Below are positions 1-64,000 of a stretch of 64,000 bases of DNA, piece by piece. Source of the stretch: an uncultured Bacteroidales bacterium (GTDB lineage: Bacteria; Bacteroidota; Bacteroidia; Bacteroidales; JALTDM01); contig CAYQWX010000003.1 in the NCBI GenBank assembly GCA_964421355.1, forward strand, positions 2,534 through 66,533. Reading direction: 5' to 3'. How positions within the stretch are numbered: the stretch's first letter is position 1; each line of letters opens with the position of its first letter. The translations under genes were made by a program, and so were the position numbers. Under the pieces are notes generated by a model. The model was given only the letters and a program-made list of their open reading frames with translations. It did not search any database and was not told where the DNA came from.

Positions 1-117
1 TTAAGTTCTTGCGACGATACGGTTAATTTCATTTTTTTCTATTTTTTAAAAATTTCATGAAACAAAAATACAACTTTTTCGTAAAAGAAACAGTCTAATA
101 AACAAAGTAACCTTTAA

Positions 118-984
118 ATGAAAGTACTAAATATTTTTTTTATAGTTATCTTTTTATTTTTAACTACTTTTTTTGAAAGTTGCAACAGGAATAATGAAAT
201 CTCTCCTGAAGAAAATAATTCTCTTTCCGATTATTCATCCACAATAGATTATGGTTATACAGTACATAATAATTCAGGTATATTTAACATTGCTAATTAT
301 TATGTATCATCTCAAAATACGAAAAATGATTCCGTAACTATTACTATAACACCTTCTTCTCCTGACTCTTTCCCCAAAACAATAACAATAGATTTTGGAG
401 ATAGCATAATGTGTTATGACGGAATAGCTCGCAAAGGAAAACTTATAATATACCTAACAGGGAAATGGAGACTAAGTGAAATACAACCACAAACAAGTAT
501 GAGTATAGAATTTGATGATTATTATGTGTATTATCCATCTTTGAATCAATTTGTAAAACGGGAAGGAACATTAAATATTTCTTATTTAGGAAGGGACAGT
601 ATAAACAACTATCCTATCTATGTAAGGCAATCAATAGATTCTAAACTTATTTTTGGAGATAATACATCCATATCGTGGGAAGGAGAGCATAAATGTACTT
701 GGCTGGAAGGATATAATACTCCAAATTATAATTTAGACAATGTATGGAAATTAGAGGGTGGTAACCATGGAACTAATAGACATGGAAGACATTTTACTTC
801 TATGATAGATAGTAACAATCCACTAATATTTAAAAGGGGATGTAATGGTGGTAAAATAGTGCAAGGAACTATTACTATATCTCCCGATAATTTACCTACA
901 AGAATAGTAGATTTTGGAAACGGCGAATGTGATAACACTATCACAATAATAATAAATGGCAATAGTTATACCATAACACAATAG
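118..984 (+). CDS. hypothetical secreted lipoprotein
   Basis: 288-aa ORF. The hydrophobic leader MKVLNIFFIVIFLFLTTFFESC ends in Cys. No catalytic motif recognised. Confidence 0.55.
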   Translation: MKVLNIFFIVIFLFLTTFFESCNRNNEISPEENNSLSDYSSTIDYGYTVHNNSGIFNIANYYVSSQNTKNDSVTITITPSSPDSFPKTITIDFGDSIMCYDGIARKGKLIIYLTGKWRLSEIQPQTSMSIEFDDYYVYYPSLNQFVKREGTLNISYLGRDSINNYPIYVRQSIDSKLIFGDNTSISWEGEHKCTWLEGYNTPNYNLDNVWKLEGGNHGTNRHGRHFTSMIDSNNPLIFKRGCNGGKIVQGTITISPDNLPTRIVDFGNGECDNTITIIINGNSYTITQ

Positions 985-1019
985 ATGGAAAATAATGGAT
1001 AATTTAGAAAATAAAAAAA

Positions 1020-2024
1020 ATGAAAAATAAAAAGAGATTTAGCGGAGGTATTATTATAACAACAATAATTGTTGGAGTGTTCTTTTTATTTGCTTGTTCT
1101 TCCAACCAAACACAACAATGTGATAACCTCATAGTTAAAAACGGCATATTTTATTCTCAAGAAAATGATGCCCCATATACAGGCAAATGTATAAAGAAAG
1201 CAGATGGATTTAAAAAAGAACTGAATATAAAAAACGGGAAATTGGATGGGGAGTTTATATCATGGAACCCAAAAGGAAAAATAATTGTAAAAGAAATTTA
1301 TAAAAATGGACTTAAAAATGGTTATTCCATAACATATTACGACAATGGAAACAAGTATAGCGAAACATATTATAAAAATAATAAAAAAGAAGGTGTTGAA
1401 AGAAAATGGTATATCACAAAACAATTAAAAGAAATAACACATTATAAAAATGGAAAAAAAGAAGGTCTTCACAAAGAATATCATACAAATGGGAAAATAA
1501 AAGCAGAAGAAACCTTTAAAGCCGATTTACCTCATGGCAAATGGACTACATGGTATGATAATGGTAATAAAAAAGAAGAAGGAATCTATAATATGGGGAA
1601 AAAAGAAGGAGAATGGATAGTATGGTATGAAAATGGAAAGCCAATGGAAAAAACACATTACAAAGACAATAAAAAACATGGAAAATGGGAAATTTGGTAT
1701 GAAAACGGAAACAAAAAATTAGAAGCAAACTATCAAGATGATAAATTAAATGGGAAATGGATAGTATGGTATGAAAACGGAAATAAAAAAGAAGAAGCAT
1801 CATATGTAGATGGGAAAATAGAAGGAGATTATAAAACTTTTTATGAAAATGGTTTAATAAAAAGTATTTTCTCTTATCACAATGGTTTACTAAATGGGAA
1901 AGCAATTAAATACGATACAACTGGACGTCCAAAAGAAACCCTTGTATTCAGTAATAACAAAATAATCAAAAAAATAATAGAAGATACTGTCCAAAGAAAC
2001 CAACAAGAAGTGCCTACTTTTTAA
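1020..2024 (+). CDS. MORN-variant / YwqK-like repeat lipoprotein
   Basis: Leader ends FFLFAC. About a dozen tandem ~23-aa repeats of the type NGKKEGxxxxWYENGxxK run through the protein. Confidence 0.75.
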   Translation: MKNKKRFSGGIIITTIIVGVFFLFACSSNQTQQCDNLIVKNGIFYSQENDAPYTGKCIKKADGFKKELNIKNGKLDGEFISWNPKGKIIVKEIYKNGLKNGYSITYYDNGNKYSETYYKNNKKEGVERKWYITKQLKEITHYKNGKKEGLHKEYHTNGKIKAEETFKADLPHGKWTTWYDNGNKKEEGIYNMGKKEGEWIVWYENGKPMEKTHYKDNKKHGKWEIWYENGNKKLEANYQDDKLNGKWIVWYENGNKKEEASYVDGKIEGDYKTFYENGLIKSIFSYHNGLLNGKAIKYDTTGRPKETLVFSNNKIIKKIIEDTVQRNQQEVPTF

Positions 2025-2032
2025 TTTTTATA

Positions 2033-2040
2033 TAATTTTG
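2033..2040 (+). promoter_or_regulatory. Bacteroidota -7 promoter box (TAnnTTTG)
   Basis: TAATTTTG, 17 nt upstream of the ATG at 2058. Confidence 0.4.
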
Positions 2041-2057
2041 TAATAAACATTTATTTT

Positions 2058-3152
2058 ATGAAACATTTATTTTTAGCTTTTATTTCATTTTTCTTATTAT
2101 CAAATATTTATGCACAAGAACCAGACGGCTATTATGATGATGCACAGGGATTAACAGGAAGTGAACTTAAAACTGCTTTATTTCATATCATAAGTTCTCA
2201 CACAGCAATAAGCTATGATGATATTTGGAACGCTTTCCAATCTACAGATAAAAAATCAGACGGAACAGTGTGGGATATTTACTCCAATTGCACATATCAT
2301 TTTGGAACTGATCAGTGTGGTAGTTATGGTGGAGAATGTGATTGTTACAATAGAGAACATTCATTCCCCAAAAGTTGGTTTAACGATGCATCACCAATGT
2401 ACACAGATTTGTTTCATATATACCCTTCGGACGGTTATGTAAATGGAAGAAGAAGCAATTATCCTTATGGAGAGGTAAGCAATCCAACGTACACATCTTC
2501 CAATGGTTGTAAATTAGGACCAAATACTTATGGCTCATATACGGGAACCGTATTTGAACCTGCTGATGAATATAAAGGAGATCTTGCAAGGAGTTATTTT
2601 TATATGGTAACATGCTACGAAGATAAAGTTGCAGGCTGGGAAGCCAATGCAAGTGGAGCAGATGCTATGCTTAATGGAACAACATATCCTTGTTTTGAAG
2701 ATTGGGCTTTGCAAATGCTACTTGAATGGAACAACGAAGACCCTGTAAGTCAAAAAGAAATAGATAGAAACAATGCAATATATAATATACAGGGTAACAG
2801 AAATCCATTTATAGATCATCCTGAATATGTATGTATGATATGGGTAGATACATGCAATGTTACTTCTACTTACACAATAGAAAATAATATGAAATTATCT
2901 AATTTTTATAATCCCGAAACACATCATATAATTTTTTACGTAAACTCATCACAAACACCCTTGCAAAACATAAATATAAGTGTTTACAATACTATGGGAG
3001 ATGAGATATATAATAACAATTTTGATAATACTTCCGAATATCATACATCTGGGGAAATACCTATAAACAATAATGTTTCATCACAATTATTAATAGTAAA
3101 ATATCTATTAAACGACAAAACAGTAATAACAAAAAAAATAATGGTTTATTAA
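2058..3152 (+). CDS. secreted endonuclease I-family nuclease with T9SS type-A C-terminal sorting domain
   Basis: Signal peptide present. Endonuclease-I-like motifs REHSFPKSWF and GNRNPFIDHPE. The last ~85 aa are a beta-rich tail typical of Por/T9SS CTDs. Confidence 0.7.
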   Translation: MKHLFLAFISFFLLSNIYAQEPDGYYDDAQGLTGSELKTALFHIISSHTAISYDDIWNAFQSTDKKSDGTVWDIYSNCTYHFGTDQCGSYGGECDCYNREHSFPKSWFNDASPMYTDLFHIYPSDGYVNGRRSNYPYGEVSNPTYTSSNGCKLGPNTYGSYTGTVFEPADEYKGDLARSYFYMVTCYEDKVAGWEANASGADAMLNGTTYPCFEDWALQMLLEWNNEDPVSQKEIDRNNAIYNIQGNRNPFIDHPEYVCMIWVDTCNVTSTYTIENNMKLSNFYNPETHHIIFYVNSSQTPLQNINISVYNTMGDEIYNNNFDNTSEYHTSGEIPINNNVSSQLLIVKYLLNDKTVITKKIMVY

Positions 3153-3178
3153 ATTATTATTTCACCTAAAAACTTAGA

Positions 3179-4012
3179 TTATTTGGGATTTATACTTAAT
3201 ACAGGAAGATTGGCTTTATTTACTATTTCCTTTGCCAACGAACCAAGAAAGAATTTTTGTGTTTTCACTTCCTGTTGAGTCATAATCATTATTAAATCGG
3301 CATTTACTTTGTTACAATATTCCAATATTTTATTAGCAACTTTTGAGGATGAATTACTCTCATACTCTATTTTAGCTTCGCACCTTATATTTTCAGATGA
3401 CAAACTTGAGCAAGTTTGTTCCAACTTATAAACAAGGGTATCATTTACAATATAATTTCCAGAATTAACAACCGAGATTAAATGCACTTTCGCATCAAAA
3501 AACTTTGCAAATTGTATTGCATATCTAACCTTTTGAGTTGTTTCTTTAGTTAAGTCGATTGGCAAAACAATTGTTTTATAATCTTTTACAGGCACATTAC
3601 CTTTTATAGATAATATAGGGAAATCCGCTTCTTTTATTATTCTCAACGTATTAGTTCCAACTATTTTTTTACGAATATCTGCAGAACCACTTGTTCCCAT
3701 CACCAAAAATTTAACTTTTAATTCCTTTGCTTTCTCCAATATTTTATCTACCACTTTGCCCCTTGTAATAAAATAATGGGCTTCTTTTTTTGTAATCTTT
3801 TCAGCTTCTTTCTTCAAGTCTCCAAAACGATTTTCCACTCTGCTTATAAGTTCAGATAACTCATTTTCATTCACAAAGTTAAACAAAGGATTATCTTCTA
3901 TCACATATATCATATTTATGTGTGCCTGATACATAGAAGAAATCTTATAAGCATGCCGTAAAGCATTTATAGACAATTCCGAAAAATCTACGGGAACCAG
4001 TATTGCAGCCAT
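3179..4012 (-). CDS. universal stress protein, tandem UspA domains
   Basis: 277 aa made of two Usp-like halves. Each half ends in a G-x2-G...(S/T) type segment (VMGTSGSADIRKKIVGTNT; FFLGSLAKEIVNKANLPVL). Confidence 0.75.
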   Translation of the reverse strand: MAAILVPVDFSELSINALRHAYKISSMYQAHINMIYVIEDNPLFNFVNENELSELISRVENRFGDLKKEAEKITKKEAHYFITRGKVVDKILEKAKELKVKFLVMGTSGSADIRKKIVGTNTLRIIKEADFPILSIKGNVPVKDYKTIVLPIDLTKETTQKVRYAIQFAKFFDAKVHLISVVNSGNYIVNDTLVYKLEQTCSSLSSENIRCEAKIEYESNSSSKVANKILEYCNKVNADLIMIMTQQEVKTQKFFLGSLAKEIVNKANLPVLSINPK

Positions 4013-4032
4013 AATACATTTTTTTACTTAGG

Positions 4033-4040
4033 CAAAAATA
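4033..4040 (-). promoter_or_regulatory. Bacteroidota -7 promoter box (TAnnTTTG)
   Basis: TATTTTTG on the minus strand, 20 nt upstream of the usp ATG at 4012. Confidence 0.4.
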
Positions 4041-4085
4041 GAAACAATAATCCGATAATATCATAGTTTATACAATAAAAAAACA

Positions 4086-4093
4086 TATCTTTG
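4086..4093 (+). promoter_or_regulatory. Bacteroidota -7 promoter box (TAnnTTTG)
   Basis: TATCTTTG, 17 nt upstream of the ATG at 4111. Confidence 0.4.
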
Positions 4094-4110
4094 TAAAAAA
4101 TAAGAATGTT

Positions 4111-4992
4111 ATGAGAATAGGAGATTCAGAATTAATATTAAACGATGACGGTAGCATATATCACCTACATTTAAAGCCAGAAAACATTGCAGACAAAATT
4201 ATTCTTGTAGGCGATCAAGGAAGAGTAAAAACTGTTTCTTCATTTTTTGACAGTATAGAGTTTGAAGTACAAAACAGGGAGTTTTTTACACAAACAGGAT
4301 ATTACAAAGGACAGCGCATTACCGTACTATCCACAGGCATAGGCACAGACAATATAGACATTGTAATAAATGAACTTGATGCTATTGTTAATATAGACCT
4401 AAAAAAACGAACAATAAAAGAAAAACATAAAAGTCTAACTTTTGTAAGAATTGGAACATCTGGGGGATTACAAGATTTTACTCCTGCCGGCACATATTTA
4501 CTTACAGAAAAATCTATTGGATTAGACGGTATGTTAAATTATTACAAAGATGTAACAAGAGTAAGTGATACTGATTTTGAAAAAGCTTTTATGGAACATC
4601 TGCAATGGAATCCCAGATTGACCACTCCATATATCGTAGATATTGACAACAACCTATTAAACTTACTGAGTGAAGGACAAAATGTAGTGAGAGGTGTAAC
4701 TATGGCTGCACCAGGATTTTATGGACCTCAAGGCAGAACATTAAGACTTACTCCAAGCGATCCCGAATTTAATAATAAGGTGCAACATTTTGAATACTCA
4801 GGATATAAAATTACAAATTACGAAATGGAAAGTTCTGCTCTTTATGGATTAAGCAAAATGTTGGGACACAAAGCCGCAACTATATGTTTAATTATTGCTA
4901 ACAGAGTAAATAAAACTTATTTAGACGATTACAAAACAAGAATAAAGGACTTAATTGTATATGTATTAGATAAATTGGTTTCGGACAAATAA
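4111..4992 (+). CDS. nucleoside phosphorylase, PNP/UDP family (uridine-phosphorylase-like)
   Basis: N-terminal YHLHLKPENIADKIILVGDQGR, plus STGIGTDN and RIGTSGGL motifs typical of the PNP/UDP fold. Confidence 0.7.
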   Translation: MRIGDSELILNDDGSIYHLHLKPENIADKIILVGDQGRVKTVSSFFDSIEFEVQNREFFTQTGYYKGQRITVLSTGIGTDNIDIVINELDAIVNIDLKKRTIKEKHKSLTFVRIGTSGGLQDFTPAGTYLLTEKSIGLDGMLNYYKDVTRVSDTDFEKAFMEHLQWNPRLTTPYIVDIDNNLLNLLSEGQNVVRGVTMAAPGFYGPQGRTLRLTPSDPEFNNKVQHFEYSGYKITNYEMESSALYGLSKMLGHKAATICLIIANRVNKTYLDDYKTRIKDLIVYVLDKLVSDK

Positions 4993-4995
4993 AAA

Positions 4996-5835
4996 ATGGA
5001 AAGTAACAAGTTAAAATTTTTAATACAACTTTTAGATGACCAAAACAAAGAAGTTTACACTATTGTCCGTAATGAATTATTAAGAATGGGAGAACAATCT
5101 CTCCCTAAATTAAAAGAAGAATGGCTTAAATTACCTAAAAATAACTTACTATCAGATCGTTTATATGATATAATAATAAACATCAATGTAAATACTTATA
5201 AATATAAATTTCGTGAATGGGTAGAACAAGAAGAACCCGATTTATTTTTAGGGTTATTCTATCTTAACAAAATATATCATAGTGAAATAAATTTTGACAC
5301 ATTAAAGCAACAACTAAATCAAATATTAGACAACATTGCATTAACATCCAGAAATAATTATACAATATTAGAAAAAATAAATATTATAAATCATTTTTTA
5401 TTTAAGGAGATGGACTATAAGGTGCAGACAGAAATTACCGAACATAATCATTTCTTTGATACTGCATTTTTAGGAAAATTGTTAAATCCTATTACATCGT
5501 TACTGCTTTATTATCAAATATGTAATTATTTTGGCATAAGTATAAAACCTATAATAGCAGGAAAAGCATTTTTGCTTGCAACAATAAAACCTTCTGCAAA
5601 AACAAAAGAAATAATAGAAAAAAAAGATTTATCGTTTTTCATATTACCACCAGGAAAAGGAACCATAATAAATAAAGATTTCAGAATAAAAAATAAAGAT
5701 TTGAATAATAACATATACGATATAATAAAACATTGGATATCACAGACTATACTACTACTAAAAGAGCGAGAAGAAGATATTTATTACAAAACCTACCAAT
5801 CCCTTCTTAAAAACTTAATAAACGAAAAGGCATAA
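4996..5835 (+). CDS. hypothetical protein, possibly SirB1-like transglutaminase-fold
   Basis: 279-aa ORF starting 4 nt after the upstream stop. The layout only loosely resembles the SirB1 N-terminal region. Confidence 0.4.
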   Translation: MESNKLKFLIQLLDDQNKEVYTIVRNELLRMGEQSLPKLKEEWLKLPKNNLLSDRLYDIIININVNTYKYKFREWVEQEEPDLFLGLFYLNKIYHSEINFDTLKQQLNQILDNIALTSRNNYTILEKINIINHFLFKEMDYKVQTEITEHNHFFDTAFLGKLLNPITSLLLYYQICNYFGISIKPIIAGKAFLLATIKPSAKTKEIIEKKDLSFFILPPGKGTIINKDFRIKNKDLNNNIYDIIKHWISQTILLLKEREEDIYYKTYQSLLKNLINEKA

Positions 5836-5852
5836 TAAATAAAATAAGTATC

Positions 5853-6836
5853 TTATATATTATTTTCTGCTTCTTGCAATACCTTATCTATTATTTTCTC
5901 AACAGCAATATTTTCAGCTTCTGCTTTATAATTTCTTATTATCCTATGTCGCAATACCGAGTAAGCAACAGCTTTTACATCATCAATATCAGGTGAATAT
6001 TTACCCAAAAGAGCAGCATGAACTTTGGCTCCTATTATTAAATATTGCGAAGCTCTGGGACCTGCTCCCCAAGTAATGAACTCATTTACAAAACTTATTG
6101 AAGTAGGTAAATTGGGTCTTGTATTCATTACTGTTTGCACTGCATATTTTACCACATTATCATTTACAGGCATTTTTCGTATTAAACTATGAAAGAATAA
6201 TATCTCTTCTGCCGTAAGAACTTGATTTAATTCCACTTCCCTTGAAGAAGTAGTTTGCTTAACAATCTCAACTTCTTCCTCATAAGAAGGGTAATCAACA
6301 ACTATATTAAACATAAAACGGTCTAATTGAGCTTCCGGCAATGGATATGTGCCTTCTTGTTCAATTGGATTTTGTGTGGCTAATACAAAAAACGGACGTC
6401 CAAGTTCATATCTTTTTCCTGCTGCGGTTACTGCTCTTTCTTGCATTGCTTCCAACAAAGCCGATTGAGTTTTAGGAGGTGTTCTATTTATTTCGTCTGC
6501 CAAAATGAAGTTGGCAAACACAGGTCCTTTTACAAATTTAAAATTACGCTGTGCATCAAGAATTTCCGTACCAATAATATCCGAAGGCATAAGGTCAGGA
6601 GTAAATTGTATGCGACTATATTTAAGTCCCAACAATTTTGCCATAGTAGTTACAAGTAAGGTTTTTGCCAATCCCGGTACACCAATTAATAAAGTATGAC
6701 CATCTCCCAAAATAGCGATAATCATATTTTTAATTACCTCGTCTTGTCCTACTATAACTTTTGATAATTCTTTTTTTAAAGTATTATATTTTTGACTTAA
6801 AGCATCTACAGCCTCTACATCGTTTTTATAATTCAT
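5853..6836 (-). CDS. MoxR-family AAA+ ATPase
   Basis: Walker A GVPGLAKT, Walker B ILADEINR and a MoxR-type C-terminal region. I prefer the ATG at 6836 (TAATG overlap with the upstream stop) over the TTG at 6857. Confidence 0.85.
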
Positions 6837-8209
6837 TATTTTTTTTCTTTTAACCAATTATAATTAAAGTTACAATCTTTGTACTTATCATCTATTCTTA
6901 TATATGTATGTTCCAATTCCTTTTTCACCCAATTATCCAAAGTTTTCTGTTTTTTGTGATTTAAACACAAATCGTGAATGAATTTATAATCATCCTTCAA
7001 ATTTGCTCTATGTGGAGGTATTTTTTTTACAAGCATTATTATTTTTAAAGACTTTTCTCCTGTTTGAGGATCTATTGTAAGAAATGGAGAAGAAATATCT
7101 CCTTGTTTCATTTTTTGTAATAAATCTCTGGTAGTTTTGTCGGCAACTTCATTTAATGTAAAACGACTTGAGCCCGTTTTAGAATTTATTGCCACTCCCC
7201 CATTATATTTTGTAGTTTTATCACTTGAAAATTTTTCTGCCGCTTGTTCAAAAGAAAGCGAGTCCTTTAATATCAAATTGCGTACACTATCCAAAAAAGT
7301 TTTTGCAATCATCAGTTGTTTATCACTTATTTCAGGTTTCAATAATATATGTTCTACCCTTATTCTATTACCATCTTTATCTTCAAGTTTTATAATATGA
7401 AAACCATATTTTGTTTCTACTATACGGGAGATGTCTCCTTTGTTTTTTAATGCAAATGCTACTTGTGCAAACTCCGGAACAAGGTCGTTTTTCCCGACCC
7501 AACCTAAATCTCCACCATTTTTAGCAGATGCCAAATCATCGGAATACAGCCTTGCCATCGCTTCAAAACTTCCACCATTTAGTATTTTTTGCCTTATATC
7601 TTCAAGTTTTTTCCTTATACGCCACTTTTCCCTCTCGTCAATTTCAGGTTTTTTTACTATTTGAGCATATTCATATTGAGTATCGAACAAAGGCAGACTA
7701 TCCTTTGGTAAATCTTTATAACATTTCTTTACTTCTTCGGGAGTAATTGTTACATCTTTAGTTATTTCATTTTGTTCTTTTTCTATGAGCATCTGATCTC
7801 TCAACAAATTTTTCATATCTGCTTTTATCTCCAATATGGTCTTTCCGAAATAGTCTTCTAATTTTTGTTGAGAGCCTATTTGTTGTATAAAATAATCTAT
7901 ACGACGGTTAAGATTTGTTTCCACCTCACTTTCAGACACATCAAGACTATCAACCTTTGCCCTATTAAGTAATAATTTTTGAAACAAAAAATCTTCCAAT
8001 ATGGTACATTTAGCTTTATGAGTATCTTTTATATCTTTTTGTCCCGAAAGTTTAAGTTGATAATATTGATTTTCTATGTCCGATTTCAAAACAATTTCAT
8101 CTCCAACTACGGCTACTACACCATCAATTACATTATCCTGTGCAAGTAAAGATAATGAACCCGAACTAAGTAAAATAAGTAATAGTATTTTATTTATTGT
8201 CTTCAACAT
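6836..8209 (-). CDS. SurA-like periplasmic chaperone / parvulin-type peptidyl-prolyl isomerase
   Basis: Signal peptide. Parvulin segment [21 protein letters not shown]...GFHIIKL, followed by a second, degenerate parvulin-like region. Confidence 0.8.
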
Positions 8210-9056
8210 ACATTCTATTTATATAATTGTTTTTATCATTAATTACATCTTCAAAAGCATTGTTACTAAGCTGATAGAATAGCTTTTCTTTTCTTTTATG
8301 AATAATTATCTTTTTCAAATCTTTTTTTATTACACTAAAAGGAATGGTATCACCCGGTAATAAACAATCCGAAATATATAGAATTCCATCTTTAAGTGAA
8401 TCATAAGGTAATGTATGAATATATAAATGTCTTTTTTTCAAATCCTTAGTTCCAATATTATAAATATTGGATACTTTTTCAAAATCAATCCAATTATCTC
8501 CAAAATCGGTAAAATAAAATTTGTTTTCTTTACATAATTTTGTTATTTCATCATAGTTTTTTTCTGCATTTCTCATTAAATCTCTTAATTTATAATAAGT
8601 ATAAGCCCTTTTTGGAACTTTTATTTCTATGCCTTTGACAATAGGTGTTTTCAACAAATAGTCAAAATCGCAAGTGTTATAAAAAGAAGCCAACTCAGTA
8701 TCAGACACTACTGTATCAAGTTTTTGCTTAATATATAATTGCTTATACTTATTAACATACAAATCAGTTTTATAGTCTTCCACTAATTTTTCTATAGCCG
8801 CTTTATCCAAATCATTTAGATATTTTTCTGCTTCTTGTCTTAATTTCTGATTGATTACCCAATTCTTGATATATGATTTTATAAAATATATGCTATCTTT
8901 CCCATTTATACCATTTTCTAACAAAATTTCTTTCAATTCACGTTTTGTCAATACATTATCCCCAACTTTAGCTAATATATCCTTTTTTTGCACATTGTTG
9001 GAATTACACCCCAATAACCCCATTAAAAACAATAAAACAATAAATAAGTTTTTCAT
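8190..9056 (-). CDS. hypothetical periplasmic lipoprotein, possible SurA-N-like chaperone domain
   Basis: Leader ends LGC. It sits between two parvulin genes and overlaps both neighbours. No parvulin motif seen. Confidence 0.45.
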   Translation of the reverse strand: MKNLFIVLLFLMGLLGCNSNNVQKKDILAKVGDNVLTKRELKEILLENGINGKDSIYFIKSYIKNWVINQKLRQEAEKYLNDLDKAAIEKLVEDYKTDLYVNKYKQLYIKQKLDTVVSDTELASFYNTCDFDYLLKTPIVKGIEIKVPKRAYTYYKLRDLMRNAEKNYDEITKLCKENKFYFTDFGDNWIDFEKVSNIYNIGTKDLKKRHLYIHTLPYDSLKDGILYISDCLLPGDTIPFSVIKKDLKKIIIHKRKEKLFYQLSNNAFEDVINDKNNYINRMYVEDNK

Positions 9057-11050
9057 TACTTAATTTCCTTTTTTATTTCATTTAACACATCTTGCTTAAC
9101 TTCCAATTTATGTTTCTTACTCAACTTCTTCAACCATTGCTGTTCTAAATATGTTTGATAATCTGACACTACTATACCTTTTATTTCTTTCAATGGTTTA
9201 GGAGATGGTGCTACTTCTTTTGCAATATACACTATAACAGAATCACCTTTTAGTATCCAGTAAGGGTATTTCCCTTTGGCTTGAGATACTGCATCATCTA
9301 CTTCTTTGTTTTTATTTTTTTCATACAGTCCTGACCATTCTATTTTTACATTATCCCCTCCAATTTTATCAACTATTTCATCAGGGGTATAATCAAGTTT
9401 CTGTTGTTTCTTCAATATTTTTATTAATTTCTTTAATGATTTTTTATTAGTTGCTGTAAATTTAGTTGCATCATATCTAATAGGATACAAATATTTTTGT
9501 TTATTAGACTCATAATATTTTTTCAATCCCACCGTATCTTTTACTGCCTTTTTCCATACCATATCATCCATTATATCAAACAGCAATATTCCATCATAAT
9601 ATTCATCTAAAATATACTTATATTCAGGATACTTGTATGGCAATTTGGTTATTTCATAATTACGGATAAAATCGTCAACAAAGTTGTTAAAATCTCTATT
9701 TATTAAATATTTAACAGGCATTAATTTTATTTTACTATTGGGTTTTGGTTTCCTTTTAGAATATTTTTTCAATAAATAGTCTGCAAATTCTTGCTGACTA
9801 TAAGATTTGCCATCAAGAGTAAACAAGGTTTTATTTAGTTTTTTCAATTTATCTTTATTAATTTTACCAAATACAATGGAATCGGTTATATTTCTATAAA
9901 AATCTGCTAAAGCTTTTTTGTTATAAGAAAAGTTATATTCTTTTTTTAATTTATTTATAAATGATTTTTTTACAAGATTATATCTATCATTTCTTTTAAG
10001 TTGTACCAAAAGTTCGGGTTTCATTTCTTCATAAGACTTGATAGGCTTTATATTCATAAGTTTCAATATATGGTAGCCCACAGGAGTACGAACAGGTTTT
10101 GATATATCTCCTATATTCTTAAGGGAAAAAGCAGCATTTTCAAAAGGTTCAACCATATCTCCTGTGCCAAACCAATCTAACAAGCCTCCACGATAAGCAC
10201 TACCTCTATCATCAGAAAGTTTTTTTGCTAATTCTGCAAAATCAGCACCATGTTGTAAAAGATTATATATGGAATCTATTTTAGCTTTTGCCGCCTTTTT
10301 CTCTTTATCTGTACTATATAAATTAAGAGCTACAAGTATATGCGCTACCTGCACCTTACCTTTATTAGGTCTTTCTCCTGTTTTCTTTATTATGTGATAT
10401 GCAACTCTTGTCCTAAAAGGGTGGGATATTTTCCCCTGCGGAGTATTATATGCCACAGTTTCAAATTCATAAGGATACCTAAACACATTAAACCACCCCA
10501 TATCTCCTCCTTTGTTTGCAGAATATTTATGTTCGGAAAACTTTTTGGCAACTTCTGCAAAATCTTTTCCGTTTTTTAATTCTTTATAAGCTTTCATTAT
10601 TTTTCTATATGCTTTTAATGTATCGGAAGGAGTTGGATTTTTGGGCAACATAACCATTATCTGACTTACCCTCACATCTTTTTTCATTCTTTCGTAAGCT
10701 TCTTTCAACAAAGCTTCAAGTTTAGCAGAATCTATAAGATAAGGAGCAACTAATTGCTTCTTATAAACGGAAAATTCTCTCTTAAAAGATTTCGTAGTAT
10801 CGTAACCAAGAGATTTTGCTTCTTCAACTTTTAAGCAGAAATTCTCATATAACTTAAGATAATCATCTATACTATTATCTTGCCCCAAAGAATTATTTTT
10901 CTTATAAAGACGTATAAAAGCATTTTTTGTAATAGTATCTTTACCATCAATAATGATAAAAGGCTTGTCTCCAATTTTCTTTGCAGTTTGAGCAAAACTT
11001 GTGATAGTCAATAATAACATTATACCCCAAAATACTTTATATCTTTTCAT
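9056..11050 (-). CDS. peptidyl-prolyl cis-trans isomerase with two parvulin (PpiC) domains
   Basis: Signal peptide. Two parvulin cores: GGDMGWF...AYHIIKK and GGLLDWFG...GYHILKL. Confidence 0.8.
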   Translation of the reverse strand: MKRYKVFWGIMLLLTITSFAQTAKKIGDKPFIIIDGKDTITKNAFIRLYKKNNSLGQDNSIDDYLKLYENFCLKVEEAKSLGYDTTKSFKREFSVYKKQLVAPYLIDSAKLEALLKEAYERMKKDVRVSQIMVMLPKNPTPSDTLKAYRKIMKAYKELKNGKDFAEVAKKFSEHKYSANKGGDMGWFNVFRYPYEFETVAYNTPQGKISHPFRTRVAYHIIKKTGERPNKGKVQVAHILVALNLYSTDKEKKAAKAKIDSIYNLLQHGADFAELAKKLSDDRGSAYRGGLLDWFGTGDMVEPFENAAFSLKNIGDISKPVRTPVGYHILKLMNIKPIKSYEEMKPELLVQLKRNDRYNLVKKSFINKLKKEYNFSYNKKALADFYRNITDSIVFGKINKDKLKKLNKTLFTLDGKSYSQQEFADYLLKKYSKRKPKPNSKIKLMPVKYLINRDFNNFVDDFIRNYEITKLPYKYPEYKYILDEYYDGILLFDIMDDMVWKKAVKDTVGLKKYYESNKQKYLYPIRYDATKFTATNKKSLKKLIKILKKQQKLDYTPDEIVDKIGGDNVKIEWSGLYEKNKNKEVDDAVSQAKGKYPYWILKGDSVIVYIAKEVAPSPKPLKEIKGIVVSDYQTYLEQQWLKKLSKKHKLEVKQDVLNEIKKEIK

Positions 11051-11093
11051 AACTTTATAATATTTTTAAAATTCATTGCTATTTATTGCCTTG

Positions 11094-11101
11094 CAAATTT
11101 A
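11094..11101 (-). promoter_or_regulatory. Bacteroidota -7 promoter box (TAnnTTTG)
   Basis: TAAATTTG on the minus strand, 43 nt upstream of the PPIase ATG at 11050. Confidence 0.35.
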
Positions 11102-11205
11102 CACTCATATTTTGTTTTTGAAGTAAAAATATGAGATTTTACCATAAAACTTTTTTATACCTAAAATATTGTTTATACAATAAAAATGTTTTTCCAAAAA
11201 TTTAT

Positions 11206-12270
11206 TTATTCTATTATTCCTCCACCAACAACATCATCATGCTCATAAAATACAGCACTTTGTCCTGGAGTAATAGCTCTAACAGGAACATCAAATATTA
11301 CTTTAATCTTATCTTCACCAAGCATAAAAAGTTTGGAAGTATAACCTTTACTCCGATAACGTATTTTTGTAAACACCTCCATTCCATCACTTATCATTTC
11401 ATACTTTTGAAAATTTATTTTTCCCACAATCATCTCCTTGGAATAAAGGTCTTTTTCCTCTCCTAAATAAACTATATTTTGCTTAGCATCTATACTAACT
11501 ACATACACAGGCTTACCTAAAGCAATATTTAATCCTCGGCGCTGGCCTATTGTAAAGTTGAAAAATCCATTATGTTCTCCCACTTTTTCTCCTGTTTGCA
11601 CCCAAATAAAATCGCCTTTACCAATATTATCATAAATATTCGGAATTTTTTTTAACAAAAATTCACGATAGTCTTTCCCCGCTAAAAAACATATTTCTTG
11701 ACTTTCTTTTTGCTTAGATAGCGACACAAAACCCTCTTTTTCAGCTTTTTTCTTAATTTCTGTTTTAGTAATGCTTCCAAGTGGAAACAAGGTTTTTGAT
11801 AGTTGCTTTTGAGACAATCGCCATAAAAAATATGATTGATCCTTAAACTTATCTTTAGCTTGCTTTACAAAAAAACGTCCCTTTTCATTTCCTATTATAG
11901 CATAATGTCCGGTAGCATAATAGTCAAAGTTTTCATCAAAAGCTTTCCAAAGCATTCCCCATTTTATCTTTGGATTACACATCACACAAGGATTAGGAGT
12001 ATAACCTGTAATATATTCTTCTACAAAATAATTTACAACTTCTCTCTCAAAATCCTTTCTTACATCTACTATTTTTAATGGTATATTATATTTTTCTGCT
12101 AAAAATTTAGTTTTTTCTATTTCTCTATCATTTATTAAACCTCCGTCTTCAATAAAATTCCACAACTTCATTGTTATTCCCGCAACTTCATATCCTTCAT
12201 TTATAAGCATAACTGCTGCCATAGAGCTATCAATCCCACCACTCATTGCTAAAAGAACTTTCTTTTTCAT
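11206..12270 (-). CDS. mnmA: tRNA 2-thiouridine(34) synthase
   Basis: PP-loop motif AMSGGIDSS and conserved MnmA-length architecture (354 aa). Confidence 0.9.
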   Translation of the reverse strand: MKKKVLLAMSGGIDSSMAAVMLINEGYEVAGITMKLWNFIEDGGLINDREIEKTKFLAEKYNIPLKIVDVRKDFEREVVNYFVEEYITGYTPNPCVMCNPKIKWGMLWKAFDENFDYYATGHYAIIGNEKGRFFVKQAKDKFKDQSYFLWRLSQKQLSKTLFPLGSITKTEIKKKAEKEGFVSLSKQKESQEICFLAGKDYREFLLKKIPNIYDNIGKGDFIWVQTGEKVGEHNGFFNFTIGQRRGLNIALGKPVYVVSIDAKQNIVYLGEEKDLYSKEMIVGKINFQKYEMISDGMEVFTKIRYRSKGYTSKLFMLGEDKIKVIFDVPVRAITPGQSAVFYEHDDVVGGGIIE

Positions 12271-12806
12271 AAAAATACTTTTTTTAATTCTTCAACATTC
12301 CTTGCCACTTCATAAAACTTCTCATCACTTGTAGCAAATCTTTCTTTATATATAAATTCAAATTGTTTCAATAAATCATCATAAAAATTCACTTCATCAA
12401 AAATTACCACTTTTTTGTCTATTTGACCTATTTGATTTAAAGTTATCACTTCCAATAATTCATCCAAAGTACCAAAACCTCCCGGTAACACTACAAAAGC
12501 ATCACCCAGGGATATAAGCTTTTCTTTGCGTTCATGCATAGTAGCCGTAATGATAATTGAACTGCTGCACTCCGAAGCCAAACCTCTATTTACAAAAAAC
12601 TGTGGAATAATTCCCGTAACAGGCAACCCTGCAGCAAATATCCTTTCTGCAACAACCTTCATAAGTCCAACATTTGCACCACCAAAGACTAATCCCATAT
12701 TTTTTTCTATCATAAATTCAGCCAAATCCAATGCATTATTCACATATTTTTCGTCAAGTTCAGTACTTGAAGCACAAAATACCGCAATGTTTTTAATTTG
12801 TTTCAT
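12267..12806 (-). CDS. LOG-family (TIGR00730-type) nucleotide phosphoribohydrolase
   Basis: Motifs GGANVGLM and LPGGFGTLDELLE. ATGA overlap with mnmA. Confidence 0.8.
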   Translation of the reverse strand: MKQIKNIAVFCASSTELDEKYVNNALDLAEFMIEKNMGLVFGGANVGLMKVVAERIFAAGLPVTGIIPQFFVNRGLASECSSSIIITATMHERKEKLISLGDAFVVLPGGFGTLDELLEVITLNQIGQIDKKVVIFDEVNFYDDLLKQFEFIYKERFATSDEKFYEVARNVEELKKVFL

Positions 12807-13518
12807 CTACTCCTATTTTCTTAATTATATGTTCTATTGCTATCCGTAACTGTTCTTCTCTCGTTAAACTGGAATTATCAATTACTATTGCATCATTCGT
12901 CTTAATAAGGGGAGATATTGATCTTGTTGTATCCTGCAAATCTCTATTTTTAAGATTTTTTAGCACCTCTTCATAAGAAACTTTTTCTCCTTTATCCAAC
13001 AGTTCCAGATAACGCCTTTTTGCCCTTATTTCAGGAGATGCTGTTACAAAAAATTTCACTTCTGCATCAGGAAAAACCACACTACCAATATCTCTTCCAT
13101 CCATAACTATCCCTTTTTGCTTTCCTATCTGCCTTTGCATGTTTACCAAAAATTCTCTTATAAAAGGCACCTTGCTTACCAATGAGGTTAATCTTGAAAT
13201 AGTAAGAGTTCGTATTTCATTTTCAACATCATTACCATTAAGGAAAATATGATTTTTTCCATTTATATTTTTAAAATCAAGATGAATATGAGATAAAATA
13301 TTTTTTAATCCTTCTGCTTCTACTTTTTTACCATTTTTATCAATAAAGTTATTTTTCAAAGCAAACCAAGTAATAGCACGATACATTGCACCAGTATCTA
13401 TATACTTATATTTCAGCATATTAGCCAAATCCTTTGCTAATGTACTTTTACCTGAGGAGGAATAACCGTCAACTGCTATTATTATATCTTTTTTCAATTT
13501 TATTTTTTTATTATCCAT
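12793..13518 (-). CDS. cmk: (d)CMP kinase
   Basis: P-loop DGYSSSGKST and GRDIGSVVFPDA, typical of Cmk. Confidence 0.9.
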   Translation of the reverse strand: MDNKKIKLKKDIIIAVDGYSSSGKSTLAKDLANMLKYKYIDTGAMYRAITWFALKNNFIDKNGKKVEAEGLKNILSHIHLDFKNINGKNHIFLNGNDVENEIRTLTISRLTSLVSKVPFIREFLVNMQRQIGKQKGIVMDGRDIGSVVFPDAEVKFFVTASPEIRAKRRYLELLDKGEKVSYEEVLKNLKNRDLQDTTRSISPLIKTNDAIVIDNSSLTREEQLRIAIEHIIKKIGVDETN

Positions 13519-13536
13519 ACTTTAAAAATTAAAACA

Positions 13537-13544
13537 CAAAATTA
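13537..13544 (-). promoter_or_regulatory. Bacteroidota -7 promoter box (TAnnTTTG)
   Basis: TAATTTTG on the minus strand, 18 nt upstream of the cmk ATG at 13518. Confidence 0.4.
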
Positions 13545-13617
13545 ACTCTTTTACATAAAAAACTTATTAAATAAATATTTTCAATCAAATTTCCTGCATA
13601 ACAAACAACTTTATACT

Positions 13618-13625
13618 TATATTTG
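13618..13625 (+). promoter_or_regulatory. Bacteroidota -7 promoter box (TAnnTTTG)
   Basis: TATATTTG, 30 nt upstream of the ATG at 13656. Confidence 0.4.
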
Positions 13626-13655
13626 TAGTCTTATAAGTCAAGTAATTAAATAATT

Positions 13656-16600
13656 ATGAAAAAGATAAAAATTCTAGCGTTATTAGTTGTTTTTTCAACT
13701 ATAAATATGATTTCTTATTCACAACCGTGGATGAACTTGTTACCAAAAGAAAGACAAAAAAATCCTTCTTTTTATGATGTAAAAAAAGCATTTGACCAAT
13801 ATTGGAGTAAATATAAAATAACTAATGGCTTTTATTTAAACGAACACGGAAAGAAACAAAAAGCTTACGGATGGAAACAATTTAAGCGTTGGGAATGGTT
13901 TATGGAACCAAGGATAAATAAGAAGGGATACCTACCTGTCGATATTTATGCAAAAGAATTATTAAAACGAATAAATGAAAAATCAACAAATGGTAATTGG
14001 CAAAATTTAGGACCTATTGCAACACCAACAGCAATAGGAACTAATAATATAGTAGGAATAGGTAGAATAAATACTATTGCTTTTGACCCCAGTAATTCTA
14101 ACATCATATATATCGGTGCTCCTGACGGTGGGGTTTGGAAAACTACAGACGGAGGTAATACTTGGACACCCCTAACGGAAAACTTGGCTGCATTGGGAAT
14201 AAGCGACATTGCCATAAATCCTAATAATTCACAAGAAATTTTCATAGCAACAGGTGATAGAGATGCCAGATCTTGTTATAGCATAGGAATATTAAAATCA
14301 ACAGACGGAGGCAATACTTGGCAACAATTAAACTTAACATCACAACTATCTGACCATTTTAAGACTAATAGAATACTTATAAACCCTAACAATACTAATA
14401 TTATACTTGTTGCTACTTCAGAAGGCATATACAGAAGCACAGATGGAGGCAATACTTGGCAACAAGCATTATCAAACTTATTTTTTATGGATATGGATTT
14501 TGCTCCTGATGATCCCAATACAGTATATGCCACAAGCATTGGCTTAAATGGAAGCACATCAGGAATTTACAAATCTACAAACGGAGGAGTTTCTTTTTAT
14601 GAGATTTCGCCTACCTCATTAAACACAGACGAAGTAGTAAGAATAAAGTTGGGAGTTTCTCCTGCCAATCCCAATATAATATACGCTTTATGTGCTAATT
14701 CTTCGGATTATGGATTCCATTCCTTATGGAAAAGTACAAATAAAGGACAAACATGGGCTAACTTACAAAACAATTATTCTACTAACTATTTAGACTGGGG
14801 CGATGGGACAGGCACTGGCGGGCAAGGTTGGTATGACTTATCACTAGCAGTTGATCCCACAGATGCAGATCACTTATTTATAGGAGGAATAAATATATGG
14901 GAAAGCACAGATGGTGGCAATGACTTCTATCAAAAAACTATCTGGTACTATGGTGGTGATTATGATTATGTACATGCAGATCAACATTGGTTTACATTTC
15001 AACCTAATACAAATATATTCTACACAGCCTGTGACGGTGGTATATTTAAACTCCAAAACGGACAATGGACAAGTATTAGTAATGGCATAATAATATCACA
15101 GATATATAGACTTTCTACATCCCAAACAACTAATGAACTAGTTTTAATGGGATTACAAGACAATGGTTCTGTTTTAAAAAACAATTCTAACTTTTGGGAA
15201 GTTCTTGGTGGCGATGGCATGGAAGCACTTATAGACCCAAGCAACAATGATGTAATGTATGCAGAATATTATTACGGAAACCTATACAAATCTACCGACG
15301 GTGGTAATAATTTCAATAGCATTGCTCCAAGCAATAGCGGCAATTGGGTAACTCCTTATATATGTGACCCTACAAATACTAATATTATATACGCAGGATA
15401 TGATGATCTATATAAATCTACTGACGGGGGAAATAACTGGACAAATACAACCAATGGGATAACAAGTGGTGAAAAAATAGACGATATAGCAATTGCTCCT
15501 TCCAACACTAATGTAATATACTTTTCAGTAAATGGTAATTTATACAAAACAACTAATGCAGGCTCATCTTGGACAGATATTAACACAAACTTTTCAGAAG
15601 ATATAACAGATATAGCAGTAGCATATAATAATCCTGAAAAAGTGTTTGTTACTTTATCAGGATTTTCAGATGATTATAAAGTTTTTTATAGTACTGATGG
15701 CGGAAATTCTTGGACAAATATATCCAACGGATTACCAAATGTTCCTACCAATACTATTGTTTATGAAAAATACACAAATGATAGGATCTACATAGGAACA
15801 GACTTAGGTGTATTTGTCAAAGACGGTCTAAATTCCAATTGGGCAACTTTTAACAATGGATTACCAAACGTGGTAATAGATGAATTAGAAATAAATTACG
15901 CTCAAAATAAAATTTATGCCGCAACTTTTGGTAGGGGACTTTGGCAATCAGATTTATATTCAAATAATAATGCGTCTTTACAAGCAAATTTTTCATATTA
16001 CATAGAAAATAATTGTGAAGGCAAAGTTCTATTTTATGATGCATCAGCAGGAAATGTAACCTCGTGGCATTGGGACTTTGGAGACAATACAACATCTACT
16101 CAAGAAAATCCAACACATTACTACAATGCAATCGGGACATATACTGTAACATTAATAGTAAGTGACGGAAACTCTTCCGACACATCCAGCAACACTCTAA
16201 CAATAACATCATCTCCTGTTACAGCAGACTTCAGTGCAGAAAATACAACAGCCTGCTCCACTCCTTATCAAGTATCATTTACTAATCTTTCTAATAACGC
16301 ATCTTCTTTTAATTGGGACTTCGGGGACAATACAACATCTACTCAAGAAAACCCAACTCACACCTACACAAACGAAGGAACATATACCGTAACTCTTTCC
16401 GTATCTTCAGCACTCTGCGGCACTAATAGTATCACTAAACAAAATTATATAACAATAAATGATTCTGCAATGGTAACCAGAATATTCCCAACCTCAGGAA
16501 CAGAAGAATATAACTGCTGCCATGGAATGTTATATGATGATGGATACGAAAATGGATATTCCAATAATGTAAATTCTTCGGTAATAATAAATATTCCTAA

Positions 16601-17096
16601 TGCAAATGCAATAACATTACATTTTTATTATATAGACTTGGAACTTGACTACGATTCATTATATATCTATCAGGGAAGTGGAAATAATATGACTTTACTT
16701 GGTGCTTATACAGGAACAACTCTTCCAAACGGAACAGGTATAATCAATGTCCCTTCAAATACTATTACAATACACTTTAAAAGTGACCAGTATGTTACTG
16801 CTGACGGCTTCAAAATGGAATGGCTTTGCAACATTCCAACAAACAATGAAAATGATATAAAAACATCAAACTATCCTTCAATTTATCCAAATCCTGCCAA
16901 TGGAACATTTAATATTTATTACAATACTAATCAACCATATTCAATATCTATATTCTCAATAGATGGTAAGCTGATAAAGAAAATACAGGATATATCTACT
17001 AACATTACACAAATAAAAAATTTAGAAAAAGGAGTTTATCTAATAAATATTGAAAGTAAAAGTAAAAGTTTTCAAACAAAAATTGTAATTTTGTAG
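13656..17096 (+). CDS. secreted BNR/Asp-box beta-propeller protein with 2 PKD domains, a CUB-like domain and a T9SS type-A CTD
   Basis: Signal peptide. About 9 copies of the S-x-D-x-G-x-T-W motif (STDGGNTW). Two PKD units share FGDNTTSTQENPTH. CUB-like segment ~16478-16830. C-terminal YPNPANGTFNIYY... sorting tail. Confidence 0.8.
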   Translation: MKKIKILALLVVFSTINMISYSQPWMNLLPKERQKNPSFYDVKKAFDQYWSKYKITNGFYLNEHGKKQKAYGWKQFKRWEWFMEPRINKKGYLPVDIYAKELLKRINEKSTNGNWQNLGPIATPTAIGTNNIVGIGRINTIAFDPSNSNIIYIGAPDGGVWKTTDGGNTWTPLTENLAALGISDIAINPNNSQEIFIATGDRDARSCYSIGILKSTDGGNTWQQLNLTSQLSDHFKTNRILINPNNTNIILVATSEGIYRSTDGGNTWQQALSNLFFMDMDFAPDDPNTVYATSIGLNGSTSGIYKSTNGGVSFYEISPTSLNTDEVVRIKLGVSPANPNIIYALCANSSDYGFHSLWKSTNKGQTWANLQNNYSTNYLDWGDGTGTGGQGWYDLSLAVDPTDADHLFIGGINIWESTDGGNDFYQKTIWYYGGDYDYVHADQHWFTFQPNTNIFYTACDGGIFKLQNGQWTSISNGIIISQIYRLSTSQTTNELVLMGLQDNGSVLKNNSNFWEVLGGDGMEALIDPSNNDVMYAEYYYGNLYKSTDGGNNFNSIAPSNSGNWVTPYICDPTNTNIIYAGYDDLYKSTDGGNNWTNTTNGITSGEKIDDIAIAPSNTNVIYFSVNGNLYKTTNAGSSWTDINTNFSEDITDIAVAYNNPEKVFVTLSGFSDDYKVFYSTDGGNSWTNISNGLPNVPTNTIVYEKYTNDRIYIGTDLGVFVKDGLNSNWATFNNGLPNVVIDELEINYAQNKIYAATFGRGLWQSDLYSNNNASLQANFSYYIENNCEGKVLFYDASAGNVTSWHWDFGDNTTSTQENPTHYYNAIGTYTVTLIVSDGNSSDTSSNTLTITSSPVTADFSAENTTACSTPYQVSFTNLSNNASSFNWDFGDNTTSTQENPTHTYTNEGTYTVTLSVSSALCGTNSITKQNYITINDSAMVTRIFPTSGTEEYNCCHGMLYDDGYENGYSNNVNSSVIINIPNANAITLHFYYIDLELDYDSLYIYQGSGNNMTLLGAYTGTTLPNGTGIINVPSNTITIHFKSDQYVTADGFKMEWLCNIPTNNENDIKTSNYPSIYPNPANGTFNIYYNTNQPYSISIFSIDGKLIKKIQDISTNITQIKNLEKGVYLINIESKSKSFQTKIVIL
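17086..17093 (+). promoter_or_regulatory. Bacteroidota -7 promoter box (TAnnTTTG)
   Basis: TAATTTTG, overlapping the last codons of the BNR gene and 17 nt upstream of the udg ATG at 17111. Confidence 0.35.
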
Positions 17097-17110
17097 CCAA
17101 ATGGCTATAA

Positions 17111-17710
17111 ATGACAAAAATTGAACAACTTGACATATTAAAAACAGAAGTATTATCCTGCAATAAATGCAAACTAAGCAATACACGCAATAAAGTTGTA
17201 TTTGGAGAAGGTAATCCAGACGAAGGGATTTTATTAATAGGAGAAGGACCAGGAGCAGAAGAAGACAAAACAGGAAGACCATTTGTCGGACGCTCCGGAC
17301 AATTATTGGATAAAATGTTGGAAGCCGCAGGGTTCAACCGGAAAGAACATGTGTTTATAGCCAATATAGTAAAATGTCGCCCTCCACAAAACAGAACACC
17401 CGAACCAGATGAAAGAGAAGCATGTTTGCCATACTTACACAAACAAATAGAAATAATAGACCCTAAGATAATAGTATTACTCGGAGCAACTGCACTAAAG
17501 CTATTAGACGAAAAAGTAAAACTAAAAGAAGTAAAAGGAGAATGGATTATGTGGAACGGGAAAGTGCTAATGCCTACTTATCACCCTTCCGCTTTATTAA
17601 GAAATCCCAACTTTAAAAAGGAAGCATGGGAACACATAAAAAAAGTATTTTTCAAATATAGAGAAATAATAAATCCTAATCACACATCACCACACATACC
17701 TATAAAATGA
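17111..17710 (+). CDS. uracil-DNA glycosylase, family 4
   Basis: Motifs GEGPGAEEDKTGRPFVGRSGQLL and the N-terminal CNKC cluster. Confidence 0.85.
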   Translation: MTKIEQLDILKTEVLSCNKCKLSNTRNKVVFGEGNPDEGILLIGEGPGAEEDKTGRPFVGRSGQLLDKMLEAAGFNRKEHVFIANIVKCRPPQNRTPEPDEREACLPYLHKQIEIIDPKIIVLLGATALKLLDEKVKLKEVKGEWIMWNGKVLMPTYHPSALLRNPNFKKEAWEHIKKVFFKYREIINPNHTSPHIPIK

Positions 17711-18804
17711 TAGAAAATAAATTTTTGAAAATATTATTTTACCCAATTGCTTTTCTATACGGAATAATAATAAGCATACGCCATAAATTTTATGATTTTC
17801 ATATAATAAAATCTTATGAATTTGCAGACCATATAATTAATGTAGGAAATCTATCTGTAGGAGGAGTAGGAAAAACTCCAATGGTAGAATATTTAACGGA
17901 ATTTTTTCTAAAAAATAATTATAATGTAATAGTAATAAGTAGAGGATATAGACGTAAGCTTGGAGGACTCACTGTTGTATTACCCGAATCCAGTTGGGAA
18001 ATAGCAGGAGATGAACCCGCCCAAATAAAACAAAAATTCCCAGAAGCCCACGTAATAGTAAATTCTAATAGAATAGAAGCTATTAAATATGCAAAAAAAC
18101 ATTTTTTTGAAAAAGAAAAAAGAAATATTATAATATTAGACGATGCTTTTCAATACAGAAAAATAACCGGCACATTCAACATCTTGCTAATAGACATAAA
18201 CAAAATGATTGATGAAGACTATTATATACCGGTAGGAACTCTGCGTGACAATCCCTCCCAAAAGAAAAAAGCCAATATTATTGTTTTTACAAAATGTCAA
18301 AAAGAACTATCATCTATTGAAAAACGCACTTATATAAATAGATTACAACTCAGAACATATCAACGACCATATTTTTCAAAAATAATATATAAAGACTTAC
18401 TACCTGCATTTTCAAATACTTATGTCCTTAAACTCAAAAACATAACCTCCGACTATCATATATTATTAGTTACAGCAATAGCAAAACCACAATATCTAAT
18501 TTCGTTTCTGCAAAACTATACAAACAACATTATACATATCAAATATGCTGACCATTATGAGTTTACAGAAAACGATTTTATAGAAATAAACAATAGATTT
18601 AATAAAATAAAAACTCCAAAACGTTTCATCCTTACTACAGAAAAAGATTATGTAAGAATGAAAGATTCACAAGGAGTAGAACTTATAAAAAATTATCCGG
18701 TATATTATTTACCTATAAAAAATGACTTTTTAACAAACGAAGAAAAAGAAATGTTTAACAAACAAATTTTAGCCTATGTTAACAAAAATTTTGCAATCAG
18801 TTGA
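17707..18804 (+). CDS. lpxK: tetraacyldisaccharide 4'-kinase
   Basis: VGNLSVGGVGKTPMVE P-loop typical of LpxK. ATGA overlap with the upstream gene. Confidence 0.85.
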   Translation: MIENKFLKILFYPIAFLYGIIISIRHKFYDFHIIKSYEFADHIINVGNLSVGGVGKTPMVEYLTEFFLKNNYNVIVISRGYRRKLGGLTVVLPESSWEIAGDEPAQIKQKFPEAHVIVNSNRIEAIKYAKKHFFEKEKRNIIILDDAFQYRKITGTFNILLIDINKMIDEDYYIPVGTLRDNPSQKKKANIIVFTKCQKELSSIEKRTYINRLQLRTYQRPYFSKIIYKDLLPAFSNTYVLKLKNITSDYHILLVTAIAKPQYLISFLQNYTNNIIHIKYADHYEFTENDFIEINNRFNKIKTPKRFILTTEKDYVRMKDSQGVELIKNYPVYYLPIKNDFLTNEEKEMFNKQILAYVNKNFAIS

Positions 18805-19591
18805 TTACTTAAAAACAAAAATCAAGCAAACACCGGAAATCGGAATAATATTAGGAACCGGTCTTGGAGGATTAGTTGAAAAAATAGAACGGGAAGCAAC
18901 TATTCCATATTCGGAAATCCCTAATTTTCCAATATCAACAGTAAAAGGGCATAGTGGCAACCTGATTTTTGGAAAATTAAACGGGAAAAATGTAGTAGCA
19001 ATGCAAGGACGCTTTCATTATTACGAAGGCTATTCTGCACAAGAAATCACATTCCCAGTAAGAGTAATGAAATACCTTGGCATAAAAGTATTATTTGTAT
19101 CCAATGCAAGTGGAGGAGTAAATCCTGAATTTGAAATAGGTGATATAATGATTATTACAGACCATATCAACTTAATACCTAATCCACTTATTGGTCCCAA
19201 CGATGATAGATTAGGACCACGCTTTCCCGATATGAGTGAAGCTTACGACAAAAAAATGATAAAAACAGTAGAACAAATTGCAGAAACATTAAACATCACA
19301 ATAAGAAAAGGAGTATATTGTGCTGTAACAGGTCCAACTTTTGAAACTCCAGCAGAATACAAGCACTTTAGGACAATAGGTGCTGATGCAGTAGGGATGT
19401 CCACAGTACCGGAAGTAATAGTAGCAAGACACATGAATTTACCTGTATTTGCAGTTTCAATAATAACAGATTTAGGTGTACCCGGTAAAATAGTAGAAGT
19501 GAGCCACGAAGAAGTAGTAAAAGCCGCAAGTAAATCAGAAAGTAAAATGACATTAATAATCAAAGAACTTATAGGAAAATTGGATTTATAA
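18776..19591 (+). CDS. purine nucleoside phosphorylase (PNP family 1)
   Basis: Motifs ILGTGLG, GRFHYYEGY and GADAVGMSTVPE. Overlaps the lpxK 3' end by 29 nt. Confidence 0.85.
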   Translation: MLTKILQSVDYLKTKIKQTPEIGIILGTGLGGLVEKIEREATIPYSEIPNFPISTVKGHSGNLIFGKLNGKNVVAMQGRFHYYEGYSAQEITFPVRVMKYLGIKVLFVSNASGGVNPEFEIGDIMIITDHINLIPNPLIGPNDDRLGPRFPDMSEAYDKKMIKTVEQIAETLNITIRKGVYCAVTGPTFETPAEYKHFRTIGADAVGMSTVPEVIVARHMNLPVFAVSIITDLGVPGKIVEVSHEEVVKAASKSESKMTLIIKELIGKLDL

Positions 19592-19601
19592 AACACATAA
19601 A

Positions 19602-20714
19602 ATGCAAAATAACACTATAAATATTCTCCTTTCAAAAGCCTTGGAAGGAGAATTTCTTTCTTTGGAAGAAGGAGTTAAACTTTGGAAAGAAGCCTCAATT
19701 CCACAACTTATGTGGACTGCCAATGAAATAAGAAAACAAAAAACAAATAATAGTAGCATAGTTGGCTGGATAATAGACCGAAACATAAATATCACCAATA
19801 TATGTATTGCCCAATGTGAATTTTGCAATTTCTACAGGCGACCGGGCTCAGAAGATGGCTATATAACTACAATGAACGAATATATAGAAAAAATAGATGA
19901 ACTCTATGAACTTGGTGGAAATCAAATCTTACTTCAAGGTGGATTACATCCAAAATTAGGACTGGACTATTACAAAGGTCTTTTTCGCATGCTAAAAGAC
20001 ATGTATCCTGACTTAAAACTACATGCACTTGGACCTGCCGAAATACACCACATAGCAAGAATGGAAGGAAAAGATTATGAATATGTATTACGAACACTAA
20101 TAGACGCAGGCTTAGATAGTTTACCGGGAGCAGGAGCAGAAATATTAAGCGATAGAGTAAGAAATACAATATCAAAAGGAAAATGCAACACCCAACAATG
20201 GTTAGATGTAATGAAAGTTGCACATAAATTAAACATGCCAACTTCCGCTACAATGATGTTTGGACACATAGAAACTATTGAAGAACGGATAAATCACCTG
20301 ATTCTCATAAGAGATTTACAAGCTCAAAAACCAAAAAATAGTTATGGATTTTTATCTTTTATTCCTTGGCCTTTTCAAGATAAAGGCACTATACTGGCAA
20401 CCAAAAGAAATATCAAAAACAATGTAACTTCACCCGAATATGTAAAAATGATAGCAATAAGCAGAATTATGCTACCTAACATACCTAACATCCAAGCTTC
20501 TTGGCTTACAGTAGGAATAAAAACTGCACAAGTCTGTTTGCATGCAGGAGCAAATGATATGGGCTCTATCATGATAGAAGAAAATGTAGTATCGGCTGCA
20601 GGTAAAAGTATAAAAGTAAATAAAACTGAAATACAACAAGCCATAAAAGAAGCAGGTTTTACTCCAAAACTTCGTAATCAAACTTTTAAATACTTTGACG
20701 AGGTGATACAATGA
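19602..20714 (+). CDS. radical SAM enzyme, CofH/MqnC/MqnE family (futalosine-pathway type)
   Basis: CIAQCEFCNFY radical-SAM cluster motif and a 370-aa CofH/Mqn-like length and layout. MqnC cannot be told from MqnE by eye. Confidence 0.65.
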   Translation: MQNNTINILLSKALEGEFLSLEEGVKLWKEASIPQLMWTANEIRKQKTNNSSIVGWIIDRNINITNICIAQCEFCNFYRRPGSEDGYITTMNEYIEKIDELYELGGNQILLQGGLHPKLGLDYYKGLFRMLKDMYPDLKLHALGPAEIHHIARMEGKDYEYVLRTLIDAGLDSLPGAGAEILSDRVRNTISKGKCNTQQWLDVMKVAHKLNMPTSATMMFGHIETIEERINHLILIRDLQAQKPKNSYGFLSFIPWPFQDKGTILATKRNIKNNVTSPEYVKMIAISRIMLPNIPNIQASWLTVGIKTAQVCLHAGANDMGSIMIEENVVSAAGKSIKVNKTEIQQAIKEAGFTPKLRNQTFKYFDEVIQ

Positions 20715-22738
20715 ATAAATTCAAACTTGTTTCATCATTCAAACCCACAGGCGATCAGCCAGAAGCAATTGAAAAATTAGTAAATGGATTAGTAAAAGGA
20801 GAAAAATATCAGACATTACTTGGAGTAACAGGCTCGGGAAAAACTTTTACAATGGCAAATGTTATTGCCAAAGTAAATCGCCCCACACTTATACTAAGCC
20901 ACAATAAAACATTAGCTGCTCAACTATACGGAGAGTTCAAACAATTTTTTCCCGAAAATGCCGTAGAATACTTTGTTTCATATTACGACTACTATCAACC
21001 CGAAGCTTATTTGCCTACTACAGACACATACATAGAAAAAGATTTATCAATAAACGAACAAATAGAAAAATTGCGTTTAAGCACCACCTCTGCCCTATTA
21101 TCAGGACGAAGAGACATCATAGTAGTATCCTCAGTATCATGCCTATACGGCATTGGCAATCCTGAAGACTTCCGCAGTAACACAGTTCATATAAAACGAG
21201 GACAACCATTGGACCGCAACTTCTTTTTAAGACAACTTGTAAATGCTCTTTATTTTCGCACAGACGGAGAACTCAAACGAGGTTCTTTTAGAGTAATCGG
21301 AGATATAGTAGATATACTCATTCCTTATGAAGAATTTATAATACGTGTAAGTTTTTGGGACAACGAAATAGAAGATATTCTTGTAATAATGCCTGATACA
21401 GGAGAAGTAATAGACCAACCTGAACAAATGTATATTTATCCTGCAAGCATTTTTGTAACCACTCAAGAAAGAATAAACAGAGCCATAAATCAAATACTGG
21501 AAGATTTAAATAAGCAAGTAAAACTATTTGAAGAACAAGGCAAAAAATTGGAAGCAAAAAGACTTTATGAAAGAGTAACATTTGATATAGAAATGATAAA
21601 AGAATTAGGCTATTGTTCAGGAATAGAAAACTACTCCAGATACTTTGACGGTAGAGCACCCGGTAGCCGTCCTTTCTGCTTATTAGACTACTTCCCTGAT
21701 GATTTTCTTACAATAATAGACGAAAGCCATGTTACTATTCCACAAATAAGAGCAATGTATGGAGGCGATCATTCTCGCAAAAAAGTACTTGTAGAATATG
21801 GATTTAGACTACCTGCCGCTATTGATAACAGACCACTAAAATTTGAAGAGTTTGAACAACTTACCAACCAAACAATTTATGTAAGTGCAACCCCTGGAGA
21901 TTATGAAATTAAAAAATCAAAAGGCATTGTTGTAGAACAACTTATTCGCCCAACAGGACTATTAGATCCGGAAATAGAAGTAAGACCATCAGAAAATCAG
22001 ATAGATGATTTAATGGCAGAAATACAAAAAAGAATAGAAAAAAAACAAAGAGTATTGGTAACCACTCTCACCAAAAGAATGGCAGAAGAACTTACAGCAT
22101 ATTTAGTAGATTACAGAATTCGCACTCAATACATACATTCCGATATAGATACATTAGAACGCGTAGATATACTTGATAATTTACGTACAGGCAAAATTGA
22201 TGTATTAGTAGGAGTAAACTTACTAAGAGAAGGGCTTGACCTTCCAGAAGTATCACTTGTAGCAATACTTGATGCAGACAAAGAAGGTTTTTTGCGAAGT
22301 GAAAAAGCTCTTACCCAAGTAGCAGGACGAGCAGCACGCAACAGTGAAGGTAAAGTAATAATGTATGCCGATAAAATTACCGACTCCATGCAAAAAGTAA
22401 TCGACGAAACCAACAGAAGACGTGAAATACAAATAAAATACAATCAAAAACATGGTATTGTTCCCCAAACAATTATCAAATCTCATAAGTCAATAATGGC
22501 AAATACTACCAAAGAAACTCAATACTATATAGAATCGGAAAAAAATAACATCGCTGCCGATCCTATAGTAAAATATATGAGTAAAACTCAAATGGAAAAA
22601 ACACTTGAAAAACTTAAAAACGACATGAATAGCGCTGCCGAAAATTTAGAATTTATAGAAGCCGCAAAAATACGAGATGAATACTTCCAATTAAAAAAAC
22701 TATACGAAGAAACTTTTGGGAAAAAATATAAAAATTAA
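20711..22738 (+). CDS. uvrB: excinuclease ABC subunit B
   Basis: GVTGSGKT Walker A, DESH box and C-terminal UVR motif (EFIEAAKIRDE). Confidence 0.95.
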   Translation: MNKFKLVSSFKPTGDQPEAIEKLVNGLVKGEKYQTLLGVTGSGKTFTMANVIAKVNRPTLILSHNKTLAAQLYGEFKQFFPENAVEYFVSYYDYYQPEAYLPTTDTYIEKDLSINEQIEKLRLSTTSALLSGRRDIIVVSSVSCLYGIGNPEDFRSNTVHIKRGQPLDRNFFLRQLVNALYFRTDGELKRGSFRVIGDIVDILIPYEEFIIRVSFWDNEIEDILVIMPDTGEVIDQPEQMYIYPASIFVTTQERINRAINQILEDLNKQVKLFEEQGKKLEAKRLYERVTFDIEMIKELGYCSGIENYSRYFDGRAPGSRPFCLLDYFPDDFLTIIDESHVTIPQIRAMYGGDHSRKKVLVEYGFRLPAAIDNRPLKFEEFEQLTNQTIYVSATPGDYEIKKSKGIVVEQLIRPTGLLDPEIEVRPSENQIDDLMAEIQKRIEKKQRVLVTTLTKRMAEELTAYLVDYRIRTQYIHSDIDTLERVDILDNLRTGKIDVLVGVNLLREGLDLPEVSLVAILDADKEGFLRSEKALTQVAGRAARNSEGKVIMYADKITDSMQKVIDETNRRREIQIKYNQKHGIVPQTIIKSHKSIMANTTKETQYYIESEKNNIAADPIVKYMSKTQMEKTLEKLKNDMNSAAENLEFIEAAKIRDEYFQLKKLYEETFGKKYKN

Positions 22739-22748
22739 TCCAAATGAA

Positions 22749-22779
22749 AAGAGGGCGTTCAATAAATTGTCGCCCTCTT
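22749..22779. terminator. bidirectional intrinsic terminator hairpin between convergent uvrB and aconitase genes
   Basis: Perfect 9-bp stem AAGAGGGCG / CGCCCTCTT with a 13-nt loop, GC-rich in an AT-rich spacer. Confidence 0.65.
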
Positions 22780-22802
22780 CATCACCATAAGTAAAAAAAC
22801 TT

Positions 22803-24761
22803 TTATTTCTTTTTATCAAACTTATCTTTTATGTATTTGAGTATTCCTCCTGCTTTTATCATTTCCACTTGTCTTTCATTAAGACCGTGTTTTACAGGTA
22901 TTTCCACATTACCATTTACCTTTAATATAAGTATATTATCATCTCCCGGTGCAAAATTAGAAGTATCTATTTCTACATCATCTCCTTGTTTTATCTTTTC
23001 ATAATCTTCAGGGTTTACAAATACCAAAGGTAAAATACCAAAGTTAACAAGGTTAGCATGGTGTATTCTTGAAAAAGATTTCACTACTACAGCTTTCACT
23101 CCCAAATACATAGGAGCAATAGCAGCATGTTCTCTTGATGAACCTTGTCCGTAATTTTCTCCACCAACTATTATTCCGCCACCTTTTTCTTCTTTTACTT
23201 TAAGTGCTCTATCTGCAAAAGTTTCATCAATTATGCTATACACAAATTTTGATATTGCAGGTATATTAGACCTCAAAGGCAACACTTTTGCCCCAGCAGG
23301 CATAATATGGTCTGTTGTTATATTATCTTCCACTTTAAGCAACACTTCTGCAGCTATTTTATCTTGCAATGGTTCTTTGTAGCCCACATAATTAATAGTA
23401 GGAGCTTTAAACACTTCTACTTCTTCAGGAAATGCGGCAGGAGCTATCACCATAGAATCATCTATTTCAAAATGATCCGGTAATGCTATACGAATAGGAT
23501 TTAATCCTAAATTTCTCGGATCTGTAATTTGTCCTGTCATAGCAGCAGCTGCCGCTACTTCAGGAGAAGCTAAATAAACTCCCGCATCTTTAGTGCCTGA
23601 ACGTCCATAAAAGTTTCTGTTAAATGTTCTAACAGAAACTCCTTTTGAAGGAGGTGCAAAACCCATACCGATACATGGTCCACAAGCATTTTCCAAAAAT
23701 CTAAATCCTGCTTCTAACAACTTATCATAAGCCCCTTCCTTAGTAATCATATGAAGCACTTGTTTACTACCTGGAGATATTGCAGCAGTAACAAGAGGAT
23801 AAACAGGTCTATCTGCATATTCAAACATTTTGGCAACAGTCATCAAATCCCTATATGAAGAATTGGTACACGAACCAATAGCTACTTGATGTACTTTTAA
23901 GCCTTCAACTTCTTTTACTTTTTTCACATTATCCGGTGAATGAGGAAGAGCTATCATCGGTTCCAATTCATCCAAATTTATTTCTACTACTTCATCGTAG
24001 GTAGCATCAGGATCTGCTTCTAATCTCCTCCATTGAGATTCGCGTCCCTCAGCTTTCATAAATAAATATGTTTGTTCATCACTCGGGAATATAGAAGTTG
24101 TTGCACCTAATTCCGCTCCCATATTAGTAATCGTTGCACGTTCTGGCACAGTCAATTCTTTAACACCAGGTCCTCCGTATTCAAATATCTTTCTTACTCC
24201 TCCTTTTACAGACAATCTCCTTAAAAGTTCAAGAATAATATCCTTAGCAGAAACAAAAGGTTGTAATTTGCCTACAAGATTTACTTTTACCACTTTGGGC
24301 ATAATAAGATAAAAAGGTTCACCTGCCATTGCAAGCGCTACATCCATACCTCCCGCACCAATAGCTAATGCTCCAATACCTCCTGATGTAGGAGTATGAG
24401 AATCGGAACCTAACAAAGTTTTTCCGGGAATAGCAAACCTTTCTACATTTAATTGATGACAAATACCATTGCCTGCTTTACTATAATAAATACCATATTT
24501 AGCAGCTACAGTTTGTAAAAACAAATGGTCATTTGCATTTTCAGGACCTCCTGCTTGTAATGTATTATGATCCACATAAGAAACTGATAACTCCGTTTGT
24601 ACTTTGGGCAATCCTATTGCTTGAAAATGTAAATATGCCATCGTACCCGTAGCATCTTGCGTAAGAGTATGATCTATTCTTATACCAATATTTTTCCCCG
24701 CCTCCATGGTGCCTTCTACCAAGTGGGCTTTGATAATCTTTTGTACTATGTTCAATCCCAT
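22803..24761 (-). CDS. aconitate hydratase (short ~650-aa form)
   Basis: Fe-S ligand regions GSDSHT, GSCTNSS and CGPCIG. C-terminal swivel domain with GENYGQGSSREHAA. Confidence 0.85.
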   Translation of the reverse strand: MGLNIVQKIIKAHLVEGTMEAGKNIGIRIDHTLTQDATGTMAYLHFQAIGLPKVQTELSVSYVDHNTLQAGGPENANDHLFLQTVAAKYGIYYSKAGNGICHQLNVERFAIPGKTLLGSDSHTPTSGGIGALAIGAGGMDVALAMAGEPFYLIMPKVVKVNLVGKLQPFVSAKDIILELLRRLSVKGGVRKIFEYGGPGVKELTVPERATITNMGAELGATTSIFPSDEQTYLFMKAEGRESQWRRLEADPDATYDEVVEINLDELEPMIALPHSPDNVKKVKEVEGLKVHQVAIGSCTNSSYRDLMTVAKMFEYADRPVYPLVTAAISPGSKQVLHMITKEGAYDKLLEAGFRFLENACGPCIGMGFAPPSKGVSVRTFNRNFYGRSGTKDAGVYLASPEVAAAAAMTGQITDPRNLGLNPIRIALPDHFEIDDSMVIAPAAFPEEVEVFKAPTINYVGYKEPLQDKIAAEVLLKVEDNITTDHIMPAGAKVLPLRSNIPAISKFVYSIIDETFADRALKVKEEKGGGIIVGGENYGQGSSREHAAIAPMYLGVKAVVVKSFSRIHHANLVNFGILPLVFVNPEDYEKIKQGDDVEIDTSNFAPGDDNILILKVNGNVEIPVKHGLNERQVEMIKAGGILKYIKDKFDKKK

Positions 24762-24790
24762 TTTTATTTATTTTTTAAGATGTTATGGCA

Positions 24791-24798
24791 CAAATATA
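24791..24798 (-). promoter_or_regulatory. Bacteroidota -7 promoter box (TAnnTTTG)
   Basis: TATATTTG on the minus strand, 29 nt upstream of the aconitase ATG at 24761. Confidence 0.4.
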
Positions 24799-24807
24799 CA
24801 AATAAGA

Positions 24808-24815
24808 TAAATTTG
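24808..24815 (+). promoter_or_regulatory. Bacteroidota -7 promoter box (TAnnTTTG)
   Basis: TAAATTTG, 98 nt upstream of the citrate synthase ATG at 24914. Divergent to the aconitase box. Confidence 0.3.
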
Positions 24816-24913
24816 TTTAATATTTTTCTATAAATTATTTAGAGAATTATTTCTTTATATAAAAAAATATATATTTTTACCCAGACTTATAACAAATAAA
24901 ATTTTTAAGTATT

Positions 24914-26227
24914 ATGGAAAATACAAAACTATTTCAAAAACTATCAGAAAAAATTGAAGCACATCGTCCAAGAACAACCCGCTTGTTAAAAGAATTTGGC
25001 GATGTAAAAGCCGATGAAGTAAAAATTAGACAAATAATCGGTGGAATGCGAGGAGTAAAAGTACTTGTAACTGATATCTCTTATTTAGACCCTTATGAAG
25101 GAATTAGATACAGAGGATTAACATTGCCTGAAGTATTTGAAAAATTACCAAAACCTGAAGGGAAAGAATATCCTTATGTAGAAGGATTATTTTATTTATT
25201 ATTAACAGGCGAAGTTCCAACACAAGAAGAAGTAAACGAACTGATAGAATTGTTCAAAGAACATAGAAAATTACCTCAATATGTAATAGATGTATTAAGA
25301 GCAATGCCAGCAGATAGCCATCCAATGGCAATGTTTGCAACAGCAGTAGTCGCAATGCAAAGAGAATCAAAATTCGCTGAATTTTACAGAGAAGGATTTA
25401 ATAAAATGGAAGCATGGAAATATATGCTAAAAGATGCAATAGAAATATTAGCCAAACTTCCTATGATTGCAGCATACATATATCGTAGAAAATATAAAGG
25501 AGACATCCATATTCCTGAAGATACAAATTTAGACTTTGGAGGTAATTTTGCTCATATGATGGGAATACCTACTCCTTATGACGAAGTGGCAAGAATGTAT
25601 TTTATAATCCATGCTGACCATGAAAGTGGTAATGTATCTGCTCATACAGGACATTTGGTTGCTTCTGCTTTATCTGATGCTTATTATTCAATATCCGCAA
25701 TGTTAGATGGCTTGGCAGGACCATTACACGGATTAGCAAATCAAGAAGTGTTAAGATGGATACAAGGAGTAATGGAAAAAATGGGAGATAAACTTCCAAG
25801 TGAAGAAGATATGAAAAAATTTGTATGGGATACATTAAATTCAGGCCAAGTAATACCAGGATTTGGACATGCTGTATTAAGAAAAACAGATCCTCGTTAT
25901 ATGGTTCAAAGAGAATTTGCCCTCAAACACATGAAAGATGATATATTATTCAAATATGTTGACTTACTATATAAAGTAGTACCACCTATTTTGGTAGAAC
26001 AAGGTAAAGCAAAAAATCCATGGCCTAATGTAGATGCTCATTCTGGAGTGGTACAATGGTATTATGGACTAAAAGAATATGATTTTTACACAGTACTATT
26101 TGGTGTAGGCAGAGCAATAGGTGTATTATCTAATATTGTATGGGACAGGGCTTTAGGTTACCCAATAGAAAGACCTAAGTCTATTACAACAGATATGTTG
26201 GAAGAAATAGCTGGAATGAAAAAATAA
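24914..26227 (+). CDS. gltA: citrate synthase
   Basis: Motifs GPLHGLANQE, GFGHAVLRKTDPRY and DAHSG. Confidence 0.9.
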   Translation: MENTKLFQKLSEKIEAHRPRTTRLLKEFGDVKADEVKIRQIIGGMRGVKVLVTDISYLDPYEGIRYRGLTLPEVFEKLPKPEGKEYPYVEGLFYLLLTGEVPTQEEVNELIELFKEHRKLPQYVIDVLRAMPADSHPMAMFATAVVAMQRESKFAEFYREGFNKMEAWKYMLKDAIEILAKLPMIAAYIYRRKYKGDIHIPEDTNLDFGGNFAHMMGIPTPYDEVARMYFIIHADHESGNVSAHTGHLVASALSDAYYSISAMLDGLAGPLHGLANQEVLRWIQGVMEKMGDKLPSEEDMKKFVWDTLNSGQVIPGFGHAVLRKTDPRYMVQREFALKHMKDDILFKYVDLLYKVVPPILVEQGKAKNPWPNVDAHSGVVQWYYGLKEYDFYTVLFGVGRAIGVLSNIVWDRALGYPIERPKSITTDMLEEIAGMKK

Positions 26228-26251
26228 AATAATTTTATAAACTTTTAATTT

Positions 26252-26292
26252 AAAGGGCTGTGATTTTTTCAACAGCCCTTTTTTATTTTTTT
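26252..26292 (+). terminator. rho-independent terminator of citrate synthase
   Basis: 10-bp stem AAAGGGCTGT / ACAGCCCTTT with a 10-nt loop, followed by a T-run (TTTTATTTTTTT). Confidence 0.75.
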
Positions 26293-26357
26293 AACTTTAA
26301 AAATAAAATACGCAACTTTTACCATAGCTTTTCGTTTTCTTATCAAAATTATTTATT

Positions 26358-26365
26358 TATTTTTG
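26358..26365 (+). promoter_or_regulatory. Bacteroidota -7 promoter box (TAnnTTTG)
   Basis: TATTTTTG, only 8 nt upstream of the ATG at 26374. This would imply a near-leaderless mRNA. Confidence 0.3.
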
Positions 26366-26373
26366 TATCAACA

Positions 26374-29300
26374 ATGAAAAAGAATTTAAACAAAGTGAAA
26401 CGGATAATATTTTTAGTAGCATTTTTAACAGGAATAACATATATTACTAATGCACAAACATATTCAGTTACAGACGGAGGAACGGTAAATACTTGTAATG
26501 GCACCCTTAACTTAGGAAATTATACACCTGGGCAAACTTATGTATTTACATTATGCTCTGATGATGTATCCAGTGGAAACACAAACATGTCTGTCACATT
26601 TGATTCATATAACATCAATAATGGCACTCTATGTGTTTATGATGGTACTTCTACAAATGCTCCCCAAATTGGCTGTAATGCATGGCAATCTCCATGGGCG
26701 GTAACAGCAAGTGGAGCTAATGCTTCCGGTTGTTTAACATTTGAATATACAGGAAATAGCACTGGAGATAATTTTTCAGGCACTATCCATTGTCATTTTC
26801 AGTGTCAGCATTCGGAATTGGTTCTAGACTCTACAAATCCGGCTTTTGTATATGAAGATAGTGCTTATTATGTAAACATATGTGAAGGACAACAAATATC
26901 TTTTAACATCCATGGAGAATATTCAAATGCAACTTATTCTCAATCAGACGCTACTTCTACTTTTACTTGGTATTGGTCCAATGATGACTCCATAATAGGT
27001 CAAGGACTTACTTCACAAACTCACACATTCACAGGACATCATGGTTATAATGTAAGAGTATATATGGAAGATGCTATGGGATGCGAATCCTCAACAATGG
27101 TAAATGTAAGAGTAAGGGTAAGTTTGAAGCCTTCGTTTAATGAAACTTCATTAGATCCAACTATTATTTGTCCATGTGACCCTGTAACACTTGGAAGTGA
27201 TGCAAATAATGATGGTGTTGCAAATGTAGAAGAACCATCGTGGACAAGTATGCCTCCTTTGGTAGTTTCTGGAACAACTTATCTGCCGGACGGTAGTGGA
27301 GTTTGCTATGAAACTTCTATACAAGTAAATAGCTTTGAACCTGGACAAACATTAGATGATATAAACCAACTTAATGGTATTTGCATGAATATAGAACACT
27401 CTTTTATTGGAGACTTAACAATGTATATAATTTGCCCAAACGGAACACAAGTGCAAATGGAGGCACAAACAGGAGGTGGAGTATTCTTAGGAGATGCCAA
27501 TGACAATAGCACAAGTCCGGGAACAGGTTACACATATTGTATATCTCCTAACCCCACCTATAATGGAACTTTAGGAGATGCTGCCAATGCAGGACATACA
27601 GTAGGTGTTTCTCAGGGAAGTGCAGTAGATCCAAATGACACCTATGCTTCTTACGAATCTTTAAGTGCATTGGTAGGGTGTCCCCTTAACGGACAATGGA
27701 CTATACGGATTTGTGATAATTGGGAAATTGATGATGGTTATATTTTTGCATGGTGGTTAGATTTTGATCCATCACTATATCCTGATGTATGGCAATACAC
27801 CAATAATATAGTATCTCAAACATGGACAGCACCAAATACAGGAGGACAAATATTAGATGATAATGGTCAAGGATATGGTGCAGGTACCTATTTTTGTGAA
27901 AACCCACCTAACAGTCAGACACAACAACCTTTTACATTGACGGTGGTAGATGATTATGGGTGTACATACGATACCACAATTAATGTAATAGTAAGATCAG
28001 TAACCGATACACAATGTGAATGTTATACTCCACCATTTACTATAGATGTAGTTCCTCCTCCTTGTGCAGATTCTGCTGCAAAATTTACATATAATGGAGG
28101 TAGTAACCCTGTAGATGCTAGTATTTCTACTTTTACTTGGGATTTTGGTCCTGGTAATGTAGTAGGTGGAGATGTAAACGGTCCCGGTCCAATATGGGTA
28201 AAATTTCCTCCAGGATCAACTAATACCGTAAGTCTTCAAGTACAAGAAAGTTATTGCGAACCTTATGATACATCAACAACAGTAACAACTCCGCCAACAT
28301 TACTAACTTCTACATCATCACAAGATGTTTTATGTTACGGAGATGTAAACGGTGTTGCAATGGTAAATGCTAACGGAGGAACTCCTCCTTATACATACTC
28401 TTGGAACAACGGAGCTACTATGGACTCTTTAACAGGATTAGGTGCAGGATTATATAGCGTTACAGTAACTGACTCAAATGGCTGTTATTCCACAAATGCA
28501 GTAATAATACACCAACCTGATTCTCTAAAATTAGATGTTCAAGATAATTTTGAAGTATGTAATGGACAACCCTTAACCGTAACAACGTCTACCACAGGCG
28601 GAACACCTCCCTATACATATTCTTGGAATGGAAACGATGGAGGACCTACTTTAAATAATTTTCCGGATACAAGCATAGATTACAATATAGTAGTTACCGA
28701 CAATAATGGATGCCTCGCACATGCATCTACTCATGTTCAAGTATCACCACCATTAAGAATGGAATTATTTACAAACAAAGACAGTATATGTCCTGGAGAT
28801 GAAGTAGTTATATCAGCGGCATTTTTTGGTGGTGGTGGTGGACCTTATTATATTTATCTAGACAATGGACAAGTAATTACTTTGCCAATCAAAATGCGTT
28901 TTAATGAAAGTACTCAAGTTATTATTCATGCCAAAGATGTGTGTGGCTCTGAAGCAACAGACACAGTAAATATAGGAGTATATCAAATGCCTTATGTAAC
29001 TTTTATAGCAGACACATTAGAAGGGTGCCAACCATTTACTGTTAATTTTAACATTACAGCAGGAGCAGAACAGACTCATAATTATATATGGAATTTTGGA
29101 GATCGAGATGATATAAACCTTTCTTTAAGTGGAAATCCTGAACATACTTATTTCGATGCAGGACTATATGATGTTACATTAATGTACACAACTAACAAAG
29201 GCTGTAAAGACACAGTTAGTATCCCCAATATGATATTAGTTCACAAAAAACCTGTTGCTCGTTTCATAGAAAAACCTGAACATGCAACCATAATAGACCC

Positions 29301-29799
29301 TGTAATAAACTTTGTAAATCAATCAACAGAAGATGCTATCTTATTTATGTGGGACTTTGGAGATGGAGATAGTTCTTTACAAATTAATCCACAACATATT
29401 TACCCCAAAGAACCTGCATCATACGACGTAACTTTATATGTAGAAACGGTGTATGGCTGTAAAGATACAACTTCACATGTAATAGATATAAACGATGTCT
29501 ATGTACTATATGCCCCAACAGCTTTTACTCCTGATAATGATGGGATAAATGAAATATTTTATATTACAGGACACGGAATCACATCAAAAGGATTTAAATT
29601 AACCATATATGATAGATGGGGTGAAAAAATCTGGGAAACAGATAAATATGATCCTGAAAATCCGGCTCGCTATGGGTGGGACGGAATAGCAAAAAACCAC
29701 AAAAAAGCTGAACCGGGAACATATGTATGGTATTGTGAATTTTATGACATATTCGGAAATTTTCAATCTGAAACAGGCACAGTACTTTTAATTAGATAA
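26374..29799 (+). CDS. giant T9SS type-B CTD (CHU_C/gliding-associated) surface protein, paralog 1: CUB-like + proprotein-convertase P-domain + SprB repeats + PKD
   Basis: Signal peptide starts at the ATG at 26374. P-domain-like NIEHSFIGDLTMYIICPNGT...GQWTIRICDNWEIDDG. SprB repeats GGTPPYTYSWN. Two PKD units. C-terminal YAPTAFTPDNDGINEIF...LIR. Confidence 0.8.
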   Translation: MKKNLNKVKRIIFLVAFLTGITYITNAQTYSVTDGGTVNTCNGTLNLGNYTPGQTYVFTLCSDDVSSGNTNMSVTFDSYNINNGTLCVYDGTSTNAPQIGCNAWQSPWAVTASGANASGCLTFEYTGNSTGDNFSGTIHCHFQCQHSELVLDSTNPAFVYEDSAYYVNICEGQQISFNIHGEYSNATYSQSDATSTFTWYWSNDDSIIGQGLTSQTHTFTGHHGYNVRVYMEDAMGCESSTMVNVRVRVSLKPSFNETSLDPTIICPCDPVTLGSDANNDGVANVEEPSWTSMPPLVVSGTTYLPDGSGVCYETSIQVNSFEPGQTLDDINQLNGICMNIEHSFIGDLTMYIICPNGTQVQMEAQTGGGVFLGDANDNSTSPGTGYTYCISPNPTYNGTLGDAANAGHTVGVSQGSAVDPNDTYASYESLSALVGCPLNGQWTIRICDNWEIDDGYIFAWWLDFDPSLYPDVWQYTNNIVSQTWTAPNTGGQILDDNGQGYGAGTYFCENPPNSQTQQPFTLTVVDDYGCTYDTTINVIVRSVTDTQCECYTPPFTIDVVPPPCADSAAKFTYNGGSNPVDASISTFTWDFGPGNVVGGDVNGPGPIWVKFPPGSTNTVSLQVQESYCEPYDTSTTVTTPPTLLTSTSSQDVLCYGDVNGVAMVNANGGTPPYTYSWNNGATMDSLTGLGAGLYSVTVTDSNGCYSTNAVIIHQPDSLKLDVQDNFEVCNGQPLTVTTSTTGGTPPYTYSWNGNDGGPTLNNFPDTSIDYNIVVTDNNGCLAHASTHVQVSPPLRMELFTNKDSICPGDEVVISAAFFGGGGGPYYIYLDNGQVITLPIKMRFNESTQVIIHAKDVCGSEATDTVNIGVYQMPYVTFIADTLEGCQPFTVNFNITAGAEQTHNYIWNFGDRDDINLSLSGNPEHTYFDAGLYDVTLMYTTNKGCKDTVSIPNMILVHKKPVARFIEKPEHATIIDPVINFVNQSTEDAILFMWDFGDGDSSLQINPQHIYPKEPASYDVTLYVETVYGCKDTTSHVIDINDVYVLYAPTAFTPDNDGINEIFYITGHGITSKGFKLTIYDRWGEKIWETDKYDPENPARYGWDGIAKNHKKAEPGTYVWYCEFYDIFGNFQSETGTVLLIR
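28741..29799 (+). repeat. conserved ~353-aa C-terminal module of T9SS paralog 1 (beta-rich region + 2 PKD + type-B CTD)
   Basis: Begins VSPPLRMELF. Collinear with the same-length modules of paralogs 2 and 3. Confidence 0.8.
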
Positions 29800-32700
29800 A
29801 TGAATAAAAAAAAATTATATTATTTTTTAACAATATTTATATTTTTACCCGTATTATCATACTCTCAATTTGATTTACAGGCAGGAGTGAGTGATACTGA
29901 TATTTGCCTTGGTGAATGTGTAAATTTATGGTCTAGTTATAATAACACTAATCAATTAATGGGTAATGATTTTAATAATGGTACCGTAGGTACAGGCTGG
30001 CAATCTAATGCCTCCCCAATGTTCAACAATCCATGTGGTCCCGGACCGGATGGCACAATATATGCATGGATAGGACCTGCAACCGACTTTCCAAGAGAAC
30101 TCGTTACACAACCTTATACTGTAACAACAGCATGTACTATCTGCTTCGACATGAAATATGCAGTGCAAGCAAATAGTAGTCCTTGTGAAGGTCCTGACGA
30201 ACCTACTGAAGGTGTACATTTACAATATTCCACAGATGGAGGTAACACATGGATAGACATAAATTATTGGGATCCTAACGGAGGTTATGATTCTTATCTA
30301 ACCACATGGCATAACTACTGTGAAAATGTACCAATAAATGGCTCAAATGTTCAATTTAGATGGTTTCAAAATGTAACTTCAGGAAATGATTATGATCACT
30401 GGGGAATAGATAATGTATATATTACTTGTCCCAATGACCCTCCAAATATTGTATGGAATGATGGGAACCAAGATTTCTGGTATGATACTGTTCCTCCCAC
30501 ACAATGCCCAACACAATCTACCGATTATACCGTAACTGTATATAATGATTCACAATCAGAAAGTCAAACAGTACATGTTACCGTATATATGCCACCCACA
30601 GCCGACGCAGGACAAAATGATGAAGTTTGCGGATATCAATACACTTTAAGTGCAAATACTCCAAATGTTGGTGTAGGAACATGGTCTTCTACAGAAACTG
30701 GTGTTTCTTTCTCTGACATCAATAATCCTAATGCTACTGTAACAGTTACCTCACCTGGATACCATACTTTTTTATGGACAGTAAACAATGGAGTATGCAG
30801 TGCTTCAGATTCAGTAACTATACTGTTTGATGAACCTCCTGTGGCAAACGCAGGAATAAATGATAATATTTGCGGCTCACACTATACATTAAATGCAACT
30901 CCAAGTGTAGGAATAGGAACTTGGACATCCAATCCTCCATACAATATTCACATATACGATCAACACAATCCAAATTCGGAATTAGATGTATTTACTTATG
31001 GCGATTTTACTTTCACTTGGACAGAAGTAAACGGATTATGTTCAGATGCGGATTCTATAACAGTTCACTTTAAACTAATACCTACTTCGGATTTTTCCGT
31101 AGATTCGTTATGGTGTTATCAAGATGTTATAAACATTACTTATAATGGCAATGCAGACGATACCGCAAACTTTCATTGGTATTTTGACAATGCAACTATT
31201 ATTAATGGTGCGAATGAAGGACCTTATTCCATATATTGGCCCAATCAAGGTAATTATAATATAAGTCTATGGGTAGAGCAAGAAGGTTGTTATTCCGATA
31301 CTACAACTTATTCATTTTTTAACCCTCCGGAATTACAAGCATCATTAAGTCACACAAATGTTACATGCTATGGATATAACAATGCTACAATTACACCAAC
31401 TGTAACAGGAGGTGTACCTCCATATCATTTTAATTGGAATACGGGAAATACAGATACGGCTCTTATAGACATAGGAGCTGGAAATTATAATGTTACCATT
31501 AATGATAGCCATGGATGCGAAGTAGAACTAGCAACAATTATTACAGAACCAGAATCTTTATCTATAGCAATGCCTGCATCCCTTGATGTCTGTAATGGAC
31601 AACCTGTTACAATAAATCCAACCGTAACAGGAGGAACACAACCATATAATTATCAATGGAATAACGGACAAACTAATATTAATCTAAATTTTATTCCTAC
31701 TAATGACACTATAGTTTCAATGTTAGTAACAGACAATAATGGATGCCAAGATAGTGCATCTACATACATAGATGTAAGCGAGCCACTACATATGAATCTT
31801 GTTACAAGTAGAGATAGTGTTTGCAAAGGAGACAATATAACAGTAAATGCCGCATTCTGGGGTGGCTCGGGAGGTCCATATTATATTTATGATAATGAAC
31901 AAAATGTATTAACACTCCCTTTAATAGTAACGATTCAAAATGATACTACTTTTGTCATTCATTCTAGAGATGTTTGTGGATCTATAGCATCAGATACAGC
32001 AAATGTATATATATATCCTATGCCAAATGTTCAATTTATATCTGACACAACAAGCGGCTGTCAACCATTACCTGTAAATTTCACAGTAGTACAAGGAGCT
32101 GAACATTTAACCTCTTACATTTGGAACTTTGGAGATAATGACAATCAAAATCTATCTGTAGGAATAAATCCTTATCATTTATATAATGATTATGGAACAT
32201 TTACCGTGACTTTAATGTACAAAACCGATAAAGGTTGCAAGGATACTGCAAGAATAGAAAATATGATAAATGTTTATAAAAAACCTCATGCAGAATTTAT
32301 AACAAAACCCTCTGCCGCAACTATTATAAATCCAACAATGGATTTTATAAATACTTCTTTAGATAACATTATAAATATATGGAGTTTTGGTGACGGTGAT
32401 AGTAGTATTCAAGTAAACCCGAGGCATATATATGCCCAAATACCTAAAACTTATTTAACCCGGTTAATTGTAGAATCGAATAAAGGGTGTAAAGATACTG
32501 CTACTAAATATGTAGAAATACAAGATGTAAATGTATTCTATGCTCCTACTGCATTTACTCCTGATAACGATGGAATAAATGAAATATTTTATGTAGTTAT
32601 AAGAAATATCGACAATAAACAACCTTTCTATTTAAGCATGTTTGACAGATGGGGTGAACTTATTTGGCAAACTGATAAATACGATCCGGAAAATCCAGCC

Positions 32701-32832
32701 CATTACGGGTGGAATGGAATTATAAAAGGAGATAAACCCGCTCCTCCTGATACTTATGTGTGGCATTGTATGTATTATGACAAAGATGGCAATCAATATC
32801 AAAAGAGTGGAAATATAGTTTTAATAAGATAA
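29800..32832 (+). CDS. giant T9SS type-B CTD surface protein, paralog 2: MAM-like head + Ig-like repeats + SprB repeats + PKD
   Basis: The ATG abuts the paralog-1 stop. Signal peptide. MAM-like segment ~29957-30430. Two ~80-aa repeats (AGxND.CG..YTL.A). GGVPPYHFNWN. CTD YAPTAFTPDNDGINEIF. Confidence 0.8.
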   Translation: MNKKKLYYFLTIFIFLPVLSYSQFDLQAGVSDTDICLGECVNLWSSYNNTNQLMGNDFNNGTVGTGWQSNASPMFNNPCGPGPDGTIYAWIGPATDFPRELVTQPYTVTTACTICFDMKYAVQANSSPCEGPDEPTEGVHLQYSTDGGNTWIDINYWDPNGGYDSYLTTWHNYCENVPINGSNVQFRWFQNVTSGNDYDHWGIDNVYITCPNDPPNIVWNDGNQDFWYDTVPPTQCPTQSTDYTVTVYNDSQSESQTVHVTVYMPPTADAGQNDEVCGYQYTLSANTPNVGVGTWSSTETGVSFSDINNPNATVTVTSPGYHTFLWTVNNGVCSASDSVTILFDEPPVANAGINDNICGSHYTLNATPSVGIGTWTSNPPYNIHIYDQHNPNSELDVFTYGDFTFTWTEVNGLCSDADSITVHFKLIPTSDFSVDSLWCYQDVINITYNGNADDTANFHWYFDNATIINGANEGPYSIYWPNQGNYNISLWVEQEGCYSDTTTYSFFNPPELQASLSHTNVTCYGYNNATITPTVTGGVPPYHFNWNTGNTDTALIDIGAGNYNVTINDSHGCEVELATIITEPESLSIAMPASLDVCNGQPVTINPTVTGGTQPYNYQWNNGQTNINLNFIPTNDTIVSMLVTDNNGCQDSASTYIDVSEPLHMNLVTSRDSVCKGDNITVNAAFWGGSGGPYYIYDNEQNVLTLPLIVTIQNDTTFVIHSRDVCGSIASDTANVYIYPMPNVQFISDTTSGCQPLPVNFTVVQGAEHLTSYIWNFGDNDNQNLSVGINPYHLYNDYGTFTVTLMYKTDKGCKDTARIENMINVYKKPHAEFITKPSAATIINPTMDFINTSLDNIINIWSFGDGDSSIQVNPRHIYAQIPKTYLTRLIVESNKGCKDTATKYVEIQDVNVFYAPTAFTPDNDGINEIFYVVIRNIDNKQPFYLSMFDRWGELIWQTDKYDPENPAHYGWNGIIKGDKPAPPDTYVWHCMYYDKDGNQYQKSGNIVLIR
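31774..32832 (+). repeat. conserved ~353-aa C-terminal module of T9SS paralog 2
   Basis: Begins VSEPLHMNLV. Shares long near-identical DNA runs with 35053-36111, for example 32062-32150 against 35341-35430. Confidence 0.85.
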
Positions 32833-32856
32833 AAACATAAAAAAAGATAAAATAAC

Positions 32857-35800
32857 ATGAAAAAAATACTATATTTTATAATTATAGCCTTTCTTTCTTT
32901 ATCTGCGGTATCACAGGAAATATGTAATAATGGTATAGATGATGACGGAGACGGATTAATTGATTTAAATGATAATGATTGCAATTGCAGCGGATTTGGC
33001 TCATCTTCTACAATCCCATCCTTAATCCCAAATCCAAGCTTTGAACAAATGAACTGCTGTCCTAGTAGTTATAGTCAAATGAGTTGTGCCAGCACATGGG
33101 TTCAAGCTTCTGATGCTACAAGTGACTATATGAATACTTGTGGATTCGTAATGGGAGCAGCTTCTGATGCTGGATTAGTTCCTCCACCTGACGGAAATGG
33201 ATTCGTTGGTGCTATTTATTCAGATGGGTGGCAAGAATATGTGGGAGCTTGCTTATCTACCCCTATGCAAGCAGGAACTTCATACACAATAAAATTCAAC
33301 ATAGCTAGTGCCCCCATTACCGGTTGGGGACAAACATGCAACGGAGGTCAAATAACTTATGGACCTATAGATATTACTATTTATGGTACTCCCACTTGTA
33401 GCGACTTGCCTTTTAGTGGCACTGATTGTCCATCAAATCATGGACAATGGCAAGTATTAGGTTATACAAATTATACTCCCCAAGCCGCATGGTCTGAAAT
33501 AGAAATAACTTTCACACCAAGTTTTGATGTAGCAGCAATTATTATAGGTTCTCCTTGCTCATTACCTTCCAGTTATAGTAGTGGAAGTTGCTACCCATAC
33601 TTCTATTATGACAATCTTATTTTGAATCAAACAGATATATTTGGGTCAATAGATATTACAAGTTCAGGACATTTATGTACCAATAATTTAGTATTATACT
33701 CACACGCTAACCTTCCGGGAACTTGGCAATGGTACCTTAATGGAGTTGCATTAGTAGGTCAAACAGATAGTATATTGAATGTATCTGCATTAGGATTAGG
33801 TAATGGCACCTATCAAGCTCGTTTATCAAACCAATATGGCTGTGATACTGCTGCTTATGTTGTAAATGTTTCTTATCCATCTTTGACTTTAGACAATGTT
33901 ACTAACGTACTATGCTATGGAGGAAACAATGGAGCTATTGACATAACAGAAAGTGGTGGTGTTTCTCCCTTTACATATACATGGACAGGACCTAATGGCT
34001 TTTCTTCTACACAGGAAGATTTAACAAATATATATGCGGGAGATTACCACTTAACACTTACAGATGTAAATGGATGTACTGCAAACTTGGATGCAACGGT
34101 TACGCAACCCGATTCTTTGAGTATGAATTATACAAAAGTAGATGAATTATGCCCTGGTTATTCTGATGGAAGCATAGATATAACTACATCAGGCGGCACA
34201 CAACCTTATACATATTCTTGGACAGGTCCCAATGGTTTTACATCTACAAATGAAGATATAACTGGATTAAGTGCAGGACAGTATTCATTAACAATAACTG
34301 ACGCTAATGGTTGTACATTAAATAGAAACATTCAAATAGTAACATTACATCCTACCCCCACTTCTGATTTTACTATTGATAGCACATGGTGTTATCATGA
34401 TACAGTAGCAGCTATATATACCGGTAATGCCAGTGATTCTGCCAATTTCCACTGGGACTTCGACGGTGCAAATATCTTATCGGGAAGTGGCTCAGGTCCA
34501 ATCAATTTGTATTGGCCCCTTGCAGGTTATTATGATGTATCATTATGGGTAGAAGAATATGGCTGTTATTCTGATACTACAACAGCTCAAATAATGGTTC
34601 CTCAATTACTTGATATAACTATGGGAGGAACTGATTTAAGTTGTTACCATGACGGTAGTGGGAGTGTTTATTGCAATGTAAATGGAGGAATACCTCCTTA
34701 TCAATATGACTGGAACAATGGAACTACAGGAACAGACACATTAAATTATGTTCAAGCCGGAGTATATCAAGTAACAGTAACAGATAGCAGAGGATGTAAA
34801 TGGGAAAACACTTATGTTGTAAACGAGCCTCCATTATTACAAGTATTCTTACCCGACACTGTAGATGTATGTAATGGTCAAAGTGTTACTATTACATCAA
34901 ATGTTATAGGAGGAACAGAGCCTTACACATATACATGGAACGGAACAAGTGGAGAAAATATATTACAAATAACTCCTCTGTCTAGCTATGATTTATGGCT
35001 TGTTGTAAGAGATAGTCATGGATGTACCGACAGTGCAAAAGTATATCTAAATGTGAGTGAACCACTACACATGGAACTATCTGTAAGTAGAGATAGTGTA
35101 TGCCGAGGAGATAAAGTAATATTGAGTGCTAATTACTGGGGAGGAGCAGGACAACCATATTTTATATATGATGATAATGGAGATGTTGTTACTTTACCTC
35201 TTATTTTGCCTATTTGGAATGATACTACTTTTATTATTCACACCAAAGATGTGTGTGGGTCTATAGCATCAGATACAGTACCTGTAAGTATATATCCAAT
35301 GCCATTTGTTAGATTTATTTCCGATACAATAGAAGGCTGCCAACCATTACCTGTAAATTTCACTATAGTACAAGGAGCTGAACATTTAACCTCATATATT
35401 TGGAACTTTGGCGATAATGATAATGAAAACTTATCATTAGGAGCAAATCCTTATCATTTATATAACGATTATGGTGTGTTTACAGTTACTTTAATGTATG
35501 TTACTGATAGAGGATGTAAAGATACTGTAAGTGTACCGGACATGATTATAGTTTATAAAAAACCTAAGGCAGAATTTGTAAATAAGCCTGAAGTAGGAAC
35601 TATTGTTAATCCTACAATAGACTTCATTAATACATCAGAAGACAATATTGCTAACTTTTGGAGTTTTGGAGATGGAGATAGTAGCATACAAGTAAATCCT
35701 AGACATGAATATCCAAGAATAGAAAACATATATCAAGCAATGTTAATAGTAGAAAGCGATAGAGGTTGTAAAGATACTGCAATAAAAGATATTAAAATAA

Positions 35801-36111
35801 AAGATATAGATGTATTCTATGCTCCAACTGCATTTACTCCTGACAATGATGGAATAAATGATAGATTTTATGTTGTGATAAGAAACATAGATACTAAAGA
35901 ACCGTTCTTCTTGGGAGTATATGATAGATGGGGTGAACTTATATGGCAAACTGATAAATATGACCCGGAAAATCCTTCTAAATATTCATGGGACGGAATG
36001 GTTAAAGATGACAAACCTGCTCCTCCTGATGTATATGTATGGAGATGTATTTACAAAAGTTTGAACAATAAAGGTTTTACAAAAACAGGTAAAGTTACAT
36101 TAATAAGATAA
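32857..36111 (+). CDS. giant T9SS type-B CTD surface protein, paralog 3: Cys/Asp-rich motif head + SprB repeats + PKD
   Basis: Signal peptide. CNNGIDDDGDGLIDLNDNDC motif. At least four SprB repeats (GGVSPFTYTW, GGTQPYTYSW, GGIPPYQYDW, GGTEPYTYTW). CTD YAPTAFTPDNDGINDRF. Confidence 0.8.
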   Translation: MKKILYFIIIAFLSLSAVSQEICNNGIDDDGDGLIDLNDNDCNCSGFGSSSTIPSLIPNPSFEQMNCCPSSYSQMSCASTWVQASDATSDYMNTCGFVMGAASDAGLVPPPDGNGFVGAIYSDGWQEYVGACLSTPMQAGTSYTIKFNIASAPITGWGQTCNGGQITYGPIDITIYGTPTCSDLPFSGTDCPSNHGQWQVLGYTNYTPQAAWSEIEITFTPSFDVAAIIIGSPCSLPSSYSSGSCYPYFYYDNLILNQTDIFGSIDITSSGHLCTNNLVLYSHANLPGTWQWYLNGVALVGQTDSILNVSALGLGNGTYQARLSNQYGCDTAAYVVNVSYPSLTLDNVTNVLCYGGNNGAIDITESGGVSPFTYTWTGPNGFSSTQEDLTNIYAGDYHLTLTDVNGCTANLDATVTQPDSLSMNYTKVDELCPGYSDGSIDITTSGGTQPYTYSWTGPNGFTSTNEDITGLSAGQYSLTITDANGCTLNRNIQIVTLHPTPTSDFTIDSTWCYHDTVAAIYTGNASDSANFHWDFDGANILSGSGSGPINLYWPLAGYYDVSLWVEEYGCYSDTTTAQIMVPQLLDITMGGTDLSCYHDGSGSVYCNVNGGIPPYQYDWNNGTTGTDTLNYVQAGVYQVTVTDSRGCKWENTYVVNEPPLLQVFLPDTVDVCNGQSVTITSNVIGGTEPYTYTWNGTSGENILQITPLSSYDLWLVVRDSHGCTDSAKVYLNVSEPLHMELSVSRDSVCRGDKVILSANYWGGAGQPYFIYDDNGDVVTLPLILPIWNDTTFIIHTKDVCGSIASDTVPVSIYPMPFVRFISDTIEGCQPLPVNFTIVQGAEHLTSYIWNFGDNDNENLSLGANPYHLYNDYGVFTVTLMYVTDRGCKDTVSVPDMIIVYKKPKAEFVNKPEVGTIVNPTIDFINTSEDNIANFWSFGDGDSSIQVNPRHEYPRIENIYQAMLIVESDRGCKDTAIKDIKIKDIDVFYAPTAFTPDNDGINDRFYVVIRNIDTKEPFFLGVYDRWGELIWQTDKYDPENPSKYSWDGMVKDDKPAPPDVYVWRCIYKSLNNKGFTKTGKVTLIR
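35053..36111 (+). repeat. conserved ~353-aa C-terminal module of T9SS paralog 3
   Basis: Begins VSEPLHMELS. 1059 nt, the same length as the paralog 2 module. Confidence 0.85.
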
Positions 36112-36185
36112 ACTTCTATTAAAATAATAGACACACAAATTATTACATTAGGAAGCTTTATATCTTATGTAAGAGCATAATATAT

Positions 36186-37988
36186 TTATTTTTTACTTCT
36201 TTTTCTATCTATTTCTTTTAGCAGAATTTTTCTTACTCTTACCGACTTGGGAGTAAGTTCTATATATTCATCATTTTTTATATATTCCATATATTGTTCC
36301 AAAGACATTTTTACAGCAGGAGGTAAATTTACCTTCTCATCTGCACTTGCAGCACGCACATTAGACTGCTTTTTAGCTTTTGTTACATTCACAACAATAT
36401 CTTCTTCTCTTATATGTTCTCCTACCACTTGTCCTTCATATACCATTTCTCCCGGAGAAACAAAAAACTTCCCTCGAGACTGCAATTTATCCAAAGCATA
36501 AGCAAGTACTTTACCCGTTTCCATAGCAATAAGAGAGCCATTTCGTCTTTGAGGCAACTCGCCTTTCCAAGGTTCAAATCCTTTAAACCTGTGGGAAATT
36601 ACAGCTTCCCCCTCTGTTGCCGTTAATATAGGATTAGTTATACCTATTAATCCTCTGGAAGGAATAGTAAATTCTTGCACCAACCTGTCATTTTTCATAA
36701 TAAACTGTAATATCTCTCCCTTACGAGCAGTAACTATATCTATAACCTTACTAGAAAATTCTTCCGGCACCACTACCGTTAATATCTCAATAGGTTCATA
36801 CTTTTTACCATCTATATCTTTTATTACCACCTGAGGTTGTCCTATTTGAAACTCATAACCTTCTCTACGCATAGTTTCTATAAGAATAGACAAATGCAAA
36901 ATACCCCTACCAAATACAAGCCACTTTTCAGGAGAATCTGTTTCTTCTACTCTAAGTGCAAGATTTTTTTCAGTTTCCTTATATAACCTGTCCCTTATTT
37001 GACGAGAGGTTACAAACTGTCCTTCCTTTCCAAAGAAAGGAGAATTATTTATAGTAAAAAGTAAGCTCATAGTAGGTTCATCAATTGTTATTCTTGGAAG
37101 CGGTTCAGGATTATCAATATCTGTAATAGTATCTCCTATATCAAAATCATTTTGCAAGAGTACTGCACATATTTCTCCCGCTTCCACAGGATATTTAACC
37201 TTTTCCTTTGCCAACCCTTCAAAAAGATATAATTCCTTAACTACTGCTTTTTGTATATCTCCATCTTTACGAGTTATTGCCACCGTTTGTCCAGCTTGTA
37301 TAGTCCCTCGTTTTATCCGTCCTACAGCGATCCTACCAACATAGGAAGAATAATCCAGAGAACTTATTTGCAACTGCAAACTTCCTTTTTCCACTTTTGG
37401 AGCAGGGATTTCCTCTATTATGGTATCAAGTAAATAACTTACATCATTTGTGGGGACTTTCCAATCAGGTCCCATCCAGCCCTGCTTAGATGAACCATAT
37501 ACGGTTTTAAAATCAAGCTGCTCTTCGCTGGCATCAAGACTTATCATTAAATCAAATACTGATTCTTGCACCTCATCTGGATTGCAATTAGGTTTATCTA
37601 CCTTATTTATAACTACTACAGGTTTAAGCCCAAGTTCCAATGCTTTTTGTAATACAAACCGTGTTTGCGGCATAGGTCCCTCAAAAGCATCTACAAGCAA
37701 AAGCACACCATCTGCCATATTCAACACCCTTTCTACCTCTCCCCCAAAGTCCGCATGCCCAGGAGTATCAATTATATTTATTTTTACATTTTTATAATGT
37801 ACCGATACATTTTTGGACAAAATAGTAATACCCCTCTCCCTCTCCAAATCATTAGAATCAAGTATTAAGTCATCTACTTCTTGATTCTCCCTAAAAAGCT
37901 TTACTTGATGTAATATTCTATCTACCAAAGTAGTCTTTCCATGATCTACATGTGCTATTATTGCAATATTTCTTATTTCTTTTTTCAT
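36186..37988 (-). CDS. typA: translational GTPase TypA/BipA
   Basis: Motifs AHVDHGKTT, DTPGHADF and NKVD. 600-aa BipA architecture. Confidence 0.95.
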   Translation of the reverse strand: MKKEIRNIAIIAHVDHGKTTLVDRILHQVKLFRENQEVDDLILDSNDLERERGITILSKNVSVHYKNVKINIIDTPGHADFGGEVERVLNMADGVLLLVDAFEGPMPQTRFVLQKALELGLKPVVVINKVDKPNCNPDEVQESVFDLMISLDASEEQLDFKTVYGSSKQGWMGPDWKVPTNDVSYLLDTIIEEIPAPKVEKGSLQLQISSLDYSSYVGRIAVGRIKRGTIQAGQTVAITRKDGDIQKAVVKELYLFEGLAKEKVKYPVEAGEICAVLLQNDFDIGDTITDIDNPEPLPRITIDEPTMSLLFTINNSPFFGKEGQFVTSRQIRDRLYKETEKNLALRVEETDSPEKWLVFGRGILHLSILIETMRREGYEFQIGQPQVVIKDIDGKKYEPIEILTVVVPEEFSSKVIDIVTARKGEILQFIMKNDRLVQEFTIPSRGLIGITNPILTATEGEAVISHRFKGFEPWKGELPQRRNGSLIAMETGKVLAYALDKLQSRGKFFVSPGEMVYEGQVVGEHIREEDIVVNVTKAKKQSNVRAASADEKVNLPPAVKMSLEQYMEYIKNDEYIELTPKSVRVRKILLKEIDRKRSKK

Positions 37989-38020
37989 TATTTACCTATA
38001 TACAATTAAAAACAAGGAGG

Positions 38021-38028
38021 CAAAGATA
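38021..38028 (-). promoter_or_regulatory. Bacteroidota -7 promoter box (TAnnTTTG)
   Basis: TATCTTTG on the minus strand, 32 nt upstream of the typA ATG at 37988. Confidence 0.4.
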
Positions 38029-38187
38029 ATGCTTTAATATTGTTCTTGTAAAAACCTACACAAAAACTATTGTAAATTCAATTTATAAAGCAACAAAAAC
38101 CTCATATTTTTTATATTAATTTATAAAATAAATACCAGAATGTTTCGTTTTAGTAATTGTAAATAAAAATATCAAAAAATAAAGCCT

Positions 38188-38400
38188 ATGATGCAAAATT
38201 ATGATTGGTGGTTACTCATATTATTTGATAATACCGAAGCAACGGAAAATAAAAAAGACATAATCACTCTAAAAGAAAAAGAACTGTACCGTAAATTCTA
38301 TGAGGCACATAAATATTTGCACAACGAGACAAACAAAATAAAATGTAAAAAAGTAAAACAAACATCAATAGAAAAAATTTTATTACATTTAGAGCCTTAA
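38188..38400 (+). CDS. possible small protein (70 aa), unknown function
   Basis: The only ORF in the 430-nt spacer upstream of sufS. No motif and no promoter box seen. May be non-coding. Confidence 0.2.
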   Translation: MMQNYDWWLLILFDNTEATENKKDIITLKEKELYRKFYEAHKYLHNETNKIKCKKVKQTSIEKILLHLEP

Positions 38401-38419
38401 TTGAAAAAAGGCACTTTTT

Positions 38420-39637
38420 ATGGACATTCAGAAAATTAGAACCGATTTCCCAATCTTAAAAAGAAAAATCGGAAAGTATGATTATGTTTATTTAGACAAC
38501 GCCGCTACTACACAAAAACCACAAGTAGTAATAGATACGGTAAATGAAATATATAGTCTGCTAAATAGCAATATTCATCGCGGTAATCATTATTTAAGTC
38601 AATTACTTACCAATAAGTTTGAAGAAGCCCGCAAAACAATACAAAATTTTGTAAATGCTCAATATGACCATGAAATAATTTTTACTTCCGGTACCACAAT
38701 GTCTATAAATACAATTGCATACACATTTCTTCAAAGGTTTGCAAAACAAGGAGATGAAATAATAATAACAGAATCGGAACACCATGCAAATATAGTCCCA
38801 TGGCAAATAGTAGCAAATATTATGGGACTCACCATTAAATATATACCACTAAAAGAAAACGGAACACTAGCAGTAGAACAACTTGAAAACCTGATAACGG
38901 AAAAAACAAAGATAGTAGGTGTAGCACAGGTAGCCAATGCAACAGGAGTAATTCATCCTGTAAAACAAATAATAAATATTGCTCACAAATATGATATTCC
39001 TGTAATGATAGATGCCGCACAATCTATACAACACATAAAAACAGATGTACAGGAATTAGATTGTGACTTTTTGGTATTTTCCGGACATAAAATTTATGGA
39101 CCTACAGGAATAGGTGTTCTATATGGAAAAGAAAAATGGTTAGAAAAAATGCCACCTCTTTTTGGAGGAGGAGAAATGATAGACGAAGTAACAATGCAAA
39201 AAACCACCTACAACCAGTTGCCATTCAAAATGGAAGCAGGCACACCACATTATGTTGGTGCAATAGGATTAGCTGAAGCTATAAAATATATTGACAAAAT
39301 AGGATTAGAAAATATAGCATCACACGAACATAAAGTGCTTTCAAAAGCAAATGAACTTGCAAACAAAAATCCAAATTTACGCATTATCGGAGGAGAAGCA
39401 CTAAATAGAACAAGTGTATTGTCTATGGTACATAAATTTATTCCCGTAGGAGATATGGGCATGCTGTTAGACCAATTTGGCATTGCTATACGCGTAGGAC
39501 ACCATTGTGCCCAACCTCTTATGCGTTTTATGAAAATAAGCGGCACAGCAAGATTATCTATAGCTATGTATAACACCATTGAAGAAATAGAATACTTTTT
39601 TGATTCTTTATCCAAAATAGAAAAAATGTTTATGTAA
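38420..39637 (+). CDS. sufS: cysteine desulfurase, SufS/CsdA subfamily
   Basis: Motifs HHANIVPWQ, SGHKIYGPTGIGVLYG (PLP Lys) and RVGHHCAQP (active-site Cys). Confidence 0.9.
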   Translation: MDIQKIRTDFPILKRKIGKYDYVYLDNAATTQKPQVVIDTVNEIYSLLNSNIHRGNHYLSQLLTNKFEEARKTIQNFVNAQYDHEIIFTSGTTMSINTIAYTFLQRFAKQGDEIIITESEHHANIVPWQIVANIMGLTIKYIPLKENGTLAVEQLENLITEKTKIVGVAQVANATGVIHPVKQIINIAHKYDIPVMIDAAQSIQHIKTDVQELDCDFLVFSGHKIYGPTGIGVLYGKEKWLEKMPPLFGGGEMIDEVTMQKTTYNQLPFKMEAGTPHYVGAIGLAEAIKYIDKIGLENIASHEHKVLSKANELANKNPNLRIIGGEALNRTSVLSMVHKFIPVGDMGMLLDQFGIAIRVGHHCAQPLMRFMKISGTARLSIAMYNTIEEIEYFFDSLSKIEKMFM

Positions 39638-39643
39638 TAACAA

Positions 39644-41101
39644 ATGAGTCCAGTTTTAATATTACTTGTAGTTTTTCTTTATTTTTTATTTTTAGTTACA
39701 GTTTCATTTTTAACTTCACACAAAGCCAAAAACAGTGACTTTTTCATAGGCAGCCGTAAGCAATCATGGCTTTTGGTATCTTACGGAATGATAGGTGCAT
39801 CATTATCAGGCATTACATTTATCTCAGTACCCGGCTGGGTGCTTACCAACAAGTTTGCATATATGCAAATGGTATTGGGCTATGTGCTTGGATATGTATT
39901 TATTGCCCATGTACTACTTCCAGTATATTATAAATTGAACCTTACAAGTATATACTCCTATTTGGAAAAACGATTTGGAAAAATAACACATAAAACAGGA
40001 GCAATATTTTTCTTAATTTCACGAATTATTGGAGCTTCTCTTCGCTTGTTCGTTGTTACTGGAGTATTACAATATGTAGCATTAAACGCTATGGGAATAC
40101 CATTTTGGCTAACTATAATTATAACAATATTGCTTATTTGGATATACACATATAGAGGAGGAATAAAAACCATTGTTTGGACAGATACCTTACAAACTAC
40201 ATTTATGCTATTGGCTGTAATAGGCACATTCTTCATATTACTGCATGATATGGGTTGGAATTTCACTGATTTTATAGAAAAATTAAAAAATAGCGGAGTT
40301 GGTAAAACATTCTTTTTTGATGATTGGAAATCGGGACAATATTTTTGGAAACAATTTATTAGCGGAGCATTTATAACAATAGTAATGACAGGATTGGACC
40401 AAGATATGATGCAAAAAAACTTAAGTTGTAAAAACACAAAAGAAGCACGTTGGAATATGTATTTGTTATCAGGAAGTCTTGTTATTGTTAATATTATTTT
40501 TTTATTATTAGGAGCTTTATTGGTATTTTATGCACAAGCAAATGCTATCACAGTTACAGATTCAGACCAGTTATACCCACAAGTATTAATGTATAATGGC
40601 AGTGGATTACTTATGTTGTTTTTTATACTTGGACTTATTGCTGCTGCTTTTTCCAGTGCAGATTCTGCTCTTACTGCCCTTACCACTTCCTTTGTTATTG
40701 ACATATTGGAAGCAGACAAAAAAGAAAATGAAGCACAACTTAGACGTACAAGAATAATTACACACATAATCATTTCTGCAATAATTGTTGCTATAATACT
40801 GATTTTTGCAAAAATCAAAAACGAAGCAATAATCAGCACACTATTCAAACTTGCAGGATATACCTATGGTCCTTTATTAGGATTATACACATTTGGGTTA
40901 TTTACTAACAAACAATCCAAAGACAAACTTGTTCCGTATATATCCGTTTTATCTATCTTACTTTCTTGGATATTAAGTAAGCAAATTCCCCTCTGGCTAA
41001 ACGGATATCATTTGAGCTATGAATTATTGATAATCAACGGACTAATAACATTTTGTTTGTTATGGTTAACCTCCTCACCCCAAATACACACAAATAAATG
41101 A
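39644..41101 (+). CDS. sodium:solute symporter family transporter
   Basis: About 13 predicted TM segments and the SSS signature GGIKTIVWTDTLQ. Confidence 0.8.
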   Translation: MSPVLILLVVFLYFLFLVTVSFLTSHKAKNSDFFIGSRKQSWLLVSYGMIGASLSGITFISVPGWVLTNKFAYMQMVLGYVLGYVFIAHVLLPVYYKLNLTSIYSYLEKRFGKITHKTGAIFFLISRIIGASLRLFVVTGVLQYVALNAMGIPFWLTIIITILLIWIYTYRGGIKTIVWTDTLQTTFMLLAVIGTFFILLHDMGWNFTDFIEKLKNSGVGKTFFFDDWKSGQYFWKQFISGAFITIVMTGLDQDMMQKNLSCKNTKEARWNMYLLSGSLVIVNIIFLLLGALLVFYAQANAITVTDSDQLYPQVLMYNGSGLLMLFFILGLIAAAFSSADSALTALTTSFVIDILEADKKENEAQLRRTRIITHIIISAIIVAIILIFAKIKNEAIISTLFKLAGYTYGPLLGLYTFGLFTNKQSKDKLVPYISVLSILLSWILSKQIPLWLNGYHLSYELLIINGLITFCLLWLTSSPQIHTNK

Positions 41102-42216
41102 AAACAGTTGTTATAACGGTAACTAACGATTTGCTTACTGATAACAGAATGTATAAAACCGCTAAATTCTTACTTTCACAAGGTTATAAAGTAATTCTAA
41201 TAGGTAGAAAATTACAAAAAAAATATCCTGAGTTTATAAATGATAAAAATGCAAAAACAATAAGGTTAAATCCTTTATTTAAAAAAGGAAAAATGTTTTA
41301 TGCCGTTTATAACTTGTTACTATTTTGGCGTGTATTATTTTTGAAAAAAGACATCTTACTTGCTGTAGATTTAGATACATTGTTTCCTATGTTTTTGATA
41401 AGCAAGCTTACTGGTAAAAAACTTGTATATGATTCCCATGAATTTTTTACCGAACTACCAGAACTGGAAGGCAGAAATTTTACCAAAAGTATTTGGCAAA
41501 ACTTAGAAAAAATAATCATTCCTCATATAAAATATGCTTATACGGTAAGTGAATCAATAGCAGAGGCTTACCACAAAAAATACGGGATAAAATTTGAAAT
41601 AGTAAGAAACCTTCCGGAATATAAAACAATAAACACAAACAATATACCTTCAAAATATAACCTATCTAAATATTCCAATGGCAAAAAAATACTACTGTAT
41701 CAAGGTGCTATAAACTTGGGACGGAATATTGATTTAATGATAAAAACTGTTTCTCTTTTGGAAAACTATATTTTGATAATATTAGGAGACGGAGACTTAA
41801 AGGAAGAAAACATACAACTAGCTAAAAAATTACAACTACTTAACAAAAAAGTATTTTTCTTAGGAAGAATTCCACTAACCAAACTAAAATATTACACAAC
41901 ACAAGCACATCTGGGTTTTTCATTAGAACAAAATTTAGGACTTAATTATAGATATGCTCTACCCAATAAATTATTTGACTATATAATGTACAATGTCCCG
42001 CAAATAGTAAGCCCATTACCTGAAATGGAAAAAATAATAAAACAGTATGAAACAGGTATAATTTATAGAGGAAATAGTGAAGAAGATTTAGCCAAATTGA
42101 TAATAAAAATATCTCCAGAACAATATACCACAATGAAACAGAATTGCATAAAAGCCGCAAAAGAATTAAATTGGGAAAAAGAAAGTTTAAAATTAAAATC
42201 TATCTATTTTATTTAA
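41098..42216 (+). CDS. glycosyltransferase (GT-B fold, group-1-like)
   Basis: 372 aa. The C-terminal half has GT1-like segments YQGAINLGRN and PNKLFDYIMYNVPQIVS. ATGA overlap with the symporter gene. Confidence 0.6.
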   Translation: MKTVVITVTNDLLTDNRMYKTAKFLLSQGYKVILIGRKLQKKYPEFINDKNAKTIRLNPLFKKGKMFYAVYNLLLFWRVLFLKKDILLAVDLDTLFPMFLISKLTGKKLVYDSHEFFTELPELEGRNFTKSIWQNLEKIIIPHIKYAYTVSESIAEAYHKKYGIKFEIVRNLPEYKTINTNNIPSKYNLSKYSNGKKILLYQGAINLGRNIDLMIKTVSLLENYILIILGDGDLKEENIQLAKKLQLLNKKVFFLGRIPLTKLKYYTTQAHLGFSLEQNLGLNYRYALPNKLFDYIMYNVPQIVSPLPEMEKIIKQYETGIIYRGNSEEDLAKLIIKISPEQYTTMKQNCIKAAKELNWEKESLKLKSIYFI

Positions 42217-42736
42217 TATAAAACATCAATGAAAACTCAGCAGTAACAGCACCCAAATTAAAAAACGAGCTATATGAATCCTCTTCATCAGCAACATTAA
42301 TAGAATAAATACCATACCCAAGCATAAATGAAATAGCTATTACATTCCACGTTTTGGCAGAAACTCCCAACCCAGTTCCAACAGAATAAAGTATAGGGTA
42401 ATCTACATTAAAAAAATAGGAATAATTGGCAGCTAGCCCCAAGTAAGCAAAACCTGTAAAATTTTTATTATCACGTATTTTATAAAAACCTGTAAGCCCA
42501 CCAGAAGCAAAAGCTATTCTAGAACCACTAAAAATAGGAGGCATTATAGTTGTTTGTATTGCCCAATGAGTTTTTATTTCCTTTTTCAAAGCAATACCAA
42601 TCCCGGTAGATGTTCCAACATTAAATCCCATTGACCAAGTTGAAGCCTCCTCATTTTTCACATCATTTTGTGCAACTCCCTTATTATACATCAACATTAT
42701 AAGTAATAATAATATAGAAAATATTTTTATTTTCAT
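42209..42736 (-). CDS. small outer-membrane beta-barrel-like protein, paralog 3 of 3
   Basis: Signal peptide. Alternating hydrophobic pattern. Shared motifs W.MG...G..TG.G.ALKK, MPPIF, GTGLG and a C-terminal FSLMFYIK. Confidence 0.6.
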   Translation of the reverse strand: MKIKIFSILLLLIMLMYNKGVAQNDVKNEEASTWSMGFNVGTSTGIGIALKKEIKTHWAIQTTIMPPIFSGSRIAFASGGLTGFYKIRDNKNFTGFAYLGLAANYSYFFNVDYPILYSVGTGLGVSAKTWNVIAISFMLGYGIYSINVADEEDSYSSFFNLGAVTAEFSLMFYIK

Positions 42737-43260
42737 TTTCTTTCTTTTGTTGGAATGTAAAACATTAAAGATACTCCAATATCCACAAAAGTAAAAAATG
42801 GATTATCCGCAGTCACCTTATTTTGAAAATCTTTATTTATTCCATATCCAATCCTTAGTGTATATTGCAAATTAGGTGTTTTCAAAATTGCCCCCAATCC
42901 TGCTCCTGCTTTCAGCCTTATATTATCTATACTAGTAGTAGATTTATAATTGTGAGCAGATATATAAGAAACTAACTCTATTTTTTCGGTTTCAGTTATT
43001 ATATACTGGCCAACTAAACCCAAAGAATAATATATAATATCTCTATAATTTTCATGATTTCTCCACTGTGATATAAATACAGGTGGAGTTACTACTCCCT
43101 GTATTTCAAAACTATTTTTAATTCTCTTTTTAAGAGCAAATCCAACTCCTGTAGCTCTACCTAGATTCCATCCGATTAACCATTTTGAATTTTCTACCTG
43201 AGCATTTGTAACAAAAATTAAAAAGAATGTAAATAAAAATATAAAAAAGCGTTTACTCAT
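42733..43260 (-). CDS. small outer-membrane beta-barrel-like protein, paralog 2 of 3
   Basis: Signal peptide. Motifs WLIGWNLGRATGVGFALKK, TPPVF, GAGLG and VSLMFYI. ATGA overlap with paralog 3. Confidence 0.6.
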   Translation of the reverse strand: MSKRFFIFLFTFFLIFVTNAQVENSKWLIGWNLGRATGVGFALKKRIKNSFEIQGVVTPPVFISQWRNHENYRDIIYYSLGLVGQYIITETEKIELVSYISAHNYKSTTSIDNIRLKAGAGLGAILKTPNLQYTLRIGYGINKDFQNKVTADNPFFTFVDIGVSLMFYIPTKERK

Positions 43261-43266
43261 ATAGTT

Positions 43267-43803
43267 TTATTTGACATAAAACAAAACAGAAATCTCTCCT
43301 GTAATAGAAGTAAATATAGAACCATCTGATTGAGTATATAACCCATATCCTGCCATAAACGATAAAGAAATGATATCCATTCTAAAAGAAAGCCCTAGTC
43401 CAGTTCCAAAATTCAAATTATTCCTATTAACCAATTCTTTTATTTCATCTCCATTCTGATAATTATAAGTATATCTTACATACTGGGAAAAATAATCACC
43501 TACACTTAAATAAGAAAAAGTGGACATATTTATATTTTCATAAAACTTGTAAAATCCCATTAATCCACCGGACATAAAATTTATTCTTTCATCTCGTATC
43601 CACGGAGGCATAAAATTTACTTGAATTGCAAATTTATTAAATTCTTTTCTTACCGCTAATCCTGCACCACTACAAGCACCAATATGAGCACCTATCATCC
43701 ATGTCTTATTTTGTATAGGAGTATCTGTTACTTTTTTACCCTGTGAAAAAAGATTTAGATTAAATAGAAATAATAAAATAACAACTAAATAAATCTTTTT
43801 CAT
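43267..43803 (-). CDS. small outer-membrane beta-barrel-like protein, paralog 1 of 3
   Basis: Signal peptide starts at the ATG at 43803 (the TTG at 43815 is less likely). Motifs WMIGAHIGACSGAGLAVRK, MPPWI, GTGLG and ISVLFYVK. Confidence 0.6.
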   Translation of the reverse strand: MKKIYLVVILLFLFNLNLFSQGKKVTDTPIQNKTWMIGAHIGACSGAGLAVRKEFNKFAIQVNFMPPWIRDERINFMSGGLMGFYKFYENINMSTFSYLSVGDYFSQYVRYTYNYQNGDEIKELVNRNNLNFGTGLGLSFRMDIISLSFMAGYGLYTQSDGSIFTSITGEISVLFYVK

Positions 43804-43808
43804 ACTAT

Positions 43809-44282
43809 TTACCAATTCTTATTTCTCTTACGAGCAGAGTAATTTATTTTAAGAGCATTTACTTTTCTCAATTCCTGCTTAACATCGGTAACTATACCCA
43901 TTTTTGTATCCTCATCTACTTTTAAAGAAGTAGTCATAAGAGGAATCATTTTTTCATTTCTTGCTTCGCGTTCTTTAATTATAAATTGAGGAACATCCTT
44001 CACTTCAGCAAAAGCATCATTTAATTGTATTCTTGGTTCAGTTCCGAATACTTTTTGGAAACGCGCTTGTGGCTTTCCTATGTAAATATAACTTACCAAT
44101 GATTTTTTTTCCAATTTTTGCAACTCTGTTGCTTTTGGTAATTTTACAATAATCTTAAGTTCCACTTCTCGCATAACGGTAGTTACCATAAAGAAAAACA
44201 ACAACATAAATATTATATCAGGCAAAGATGCTGTTGATATAGCAGGCACTTCTCTATCTTTATCTTTTTTGAATAATGACAT
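43809..44282 (-). CDS. exbD: ExbD/TolR-family biopolymer transport protein
   Basis: 157 aa. Single N-terminal TM segment LPDIIFMLLFFFMVTT followed by an ExbD-like periplasmic domain. Confidence 0.8.
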   Translation of the reverse strand: MSLFKKDKDREVPAISTASLPDIIFMLLFFFMVTTVMREVELKIIVKLPKATELQKLEKKSLVSYIYIGKPQARFQKVFGTEPRIQLNDAFAEVKDVPQFIIKEREARNEKMIPLMTTSLKVDEDTKMGIVTDVKQELRKVNALKINYSARKRNKNW

Positions 44283-44283
44283 T

Positions 44284-44859
44284 TTACTTTCCTCCTACAT
44301 TTTTAGGTTCTGCTTCTGATATTCTTTGCGGATAAATCTTCTTTATAGCTTTTTTTTGATCTTCAGGCAAATCGTTATAGTGTTTTCCAAACTTTTTCAT
44401 AGCCAATTCATCTCTTAACTCATTGTAAGCCGCTACCAACTCATTTTGAACAGCTATATACATTTTATAACTTGTTCCCCTATCATTCTGCAATGATATA
44501 ACTTGCTTGGATACGGGATAATTGCCAAAATATGGTATATTCATTATTTTCTTTTCAGGCAAATTAGATTTATTATAAGGATTAGCAATAAATTCTTTTG
44601 CTTTATCTTTTAATTGATGAATATCCAACGGCTCTCCTTCTACCAATAACTGGTCTTTACTATTTACCAATACTATAAATACATTTCTTTCTTTAATTGG
44701 AGGTGTTTTTTCTTGATTAGGCGGAGGTGGAGGTGGCAATTTCCTTACCAATCCCGTATCTACATCCATTGTGGTAGTTACCAAGAAAAATATCAATAAC
44801 AAAAATGCTATATCTGCTGTTGAACTTGCATTTACTTCAGGAACTTTTCTCTTTGCCAT
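44284..44859 (-). CDS. exbD: ExbD/TolR-family biopolymer transport protein (long form with Pro-rich linker)
   Basis: 191 aa. TM segment ADIAFLLLIFFLVTT followed by KLPPPPPPNQEKTPP. Confidence 0.8.
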   Translation of the reverse strand: MAKRKVPEVNASSTADIAFLLLIFFLVTTTMDVDTGLVRKLPPPPPPNQEKTPPIKERNVFIVLVNSKDQLLVEGEPLDIHQLKDKAKEFIANPYNKSNLPEKKIMNIPYFGNYPVSKQVISLQNDRGTSYKMYIAVQNELVAAYNELRDELAMKKFGKHYNDLPEDQKKAIKKIYPQRISEAEPKNVGGK

Positions 44860-44882
44860 ATTACAATGTATTTTAATAAATA

Positions 44883-44910
44883 GGAAAGAAGGCTAACAAC
44901 CTTCTTTTCC
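44883..44910 (-). promoter_or_regulatory. intra-operon hairpin between the 4-TM gene and the first exbD
   Basis: GGAAAGAAGG / CCTTCTTTTCC stem (10 bp with a 1-nt bulge) and a 7-nt loop. On the transcribed strand it is followed by TATTTATT. Confidence 0.4.
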
Positions 44911-44926
44911 CTATTCATTATTATAT

Positions 44927-45340
44927 TTATTTCAAACTATTATAAATCTCCGTAACAATTATTGATGTTATGGCTAACAAAAACAAAATATAAGTAGTAA
45001 TCAAACCTGTCCCCACTGCTTTTTGCATACTTGGAGTATTATCAGGACCACTATATCCTACCATATGCATTACTTGGTCAGATGCCAAAGCATACGCTAT
45101 CAAAACAATAACCGCCATAATTCCCAAACCGATAAAAGTATTTACGGCACCTTTGGGATTAGTTATCATTTGGTATATAGGAAATCCTATTGATAATACT
45201 GCAGCTATTCCAAAATATACATAAGCCAAATCTATTAATAATTCTTCTGAGATAACTTCTGTATAAAACAGTATTCCAATAAGAGCTCCTGCCCCAAGTA
45301 ATACATATAAAAATATGGTAATTGCTTTTACAAATTTCAT
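44927..45340 (-). CDS. hypothetical 4-TM inner-membrane protein within the exbB-exbD operon
   Basis: 137 aa with four hydrophobic segments. No motif recognised. Confidence 0.55.
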   Translation of the reverse strand: MKFVKAITIFLYVLLGAGALIGILFYTEVISEELLIDLAYVYFGIAAVLSIGFPIYQMITNPKGAVNTFIGLGIMAVIVLIAYALASDQVMHMVGYSGPDNTPSMQKAVGTGLITTYILFLLAITSIIVTEIYNSLK

Positions 45341-45354
45341 AATCTTAAATTATT

Positions 45355-46215
45355 TTATTGGTTATTTTTTTGATATTTAACCATAATATCCATAAAGGAA
45401 ATAGTAGCATCTTCCATACTTGTTACCAAACTGTCAACTTTTGATAAAATATAATTGTAGAAGATTTGAAGTATAAGTGCTACAATCAACCCCGATACTG
45501 TGGTAATCAACGCAACTTTAATACCTCCTGCAACCAAAGAAGCTGACACATCACCTGCTTTTTGGATAGCATCAAATGCTTGGATCATCCCGATTACTGT
45601 TCCCATAAATCCTAACATAGGAGCAATGGCTATAAACAATGAAATCCAAGTAAGACCTCTTTCCATAAGTCCCATCTGAACGCTACCATAAGATATAATA
45701 GATTTTTCTATCATATCTAAAGTGTTGCCATCTTTATATCTCATAAGACCTTGATAATAAAGACTTGCTATAGGTCCTCGGGTGTTTCTTGCTACTTCCA
45801 ATGCAGCATCTACACCTTGATTAAATAAAGCATCTTCAAACTGTTGAATAAATTTCTTTGTATTTATTGTGGCTAAATTCAAATAAAGTATTCTTTCTAT
45901 AGCAATAGCCAAACCAAAGATAAGTGATAACAAGATAGTTGCCATAAATCCGGCACCACCTTCTATAAATTTCTTTTTGATTTGATAATGAAGACCTGAC
46001 TTTTCGGGAACGTTTGTTTCGTCTTTTTTTGCTTCATCTTTTTTTACTCCTGCAGTATCTACCTTTGCAGTATCAGTCTTTGTTGCACTGGTATCTTTTG
46101 CTACTGCCGTGGTATCTGCAGCTGCTTTAGACGAATCTACTTCTACTTCCGCAAAAACAGTGTTTACACTGATTGCCATCAATAGTACTACCAATAATTT
46201 TGTCATTTTTTTCAT
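45355..46215 (-). CDS. exbB: MotA/TolQ/ExbB proton-channel family protein
   Basis: Signal peptide plus a low-complexity K/D/T/A-rich region. Then an ExbB core with three TM segments (GFMGTVIGMIQAF, ALITTVSGLIVA). Confidence 0.85.
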   Translation of the reverse strand: MKKMTKLLVVLLMAISVNTVFAEVEVDSSKAAADTTAVAKDTSATKTDTAKVDTAGVKKDEAKKDETNVPEKSGLHYQIKKKFIEGGAGFMATILLSLIFGLAIAIERILYLNLATINTKKFIQQFEDALFNQGVDAALEVARNTRGPIASLYYQGLMRYKDGNTLDMIEKSIISYGSVQMGLMERGLTWISLFIAIAPMLGFMGTVIGMIQAFDAIQKAGDVSASLVAGGIKVALITTVSGLIVALILQIFYNYILSKVDSLVTSMEDATISFMDIMVKYQKNNQ

Positions 46216-46366
46216 AAGAAATTATTTTTTTTTAATTATCAAAAAATGTTTTTTCAGCGTGCTAAATTATAAAAAAAATCTTTACCAAATAATGTTTTTC
46301 TAAAAAATGGAATTTTTATTTTAACAAAAACATAGAAGTAAGGATTTAGGTTTGTTCAAATAATGT

Positions 46367-46374
46367 TAATTTTG
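46367..46374 (+). promoter_or_regulatory. Bacteroidota -7 promoter box (TAnnTTTG)
   Basis: TAATTTTG, 18 nt upstream of the ATG at 46393. Confidence 0.4.
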
Positions 46375-46392
46375 CACAAAAAAATTAAATTT

Positions 46393-46737
46393 ATGGAATA
46401 TCCTAAAGTTAATGATTTAGAACATTTTGAAACATTAAGAAAAGATAATGCTGCTATACTATTTTATTTTTCCAATGATGACTGTAATGTATGCAAAGTT
46501 CTTAAACCAAAAGTATATGAAATGTTACAAGAAAAATACCCAGAAATAAAATTTTATTATGTAGATACAAAAGCAACACCTGATATAGCAGCACAAAATA
46601 GAGTTTTTACTATTCCTACTTTACTTGTATTTTTTGATGGCAGAGAACTCATTAGACGAAGCCGTTATATAGGGATAAATGAATTGGCAAACGAAATAAG
46701 CCGTCCTTATGAAATTATGTTTTCCGAAACGATATAA
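46393..46737 (+). CDS. thioredoxin-fold protein (CNVC active-site motif)
   Basis: FSNDDCNVCKVLKP and cis-Pro region TIPTLLVF. The ATG at 46393 is chosen because a -7 promoter box lies at 46367-46374, inside the longer ORF. Confidence 0.7.
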   Translation: MEYPKVNDLEHFETLRKDNAAILFYFSNDDCNVCKVLKPKVYEMLQEKYPEIKFYYVDTKATPDIAAQNRVFTIPTLLVFFDGRELIRRSRYIGINELANEISRPYEIMFSETI

Positions 46738-46748
46738 ATTACTAAACA

Positions 46749-47555
46749 ATGAACAATATTGATTTTTTATCTAAAAAAAATAAAAACTTTTTTTTACTTG
46801 CAGGACCTTGTGTAGTAGAAGGGGAAAAAATAACTTTTGAAATAGCAGAAACAATTGTAAAAATAACTGACAAACTAAAAATACCTTTTGTTTTCAAAGC
46901 TTCATATAAAAAAGCTAACAGAACAAAATTATCTTCTTTTAAAGGGATAGGAGACAAAGAAGCATTAACCATATTAAAAAATATAAAAAAAGAATTTTCC
47001 ATACCGATAATCACGGATATACATTCGGAAGCAGAAGCATATCTTGCAGCAGAATATGATGTGGACATTTTACAAATACCTGCTTTTTTGTCAAGACAAA
47101 CAGAATTGCTTATTGCAGCAGGTAAAACAGGAAAATATGTAAATATAAAAAAGGGACAATTTATGGCTCCTCATACTATGAATTTTGCTGCCGAAAAAGT
47201 AGCAAGCACAGGTAATGACAAGATTTTGCTAACCGAACGCGGCACATTCTTCGGGTATAATGATTTGGTAGTTGATTTCCGCTCCGTGCCTATTATGCAA
47301 AAAACAGGATATCCCGTGATAGTGGATATTACCCACTCCCTACAACAACCCAATACTACTAAAGGCGTAACAGGAGGCAACCCAGAACTGATAGAAACAA
47401 TGGGACGAGCAGCAGTGGCTGTTGGAGCTAACGGTATCTTTTTAGAAACACACCCTCAACCTGAAAAAGCGTTATCCGACGGAGCAAACATGTTACGATT
47501 AGAACTTCTGGAAGATTTATTAAAAAAATTGATAGCTATAAGGAATGTAGTATAA
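46749..47555 (+). CDS. kdsA: 3-deoxy-8-phosphooctulonate synthase
   Basis: LAGPCVVE, KASYKKANR, QIPAFLSRQT and DITHSLQ motifs. Confidence 0.9.
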   Translation: MNNIDFLSKKNKNFFLLAGPCVVEGEKITFEIAETIVKITDKLKIPFVFKASYKKANRTKLSSFKGIGDKEALTILKNIKKEFSIPIITDIHSEAEAYLAAEYDVDILQIPAFLSRQTELLIAAGKTGKYVNIKKGQFMAPHTMNFAAEKVASTGNDKILLTERGTFFGYNDLVVDFRSVPIMQKTGYPVIVDITHSLQQPNTTKGVTGGNPELIETMGRAAVAVGANGIFLETHPQPEKALSDGANMLRLELLEDLLKKLIAIRNVV

Positions 47556-47600
47556 AAAAGGAGATTAAAGAATATTTTTTTCTTCCCTAATCTCCTTTTT
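47555..47600. terminator. bidirectional terminator hairpin between convergent kdsA and chaN-like genes
   Basis: Perfect 13-bp stem AAAAAGGAGATTA / TAATCTCCTTTTT with a 20-nt loop. A/T runs flank the stem on both strands. Confidence 0.65.
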
Positions 47601-47620
47601 AACCAGAAAAAGATAAAGTA

Positions 47621-48505
47621 TTAATATGTAGTAGTCATATCTTCGGGAACTACTATGATATAGTCGGCTTTTGTTTGATTTTCTTTATCCAACTTTGATA
47701 CATCTTTTTGCATTACGGTAGATATTGTTTTTATGCTTACTTGTTTGTTTTGTAACTTTATATGCCATACAATACCTTGATAGTTATCAGAATGATAAGA
47801 ACCGTTGAAATGATAAAATGTTTTTCCTTTTTCCCAGTTTTTCAGGATAAAATATGCCATTGTTGCATCTTTTATAGCTTGAGCTTTGGGCAGATTTTGA
47901 TTTTTCATTGGTCCCATCATACCTTTTAAGTGTCCTCCCATATTTAGCATATTTTTGTAACATGGCAAATTGGGGTCATAATTTATAGGTAATGGTGCAA
48001 TATATTTTTTTGCCTCATTTGAAAGTTTGTTTAATGCTTCAAAACCACCTCTTGCAACCATTGCTGCATAACGGCGAGGGATATTTGTTGCAACAAAATG
48101 TATTTTATTTTTCACTGCAAAATCTAATAGTGGTTTGTAGTCGGTTTTATAATTAGGCCACAAACGGGCTTCTTCTTCAAAATCTTTTGCTCTGATTATT
48201 CCATTTTGATATTCATCAAGCATCAATTGATTATCGGCTTCAAACATTTCTGCTCCCATTATAAGTTTTTTGCCTTTTTGGGCAAAAAGTCCCTTTGCTA
48301 CTTGTAATTCTAACCAATGTGATATTGGATTGTTGTGTAATTCTCCAAAGAAAATTATATCTCCTTTGGCTACATCATTAAGCATAGTGGTATAATCTAC
48401 TTTTTCACCCTTGTTGTTAAAAATTTGATATGCAGGTTTGTCTTGTGCAAATAGTTGTATGCCTGTCCACATTACTACTAATGTTGTAAAAATAAGTTTT
48501 TTCAT
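47621..48505 (-). CDS. ChaN-family (haem/cofactor-binding, iron-regulated) periplasmic protein
   Basis: Signal peptide and a ChaN-type N-terminal motif DIIFFGELHNNPISHW. 294 aa. Confidence 0.65.
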   Translation of the reverse strand: MKKLIFTTLVVMWTGIQLFAQDKPAYQIFNNKGEKVDYTTMLNDVAKGDIIFFGELHNNPISHWLELQVAKGLFAQKGKKLIMGAEMFEADNQLMLDEYQNGIIRAKDFEEEARLWPNYKTDYKPLLDFAVKNKIHFVATNIPRRYAAMVARGGFEALNKLSNEAKKYIAPLPINYDPNLPCYKNMLNMGGHLKGMMGPMKNQNLPKAQAIKDATMAYFILKNWEKGKTFYHFNGSYHSDNYQGIVWHIKLQNKQVSIKTISTVMQKDVSKLDKENQTKADYIIVVPEDMTTTY

Positions 48506-48930
48506 AATTTTATATTTTTAACTGTTTTGAGCTTTTTTTATGAGTTTATCACCTTTTTGTCTAGCTTCATCTATTATTTGTTGAGCATTTTTATTGGCAT
48601 CTTTTTCCAGTTTATCAGCTTTGGAATTAGCATCTTTCTCTACTTTTTCAGCCTTTTTATTAGCTTCTTGTTGAAGTTTTTGAGCAGAAACTGTTGCTTT
48701 TCTTTTCTCTGCCGGATCTTTGGCTTGTTTGATTAGTTGATCTCCTTTCCGTTTTGCTTCATATCTTATTTGTTGAGCGGTTTTCTTACCTTCCGACCTT
48801 ATTTTTTCTGCTTGCCTATGTGCTTCATTATTTATTTGTTGTGCTTCCTTTTTAGCTTCTGACAATAGTCTAGATGCTTGCTTCTTAGCTCTTTGTATAG
48901 CTTCTTGTTTTTTCTTTTTGGGCTTACCTT
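48330..48930. repeat. tandem duplication, copy 1 (chaN-like 5' end + spacer + asmA-tail-like 3' part of the chimera); boundaries approximate
   Basis: Collinear with 48961-49520 at an offset of 591-592 nt. Includes an identical 29-mer, CCACATTACTACTAATGTTGTAAAAATAA, at 48467 and 49058. Confidence 0.8.
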
Positions 48931-49096
48931 TCACGTGTTGTTTTACATTTTGCACTACTTCATTGTTATATAAATTTCCCACCAATATTATCTCTCCTTT
49001 ATCTAAGTTATTAAAAATAGATACGGGCTTATCTTGTACATACAAATGAATATTTGCCCACATTACTACTAATGTTGTAAAAATAAACTTTTCCAT
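48518..49096 (-). CDS. chimeric ORF: ChaN-like leader/N-terminus fused to AsmA-like Lys/Ala/Glu-rich 11-mer-repeat tail
   Basis: Residues 1-~57 parallel the ChaN-like gene start. The last 132 residues align gap-free with the last 132 residues of the AsmA-like gene. Open frame of 192 aa, 13 nt after the asmA stop and 12 nt before the chaN start. Confidence 0.6.
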   Translation of the reverse strand: MEKFIFTTLVVMWANIHLYVQDKPVSIFNNLDKGEIILVGNLYNNEVVQNVKQHVKGKPKKKKQEAIQRAKKQASRLLSEAKKEAQQINNEAHRQAEKIRSEGKKTAQQIRYEAKRKGDQLIKQAKDPAEKRKATVSAQKLQQEANKKAEKVEKDANSKADKLEKDANKNAQQIIDEARQKGDKLIKKAQNS

Positions 49097-49520
49097 AACT
49101 TTATATTTTTCAACTGTTTTCAGCTTTTTTTATAAGTTCATTACCTTTACTTTTTGCCTCATCCACTACTTGTTTAGCACGTTTATTAGCTTCTTGTTCT
49201 AATTTATCAGCTTTGGAATTAGCTTCCTGTTCTACTTTTTTAGCTTTTTTGTCAGCTTCTTGTTGAAGTTTTTGAGCAGAAATTTCTGCTGCCTTTTTGG
49301 CTATTGGATTTTTAGCCTTTTTTACTAGTTCGTCACCCTTGCGTTTTGCTTCGTCTCTTATTTGTTTAGCCGCATTTTTACCACCTTCACGTATTTGTTG
49401 GGCTTTCTTGTGAGCTTCATTTTTTATTTGTTGTGCTTTTCTATTAGCTTCCGCTAACAATTTGGCTGCTTGCTCCTTTGCTTTTTGTATTGCTTCTTGT
49501 TTCTTTTTGTTCAATTCTTC
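48931..49520. repeat. tandem duplication, copy 2 (chaN-like-derived 5' part of the chimera + spacer + true asmA 3' end); boundaries approximate
   Basis: See copy 1. The copy contains a ~42-nt deletion relative to the chaN-like 5' region. Confidence 0.8.
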
Positions 49521-51983
49521 TTTTACTTTATCTTTTACTTGCTGCTGTATGCTTTCCTGATTATCTCCCTGTCCACCCAACAATGCTTTATATTTAGGTT
49601 TATCCAATGTGCCTTGAATAAGAGTTTTTACTTTTATAGTATTTCCGATATTTGCATTTATTCCTTGTTTTGACAATTGGGACGCAAGTTTATTCATCAC
49701 TGACACAGCTGCCGAACCAAGAGCGTTTTTAGGCATATCCCATTCAATAGTGTAATTTAATTTACCATCTACATACTGTTCTCCTGATGCGTGGGCTTTT
49801 ATGTTTCCCACGCTAAAATCAAAAGGGTCAAAACTGATTTTTCCATTTTCTATTTTTATTGTGAGATTAGTATTTTGTGTTTTTATTTCTTTAAATTTAT
49901 CCGTCTTGAAAAATGAATTCATAAATTTGAATAGTCCATTTTCTTTTAATACAAAGTTTTTAGTTTGAATATTACCAAGTCCGTTCATGGTTTCCATTTT
50001 GGGACTCATATCTTGCAACAAACCTGTTTCTATTTCCATCTTACCATAAATCTGTCCTGAAGCATTTTTCAATAATGGTGCCACTTTTTGCAAAGTTTCT
50101 ATTGAGGAATATGTTTTATTTAAATCTAATTTATTTATTTTTAAAGAGTATTTTACGAAAGGATTAGACATATCCATTGTGCTATATTTTCCCGTCATTA
50201 CAATATTGCCACCAAATATATCCATAGATAAATTTTGTAATGTTGCTTCTCCGTTTTTTATTATTATTTTTCCTTTTAGGTTTTCTATCTTGTATTTGTC
50301 GTAATATAGTTTTTTGATGTCTGAATTTAATGTAAAATCGATATTTTTTGGTACTTCTATTATTTCCAGTGCAGAAGTATCTGTTTGTTGTTGTGTTGTT
50401 GTATCTTCCGTTGTTTCTTCTCCAGTAAGCCACATATTAGCATCTATCAAATTAGAAGAAAGATTGAAAGTTCCTTTGAGCAAACTATCTTTGAAATAAT
50501 ACTGTAGCACATTGAATATTTGACCATTAGCTGATATATCCGAGTTTCCTGCTTTTGCATAAAAATCTTTAAGCAACATTGCCTTTGGTGAAAATTCAAA
50601 TAACATATTTTTTATTTCCATTGGCACAGGCTCATCCGAAGATTTATAAATCATATTGGTAATTTTCAAAGAACCCTCTGCATAAAAGTTATCATATTGT
50701 TCATTTTCTATAGAAGACATTTTTCCTTTCATAGAAACATCGGCATCTATTATTCCCGATAAGTCGGTACTATCAAGTGGAATTGCTTTTTTCAATGAAG
50801 TAAGGTCTAAATGTGTCTTTAAGAATGCATCTATATACGGATCTACCATTACATTGGAAGTAACAAGGCGTGCATCTACAGGATTACCTGCAATTTCAAG
50901 GTGGAACTTGGAAAGATTTACTATTGTTTTATTTAAGTCGATACTATCCTTGTTATGTATATTTAATGCCAAATTTATGTTCTTTATATCCTCTGGTAAA
51001 TCAGGATACTTGATATACCCGTTGTTCACATTCAAATCCATATCATATGCAGGCATTAAACTATCATTGTATGTTCCGTTTAATTCCATATCAAAATCAA
51101 AATTCCCTTTTACCGTAACATTTTCGTATCCTGACATATAAATGCTTGGCACAAGAGACATCAATTTTTTGAAATTTCCTTTTGAAGTTATCTTTAAATT
51201 CATCAATATGTCATCTGTAGGCATCGCTATATATCCGTTCATTGTAACAGGTAAGTCGTTTATTAAAAGTTTGTTGTCTTCAAACACATATTTACTACTA
51301 TCCAAATCGGCAGATATTTTTGCCGTAAAATCAGCTTTTGCCTTTTTGAGATAATCAACACCTTCGTAATTAAATGTAAGTGAAGCTACTTTCATTGCCA
51401 TATTCATAATAGCATTTGATGAAGAAAAATCCCCTGTTAAATCAAAAGATAATCCTTTGATTTGGCTGCTCATATCGCCTTCGTAATCAAAATATGATAT
51501 ATCAGCATCTGTTATGTTTAATTTTTGCAAGTGCATTACCATAGAAGCACCACTTGTGGTATCCGTATCATCTTCAGTAGCAGTAGTATCTTCCTTAGCA
51601 ATATCCCAATTAGCCTTACCATTTTTTAATACAATGGCTTTGATTACAGGGTGTTCTACAGAAATCGAATTAATTTGTATTTTGTCTCCTAATACACTCG
51701 TCAAATCTATATCCAATGCAAGCTTGTCAAAACTTGCAAGTGTATCGTTTTTGAAAGTATCTACTCCTACCACAGATAAATCTTTTATATAAAATGTTAG
51801 GTCGGGAAAGCTGTGAAAAATGGTAAGATCAAATTTACCAAAGTTTACTTTTGCATTTACATTTTTATTTATCTCTTCTTTGGCAATTTTTACTATTTTA
51901 CCTTTGAATATAAATGGTATGGATATTATTACCAAAAGGAATAATATAAAAACAATTACTATCCATTTAATTATTTTTTTCAT
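49110..51983 (-). CDS. AsmA-family outer-membrane biogenesis/lipid-transfer protein with C-terminal 11-mer-repeat tail
   Basis: N-terminal TM anchor, a long beta-rich AsmA-like body (957 aa), and a C-terminal 132-aa K/A/E/Q-rich tail. Confidence 0.75.
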   Translation of the reverse strand: MKKIIKWIVIVFILFLLVIISIPFIFKGKIVKIAKEEINKNVNAKVNFGKFDLTIFHSFPDLTFYIKDLSVVGVDTFKNDTLASFDKLALDIDLTSVLGDKIQINSISVEHPVIKAIVLKNGKANWDIAKEDTTATEDDTDTTSGASMVMHLQKLNITDADISYFDYEGDMSSQIKGLSFDLTGDFSSSNAIMNMAMKVASLTFNYEGVDYLKKAKADFTAKISADLDSSKYVFEDNKLLINDLPVTMNGYIAMPTDDILMNLKITSKGNFKKLMSLVPSIYMSGYENVTVKGNFDFDMELNGTYNDSLMPAYDMDLNVNNGYIKYPDLPEDIKNINLALNIHNKDSIDLNKTIVNLSKFHLEIAGNPVDARLVTSNVMVDPYIDAFLKTHLDLTSLKKAIPLDSTDLSGIIDADVSMKGKMSSIENEQYDNFYAEGSLKITNMIYKSSDEPVPMEIKNMLFEFSPKAMLLKDFYAKAGNSDISANGQIFNVLQYYFKDSLLKGTFNLSSNLIDANMWLTGEETTEDTTTQQQTDTSALEIIEVPKNIDFTLNSDIKKLYYDKYKIENLKGKIIIKNGEATLQNLSMDIFGGNIVMTGKYSTMDMSNPFVKYSLKINKLDLNKTYSSIETLQKVAPLLKNASGQIYGKMEIETGLLQDMSPKMETMNGLGNIQTKNFVLKENGLFKFMNSFFKTDKFKEIKTQNTNLTIKIENGKISFDPFDFSVGNIKAHASGEQYVDGKLNYTIEWDMPKNALGSAAVSVMNKLASQLSKQGINANIGNTIKVKTLIQGTLDKPKYKALLGGQGDNQESIQQQVKDKVKEELNKKKQEAIQKAKEQAAKLLAEANRKAQQIKNEAHKKAQQIREGGKNAAKQIRDEAKRKGDELVKKAKNPIAKKAAEISAQKLQQEADKKAKKVEQEANSKADKLEQEANKRAKQVVDEAKSKGNELIKKAENS

Positions 51984-52010
51984 AGTTATACAGTTTTCAT
52001 TTTATACACA

Positions 52011-52018
52011 CAAAAATA
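52011..52018 (-). promoter_or_regulatory. Bacteroidota -7 promoter box (TAnnTTTG)
   Basis: TATTTTTG on the minus strand, 27 nt upstream of the asmA-like ATG at 51983. Confidence 0.4.
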
Positions 52019-52050
52019 AGAAATAAGTTTAATATTTTCAACATATTTAT

Positions 52051-53316
52051 TTAATGGGCTAACCATAATTCTGGATTAACTTTCTTTAGTCCGTCCCATA
52101 TCTGCAATTCTATTTCTGTTTTTTGCTTTTCATCGTCGGTATATACTTCGCCTATTGTTTGTTTTGTTTTCACTTTGTCTCCTTCTTTTACAAAGACTTT
52201 TGCAAGATTACCATAAACAGAATAATAATTCCCGTGTTTAATCAACACTATTTTGTGCTTACCAGGTACTTCAAATATTTTCCGCACTTCCCCATCAAAT
52301 ATTGCTCTTGCTTTAGCTCCATGTACTGTAGATATATATATTCCGTTATTATTTACCTTTATACCTTTTAATACAGCATGTTCGTGAGTTCCAAATCTAC
52401 CTGTAATTATACCTTTTGCCACAGGCCAAGGTAATTTCCCCTTGTTTTGTTCAAATTTGCCAGAAATAATTTTTTCTTCTGGAGTTAGATAATATGTCGG
52501 AGATTTTTTACCTGTACTTGTTTTGCCTCTATTTTTAGATTTTGCATTTCTCTTTGCAGCTTCGCGTCTTGCCCTTTCTCTGGCTTTTCTTGCCTCTTCC
52601 TCAATAAGTTGTGCAACTCTATGTTTTAGTTGTTCGGCAGCTTTTTGTTGTTTTTTAAGTTTTGCAAGCAAGTCTTTCTCTTTTTGTTGCAAATGTTCTA
52701 TTGTTTGTTTCTTTTCTTTTTTACTTTGGACAAGTCCTTGTTGTTCTGTTTCAAGTTTTTTCAAAACATTTTGGCGTTGGGTACGTTTTTGTTCAAGTTC
52801 CAAAGACCTTTGTTCCAATTCTTTTTTTATTGCTTGTATTGCTTCTACTTGTTTTTTTCTATAATCGGATATTTGTTGCAAATATTTAACCCGCATAAAA
52901 GCTTGATTAAATGAATTTGCCGCAAGCACATACATTATTTGCTCATAGGGAGATGAGTTTTTCCAAGCAAAATAAATTAATCTGGCATATTGTTCTCTTA
53001 TGGTTTTTAGATCTTCTTCCAAAGAGTTTATAATCCATTCATTTTCAGAAATTTTATTATCAATCTGAGTTAATTCTTTTTTTAGTTCTTCAATTAATTC
53101 TTGACGAAGTTCTATCTGTCTATTTATAAGTACTAATTTATTGTATGTTTGTTTTTTTTGTTGTTTTGTTTGAGATAATAGTTTTTTAGTAAGTTTAAGT
53201 TCTCTTTCATATTTTTTTATTCTTCTTTCAAGTGTTTTACGACTTTGCGAGAAAGATGGTAAACTTAAAATTATTATGAATGTAAATATTATGTAAAACT
53301 TTTTATGCAACAACAT
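52051..53316 (-). CDS. M23/LytM-domain protein with long coiled coil (EnvC-like murein hydrolase activator)
   Basis: Signal peptide, ~250 aa of K/E/Q-rich coiled coil, and a C-terminal LytM-like domain (GIYISTVHGAKARAIFDGEV...IKHGNYYSVYGNL). Confidence 0.75.
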   Translation of the reverse strand: MLLHKKFYIIFTFIIILSLPSFSQSRKTLERRIKKYERELKLTKKLLSQTKQQKKQTYNKLVLINRQIELRQELIEELKKELTQIDNKISENEWIINSLEEDLKTIREQYARLIYFAWKNSSPYEQIMYVLAANSFNQAFMRVKYLQQISDYRKKQVEAIQAIKKELEQRSLELEQKRTQRQNVLKKLETEQQGLVQSKKEKKQTIEHLQQKEKDLLAKLKKQQKAAEQLKHRVAQLIEEEARKARERARREAAKRNAKSKNRGKTSTGKKSPTYYLTPEEKIISGKFEQNKGKLPWPVAKGIITGRFGTHEHAVLKGIKVNNNGIYISTVHGAKARAIFDGEVRKIFEVPGKHKIVLIKHGNYYSVYGNLAKVFVKEGDKVKTKQTIGEVYTDDEKQKTEIELQIWDGLKKVNPELWLAH

Positions 53317-54180
53317 TTACTTTGGAATTTTAAATTTTAATTTTAATCTATCTTTTTTCACTACTTTATAATATTTTATGTCAAAGTTATATGAATTGTT
53401 TTTATTATTTAGAATAATTTTCATTTTTTTAACAAAAGGTTTATTCCCCAAAGTATTACCATAGTTTATATAAAAAACATCAAGTTTATAGTTATTTACA
53501 AAATCTTCTATAATAGATCTATCCAAAAAATAAGTATTTGCATTTACATAAAACTTCTGTCCTATCAGAGATTGTCGTAATCGTACGGATATCTTTTTAC
53601 CTTTTTTATTTTTTTTATAATACCTCTTTATTTTATTATTTTTAACAGAATAAAATATCACATCAGCAGAATCTTTTTTACGCTTAAAATCCTTAAATTT
53701 TTTAAATGAAAATACGGTATCGTCATAAATGAAAGGGCGAGCAAATAATAATGCTTCAATATTGCTGTATGTCAAATTTAGGGCATATTTATCACTTATC
53801 CACTTATAAGTTTTTTTATAAAAATTATGATTTAATTCATCTATTAAATATATGGTATCTTTAGTAAGTTTCAATTTTGCCACAGGAATACCTGTGCTAT
53901 GGTATAATGAAATAATCATCATAGAATCTTTAACCACTCTAAATATACCCCTAAGCGAATGAGTAGTATTATTTTCTTTAAACTTTATTTTGGCTTTAGC
54001 AAGCAAATAGTGATAATCAGGATAAATTGAGTTAAAAGTCTTAACAAATTTTTTATGAGTTATTCTTTTTGTGTGTCTTTGTGTTTGAGGCTCAGTTACA
54101 ACATCTGTTTTTAATACCGAGCAAGCACTTGACATTAATATTATTGTTAATGAAATTATATAAACTATTCTTCTTTTCAC
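53317..54180 (-). CDS. lipoprotein, DUF4292-like
   Basis: Leader ends MSSAC. Its position between a TPR gene and an M23 gene matches an arrangement I recall as conserved in Bacteroidota. Family assignment is from memory. Confidence 0.45.
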   Translation of the reverse strand: MKRRIVYIISLTIILMSSACSVLKTDVVTEPQTQRHTKRITHKKFVKTFNSIYPDYHYLLAKAKIKFKENNTTHSLRGIFRVVKDSMMIISLYHSTGIPVAKLKLTKDTIYLIDELNHNFYKKTYKWISDKYALNLTYSNIEALLFARPFIYDDTVFSFKKFKDFKRKKDSADVIFYSVKNNKIKRYYKKNKKGKKISVRLRQSLIGQKFYVNANTYFLDRSIIEDFVNNYKLDVFYINYGNTLGNKPFVKKMKIILNNKNNSYNFDIKYYKVVKKDRLKLKFKIPK

Positions 54181-55922
54181 TCTTCTATTATTTTTTTATT
54201 CTCAATCTTCTGCAATAAAACCTGCCTCCTTTTACCTGTCTTGCTATATGCTTCTTTCCAGTATTTTACCGCCGTAGTAACATCTCCATTCTTAAAAAAT
54301 ATATCTCCTGCATGTTCTAATATGGTTGGATTTTTATCTCCTCCGTTTTTTAATGATTTAACTATATACTTTTGAGCTTTTTGGTATTCTTTTTTCTTAT
54401 ATAAGACCCAAGCATAGGTATCTAAATAGTTAGGATCGGTGGGAAAATATTTCAGGACTATTTGCATTAAAGTGTCTGCTTTATCTAAATTTCTATTTTC
54501 CAAAGCAAGGAAAAAAGCATAATTATTCATTGCTCCTACATCATTTGGATAAATATCCAATAATTTATCGTAATAAGCAAATGAAGAGTCCGGCTCATGA
54601 TTTCTATAATAACTCTCTGCAAGAAAAAAATAATAACTTCTAAGCAAATTGCTATCAGGCAATAATTTCAATCCTTTCTTAAAATAATAAATGGCACTAT
54701 CATACTTAGTTTCTCTATAAAAACCTAATCCTCCATATAAATAGAATTGTGAAACAAATGGGAATAAGTCCATTGCCTCACGAGCATGTACAATAAGGGA
54801 ATCATTTTGATTGTAATTATTATCAATAAACATAAGCTGTTGCCATACAAGATAATTGGATTTATCTTTATGTCTTATTTTATTTAGATATTCTTTTGCT
54901 TTTTTATAATCTTTCACTTGTGAATAAAAATCAGCTGCTAATCCCCAAGACACAACATCACCATTATACTCTTTCGTTAAAATATTTACCAAAGGTTCTA
55001 TCTTTTTAAAGTTTATACTATCCTTTCCATAATACTTCATGTAATTATATGCTATCTCTACTTTTTTACTTTTATCCAGTTCGGGAGATTCAAATGCTTT
55101 TGCCAATGCCCAAAAAGCACTATCTGTTTTTCCTACAGATTGATAATATTCTGCAAGAGACACATATATTTTACCATTAGTAGGTTCTATTGATATTATC
55201 TTTTTCAAAGTATTATATGCTTTATCTAATTTATTTTCAGACATATAAAGTTGTGAAAGCAAAGAGTAATACTTTGTTTCATCAGGATTTTCTTTTATAA
55301 GTTTTATTACTTCGTCTTCCGCTTTATCATACTTTTTAAGCTGCGTATACAACTGTGCTTTTTCCAATACAATATCATCTATTATTCCTGATTGTTTTTC
55401 TATCTCATCATACAATTTTATAGCATCTTGTAATTTCCCTTCAGATTCATAAATATTAGCCAATTCAAGCTTCAAACTTGTTTGAGTATTATCTTTTGCA
55501 AGTAATTCTTTTATCACCTTTTTTGCTTTATCAAGTTTTTTAGTTTCCTTATATATAGCCACTAAAAATGTTCCATACCACTTATTATCCTTATTCATTT
55601 GGTAAGCCTTCTCAACATACTTTTCGGCATCTGAGAGTTGTCCGTTAAGATAAGCAACTTGCCCTAATTCATAATAAACAGAAGGAATGGAGTTATTTAA
55701 AGTCAAACATTTTTTAAAATATGATGCAGCCTCTAATGTTTTTCCAAGAAGTTTGTTTTTCACTCCTTCGTAATAATAATATTTAAATTTTGTATCTTTT
55801 TTATCATCCTTGGTAGGTTTTTGGACTTTTATCATAGTCCTACAAGAAAACATTATAAATAGTAAGAAAAAAGTAACTATAAATAATAAAAGTTTAACAA
55901 CCTGTCTTATAATCTTTTTCAT
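54177..55922 (-). CDS. tetratricopeptide-repeat protein
   Basis: N-terminal TM/leader segment and many 34-aa TPR-like units (A..Y..A...-type helices). ATGA-type overlap with the downstream gene. Confidence 0.75.
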   Translation of the reverse strand: MKKIIRQVVKLLLFIVTFFLLFIMFSCRTMIKVQKPTKDDKKDTKFKYYYYEGVKNKLLGKTLEAASYFKKCLTLNNSIPSVYYELGQVAYLNGQLSDAEKYVEKAYQMNKDNKWYGTFLVAIYKETKKLDKAKKVIKELLAKDNTQTSLKLELANIYESEGKLQDAIKLYDEIEKQSGIIDDIVLEKAQLYTQLKKYDKAEDEVIKLIKENPDETKYYSLLSQLYMSENKLDKAYNTLKKIISIEPTNGKIYVSLAEYYQSVGKTDSAFWALAKAFESPELDKSKKVEIAYNYMKYYGKDSINFKKIEPLVNILTKEYNGDVVSWGLAADFYSQVKDYKKAKEYLNKIRHKDKSNYLVWQQLMFIDNNYNQNDSLIVHAREAMDLFPFVSQFYLYGGLGFYRETKYDSAIYYFKKGLKLLPDSNLLRSYYFFLAESYYRNHEPDSSFAYYDKLLDIYPNDVGAMNNYAFFLALENRNLDKADTLMQIVLKYFPTDPNYLDTYAWVLYKKKEYQKAQKYIVKSLKNGGDKNPTILEHAGDIFFKNGDVTTAVKYWKEAYSKTGKRRQVLLQKIENKKIIEE

Positions 55923-55946
55923 TTTACTCCAAAATCAACGAAGTTG

Positions 55947-55954
55947 CAAAGATA
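55947..55954 (-). promoter_or_regulatory. Bacteroidota -7 promoter box (TAnnTTTG)
   Basis: TATCTTTG on the minus strand, 24 nt upstream of the TPR gene ATG at 55922. Confidence 0.4.
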
Positions 55955-56037
55955 ATAAAAAGATAAAGGGAAGTATAAAGTGTATGATTTTTTATATTAA
56001 ACTTGCAGTTTGTAAAAATAAATAAAAACACAATCTT

Positions 56038-57303
56038 ATGAAAAATAAAATTGCAATTTTTACAAGCCTTATTGTATTGACAATAAACGGTTTCTCTCAA
56101 GTAAATGCCGAAAATACAAATCGAAAAAATGCATTAAATGTATTTATGGACTGTGGGTTTTGCGACATGGATTATGTACGCAGAGAAGTTAAATTTGTTA
56201 ATTATGTAAGAGATAGAAAAGAAGCCGATGTGGTGATATTAGGCACTTCACAAGAAACAGGAAGCAAAGGTGATGAATATATTCTTACATTTTTGGGTTA
56301 TAAAAAATACAAAGGAATAAATGATACTCTAAAATATGATGCTCCCCCGTCATCTACCACAGAGGAACACAGAAAAGCCATTCTTAAAATATTCAAACTT
56401 GGACTAATAAGATATGTATCACACACCCCGTATATAAGTTATTTGGAAATCAACTCTTCATTGAAAAAAACAGAAAATGACTCTACAAAAGTTAAAGAAA
56501 CTGAAGCCGTTGATAAATGGAATAACTGGGTATTTAGAATAGGAACTGATGCTTGGTTAAACGGAGAATCAACATCACAAAGCACATATATGTCAAACAC
56601 TATATCGGCACAAAGAGTTACAGAAAAATGGAAATATGATTTCAAAATAAGAAATAGTTATAATCAATCAAATTACAATTATCAAAATTTTAAGTATATA
56701 AAAATAGTTAGAAATTATGGATTTTCTGGTAGTGTAATAAAAAGTGCTGGAGAACATTGGGCAATAGGATTATTTAATGGAGAATCAACAAATACTTATA
56801 ATAACTATAAATTTTTATATAATTTACGTCCGGCAATTGAATACAATGTATTTAAATATTCAGAATCTGCACACAAAGAACTACGCATAAGTTACGGAAT
56901 ATCTCACATATATGCTCAATATATAGATACTACTATTTTTAACAAAACACAAGAAAATCTGTTTAAACATTCATTATCTGTAGATTTTCAAATAACACAA
57001 CCATGGGGTAGCATATCCACTTCATTTTGGGCTTCTGACTACCTGCATGATTATCAGCTGTATAATACTGGAGTATGGGCATATATAAATTGGAGAATAG
57101 TAAAAGGATTATCATTTTACACAAATTTTTCAGCATCAATAGTACACGACCAAATCTATTTACCTAAAGAGGAGGCTTCTATAGAAGATCTTCTTGTAAG
57201 GAGTAGGAGTATGCCAACTACATACAATTACTATATGTCTATAGGGCTATCTTATACATTTGGCTCCATATACAATAACATAGTAAATCCCCGATTTGAT
57301 TAA
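56038..57303 (+). CDS. hypothetical outer-membrane protein (N-terminal soluble domain + beta-barrel-like C-terminal part)
   Basis: Signal peptide. The C-terminal ~250 aa are rich in alternating aromatic/polar strands (Y/N/S/T). Confidence 0.45.
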   Translation: MKNKIAIFTSLIVLTINGFSQVNAENTNRKNALNVFMDCGFCDMDYVRREVKFVNYVRDRKEADVVILGTSQETGSKGDEYILTFLGYKKYKGINDTLKYDAPPSSTTEEHRKAILKIFKLGLIRYVSHTPYISYLEINSSLKKTENDSTKVKETEAVDKWNNWVFRIGTDAWLNGESTSQSTYMSNTISAQRVTEKWKYDFKIRNSYNQSNYNYQNFKYIKIVRNYGFSGSVIKSAGEHWAIGLFNGESTNTYNNYKFLYNLRPAIEYNVFKYSESAHKELRISYGISHIYAQYIDTTIFNKTQENLFKHSLSVDFQITQPWGSISTSFWASDYLHDYQLYNTGVWAYINWRIVKGLSFYTNFSASIVHDQIYLPKEEASIEDLLVRSRSMPTTYNYYMSIGLSYTFGSIYNNIVNPRFD

Positions 57304-57507
57304 GAAATGACATCGCAACCTAATTAACAGTAAGTAAAGGGAGGTTGTTATCTGCTTTAGCAAACGCAATAATAAGGTTCGGTACTAGTTTGTTATTATA
57401 GGTAGTATCCCCGAAATAAATATGAAAATAACTAAATCATTTGTAATAAGTGTGGTTTTTTTATCTTAAAAATTGTTCCGAATATATTGATTCCCAAAAA
57501 TTAAAAT

Positions 57508-58089
57508 TTACTTATTATTTTTTAGAAAAAATTCTTCATAAATAACTTCCAACTGCTCGTAGAAATCATTACCAAACATTCTTTTTAGAGGAACTTCTAA
57601 AAACTTAAACAATGGTGTTTTTTCTTTTTTCCCTTTTATTAAAGCAGCCTTACATATAGAACGTTCATCATAATTTACAGCAAAAAACTCTTCATATTCC
57701 TTTATGCGAACAGGATAAAGATGACATGATATTGGCTTTATAAAATCAATTTCATTATTGAGGTATGCTTTTTCAAAAGCACACTTAACTATACCTTTTT
57801 CGTCATAATAAGCATACACACATTCCCTATTATTTATAGTTGGAGTAACTAAATCTCCATCATAATCTGTAATGTAAAGTCCTTGTTTCTCTATCTCTGA
57901 AATAGCTTGTAGAGGTAAATATTTTTTTATGATAGGATAAACTTTTCCCATCAGTTTTGCCTCCTCTTCTGTAAGAGGTGCTCCGGAATCGCCGTCCACA
58001 CAACAAATTCCTTTGCATTTATCCAAATTACACACGAAATTCACTTCGAACAAATCATCTGAAATAATTTTATCGTCTATTTGAAACAT
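57508..58089 (-). CDS. Cys-rich DUF3109-like protein
   Basis: 193 aa with CNLDKCKGICC, plus further Cys at CVYAY, KCAF and SCHLYP. Family assignment is from memory. Confidence 0.55.
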   Translation of the reverse strand: MFQIDDKIISDDLFEVNFVCNLDKCKGICCVDGDSGAPLTEEEAKLMGKVYPIIKKYLPLQAISEIEKQGLYITDYDGDLVTPTINNRECVYAYYDEKGIVKCAFEKAYLNNEIDFIKPISCHLYPVRIKEYEEFFAVNYDERSICKAALIKGKKEKTPLFKFLEVPLKRMFGNDFYEQLEVIYEEFFLKNNK

Positions 58090-58123
58090 TTTTATTCCTA
58101 AATTTTTTTAAGAAAAGATTTAC

Positions 58124-58648
58124 TTATCCGAAGTATTTTCTGCTTAAATGCATCATTTTTATTAAGGCAATTGCTCCTTCCACCCCTTTGTTCCCCAACT
58201 TTCCTCCTGCTCTGTCTTTAGCCTGCTGGTAAGTGTCAGTAGTAAGCACACTGAAAATTATTGGTGTTTTTTGCAAATTATCTATACTAAAAGCACTTTC
58301 ATTATTATCTCTTACTGCCGCATTTAATTTTGCAATACCGTAAGTTACTCCTTGTGCAATAAAATCAAAATGAGGAGTTTCTCCTCTTATTATTGCACCA
58401 ATAGCAATCACGCCATCTACTCTTCCACTGACAGCCAAGGCTTTACTTCCAAAGATTAGTTCAAAAGAACCGGGAACATATTCCACAGTTATATCAAAAA
58501 CACCATGCTTTTTTAATGTCTCAATGGCTCCATCAAGCAAAGCTCCTGTTATTTCATCATTCCACTCAGCAACAACAATTCCTACTCTAAACCCACGGGC
58601 AGAAGGTATTTTATCTTTATCGTAATTGGATAAATTTCGGGTTGACAT
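58124..58648 (-). CDS. ribH: 6,7-dimethyl-8-ribityllumazine synthase
   Basis: Motifs VPGSFELIFG, GAIIRGETPHFDF and NKGVEGA. Confidence 0.9.
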   Translation of the reverse strand: MSTRNLSNYDKDKIPSARGFRVGIVVAEWNDEITGALLDGAIETLKKHGVFDITVEYVPGSFELIFGSKALAVSGRVDGVIAIGAIIRGETPHFDFIAQGVTYGIAKLNAAVRDNNESAFSIDNLQKTPIIFSVLTTDTYQQAKDRAGGKLGNKGVEGAIALIKMMHLSRKYFG

Positions 58649-58649
58649 T

Positions 58650-59351
58650 TTAGATTTTATCTTTACCTAATTTCACTTTTACCCTTGCAATATATTTTTT
58701 TATTATTCTATGTTCAGCAGAATGTGGATATTCCTTTTTTATAGTTTGATAAAGATTCAATGCTTTTTCATTATCACCAAGTAACTCATTCATCAATCCA
58801 GCTTTTAATAAAAATGTAGGTGTTGTAAATTCATTTTTATGTTCTGTAGCAGCTTTTTCATAATATTTTGCGGCATCTTCATTTTTACCCATATTAGCAT
58901 AGGCATCTCCTATTGCTCCCAATGCCATACTTGACACCATTAAATCATCGCTATCAAAATCTTTCAATAAATCTATTGCTTTTTCGTAGTTGCCTAATTT
59001 CAAGTTAGAAATACCTGCATAATAATGAGCTAAATTACCTGCTTTAGTGCTACCATATTCATCTATTATATCATAAAATCCCATGTAATTACCATCACCA
59101 TTCAAGGCTAACTTAAAAGAATCTTTTTCAAAATATCTTACTGCCATAAACATTTGAGACTGTGCTTCTTTTTCCAACGGCTGCCAATAATATTTTTTAA
59201 GAGCCATAAATATTAAAGCAACGCCTAATACAATAGTAATTACCCAACTTAATACTTTTTTATTTCTTTCAATAAACTGTTCCGACTTTGTTAAAGTCTC
59301 TTCTATTGTTTCAAAACTGTCTTCGTGTTTAAGTTTTTCCTTTTTTGACAT
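58650..59351 (-). CDS. membrane-anchored TPR protein (YfgM-like)
   Basis: One TM segment (VLSWVITIVLGVALIFMAL) followed by TPR-like repeats. The start is ambiguous between ATGs at 59351 and 59375 and a TTG at 59390. Confidence 0.6.
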   Translation of the reverse strand: MSKKEKLKHEDSFETIEETLTKSEQFIERNKKVLSWVITIVLGVALIFMALKKYYWQPLEKEAQSQMFMAVRYFEKDSFKLALNGDGNYMGFYDIIDEYGSTKAGNLAHYYAGISNLKLGNYEKAIDLLKDFDSDDLMVSSMALGAIGDAYANMGKNEDAAKYYEKAATEHKNEFTTPTFLLKAGLMNELLGDNEKALNLYQTIKKEYPHSAEHRIIKKYIARVKVKLGKDKI

Positions 59352-59382
59352 ATTCCTTTTATCTTTTTTAATCATTAAATAA

Positions 59383-59742
59383 TTAAACAATCATATTTCC
59401 AAACCATTTTTGGAACAGATCCCCTATCAGAGGCAAATATTTCATTTCCTTGTTTATTGCATTTATCAATCCTAATAACCATAGGACAAATAATCCTAAT
59501 TCTCCAATAAATGCAAGAATCCCAATAATAGGTATTCTAGCAAAAATAGACAAACCAATACCAAACAGCATTAATCCTAACATTTCTCTTAAATGGAATG
59601 CTCCAAGTTGAGTTTTTTTATTAGAATGCATAATAAGGGCAATAATCCAACCTATAATAGTTATATAAGCTATTATAGCAACCGTATTGTCTTCATTTGA
59701 TTTTACATTGTTAACTTGTGGATTAGTGCCTGCATTTTCCAT
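59383..59742 (-). CDS. small integral membrane protein (DUF4870-like)
   Basis: 119 aa with 3 hydrophobic segments. Confidence 0.5.
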   Translation of the reverse strand: MENAGTNPQVNNVKSNEDNTVAIIAYITIIGWIIALIMHSNKKTQLGAFHLREMLGLMLFGIGLSIFARIPIIGILAFIGELGLFVLWLLGLINAINKEMKYLPLIGDLFQKWFGNMIV

Positions 59743-59764
59743 AACGATAATATTTTTTGTGGTG

Positions 59765-59772
59765 CAAAGATA
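59765..59772 (-). promoter_or_regulatory. Bacteroidota -7 promoter box (TAnnTTTG)
   Basis: TATCTTTG on the minus strand, 22 nt upstream of the ATG at 59742. Confidence 0.4.
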
Positions 59773-59797
59773 TTATATTTTGATTAAAAAATATCTT

Positions 59798-60763
59798 TTA
59801 ATAAAAAAAGAGTTTAGATTTTTTATATCCGTTTATAAAAGCTCTATTATCCATTGCCTTTTTTGAAGCAAGTTTTATTTCAATAGGAACTATATAACCA
59901 TCTGTTGTTGCTATATGTAATATTCCGTTTTCTATCTTTATTTCACCAGACATTATATTTTTATCTTTACCGTAAATAGCAGAGGCATATAATATTTTTG
60001 CTTCTGTTTCTTTTTCGTTTATTTTAATATTACTCCATGCCCCCGGATACGGACTTAGCCCCCTTATAAAATTATATATTTGTTGTGTGTTATTTTTCCA
60101 ATTTATCTTACAATCTTCTTTAAAAATTTTTGGTGCAAACTTTATTTCGGACAAACTAATCTCATCTTGAGGAATAGGAATTATATCTCCATTCATTATT
60201 TTATCTACCGTTTTCTCCAAAAGCTCGGCTCCTGTTTCCATCAACTTATCATGAAGGCTTCCTGCAGTTTCCTCTGGAGAAATATTTACTTTTTCTTGCA
60301 ACAATATATTCCCGGTATCAATATTTTCATTTATAAAAAAAGTAGTTACTCCCGTTTCTTTTTCACCATTTATTATAGCCCAATTTATAGGTGCCGCACC
60401 TCTATAATTAGGGAGTAACGATGCATGTAAATTTATCGTTCCATACGGAGGAAACTGCCACACCTCTTTTGGAAGCATTCTAAAAGCCACCACTATTATA
60501 AGGTGTGGATTAAGCTCTTTTATATCTCTCACAAAATCTGGATTCTTTAATTTTTGAGGTTGCAATATTGGCAAATTATATTTTTGTGCAGTTTTTTTAA
60601 CCTCACTTTCTTTTATTTTCAGCCCTCGCCCTGCCTTTTTATCAGGAGCTGTTACCACTCCTACTATATTATAATCGTGTTTTAGCAAATATTCTAAATT
60701 GTAAGCGGCAAAATAAGGTGTCCCCATAAAAAGTATGCGAAAATCATTTTTTCTCATAAGCAT
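59798..60763 (-). CDS. fmt: methionyl-tRNA formyltransferase
   Basis: Motifs ILFMGTPYFA and HASLLPNYRGAAPINWAIING. Confidence 0.9.
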   Translation of the reverse strand: MLMRKNDFRILFMGTPYFAAYNLEYLLKHDYNIVGVVTAPDKKAGRGLKIKESEVKKTAQKYNLPILQPQKLKNPDFVRDIKELNPHLIIVVAFRMLPKEVWQFPPYGTINLHASLLPNYRGAAPINWAIINGEKETGVTTFFINENIDTGNILLQEKVNISPEETAGSLHDKLMETGAELLEKTVDKIMNGDIIPIPQDEISLSEIKFAPKIFKEDCKINWKNNTQQIYNFIRGLSPYPGAWSNIKINEKETEAKILYASAIYGKDKNIMSGEIKIENGILHIATTDGYIVPIEIKLASKKAMDNRAFINGYKKSKLFFY

Positions 60764-61379
60764 CTTTCCTCTTTTTACTAAAAAATATTTTGGATTCCGT
60801 TCCCGTAAGTAAGCGTTTTATATTTGAACGATGAGTATATATCACAAGAAAAAATATAAAAATGAAAAAAATAAGTAAAGGATAGTTCAAATCAGATTTA
60901 TGTGTGAAATAATATATTATAGGTAACGCCAACCCTGACAAAATAGAACTTAATGATATATAATTGGTTATCGCAAAAGTTAATACAAAAACTATAAGCG
61001 TATATAACACAGTAATTGGCGATAAAGCTATCACTACTCCAAGTAAAGTAGCAATTCCTTTACCTCCTCTGAATTTTGCAAATAATGGAAATATATGACC
61101 AACTACAGCCAATAACCCCAATATTATTTTAGTTGGTATTGGCAACCATGTTAAATTAAAAATATTATACAATTCTACAGCCAACAGCCCTTTGCCTACA
61201 TCTATTAAGAGGACAGGAATAGCAATTTTCCAACCAAGCACTCTAAATGTATTTGTTGCACCAGCATTTCCACTCCCATAATCTCTTACATCTATCCCCT
61301 TTGTTAATTTACCAACCATTACTGCAGAAGGAATAGAACCCAACAAATATGATAAAAGAAAAGATAAATAAGGAATCAT
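60744..61379 (-). CDS. plsY: glycerol-3-phosphate acyltransferase PlsY
   Basis: Motifs GSGNAGATN and FRGGKGIAT. Five or six TM segments. Confidence 0.9.
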   Translation of the reverse strand: MIPYLSFLLSYLLGSIPSAVMVGKLTKGIDVRDYGSGNAGATNTFRVLGWKIAIPVLLIDVGKGLLAVELYNIFNLTWLPIPTKIILGLLAVVGHIFPLFAKFRGGKGIATLLGVVIALSPITVLYTLIVFVLTFAITNYISLSSILSGLALPIIYYFTHKSDLNYPLLIFFIFIFFLVIYTHRSNIKRLLTGTESKIFFSKKRKDAYEKK

Positions 61380-61401
61380 AAATCTATTTTTGATTTTCTT
61401 G

Positions 61402-61409
61402 CAAAGTTA
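61402..61409 (-). promoter_or_regulatory. Bacteroidota -7 promoter box (TAnnTTTG)
   Basis: TAACTTTG on the minus strand, 22 nt upstream of the plsY ATG at 61379. Confidence 0.4.
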
Positions 61410-61449
61410 ATACAACAAATCTTTAATACTTGTAATAAAAAATATTTTT

Positions 61450-61457
61450 TATCTTTG
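61450..61457 (+). promoter_or_regulatory. Bacteroidota -7 promoter box (TAnnTTTG)
   Basis: TATCTTTG, 28 nt upstream of the ATG at 61486. Divergent to the plsY box. Confidence 0.4.
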
Positions 61458-61485
61458 CTTTTTGAAAAAAACTGATTTTAATATT

Positions 61486-63141
61486 ATGAAAAAGCCATTA
61501 TTATTTATTGGTATCGTTTTTCTTATTGCTCTTGGGAACAATATATATGCCCAAAAAAAAGAAGGAAAAGAAAATAAAAAGTCTCCATATTCATTAAAAA
61601 TGGCTAATGCTTGGCTATTATATTCCAATGATGATTATTATGGTGCATTAAGAGAATACAGAAAGTTATATAAGGATTATAAAAATGATGCAAACTTAAA
61701 TTTCAGAATAGGAGAATGCTTGATAAAAATATATAAAATGGATTCTGCCTTATTCCATTTGAAAAAAGCAGTAGAAAAAGATACCAACATTTCAAAAGAA
61801 GCCTATTTATCATTAGGACGAGCCTACCACTATTTAGGAGATATAGATAATGCATTAAAATACTATAACGAATATAAATCAAAACTCAAGAAAAGAAAAC
61901 AGTACGAAAGAACCTATGTAAATCGTTTAATAAAACAATGTTACACTGCAAAAGACTTAATGAACAATCCAGTAAATGTTAGAATCATAAATATGGGAAC
62001 AGCAATAAATAGTAAATATACAGATGCTAATCCTTATATTTCTGGAGATGGAAGTATCTTTGTTTTTACTTCCAGAAGACCTGAAAATGTAGGAGGCAAA
62101 ATAGACCCTGCCACAGATGAATATTATGACGACATATATATATCAACATTTAATGAAGAAACAGGAGAATGGTCTCCTGCAAAAAATATAGGACCTCCTA
62201 TAAACACAGAATACCATGATGCAGACTTAAGTATTACTTTTGATGGGAAAAAAATCTTGATATATAAAAATGTAGAAGGTGTTACTCGGAGCGGAGACAT
62301 ATATTATTCCACTATCAAAGAAGATGGCTCATGGACAACTCCTAAACCCTTTGGTAATAAATACATAAACTCATCTTATTTCGAAAGCTCTGCCTGCTTA
62401 ACGGCAGACGAAAAAACATTATATTTTGTAAGTGAACGGGAACGCGGAGGATTTGGACACGGCGACATATATGTTTCACATTATGTAAACGGTGAATGGA
62501 CCAAACCTGATAACCTAGGACCTGTAGTTAATTCCGAATATGACGAAATTGGTGTATATATTCATCCCGACGGGAAAACCTTATTTTTTAGTTCCGATGG
62601 ACACAATACAATGGGAGGACATGACATCTTTATGACCACCAAAAAAGACGACGGTTCATGGACAACTCCTATAAATATGGGGTACCCAATAAACACAACA
62701 AGAGAAGAAATTCATTTTGTTTTCACTACAGATAGAAAAACAGCCTATTTATCAAGTTCCCGTCCAGGTGGATATGGTAAAATGGATATTTACAAAGTAG
62801 ATATGCGGTATTACTTTAAATCTAATAAAGATTTAACACCAGAACTTGCTAAAAAAATATCAGGACCTCCTCTTTCCATTATAAAAGGAAAAATAATAGA
62901 TGCACAAACCAAAAAACCTGTTCAAGTTACAATTTCCATTAAAAATACCAATACAGGTAAAACTTATATACTACGTTCTAAAGCCACAGGAGATTACATG
63001 GCAACCTTGCCTGCAAATAACAAGTATGAATTAACCATCGTTGACAAAAAATACAAACCTGTAACAATGAAATTCAAACTTATAGAAGGTAAAGACAAGA
63101 CCTATATATTAATAAAACACATTTTCCTTAATAAAAAATAA
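61486..63141 (+). CDS. TPR + PD40 (TolB-like beta-propeller) repeat protein with CarboxypepD_reg-like C-terminal domain
   Basis: Signal peptide starts at the ATG at 61486, with a -7 box at 61450-61457. TPR region, repeated PIN(S/T)xYxDxxPxISxDGKxLxFxS units, and a C-terminal IKGKIIDAQTKKPV beta-sandwich-like tail. Confidence 0.7.
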   Translation: MKKPLLFIGIVFLIALGNNIYAQKKEGKENKKSPYSLKMANAWLLYSNDDYYGALREYRKLYKDYKNDANLNFRIGECLIKIYKMDSALFHLKKAVEKDTNISKEAYLSLGRAYHYLGDIDNALKYYNEYKSKLKKRKQYERTYVNRLIKQCYTAKDLMNNPVNVRIINMGTAINSKYTDANPYISGDGSIFVFTSRRPENVGGKIDPATDEYYDDIYISTFNEETGEWSPAKNIGPPINTEYHDADLSITFDGKKILIYKNVEGVTRSGDIYYSTIKEDGSWTTPKPFGNKYINSSYFESSACLTADEKTLYFVSERERGGFGHGDIYVSHYVNGEWTKPDNLGPVVNSEYDEIGVYIHPDGKTLFFSSDGHNTMGGHDIFMTTKKDDGSWTTPINMGYPINTTREEIHFVFTTDRKTAYLSSSRPGGYGKMDIYKVDMRYYFKSNKDLTPELAKKISGPPLSIIKGKIIDAQTKKPVQVTISIKNTNTGKTYILRSKATGDYMATLPANNKYELTIVDKKYKPVTMKFKLIEGKDKTYILIKHIFLNKK

Positions 63142-63149
63142 ATTAACTC

Positions 63150-63878
63150 ATGAAAAAACGAATGCTATTAATTAGTAATTCCACAATGGCAGGTGAGCCA
63201 TATCTGTATTACACAAAACCTTTTATTAAAGAATTTTTTAAAGAGATAAACTTTACACCTGACAACAAAAATATAATATTTATACCTTACGCTGCAGTTA
63301 CATTTAGTTTTGACAAATATGTTAATAATGTAAACAAAGCATTATCAGAATTAAATATAAAAGTAAAAGGAATACAGAACTACAACAATCCTAAAAAAGC
63401 TATTGAAGATGCAGACATGATAATTGTAGGAGGTGGAAACACATGGCAACTTATCAAAATGTTACAAGACAATAAACTATTGGAACCAATAAAGAAAAAA
63501 GTAGAAGAAGGCATACCATACATAGGTTGGAGTGCAGGAAGCAATGTTGCTTGTCCTACTATAAAAACCACCAACGACATGCCAATAGTAGAACCAAAAA
63601 ACTTTAATGCAATAGGTCTAATTAATTTTCAGATAAATCCACACTATTTAGACGCAAATCCTAAAAATTTTGGAGGCGAAACAAGAGAACAACGTATAAA
63701 AGAATTTTTGGAAGCAAATAAAAACACTACGGTAGTTGGATTAAGAGAAGGGACCATGCTGTATGTGTCTGGAAACAAAGAAATTATACTATGGGGGAAT
63801 AAGAATGCACGAATATTTAAACATGGAAATGAGCCAAAAGAAATAGTTCCTAATCAAAATTTACTCATATTTTTATAA
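63150..63878 (+). CDS. pepE: dipeptidase E (peptidase S51)
   Basis: Motifs IIVGGGNTWQL, GWSAGSNV and INPHY. Confidence 0.8.
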   Translation: MKKRMLLISNSTMAGEPYLYYTKPFIKEFFKEINFTPDNKNIIFIPYAAVTFSFDKYVNNVNKALSELNIKVKGIQNYNNPKKAIEDADMIIVGGGNTWQLIKMLQDNKLLEPIKKKVEEGIPYIGWSAGSNVACPTIKTTNDMPIVEPKNFNAIGLINFQINPHYLDANPKNFGGETREQRIKEFLEANKNTTVVGLREGTMLYVSGNKEIILWGNKNARIFKHGNEPKEIVPNQNLLIFL

Positions 63879-64000
63879 AATAAAAATTGAAAAATACTGT
63901 TATAAAAATAAAATTGAATGGCTTTTTGTTTGGTAGATTAAAAAAAAATGATTTACTTTACGGCGGGAAAACAATGTTTTGTGTTAAAAAACATCATCAT

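Follow-up and report, generated by a model that had tools for sequence, protein, structure and literature searches.

Tandem duplications in bacteria are usually regarded as short-lived, and chimeric genes formed at their join points have been caught mainly in the laboratory, the sigH chimeras of Staphylococcus aureus being an example. In that bacterium, nusG'-'sigH and rplK'-'sigH are chimeras created by short-junction tandem duplication, the fusion protein has been demonstrated experimentally, and the variants are spontaneous and reversible laboratory isolates in which the two copies are identical (PMC3486894). A second body of work that bears on the present locus concerns AsmA-like proteins, a group of bridge-type lipid transporters that comprises TamB, YhdP, YdbH and AsmA and counts seven members in Flavobacterium johnsoniae (PMC12045153).

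Here we analyzed a window of 64,000 nt, meaning the whole stretch of DNA examined, from an uncultured Bacteroidales bacterium (contig CAYQWX010000003.1, assembly GCA_964421355.1). Between an asmA-like and a chaN-like gene, the window carries a 192-aa gene that, judging from its sequence, has the layout of a short-junction tandem-duplication chimera: collinear copies, intact parents, an in-frame fusion, and relatives in which the arrangement is not duplicated.

Organization of the asmA-chaN locus

The three genes follow each other on the minus strand in the order asmA (51983..49110), the 192-aa open reading frame (49096..48518), and chaN (48505..47621). The asmA-like gene encodes a protein of 957 aa with the Pfam domains AsmA (PF05170, E 1.3e-11) and DUF748, which is full length compared with its homologs of 930-980 aa (100% query coverage). 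The chaN-like gene encodes an intact protein of 294 aa, of the ChaN/Tiki-family haem-binding type, that starts with MKKLIFTTLVVMWTGIQLFAQDKP and contains a full match to Pfam ChaN (PF04187) with an E value of 5e-61. The open reading frame between them is intact, and its product starts with MEKFIFTTLVVMWANIHLYVQDKP. Spacers of only 12-13 nt separate the genes. The one that follows the asmA stop and leads to the chimera ATG (49097..49109, minus strand) is A-rich, of the AAAAATATAAAGTT type, and is near-identical to its duplicate, which separates the chimera stop from the chaN ATG (48506..48517, minus strand), in agreement with the duplicated spacers described in an earlier note on this DNA. No terminator-like site was found on the coding strand between the three genes. 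Downstream, the repeat finder detected an inverted repeat with 18-nt arms that are 89% complementary (47555..47600), located between the convergent chaN and kdsA genes, which is likely a bidirectional terminator closing an asmA-chimera-chaN transcription unit. A consensus scan for promoters and terminators gave counts not above those of shuffled sequences; it used sigma-70 hexamers, which are not the promoter type of Bacteroidota. Base composition is uniform across the region. The nearby exbB and kdsA genes contain clustered SNPs, which represent visible strain-level recombination tracts.

Collinear direct repeats were detected at offsets of 591 and 592 nt, and local alignment paired 49509->49007 with 48920->48413 at ~77% identity. 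The locus contains two head-to-tail copies, ~49553..48962 and ~48961..48329, which are ~77% identical (~23% of the positions differ) and together span about 48329..49553. The duplicated segment is ~630 bp long, which refines the ~590 bp that the earlier note had assigned to a tandem duplication across the asmA-3'/chaN-5' junction. Copy 1 (48962..49553, minus strand) comprises asmA codons ~811-957 with the stop, the 13-nt spacer and chimera codons 1-45; its outer boundary at asmA codon ~811/812 was deduced from the in-register alignment, with an uncertainty of ~10 nt. Copy 2 (48329..48961, minus strand) comprises chimera codons 46-192 with the stop, the 12-nt spacer and chaN codons 1-59. The chimera joins, in frame, a 5' portion of the downstream gene to a 3' portion of the upstream gene, and both parents are intact on either side of it (asmA, 957 aa; chaN, 294 aa). 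Its head (codons 1-45; 48962..49096, minus strand) derives from chaN codons 1-59 and consists of a signal-peptide-like segment, residues 1-21, followed by a degraded ChaN fragment. Its tail (codons 47-192; 48521..48958, minus strand) aligns in register with asmA codons 812-957 and corresponds to a predicted hairpin. The novel join, which connects chaN codon ~59 in frame to asmA codon ~811/812, lies at approximately 48956..48964 on the minus strand.

These data bear out the details on which the duplication had been proposed. The start of the chimera mirrors that of chaN, the ATG-to-ATG and stop-to-stop offsets are indeed 591 and 592 nt, and the identical 29-mer at 48467 and 49058 was recovered by both the repeat finder and local alignment; a second exact run of 29 nt lies in the tail (49254-49282/48662-48690). 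A hand count of 88 identical residues in the last 132 aa, aligned without gaps, proved exact, and the corresponding nucleotide identity is 304/396. The in-register part derived from asmA is probably longer, ~146 aa (chimera codons ~47-192, asmA 812-957), which places the junction near window position 48960. The loss of ~14 codons from the part derived from chaN was reproduced as alignment gaps of 3+12+27 nt, and the alignment likewise displays the degradation of the ChaN motif FGELHNN to VGNLYNN. Every length change in the chimera is in frame. At the junction, where the region is heavily diverged, the sole candidate for a short sequence shared by the parents is AAT (chaN N59, asmA N808); any junction microhomology is no longer readable because the sequence is too diverged. 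Peptides specific to the chimera include ATVSAQK, DPAEK, and GEIILVGNLYNNEVVQNVK.

A hairpin module with a predicted export signal

In the AlphaFold2 model of AsmA, an N-terminal membrane helix is followed by a beta-rich body that ends at residue ~802, and a flexible linker (803-820) leads into a C-terminal two-helix hairpin (811-956). The asmA breakpoint lies within this linker, which is modeled with low confidence, right ahead of helix 811-888, and the complete hairpin module was therefore copied. The hairpin is an appendage typical of this Bacteroidota AsmA subfamily. The chimera itself is modeled as an antiparallel hairpin of helices 58-124 and 128-191, with confidence over residues 58-191 (pLDDT above 95), and the hydrophobic and Ala residues of the tail recur with a periodicity of ~3.6-3.75. 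Pfam detects neither AsmA nor DUF748 in the chimera, whose model is a helical hairpin without the beta-taco groove domain. Nor does the chimera match PF04187: the ChaN domain comprises ~210 residues and includes the conserved GELHNN region, and in the chimera only ~24 residues are left after the signal segment, with the motif VGNLYNN. A Foldseek search of the tail against the PDB returned generic helical hairpins only, none of them significant (best E 0.06, TM 0.3-0.4). The top matches were the receptor-binding domain of colicin E3/E2 and the cytoplasmic domains of chemoreceptors, a likeness that, in these models, is one of shape only and carries no sign of common descent or function. At the level of profiles, DivIVA (PF05103) reached 28.7 bits, with a cut-off of 28, in a match confined to 36 residues (156-191) of a Lys/Ala/Glu-rich helix, and all NCBIfam matches (ATP synthase b and Scy coiled-coil families) were far below their cut-offs. 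We rejected these candidates and read the similarities as compositional coiled-coil likeness.

The product had been described as essentially a leader peptide plus the tail, which is accurate. The signal-peptide-like segment of the chimera ends in ...HLYV|QDKP, compared with ...LFA|QDKP for the Bacteroidota-type signal peptide of the ChaN of the window. Its hydrophobic core, FIFTTLVVMWA, has a mean Kyte-Doolittle value of 2.15 versus 2.02 in ChaN, and the Gln at +1 is kept, within the QDKP of ChaN. Under the Bacteroidetes Q-rule, Gln directly follows the signal peptidase I cleavage site (PMC5837995), and the retained core and the Gln at +1 of the chimera fit this rule. At position -1, the chimera has a Val, not a small residue, whereas Ala occupies this position in 6/6 true ChaN proteins, and its n-region reads MEK (net charge 0) versus MKK/MKR, a loss of one positive charge. 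Because of the Val at -1 and of the MKK to MEK charge loss, export and cleavage of the chimera are uncertain; cleavage seems doubtful, and a signal anchor is a possible alternative. We suggest that the product is likely a free hairpin, either exported or anchored in the membrane.

Probable selection on the chimeric gene

The earlier note suggested that the fusion is maintained rather than decaying and pointed to dN/dS of the tail as a check. Between the two tail copies, pairwise dN/dS is 0.22, and omega=1 was rejected in all pairwise models. With codon frequencies set equal, the unconstrained three-taxon model gave an omega of 0.7-4.9 for the chimera, not different from 1. The unconstrained results vary with the codon-frequency model since the saturated outgroups cannot polarize synonymous changes, and for this reason we replaced these models by clock-constrained branch models, in which an equal synonymous length is forced on the two paralogue branches. 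The omega of the chimera was then 0.32-0.42 with Fequal, the most conservative setting, and 0.06-0.10 with F3x4/F1x4, frequency-aware models that run to saturated synonymous lengths and whose absolute omegas are unreliable; omega=1 was rejected in 12/12 clock-constrained runs (p<=0.002). In a six-taxon F3x4 branch model, saturated synonymous sites and an extreme composition drove branch lengths to the upper bound; we discarded its absolute omegas and kept only the direction of the contrasts. If the paralogues share one synonymous rate, the tail would be under purifying selection with a dN/dS of 0.3-0.4 or lower, and under the same assumption the constraint would be relaxed ~2x. The selection signal hinges on this equal-rate assumption, which is reasonable but unproven. 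The claim of maintenance is therefore backed by a clock-constrained dN/dS below 1 and by the open frame, but less firmly than the local origin; the unconstrained Fequal model is compatible with omega=1. On the whole, we favor, with moderate confidence, a chimera maintained by selection.

The chimera could instead be a non-functional, slowly decaying relic whose frame is open by luck or by its inherited codon composition, which we consider unlikely. This explanation would account for a ChaN part so degraded that it cannot fold as ChaN, for the absence of the gene from every other genome searched, and for the pace of protein change, which exceeds that of the parent copy ~2-3-fold (30 unique amino acid changes in the chimera and 11 in the tail of the parent, p=0.004). 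It is also compatible with the unconstrained Fequal estimate and with the loss of a conserved turn motif: AKNPIAKKAA in the parent reads AKDPAEKRKA in the chimera, although AKNP[IV]AKKAA is invariant in 5/5 AsmA proteins compared, and the changes concentrate at the turn (8 in 16 residues versus 22 in the other 130, p=0.005). In neutral simulations, the probability that no stop arises in 146 codons was 0.06-0.07 when the observed hits were placed randomly, the most lenient null, a value that is not decisive alone; at the neutral rate implied by dS, the same open frame has a probability of ~0.003. The rejection of omega=1 in every clock-constrained run and every pairwise model also speaks against a relic, as do the length changes, all of which are in frame. 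Furthermore, the tail has retained its Ala-rich core columns, and it keeps 10/11 of the family columns that are >=85% conserved and 23/28 of those that are >=70% conserved. Lastly, a perfect 630-bp tandem repeat in bacteria is normally lost fast through recombination, and survival to 23% divergence suggests retention for a reason.

Selection might also act on translation alone, the frame being kept open because chaN expression needs it, while the protein itself is functionless; stops would then leave RNA untranslated and exposed, with polarity or a loss of translational coupling as the result. The spacers of 12-13 nt, the lack of a terminator-like site on the coding strand between the genes, and the almost unchanged duplication of the pre-chaN spacer are in line with such coupling, which would reconcile an open frame with fast amino acid change and a rewritten turn motif. 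We nonetheless hold it to be improbable: selection against stops only predicts a missense dN/dS near 1, compared with the clock-constrained estimate of 0.3-0.4 or lower; half of the changes are conservative (15/30 of the chimera-unique changes are of the K>R, E>D or A>S type) and the core Ala positions are retained; and deleting the duplicate would serve chaN equally well.

Lineage of origin

In the four closest relatives available (L083-L086), whose AsmA proteins are 59-65% identical to that of the window, asmA directly adjoins chaN with a spacer of 12-18 nt and no gene in the middle, which is the outcome of the synteny comparison that the earlier note had called for. These relatives came from the AsmA search. 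A scan of GTDB genomes with ChaN, whose 80 loci were then searched by tblastn with the asmA body and tails, yielded ChaN relatives at 51-69% identity in which asmA is not adjacent to chaN and which are unusable for synteny for that reason; in one of them (L001, ChaN 69% identical), only non-coding DNA lies upstream of chaN. The tail is carried by more than 100 AsmA homologs at 100% coverage; throughout Bacteroidota it belongs to AsmA proteins 930-980 aa long, even in relatives that are only 36-40% identical.

The chimera is known from a single species-level lineage. A 192-aa gene occurring widely without flanking asmA and chaN would have spoken against a local origin; among 1.84 billion representative proteins, we found no stand-alone homolog of the chimera, the matches being AsmA C-termini or AsmA fragments, and all short ones being C-terminal AsmA fragments. 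A word-indexed protein search gave no match, but that collection does not contain the exact sequence of the chimera, so this outcome carries no weight, and the exhaustive search of the representatives took its place. A scan of JGI metagenomes found no relative. An independent ENA assembly (L081) contains the same three genes; over 10.3 kb it is 99.77% identical, the 22 SNPs lying elsewhere. Gene calling on an independent ENA contig yields the identical chimera protein, and the chimera harbors 0 SNPs among three near-identical assemblies. The ~23% divergence of the copies and the independent assembly with the same arrangement rule out an assembly artefact or chance.

The head of the chimera matches the chaN of the window at 56/72 nt and 17/24 aa, versus 25-36/72 nt and 2-5/24 aa for orthologs, and the signal peptide sequence IFTTLVVMW occurs in the chimera and in the window chaN but in none of five other ChaN genes (those of the four asmA-chaN relatives and L001). 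Between the copies, pS is 0.505, compared with saturated values of 0.66-0.85 in ortholog pairs, and the fraction of identical codons is 0.73, compared with 0.44-0.61. The shared synonymous sites and the lineage-specific signal peptide show that the copy arose in this lineage. Together with the synteny of the relatives and the distribution of the AsmA tail, they lend strong support to the local origin proposed in the earlier note, and we conclude with high confidence that the chimera originated by tandem duplication across the asmA-chaN boundary in this lineage.

The second copy could in principle have been imported from a moderately diverged asmA-chaN relative by illegitimate or unequal recombination, its divergence and low dN/dS being inherited. 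Import would yield a dN/dS below 1 without any selection on the chimera, and the clustered SNPs in exbB and kdsA attest to strain-level recombination nearby. We judge it very improbable, as the head bears the lineage's own signal peptide (IFTTLVVMW, 0/5 other ChaN genes compared), base composition is uniform across the region, and the databases searched contain no such donor; in addition, the excess of chimera-specific amino acid changes, the loss of 14 codons and the destroyed ChaN motif amount to substantial evolution after the fusion. The reversed direction, in which a small secreted hairpin gene would be ancestral and AsmA would have gained its tail by fusion, has nothing more than bare similarity in its favor and is effectively refuted by the presence of the tail in 930-980-aa AsmA proteins across Bacteroidota down to 36-40% identity, by the absence of the small gene from the four nearest relatives, and by the short matches in the representative library, which are all C-terminal AsmA fragments.

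Discussion

The history that we propose starts from what the sequences show: how the locus is built and what preceded it, in which direction and in which lineage the copy arose, that its frame is intact, and that its non-synonymous rate is reduced. Ancestrally in this Bacteroidota lineage, chaN came directly after asmA. A tandem duplication of ~630 bp, from the linker before the AsmA hairpin (codon ~811) to chaN codon ~59, then gave rise to the chimera, with chaN contributing a spacer, a start codon and a signal peptide and asmA contributing the complete hairpin module. To our knowledge, short-junction duplications always leave both parent genes intact. The copies have subsequently diverged to ~77% identity, a level at which the duplication is stabilized against recombinational loss. 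Meanwhile, the useless ChaN fragment shrank by 14 codons, all in frame, and the hairpin would have been kept under purifying selection relaxed ~2x, with mostly conservative surface changes except for the remodeled turn.

The chimera is presumably cotranscribed with asmA and chaN. Its ChaN-derived signal would carry the product across the inner membrane, where it would be released or left anchored, the latter being conceivable because position -1 is a Val and not the Ala of all real ChaN proteins. A free copy of the AsmA hairpin would then reside in the periplasm, the compartment where the C terminus of AsmA itself works, and could bind, compete for or supplement the contacts of the AsmA tail. 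We regard this account as a whole, namely, a junction duplication, a chimera kept by selection and an exported or anchored hairpin, as the probable one. More speculatively, and with doubts that we wish to make plain, the freed AsmA hairpin and the ChaN export signal may form a selection-kept periplasmic protein, free-standing or tethered to the inner membrane, whose tip has been re-specified and whose target, in trans, would be the AsmA system or else a new partner. Such a trans-acting chimera could be a modulator or a competitor of the contact that the AsmA tail makes on the outer side of the periplasm. Should this be the case, the locus would represent a dated and mechanistically transparent bacterial gene birth and a natural dissection of the so far uncharacterized function of the AsmA tail.

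Independently of that proposal, an event of the kind caught in the laboratory is readable here as a fixed, old natural state that can still be compared with both parents and with the ancestral arrangement. With its breakpoint exactly at a domain linker and an export signal donated by a neighbor, it is a clean teaching case of operon neighbors spawning a new secreted protein, and it flags the helical hairpin at the end of AsmA in Bacteroidota as a separable module. The parent asmA belongs with the AsmA-like transporters, having an inner-membrane anchor, a beta-rich periplasmic body and a C-terminal end directed towards the outer membrane. Unlike these transporters, the chimera is devoid of the beta-taco body and has the C-terminal helical hairpin alone.

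In Drosophila populations, tandem duplications that ignore gene boundaries reportedly create chimeric open reading frames, and the general route to a new gene is the same as at the asmA-chaN locus. Unlike the latter, the Drosophila chimeras are eukaryotic, mostly young and segregating, and they lack an operon context and the donation of a signal peptide. The topology is identical to that of the sigH chimeras of S. aureus: in both cases, a duplication of ~1 kb or less lies over the boundary of two adjacent genes, the parents are intact, and the downstream gene lends its start signals and first codons, which are placed in frame with the 3' part of the upstream gene. The asmA-chaN chimera is a further example of this known route of short-junction duplication chimeras. 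It differs from the S. aureus variants in that a natural lineage has fixed the duplication, an old one (pS ~0.5, 23% nucleotide divergence), in that the chimera has been trimmed by in-frame deletions and any microhomology at its junction can no longer be read, and in that it received an export signal and not just translation signals.

Results

A 192-aa ORF (49096..48518, minus strand) lies between an AsmA-family gene (51983..49110, minus strand; 957 aa, Pfam AsmA/DUF748 at the N terminus) and a ChaN-family gene (48505..47621, minus strand; 294 aa, PF04187, ChaN, Tiki superfamily, E 5e-61), the three being tightly packed, with spacers of 13 nt (asmA/ORF) and 12 nt (ORF/chaN). The earlier note had described this ORF as a chimera produced by a tandem duplication across the asmA-chaN junction, and the repeat was confirmed: a repeat finder recovered collinear direct repeats whose starts lie 591 and 592 nt apart, and a local alignment paired 49509->49007 with 48920->48413. 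We likewise reproduced the offsets of 591 nt (ATG to ATG) and 592 nt (stop to stop), the gapless tail identity of 88/132 residues (304/396 nt), the identical 29-mer at 48467 and 49058, and the shortening of the chaN-derived part by 14 codons, with FGELHNN changed to VGNLYNN.

In the alignment of chimera codons 1-45 to chaN codons 1-59, the gaps measure 3, 12, and 27 nt, each a multiple of three. The rest of the chimera, starting at about codon 47 and including the stop, pairs in register and without gaps with asmA codons 812-957; the 14 codons beyond the 132 residues noted earlier still match at 19/30 nt in their best stretch. Because the asmA register extends to about codon 47, the in-register alignment puts the probable new join near 48960 and the two copies at about 49553..48962 and about 48961..48329 (both minus strand), the original unit having measured ∼630 nt (210 codons). 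The copies are 77% identical, and their 23% divergence excludes an assembly artifact. An independent ENA assembly of the same species carries the same three genes (99.77% identity over 10.3 kb), with all 22 SNPs outside the chimera, and a Logan contig spans chaN and the 3' end of the chimera.

The copies share two exact 29-nt runs (P = 0.001 and P = 0.013, permutation within codon positions), the first in the signal-peptide core (49058-49086/48467-48495) and the second in the tail (49254-49282/48662-48690, SAQKLQQEA); short gene conversion tracts or local nucleotide-level constraint are possible explanations. SNPs that separate the window from the ENA assembly are strongly clustered, with 12 in 208 nt of exbB (45583-45790) and 7 in 91 nt of kdsA (47361-47451), 4 of the latter being common to the Logan contig, a pattern resembling short tracts of recombination among conspecific strains.

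Searching 5.8 billion proteins with the AsmA sequence yielded 1,872 homologs, of which the best 120 cover the query to its end and are nearly all 930 to 980 aa long. This AsmA subfamily has therefore long carried the tail. In all four of the closest relatives with retrievable contigs (AsmA 59 to 65% identical to that of the window), asmA is followed by chaN after 12 to 18 nt, with nothing between. When the chimera was searched exhaustively with HMMER against 1.84 billion representative proteins, 286 matched; the best of these are AsmA C termini or fragments from the C-terminal part of AsmA, and none combines a signal peptide with the hairpin. Scanning JGI metagenomes with the same query turned up no relative. 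The first 24 codons of the chimera match the window chaN at 56/72 nt (17/24 aa), versus 25 to 36/72 nt (2 to 5/24 aa) for five orthologous chaN genes.

Amino acid identity in the tail is higher between the parent and its orthologs (92 to 93/132) than between the parent and the chimera (88/132); it is uninformative on origin, and the synonymous sites are decisive. There, pS is 0.505 between the copies versus 0.66 to 0.85 in all ortholog pairs, and of the residues that agree, a fraction of 0.73 also share the codon, versus 0.44 to 0.61 (expected at saturation, 0.51). Because the copies share synonymous sites beyond any ortholog pair, the duplication occurred in the window lineage after its split from the sampled relatives. 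With a dS of 0.84 between copies (Nei-Gojobori), it is nonetheless old; the base composition of the region is uniform. Unduplicated relatives, the head match, synonymous sites, and the lack of a stand-alone protein in these searches bear out the proposed local origin by junction duplication, which we consider well supported and very likely.

The asmA-chaN adjacency is kept in five genomes (the window, 47621-51983, and the four relatives) while every other neighboring gene differs, a hint that the two parent genes may be functionally linked. All four relatives have a RidA-like gene after chaN, and three of them an M17 peptidase gene after that; in the window, a convergent kdsA lies 3' of chaN. 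More distant ChaN loci are without asmA. Just downstream of the chaN side, on the same strand, is an ExbB/ExbD-type cluster (43809-46215) comprising a MotA_ExbB gene with a long N-terminal extension rich in Thr/Ala/Lys/Asp, a 137-aa membrane protein, and two ExbD-like genes. On its upstream side, asmA is preceded by an M23 peptidase gene (52051-53316) encoding a long Lys/Glu/Gln-rich N-terminal coiled-coil region; the neighborhood thus contains one more envelope protein whose helical extension is charged.

For the whole AsmA protein, AlphaFold2 (49-sequence alignment; mean pLDDT, 80) predicts a membrane helix (residues 2 to 41), a beta-rich body ending near residue 802, a linker of low confidence (803 to 820), and two long helices (811 to 888 and 893 to 956). 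The asmA breakpoint falls inside this predicted linker, so that the chimera received the complete hairpin module; in its own model, helices 58 to 124 and 128 to 191 have pLDDT above 95 and residues 1 to 57 are unstructured. Fold comparison gave only generic antiparallel hairpins (colicin receptor-binding domains, chemoreceptors), none significant. Profile searches (Pfam, NCBIfam) with the 192-aa protein gave only weak coiled-coil matches; those to DivIVA and ATP synthase b are read as compositional. Membership in the AsmA or ChaN family was also rejected, because the Pfam search and the AlphaFold2 model both lack the defining domains. This Bacteroidota AsmA subfamily (window 49110-49553 and the best 120 homologs) carries the conserved, Lys/Ala/Glu-rich C-terminal module of ∼145 residues as a helical hairpin preceded by a flexible linker, with a conserved turn motif, G/K-NP-[IV]-AK-x-AA, and an internal 33-nt (11-residue) periodicity; its function is not described in the literature consulted.

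The three genes look like a single transcription unit, given the 12- to 13-nt spacers, the absence of a terminator-like site between them in a scan of the coding strand, and an 18-nt inverted repeat after chaN. As the spacer before the chimera ATG is a near-exact copy of that before chaN, the chimera probably inherited the chaN translation start. The signal peptides of ChaN and its five orthologs are typical of Bacteroidota and end in [FL]A|Q, in line with the Q-rule, Gln directly after the cleavage site (PMC5837995). The chimera keeps the hydrophobic core (11-residue hydropathy, 2.15 versus 2.02 in ChaN) and QDKP, which makes export across the inner membrane plausible, but it has Val at -1 and starts with MEK instead of MKK, so that cleavage is in doubt and a signal anchor may keep the product tethered.

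The earlier note further suggested that the chimera is maintained rather than decaying. Pairwise dN/dS is 0.22 in the tail (bootstrap, 0.12 to 0.37) and 0.14 in the signal-peptide codons. Polarization of amino acid changes with the four orthologs over 146 residues yielded 30 chimera-specific versus 11 parent-specific changes (p = 0.004), and three-point dN is 0.10 to 0.12 on the chimera branch versus 0.065 to 0.085 on the parent branch, so the chimera is evolving about 2 to 3 times faster than its parent. Branch codon models were unstable because saturation of the outgroups leaves synonymous changes unpolarizable: under F3x4 or F61 frequencies synonymous lengths hit bounds, and when frequencies were equal and branch lengths left free the chimera omega was 0.7 to 4.9, indistinguishable from 1. 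Since the copies have the same age, genome, strand, and operon, we forced one synonymous length on both paralog branches, which gave a chimera omega of 0.32 to 0.42 (equal frequencies) or 0.06 to 0.10 (F3x4/F1x4); omega = 1 was rejected in all 12 constrained runs (p 2e-3 to 2e-14), and the chimera omega significantly exceeded that of the parent tail in 9.

About 6% of single substitutions in the Lys/Glu/Gln-rich tail create a stop codon; in simulations, the 146-codon frame stayed open with P = 0.06 to 0.07 when only that part of the observed differences attributed to the chimera was placed at random and with P = 0.003 at the neutral rate that dS implies. Among columns conserved in 113 AsmA tails, the chimera retains 10/11 at ≥85% and 23/28 at ≥70%, mostly positions of the Ala core; of the changes specific to it, half are conservative. 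The hairpin turn, AKNP[IV]AKKAA in all five AsmA proteins, reads AKDPAEKRKA in the chimera, with 8 specific changes in 16 residues versus 22 in 130 elsewhere (Fisher p = 0.005). Our reading is that the helical hairpin, as a structure, has experienced purifying selection relaxed about twofold, and that its tip has been either released from AsmA-specific constraint or re-specified. The maintenance claim thus holds where a shared synonymous length is imposed, whereas the free-length, equal-frequency model is compatible with omega = 1; functional maintenance is on balance probable, though unproven.

By appearance, the parent tail (49110-49508) also became faster after the duplication, a trend uncertain under saturation: omega under equal frequencies is ∼0.17 to 0.23 on the asmA branch versus ∼0.13 to 0.15 on the outgroup branch, and the dN/dS of the tail pair from two of the relatives, L084 and L085, is ∼0.03. 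Such a speed-up could reflect partial redundancy with the chimera.

Discussion

As to the mechanism of the chimera product, we can only infer that the chaN-derived signal would carry it over the inner membrane, the hairpin ending up in the periplasm, released or tethered. The C-terminal end of AsmA-like proteins operates in the periplasm, near outer membrane partners (PMC12045153).

The kind of event is already known. In Staphylococcus aureus, a ∼1.2-kb duplication left sigH and nusG intact and generated a nusG'-'sigH fusion expressed via the start signals of the downstream gene (PMC3486894); the topology of these short-junction tandem duplications is exactly that found in the window. Chimeric genes arising from tandem duplications in Drosophila (PMC4069613) match the present event as well. 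To these, the present case contributes a bacterial example that is natural and fixed and has diverged strongly, in which the breakpoint lies at a domain boundary and an export signal was donated.
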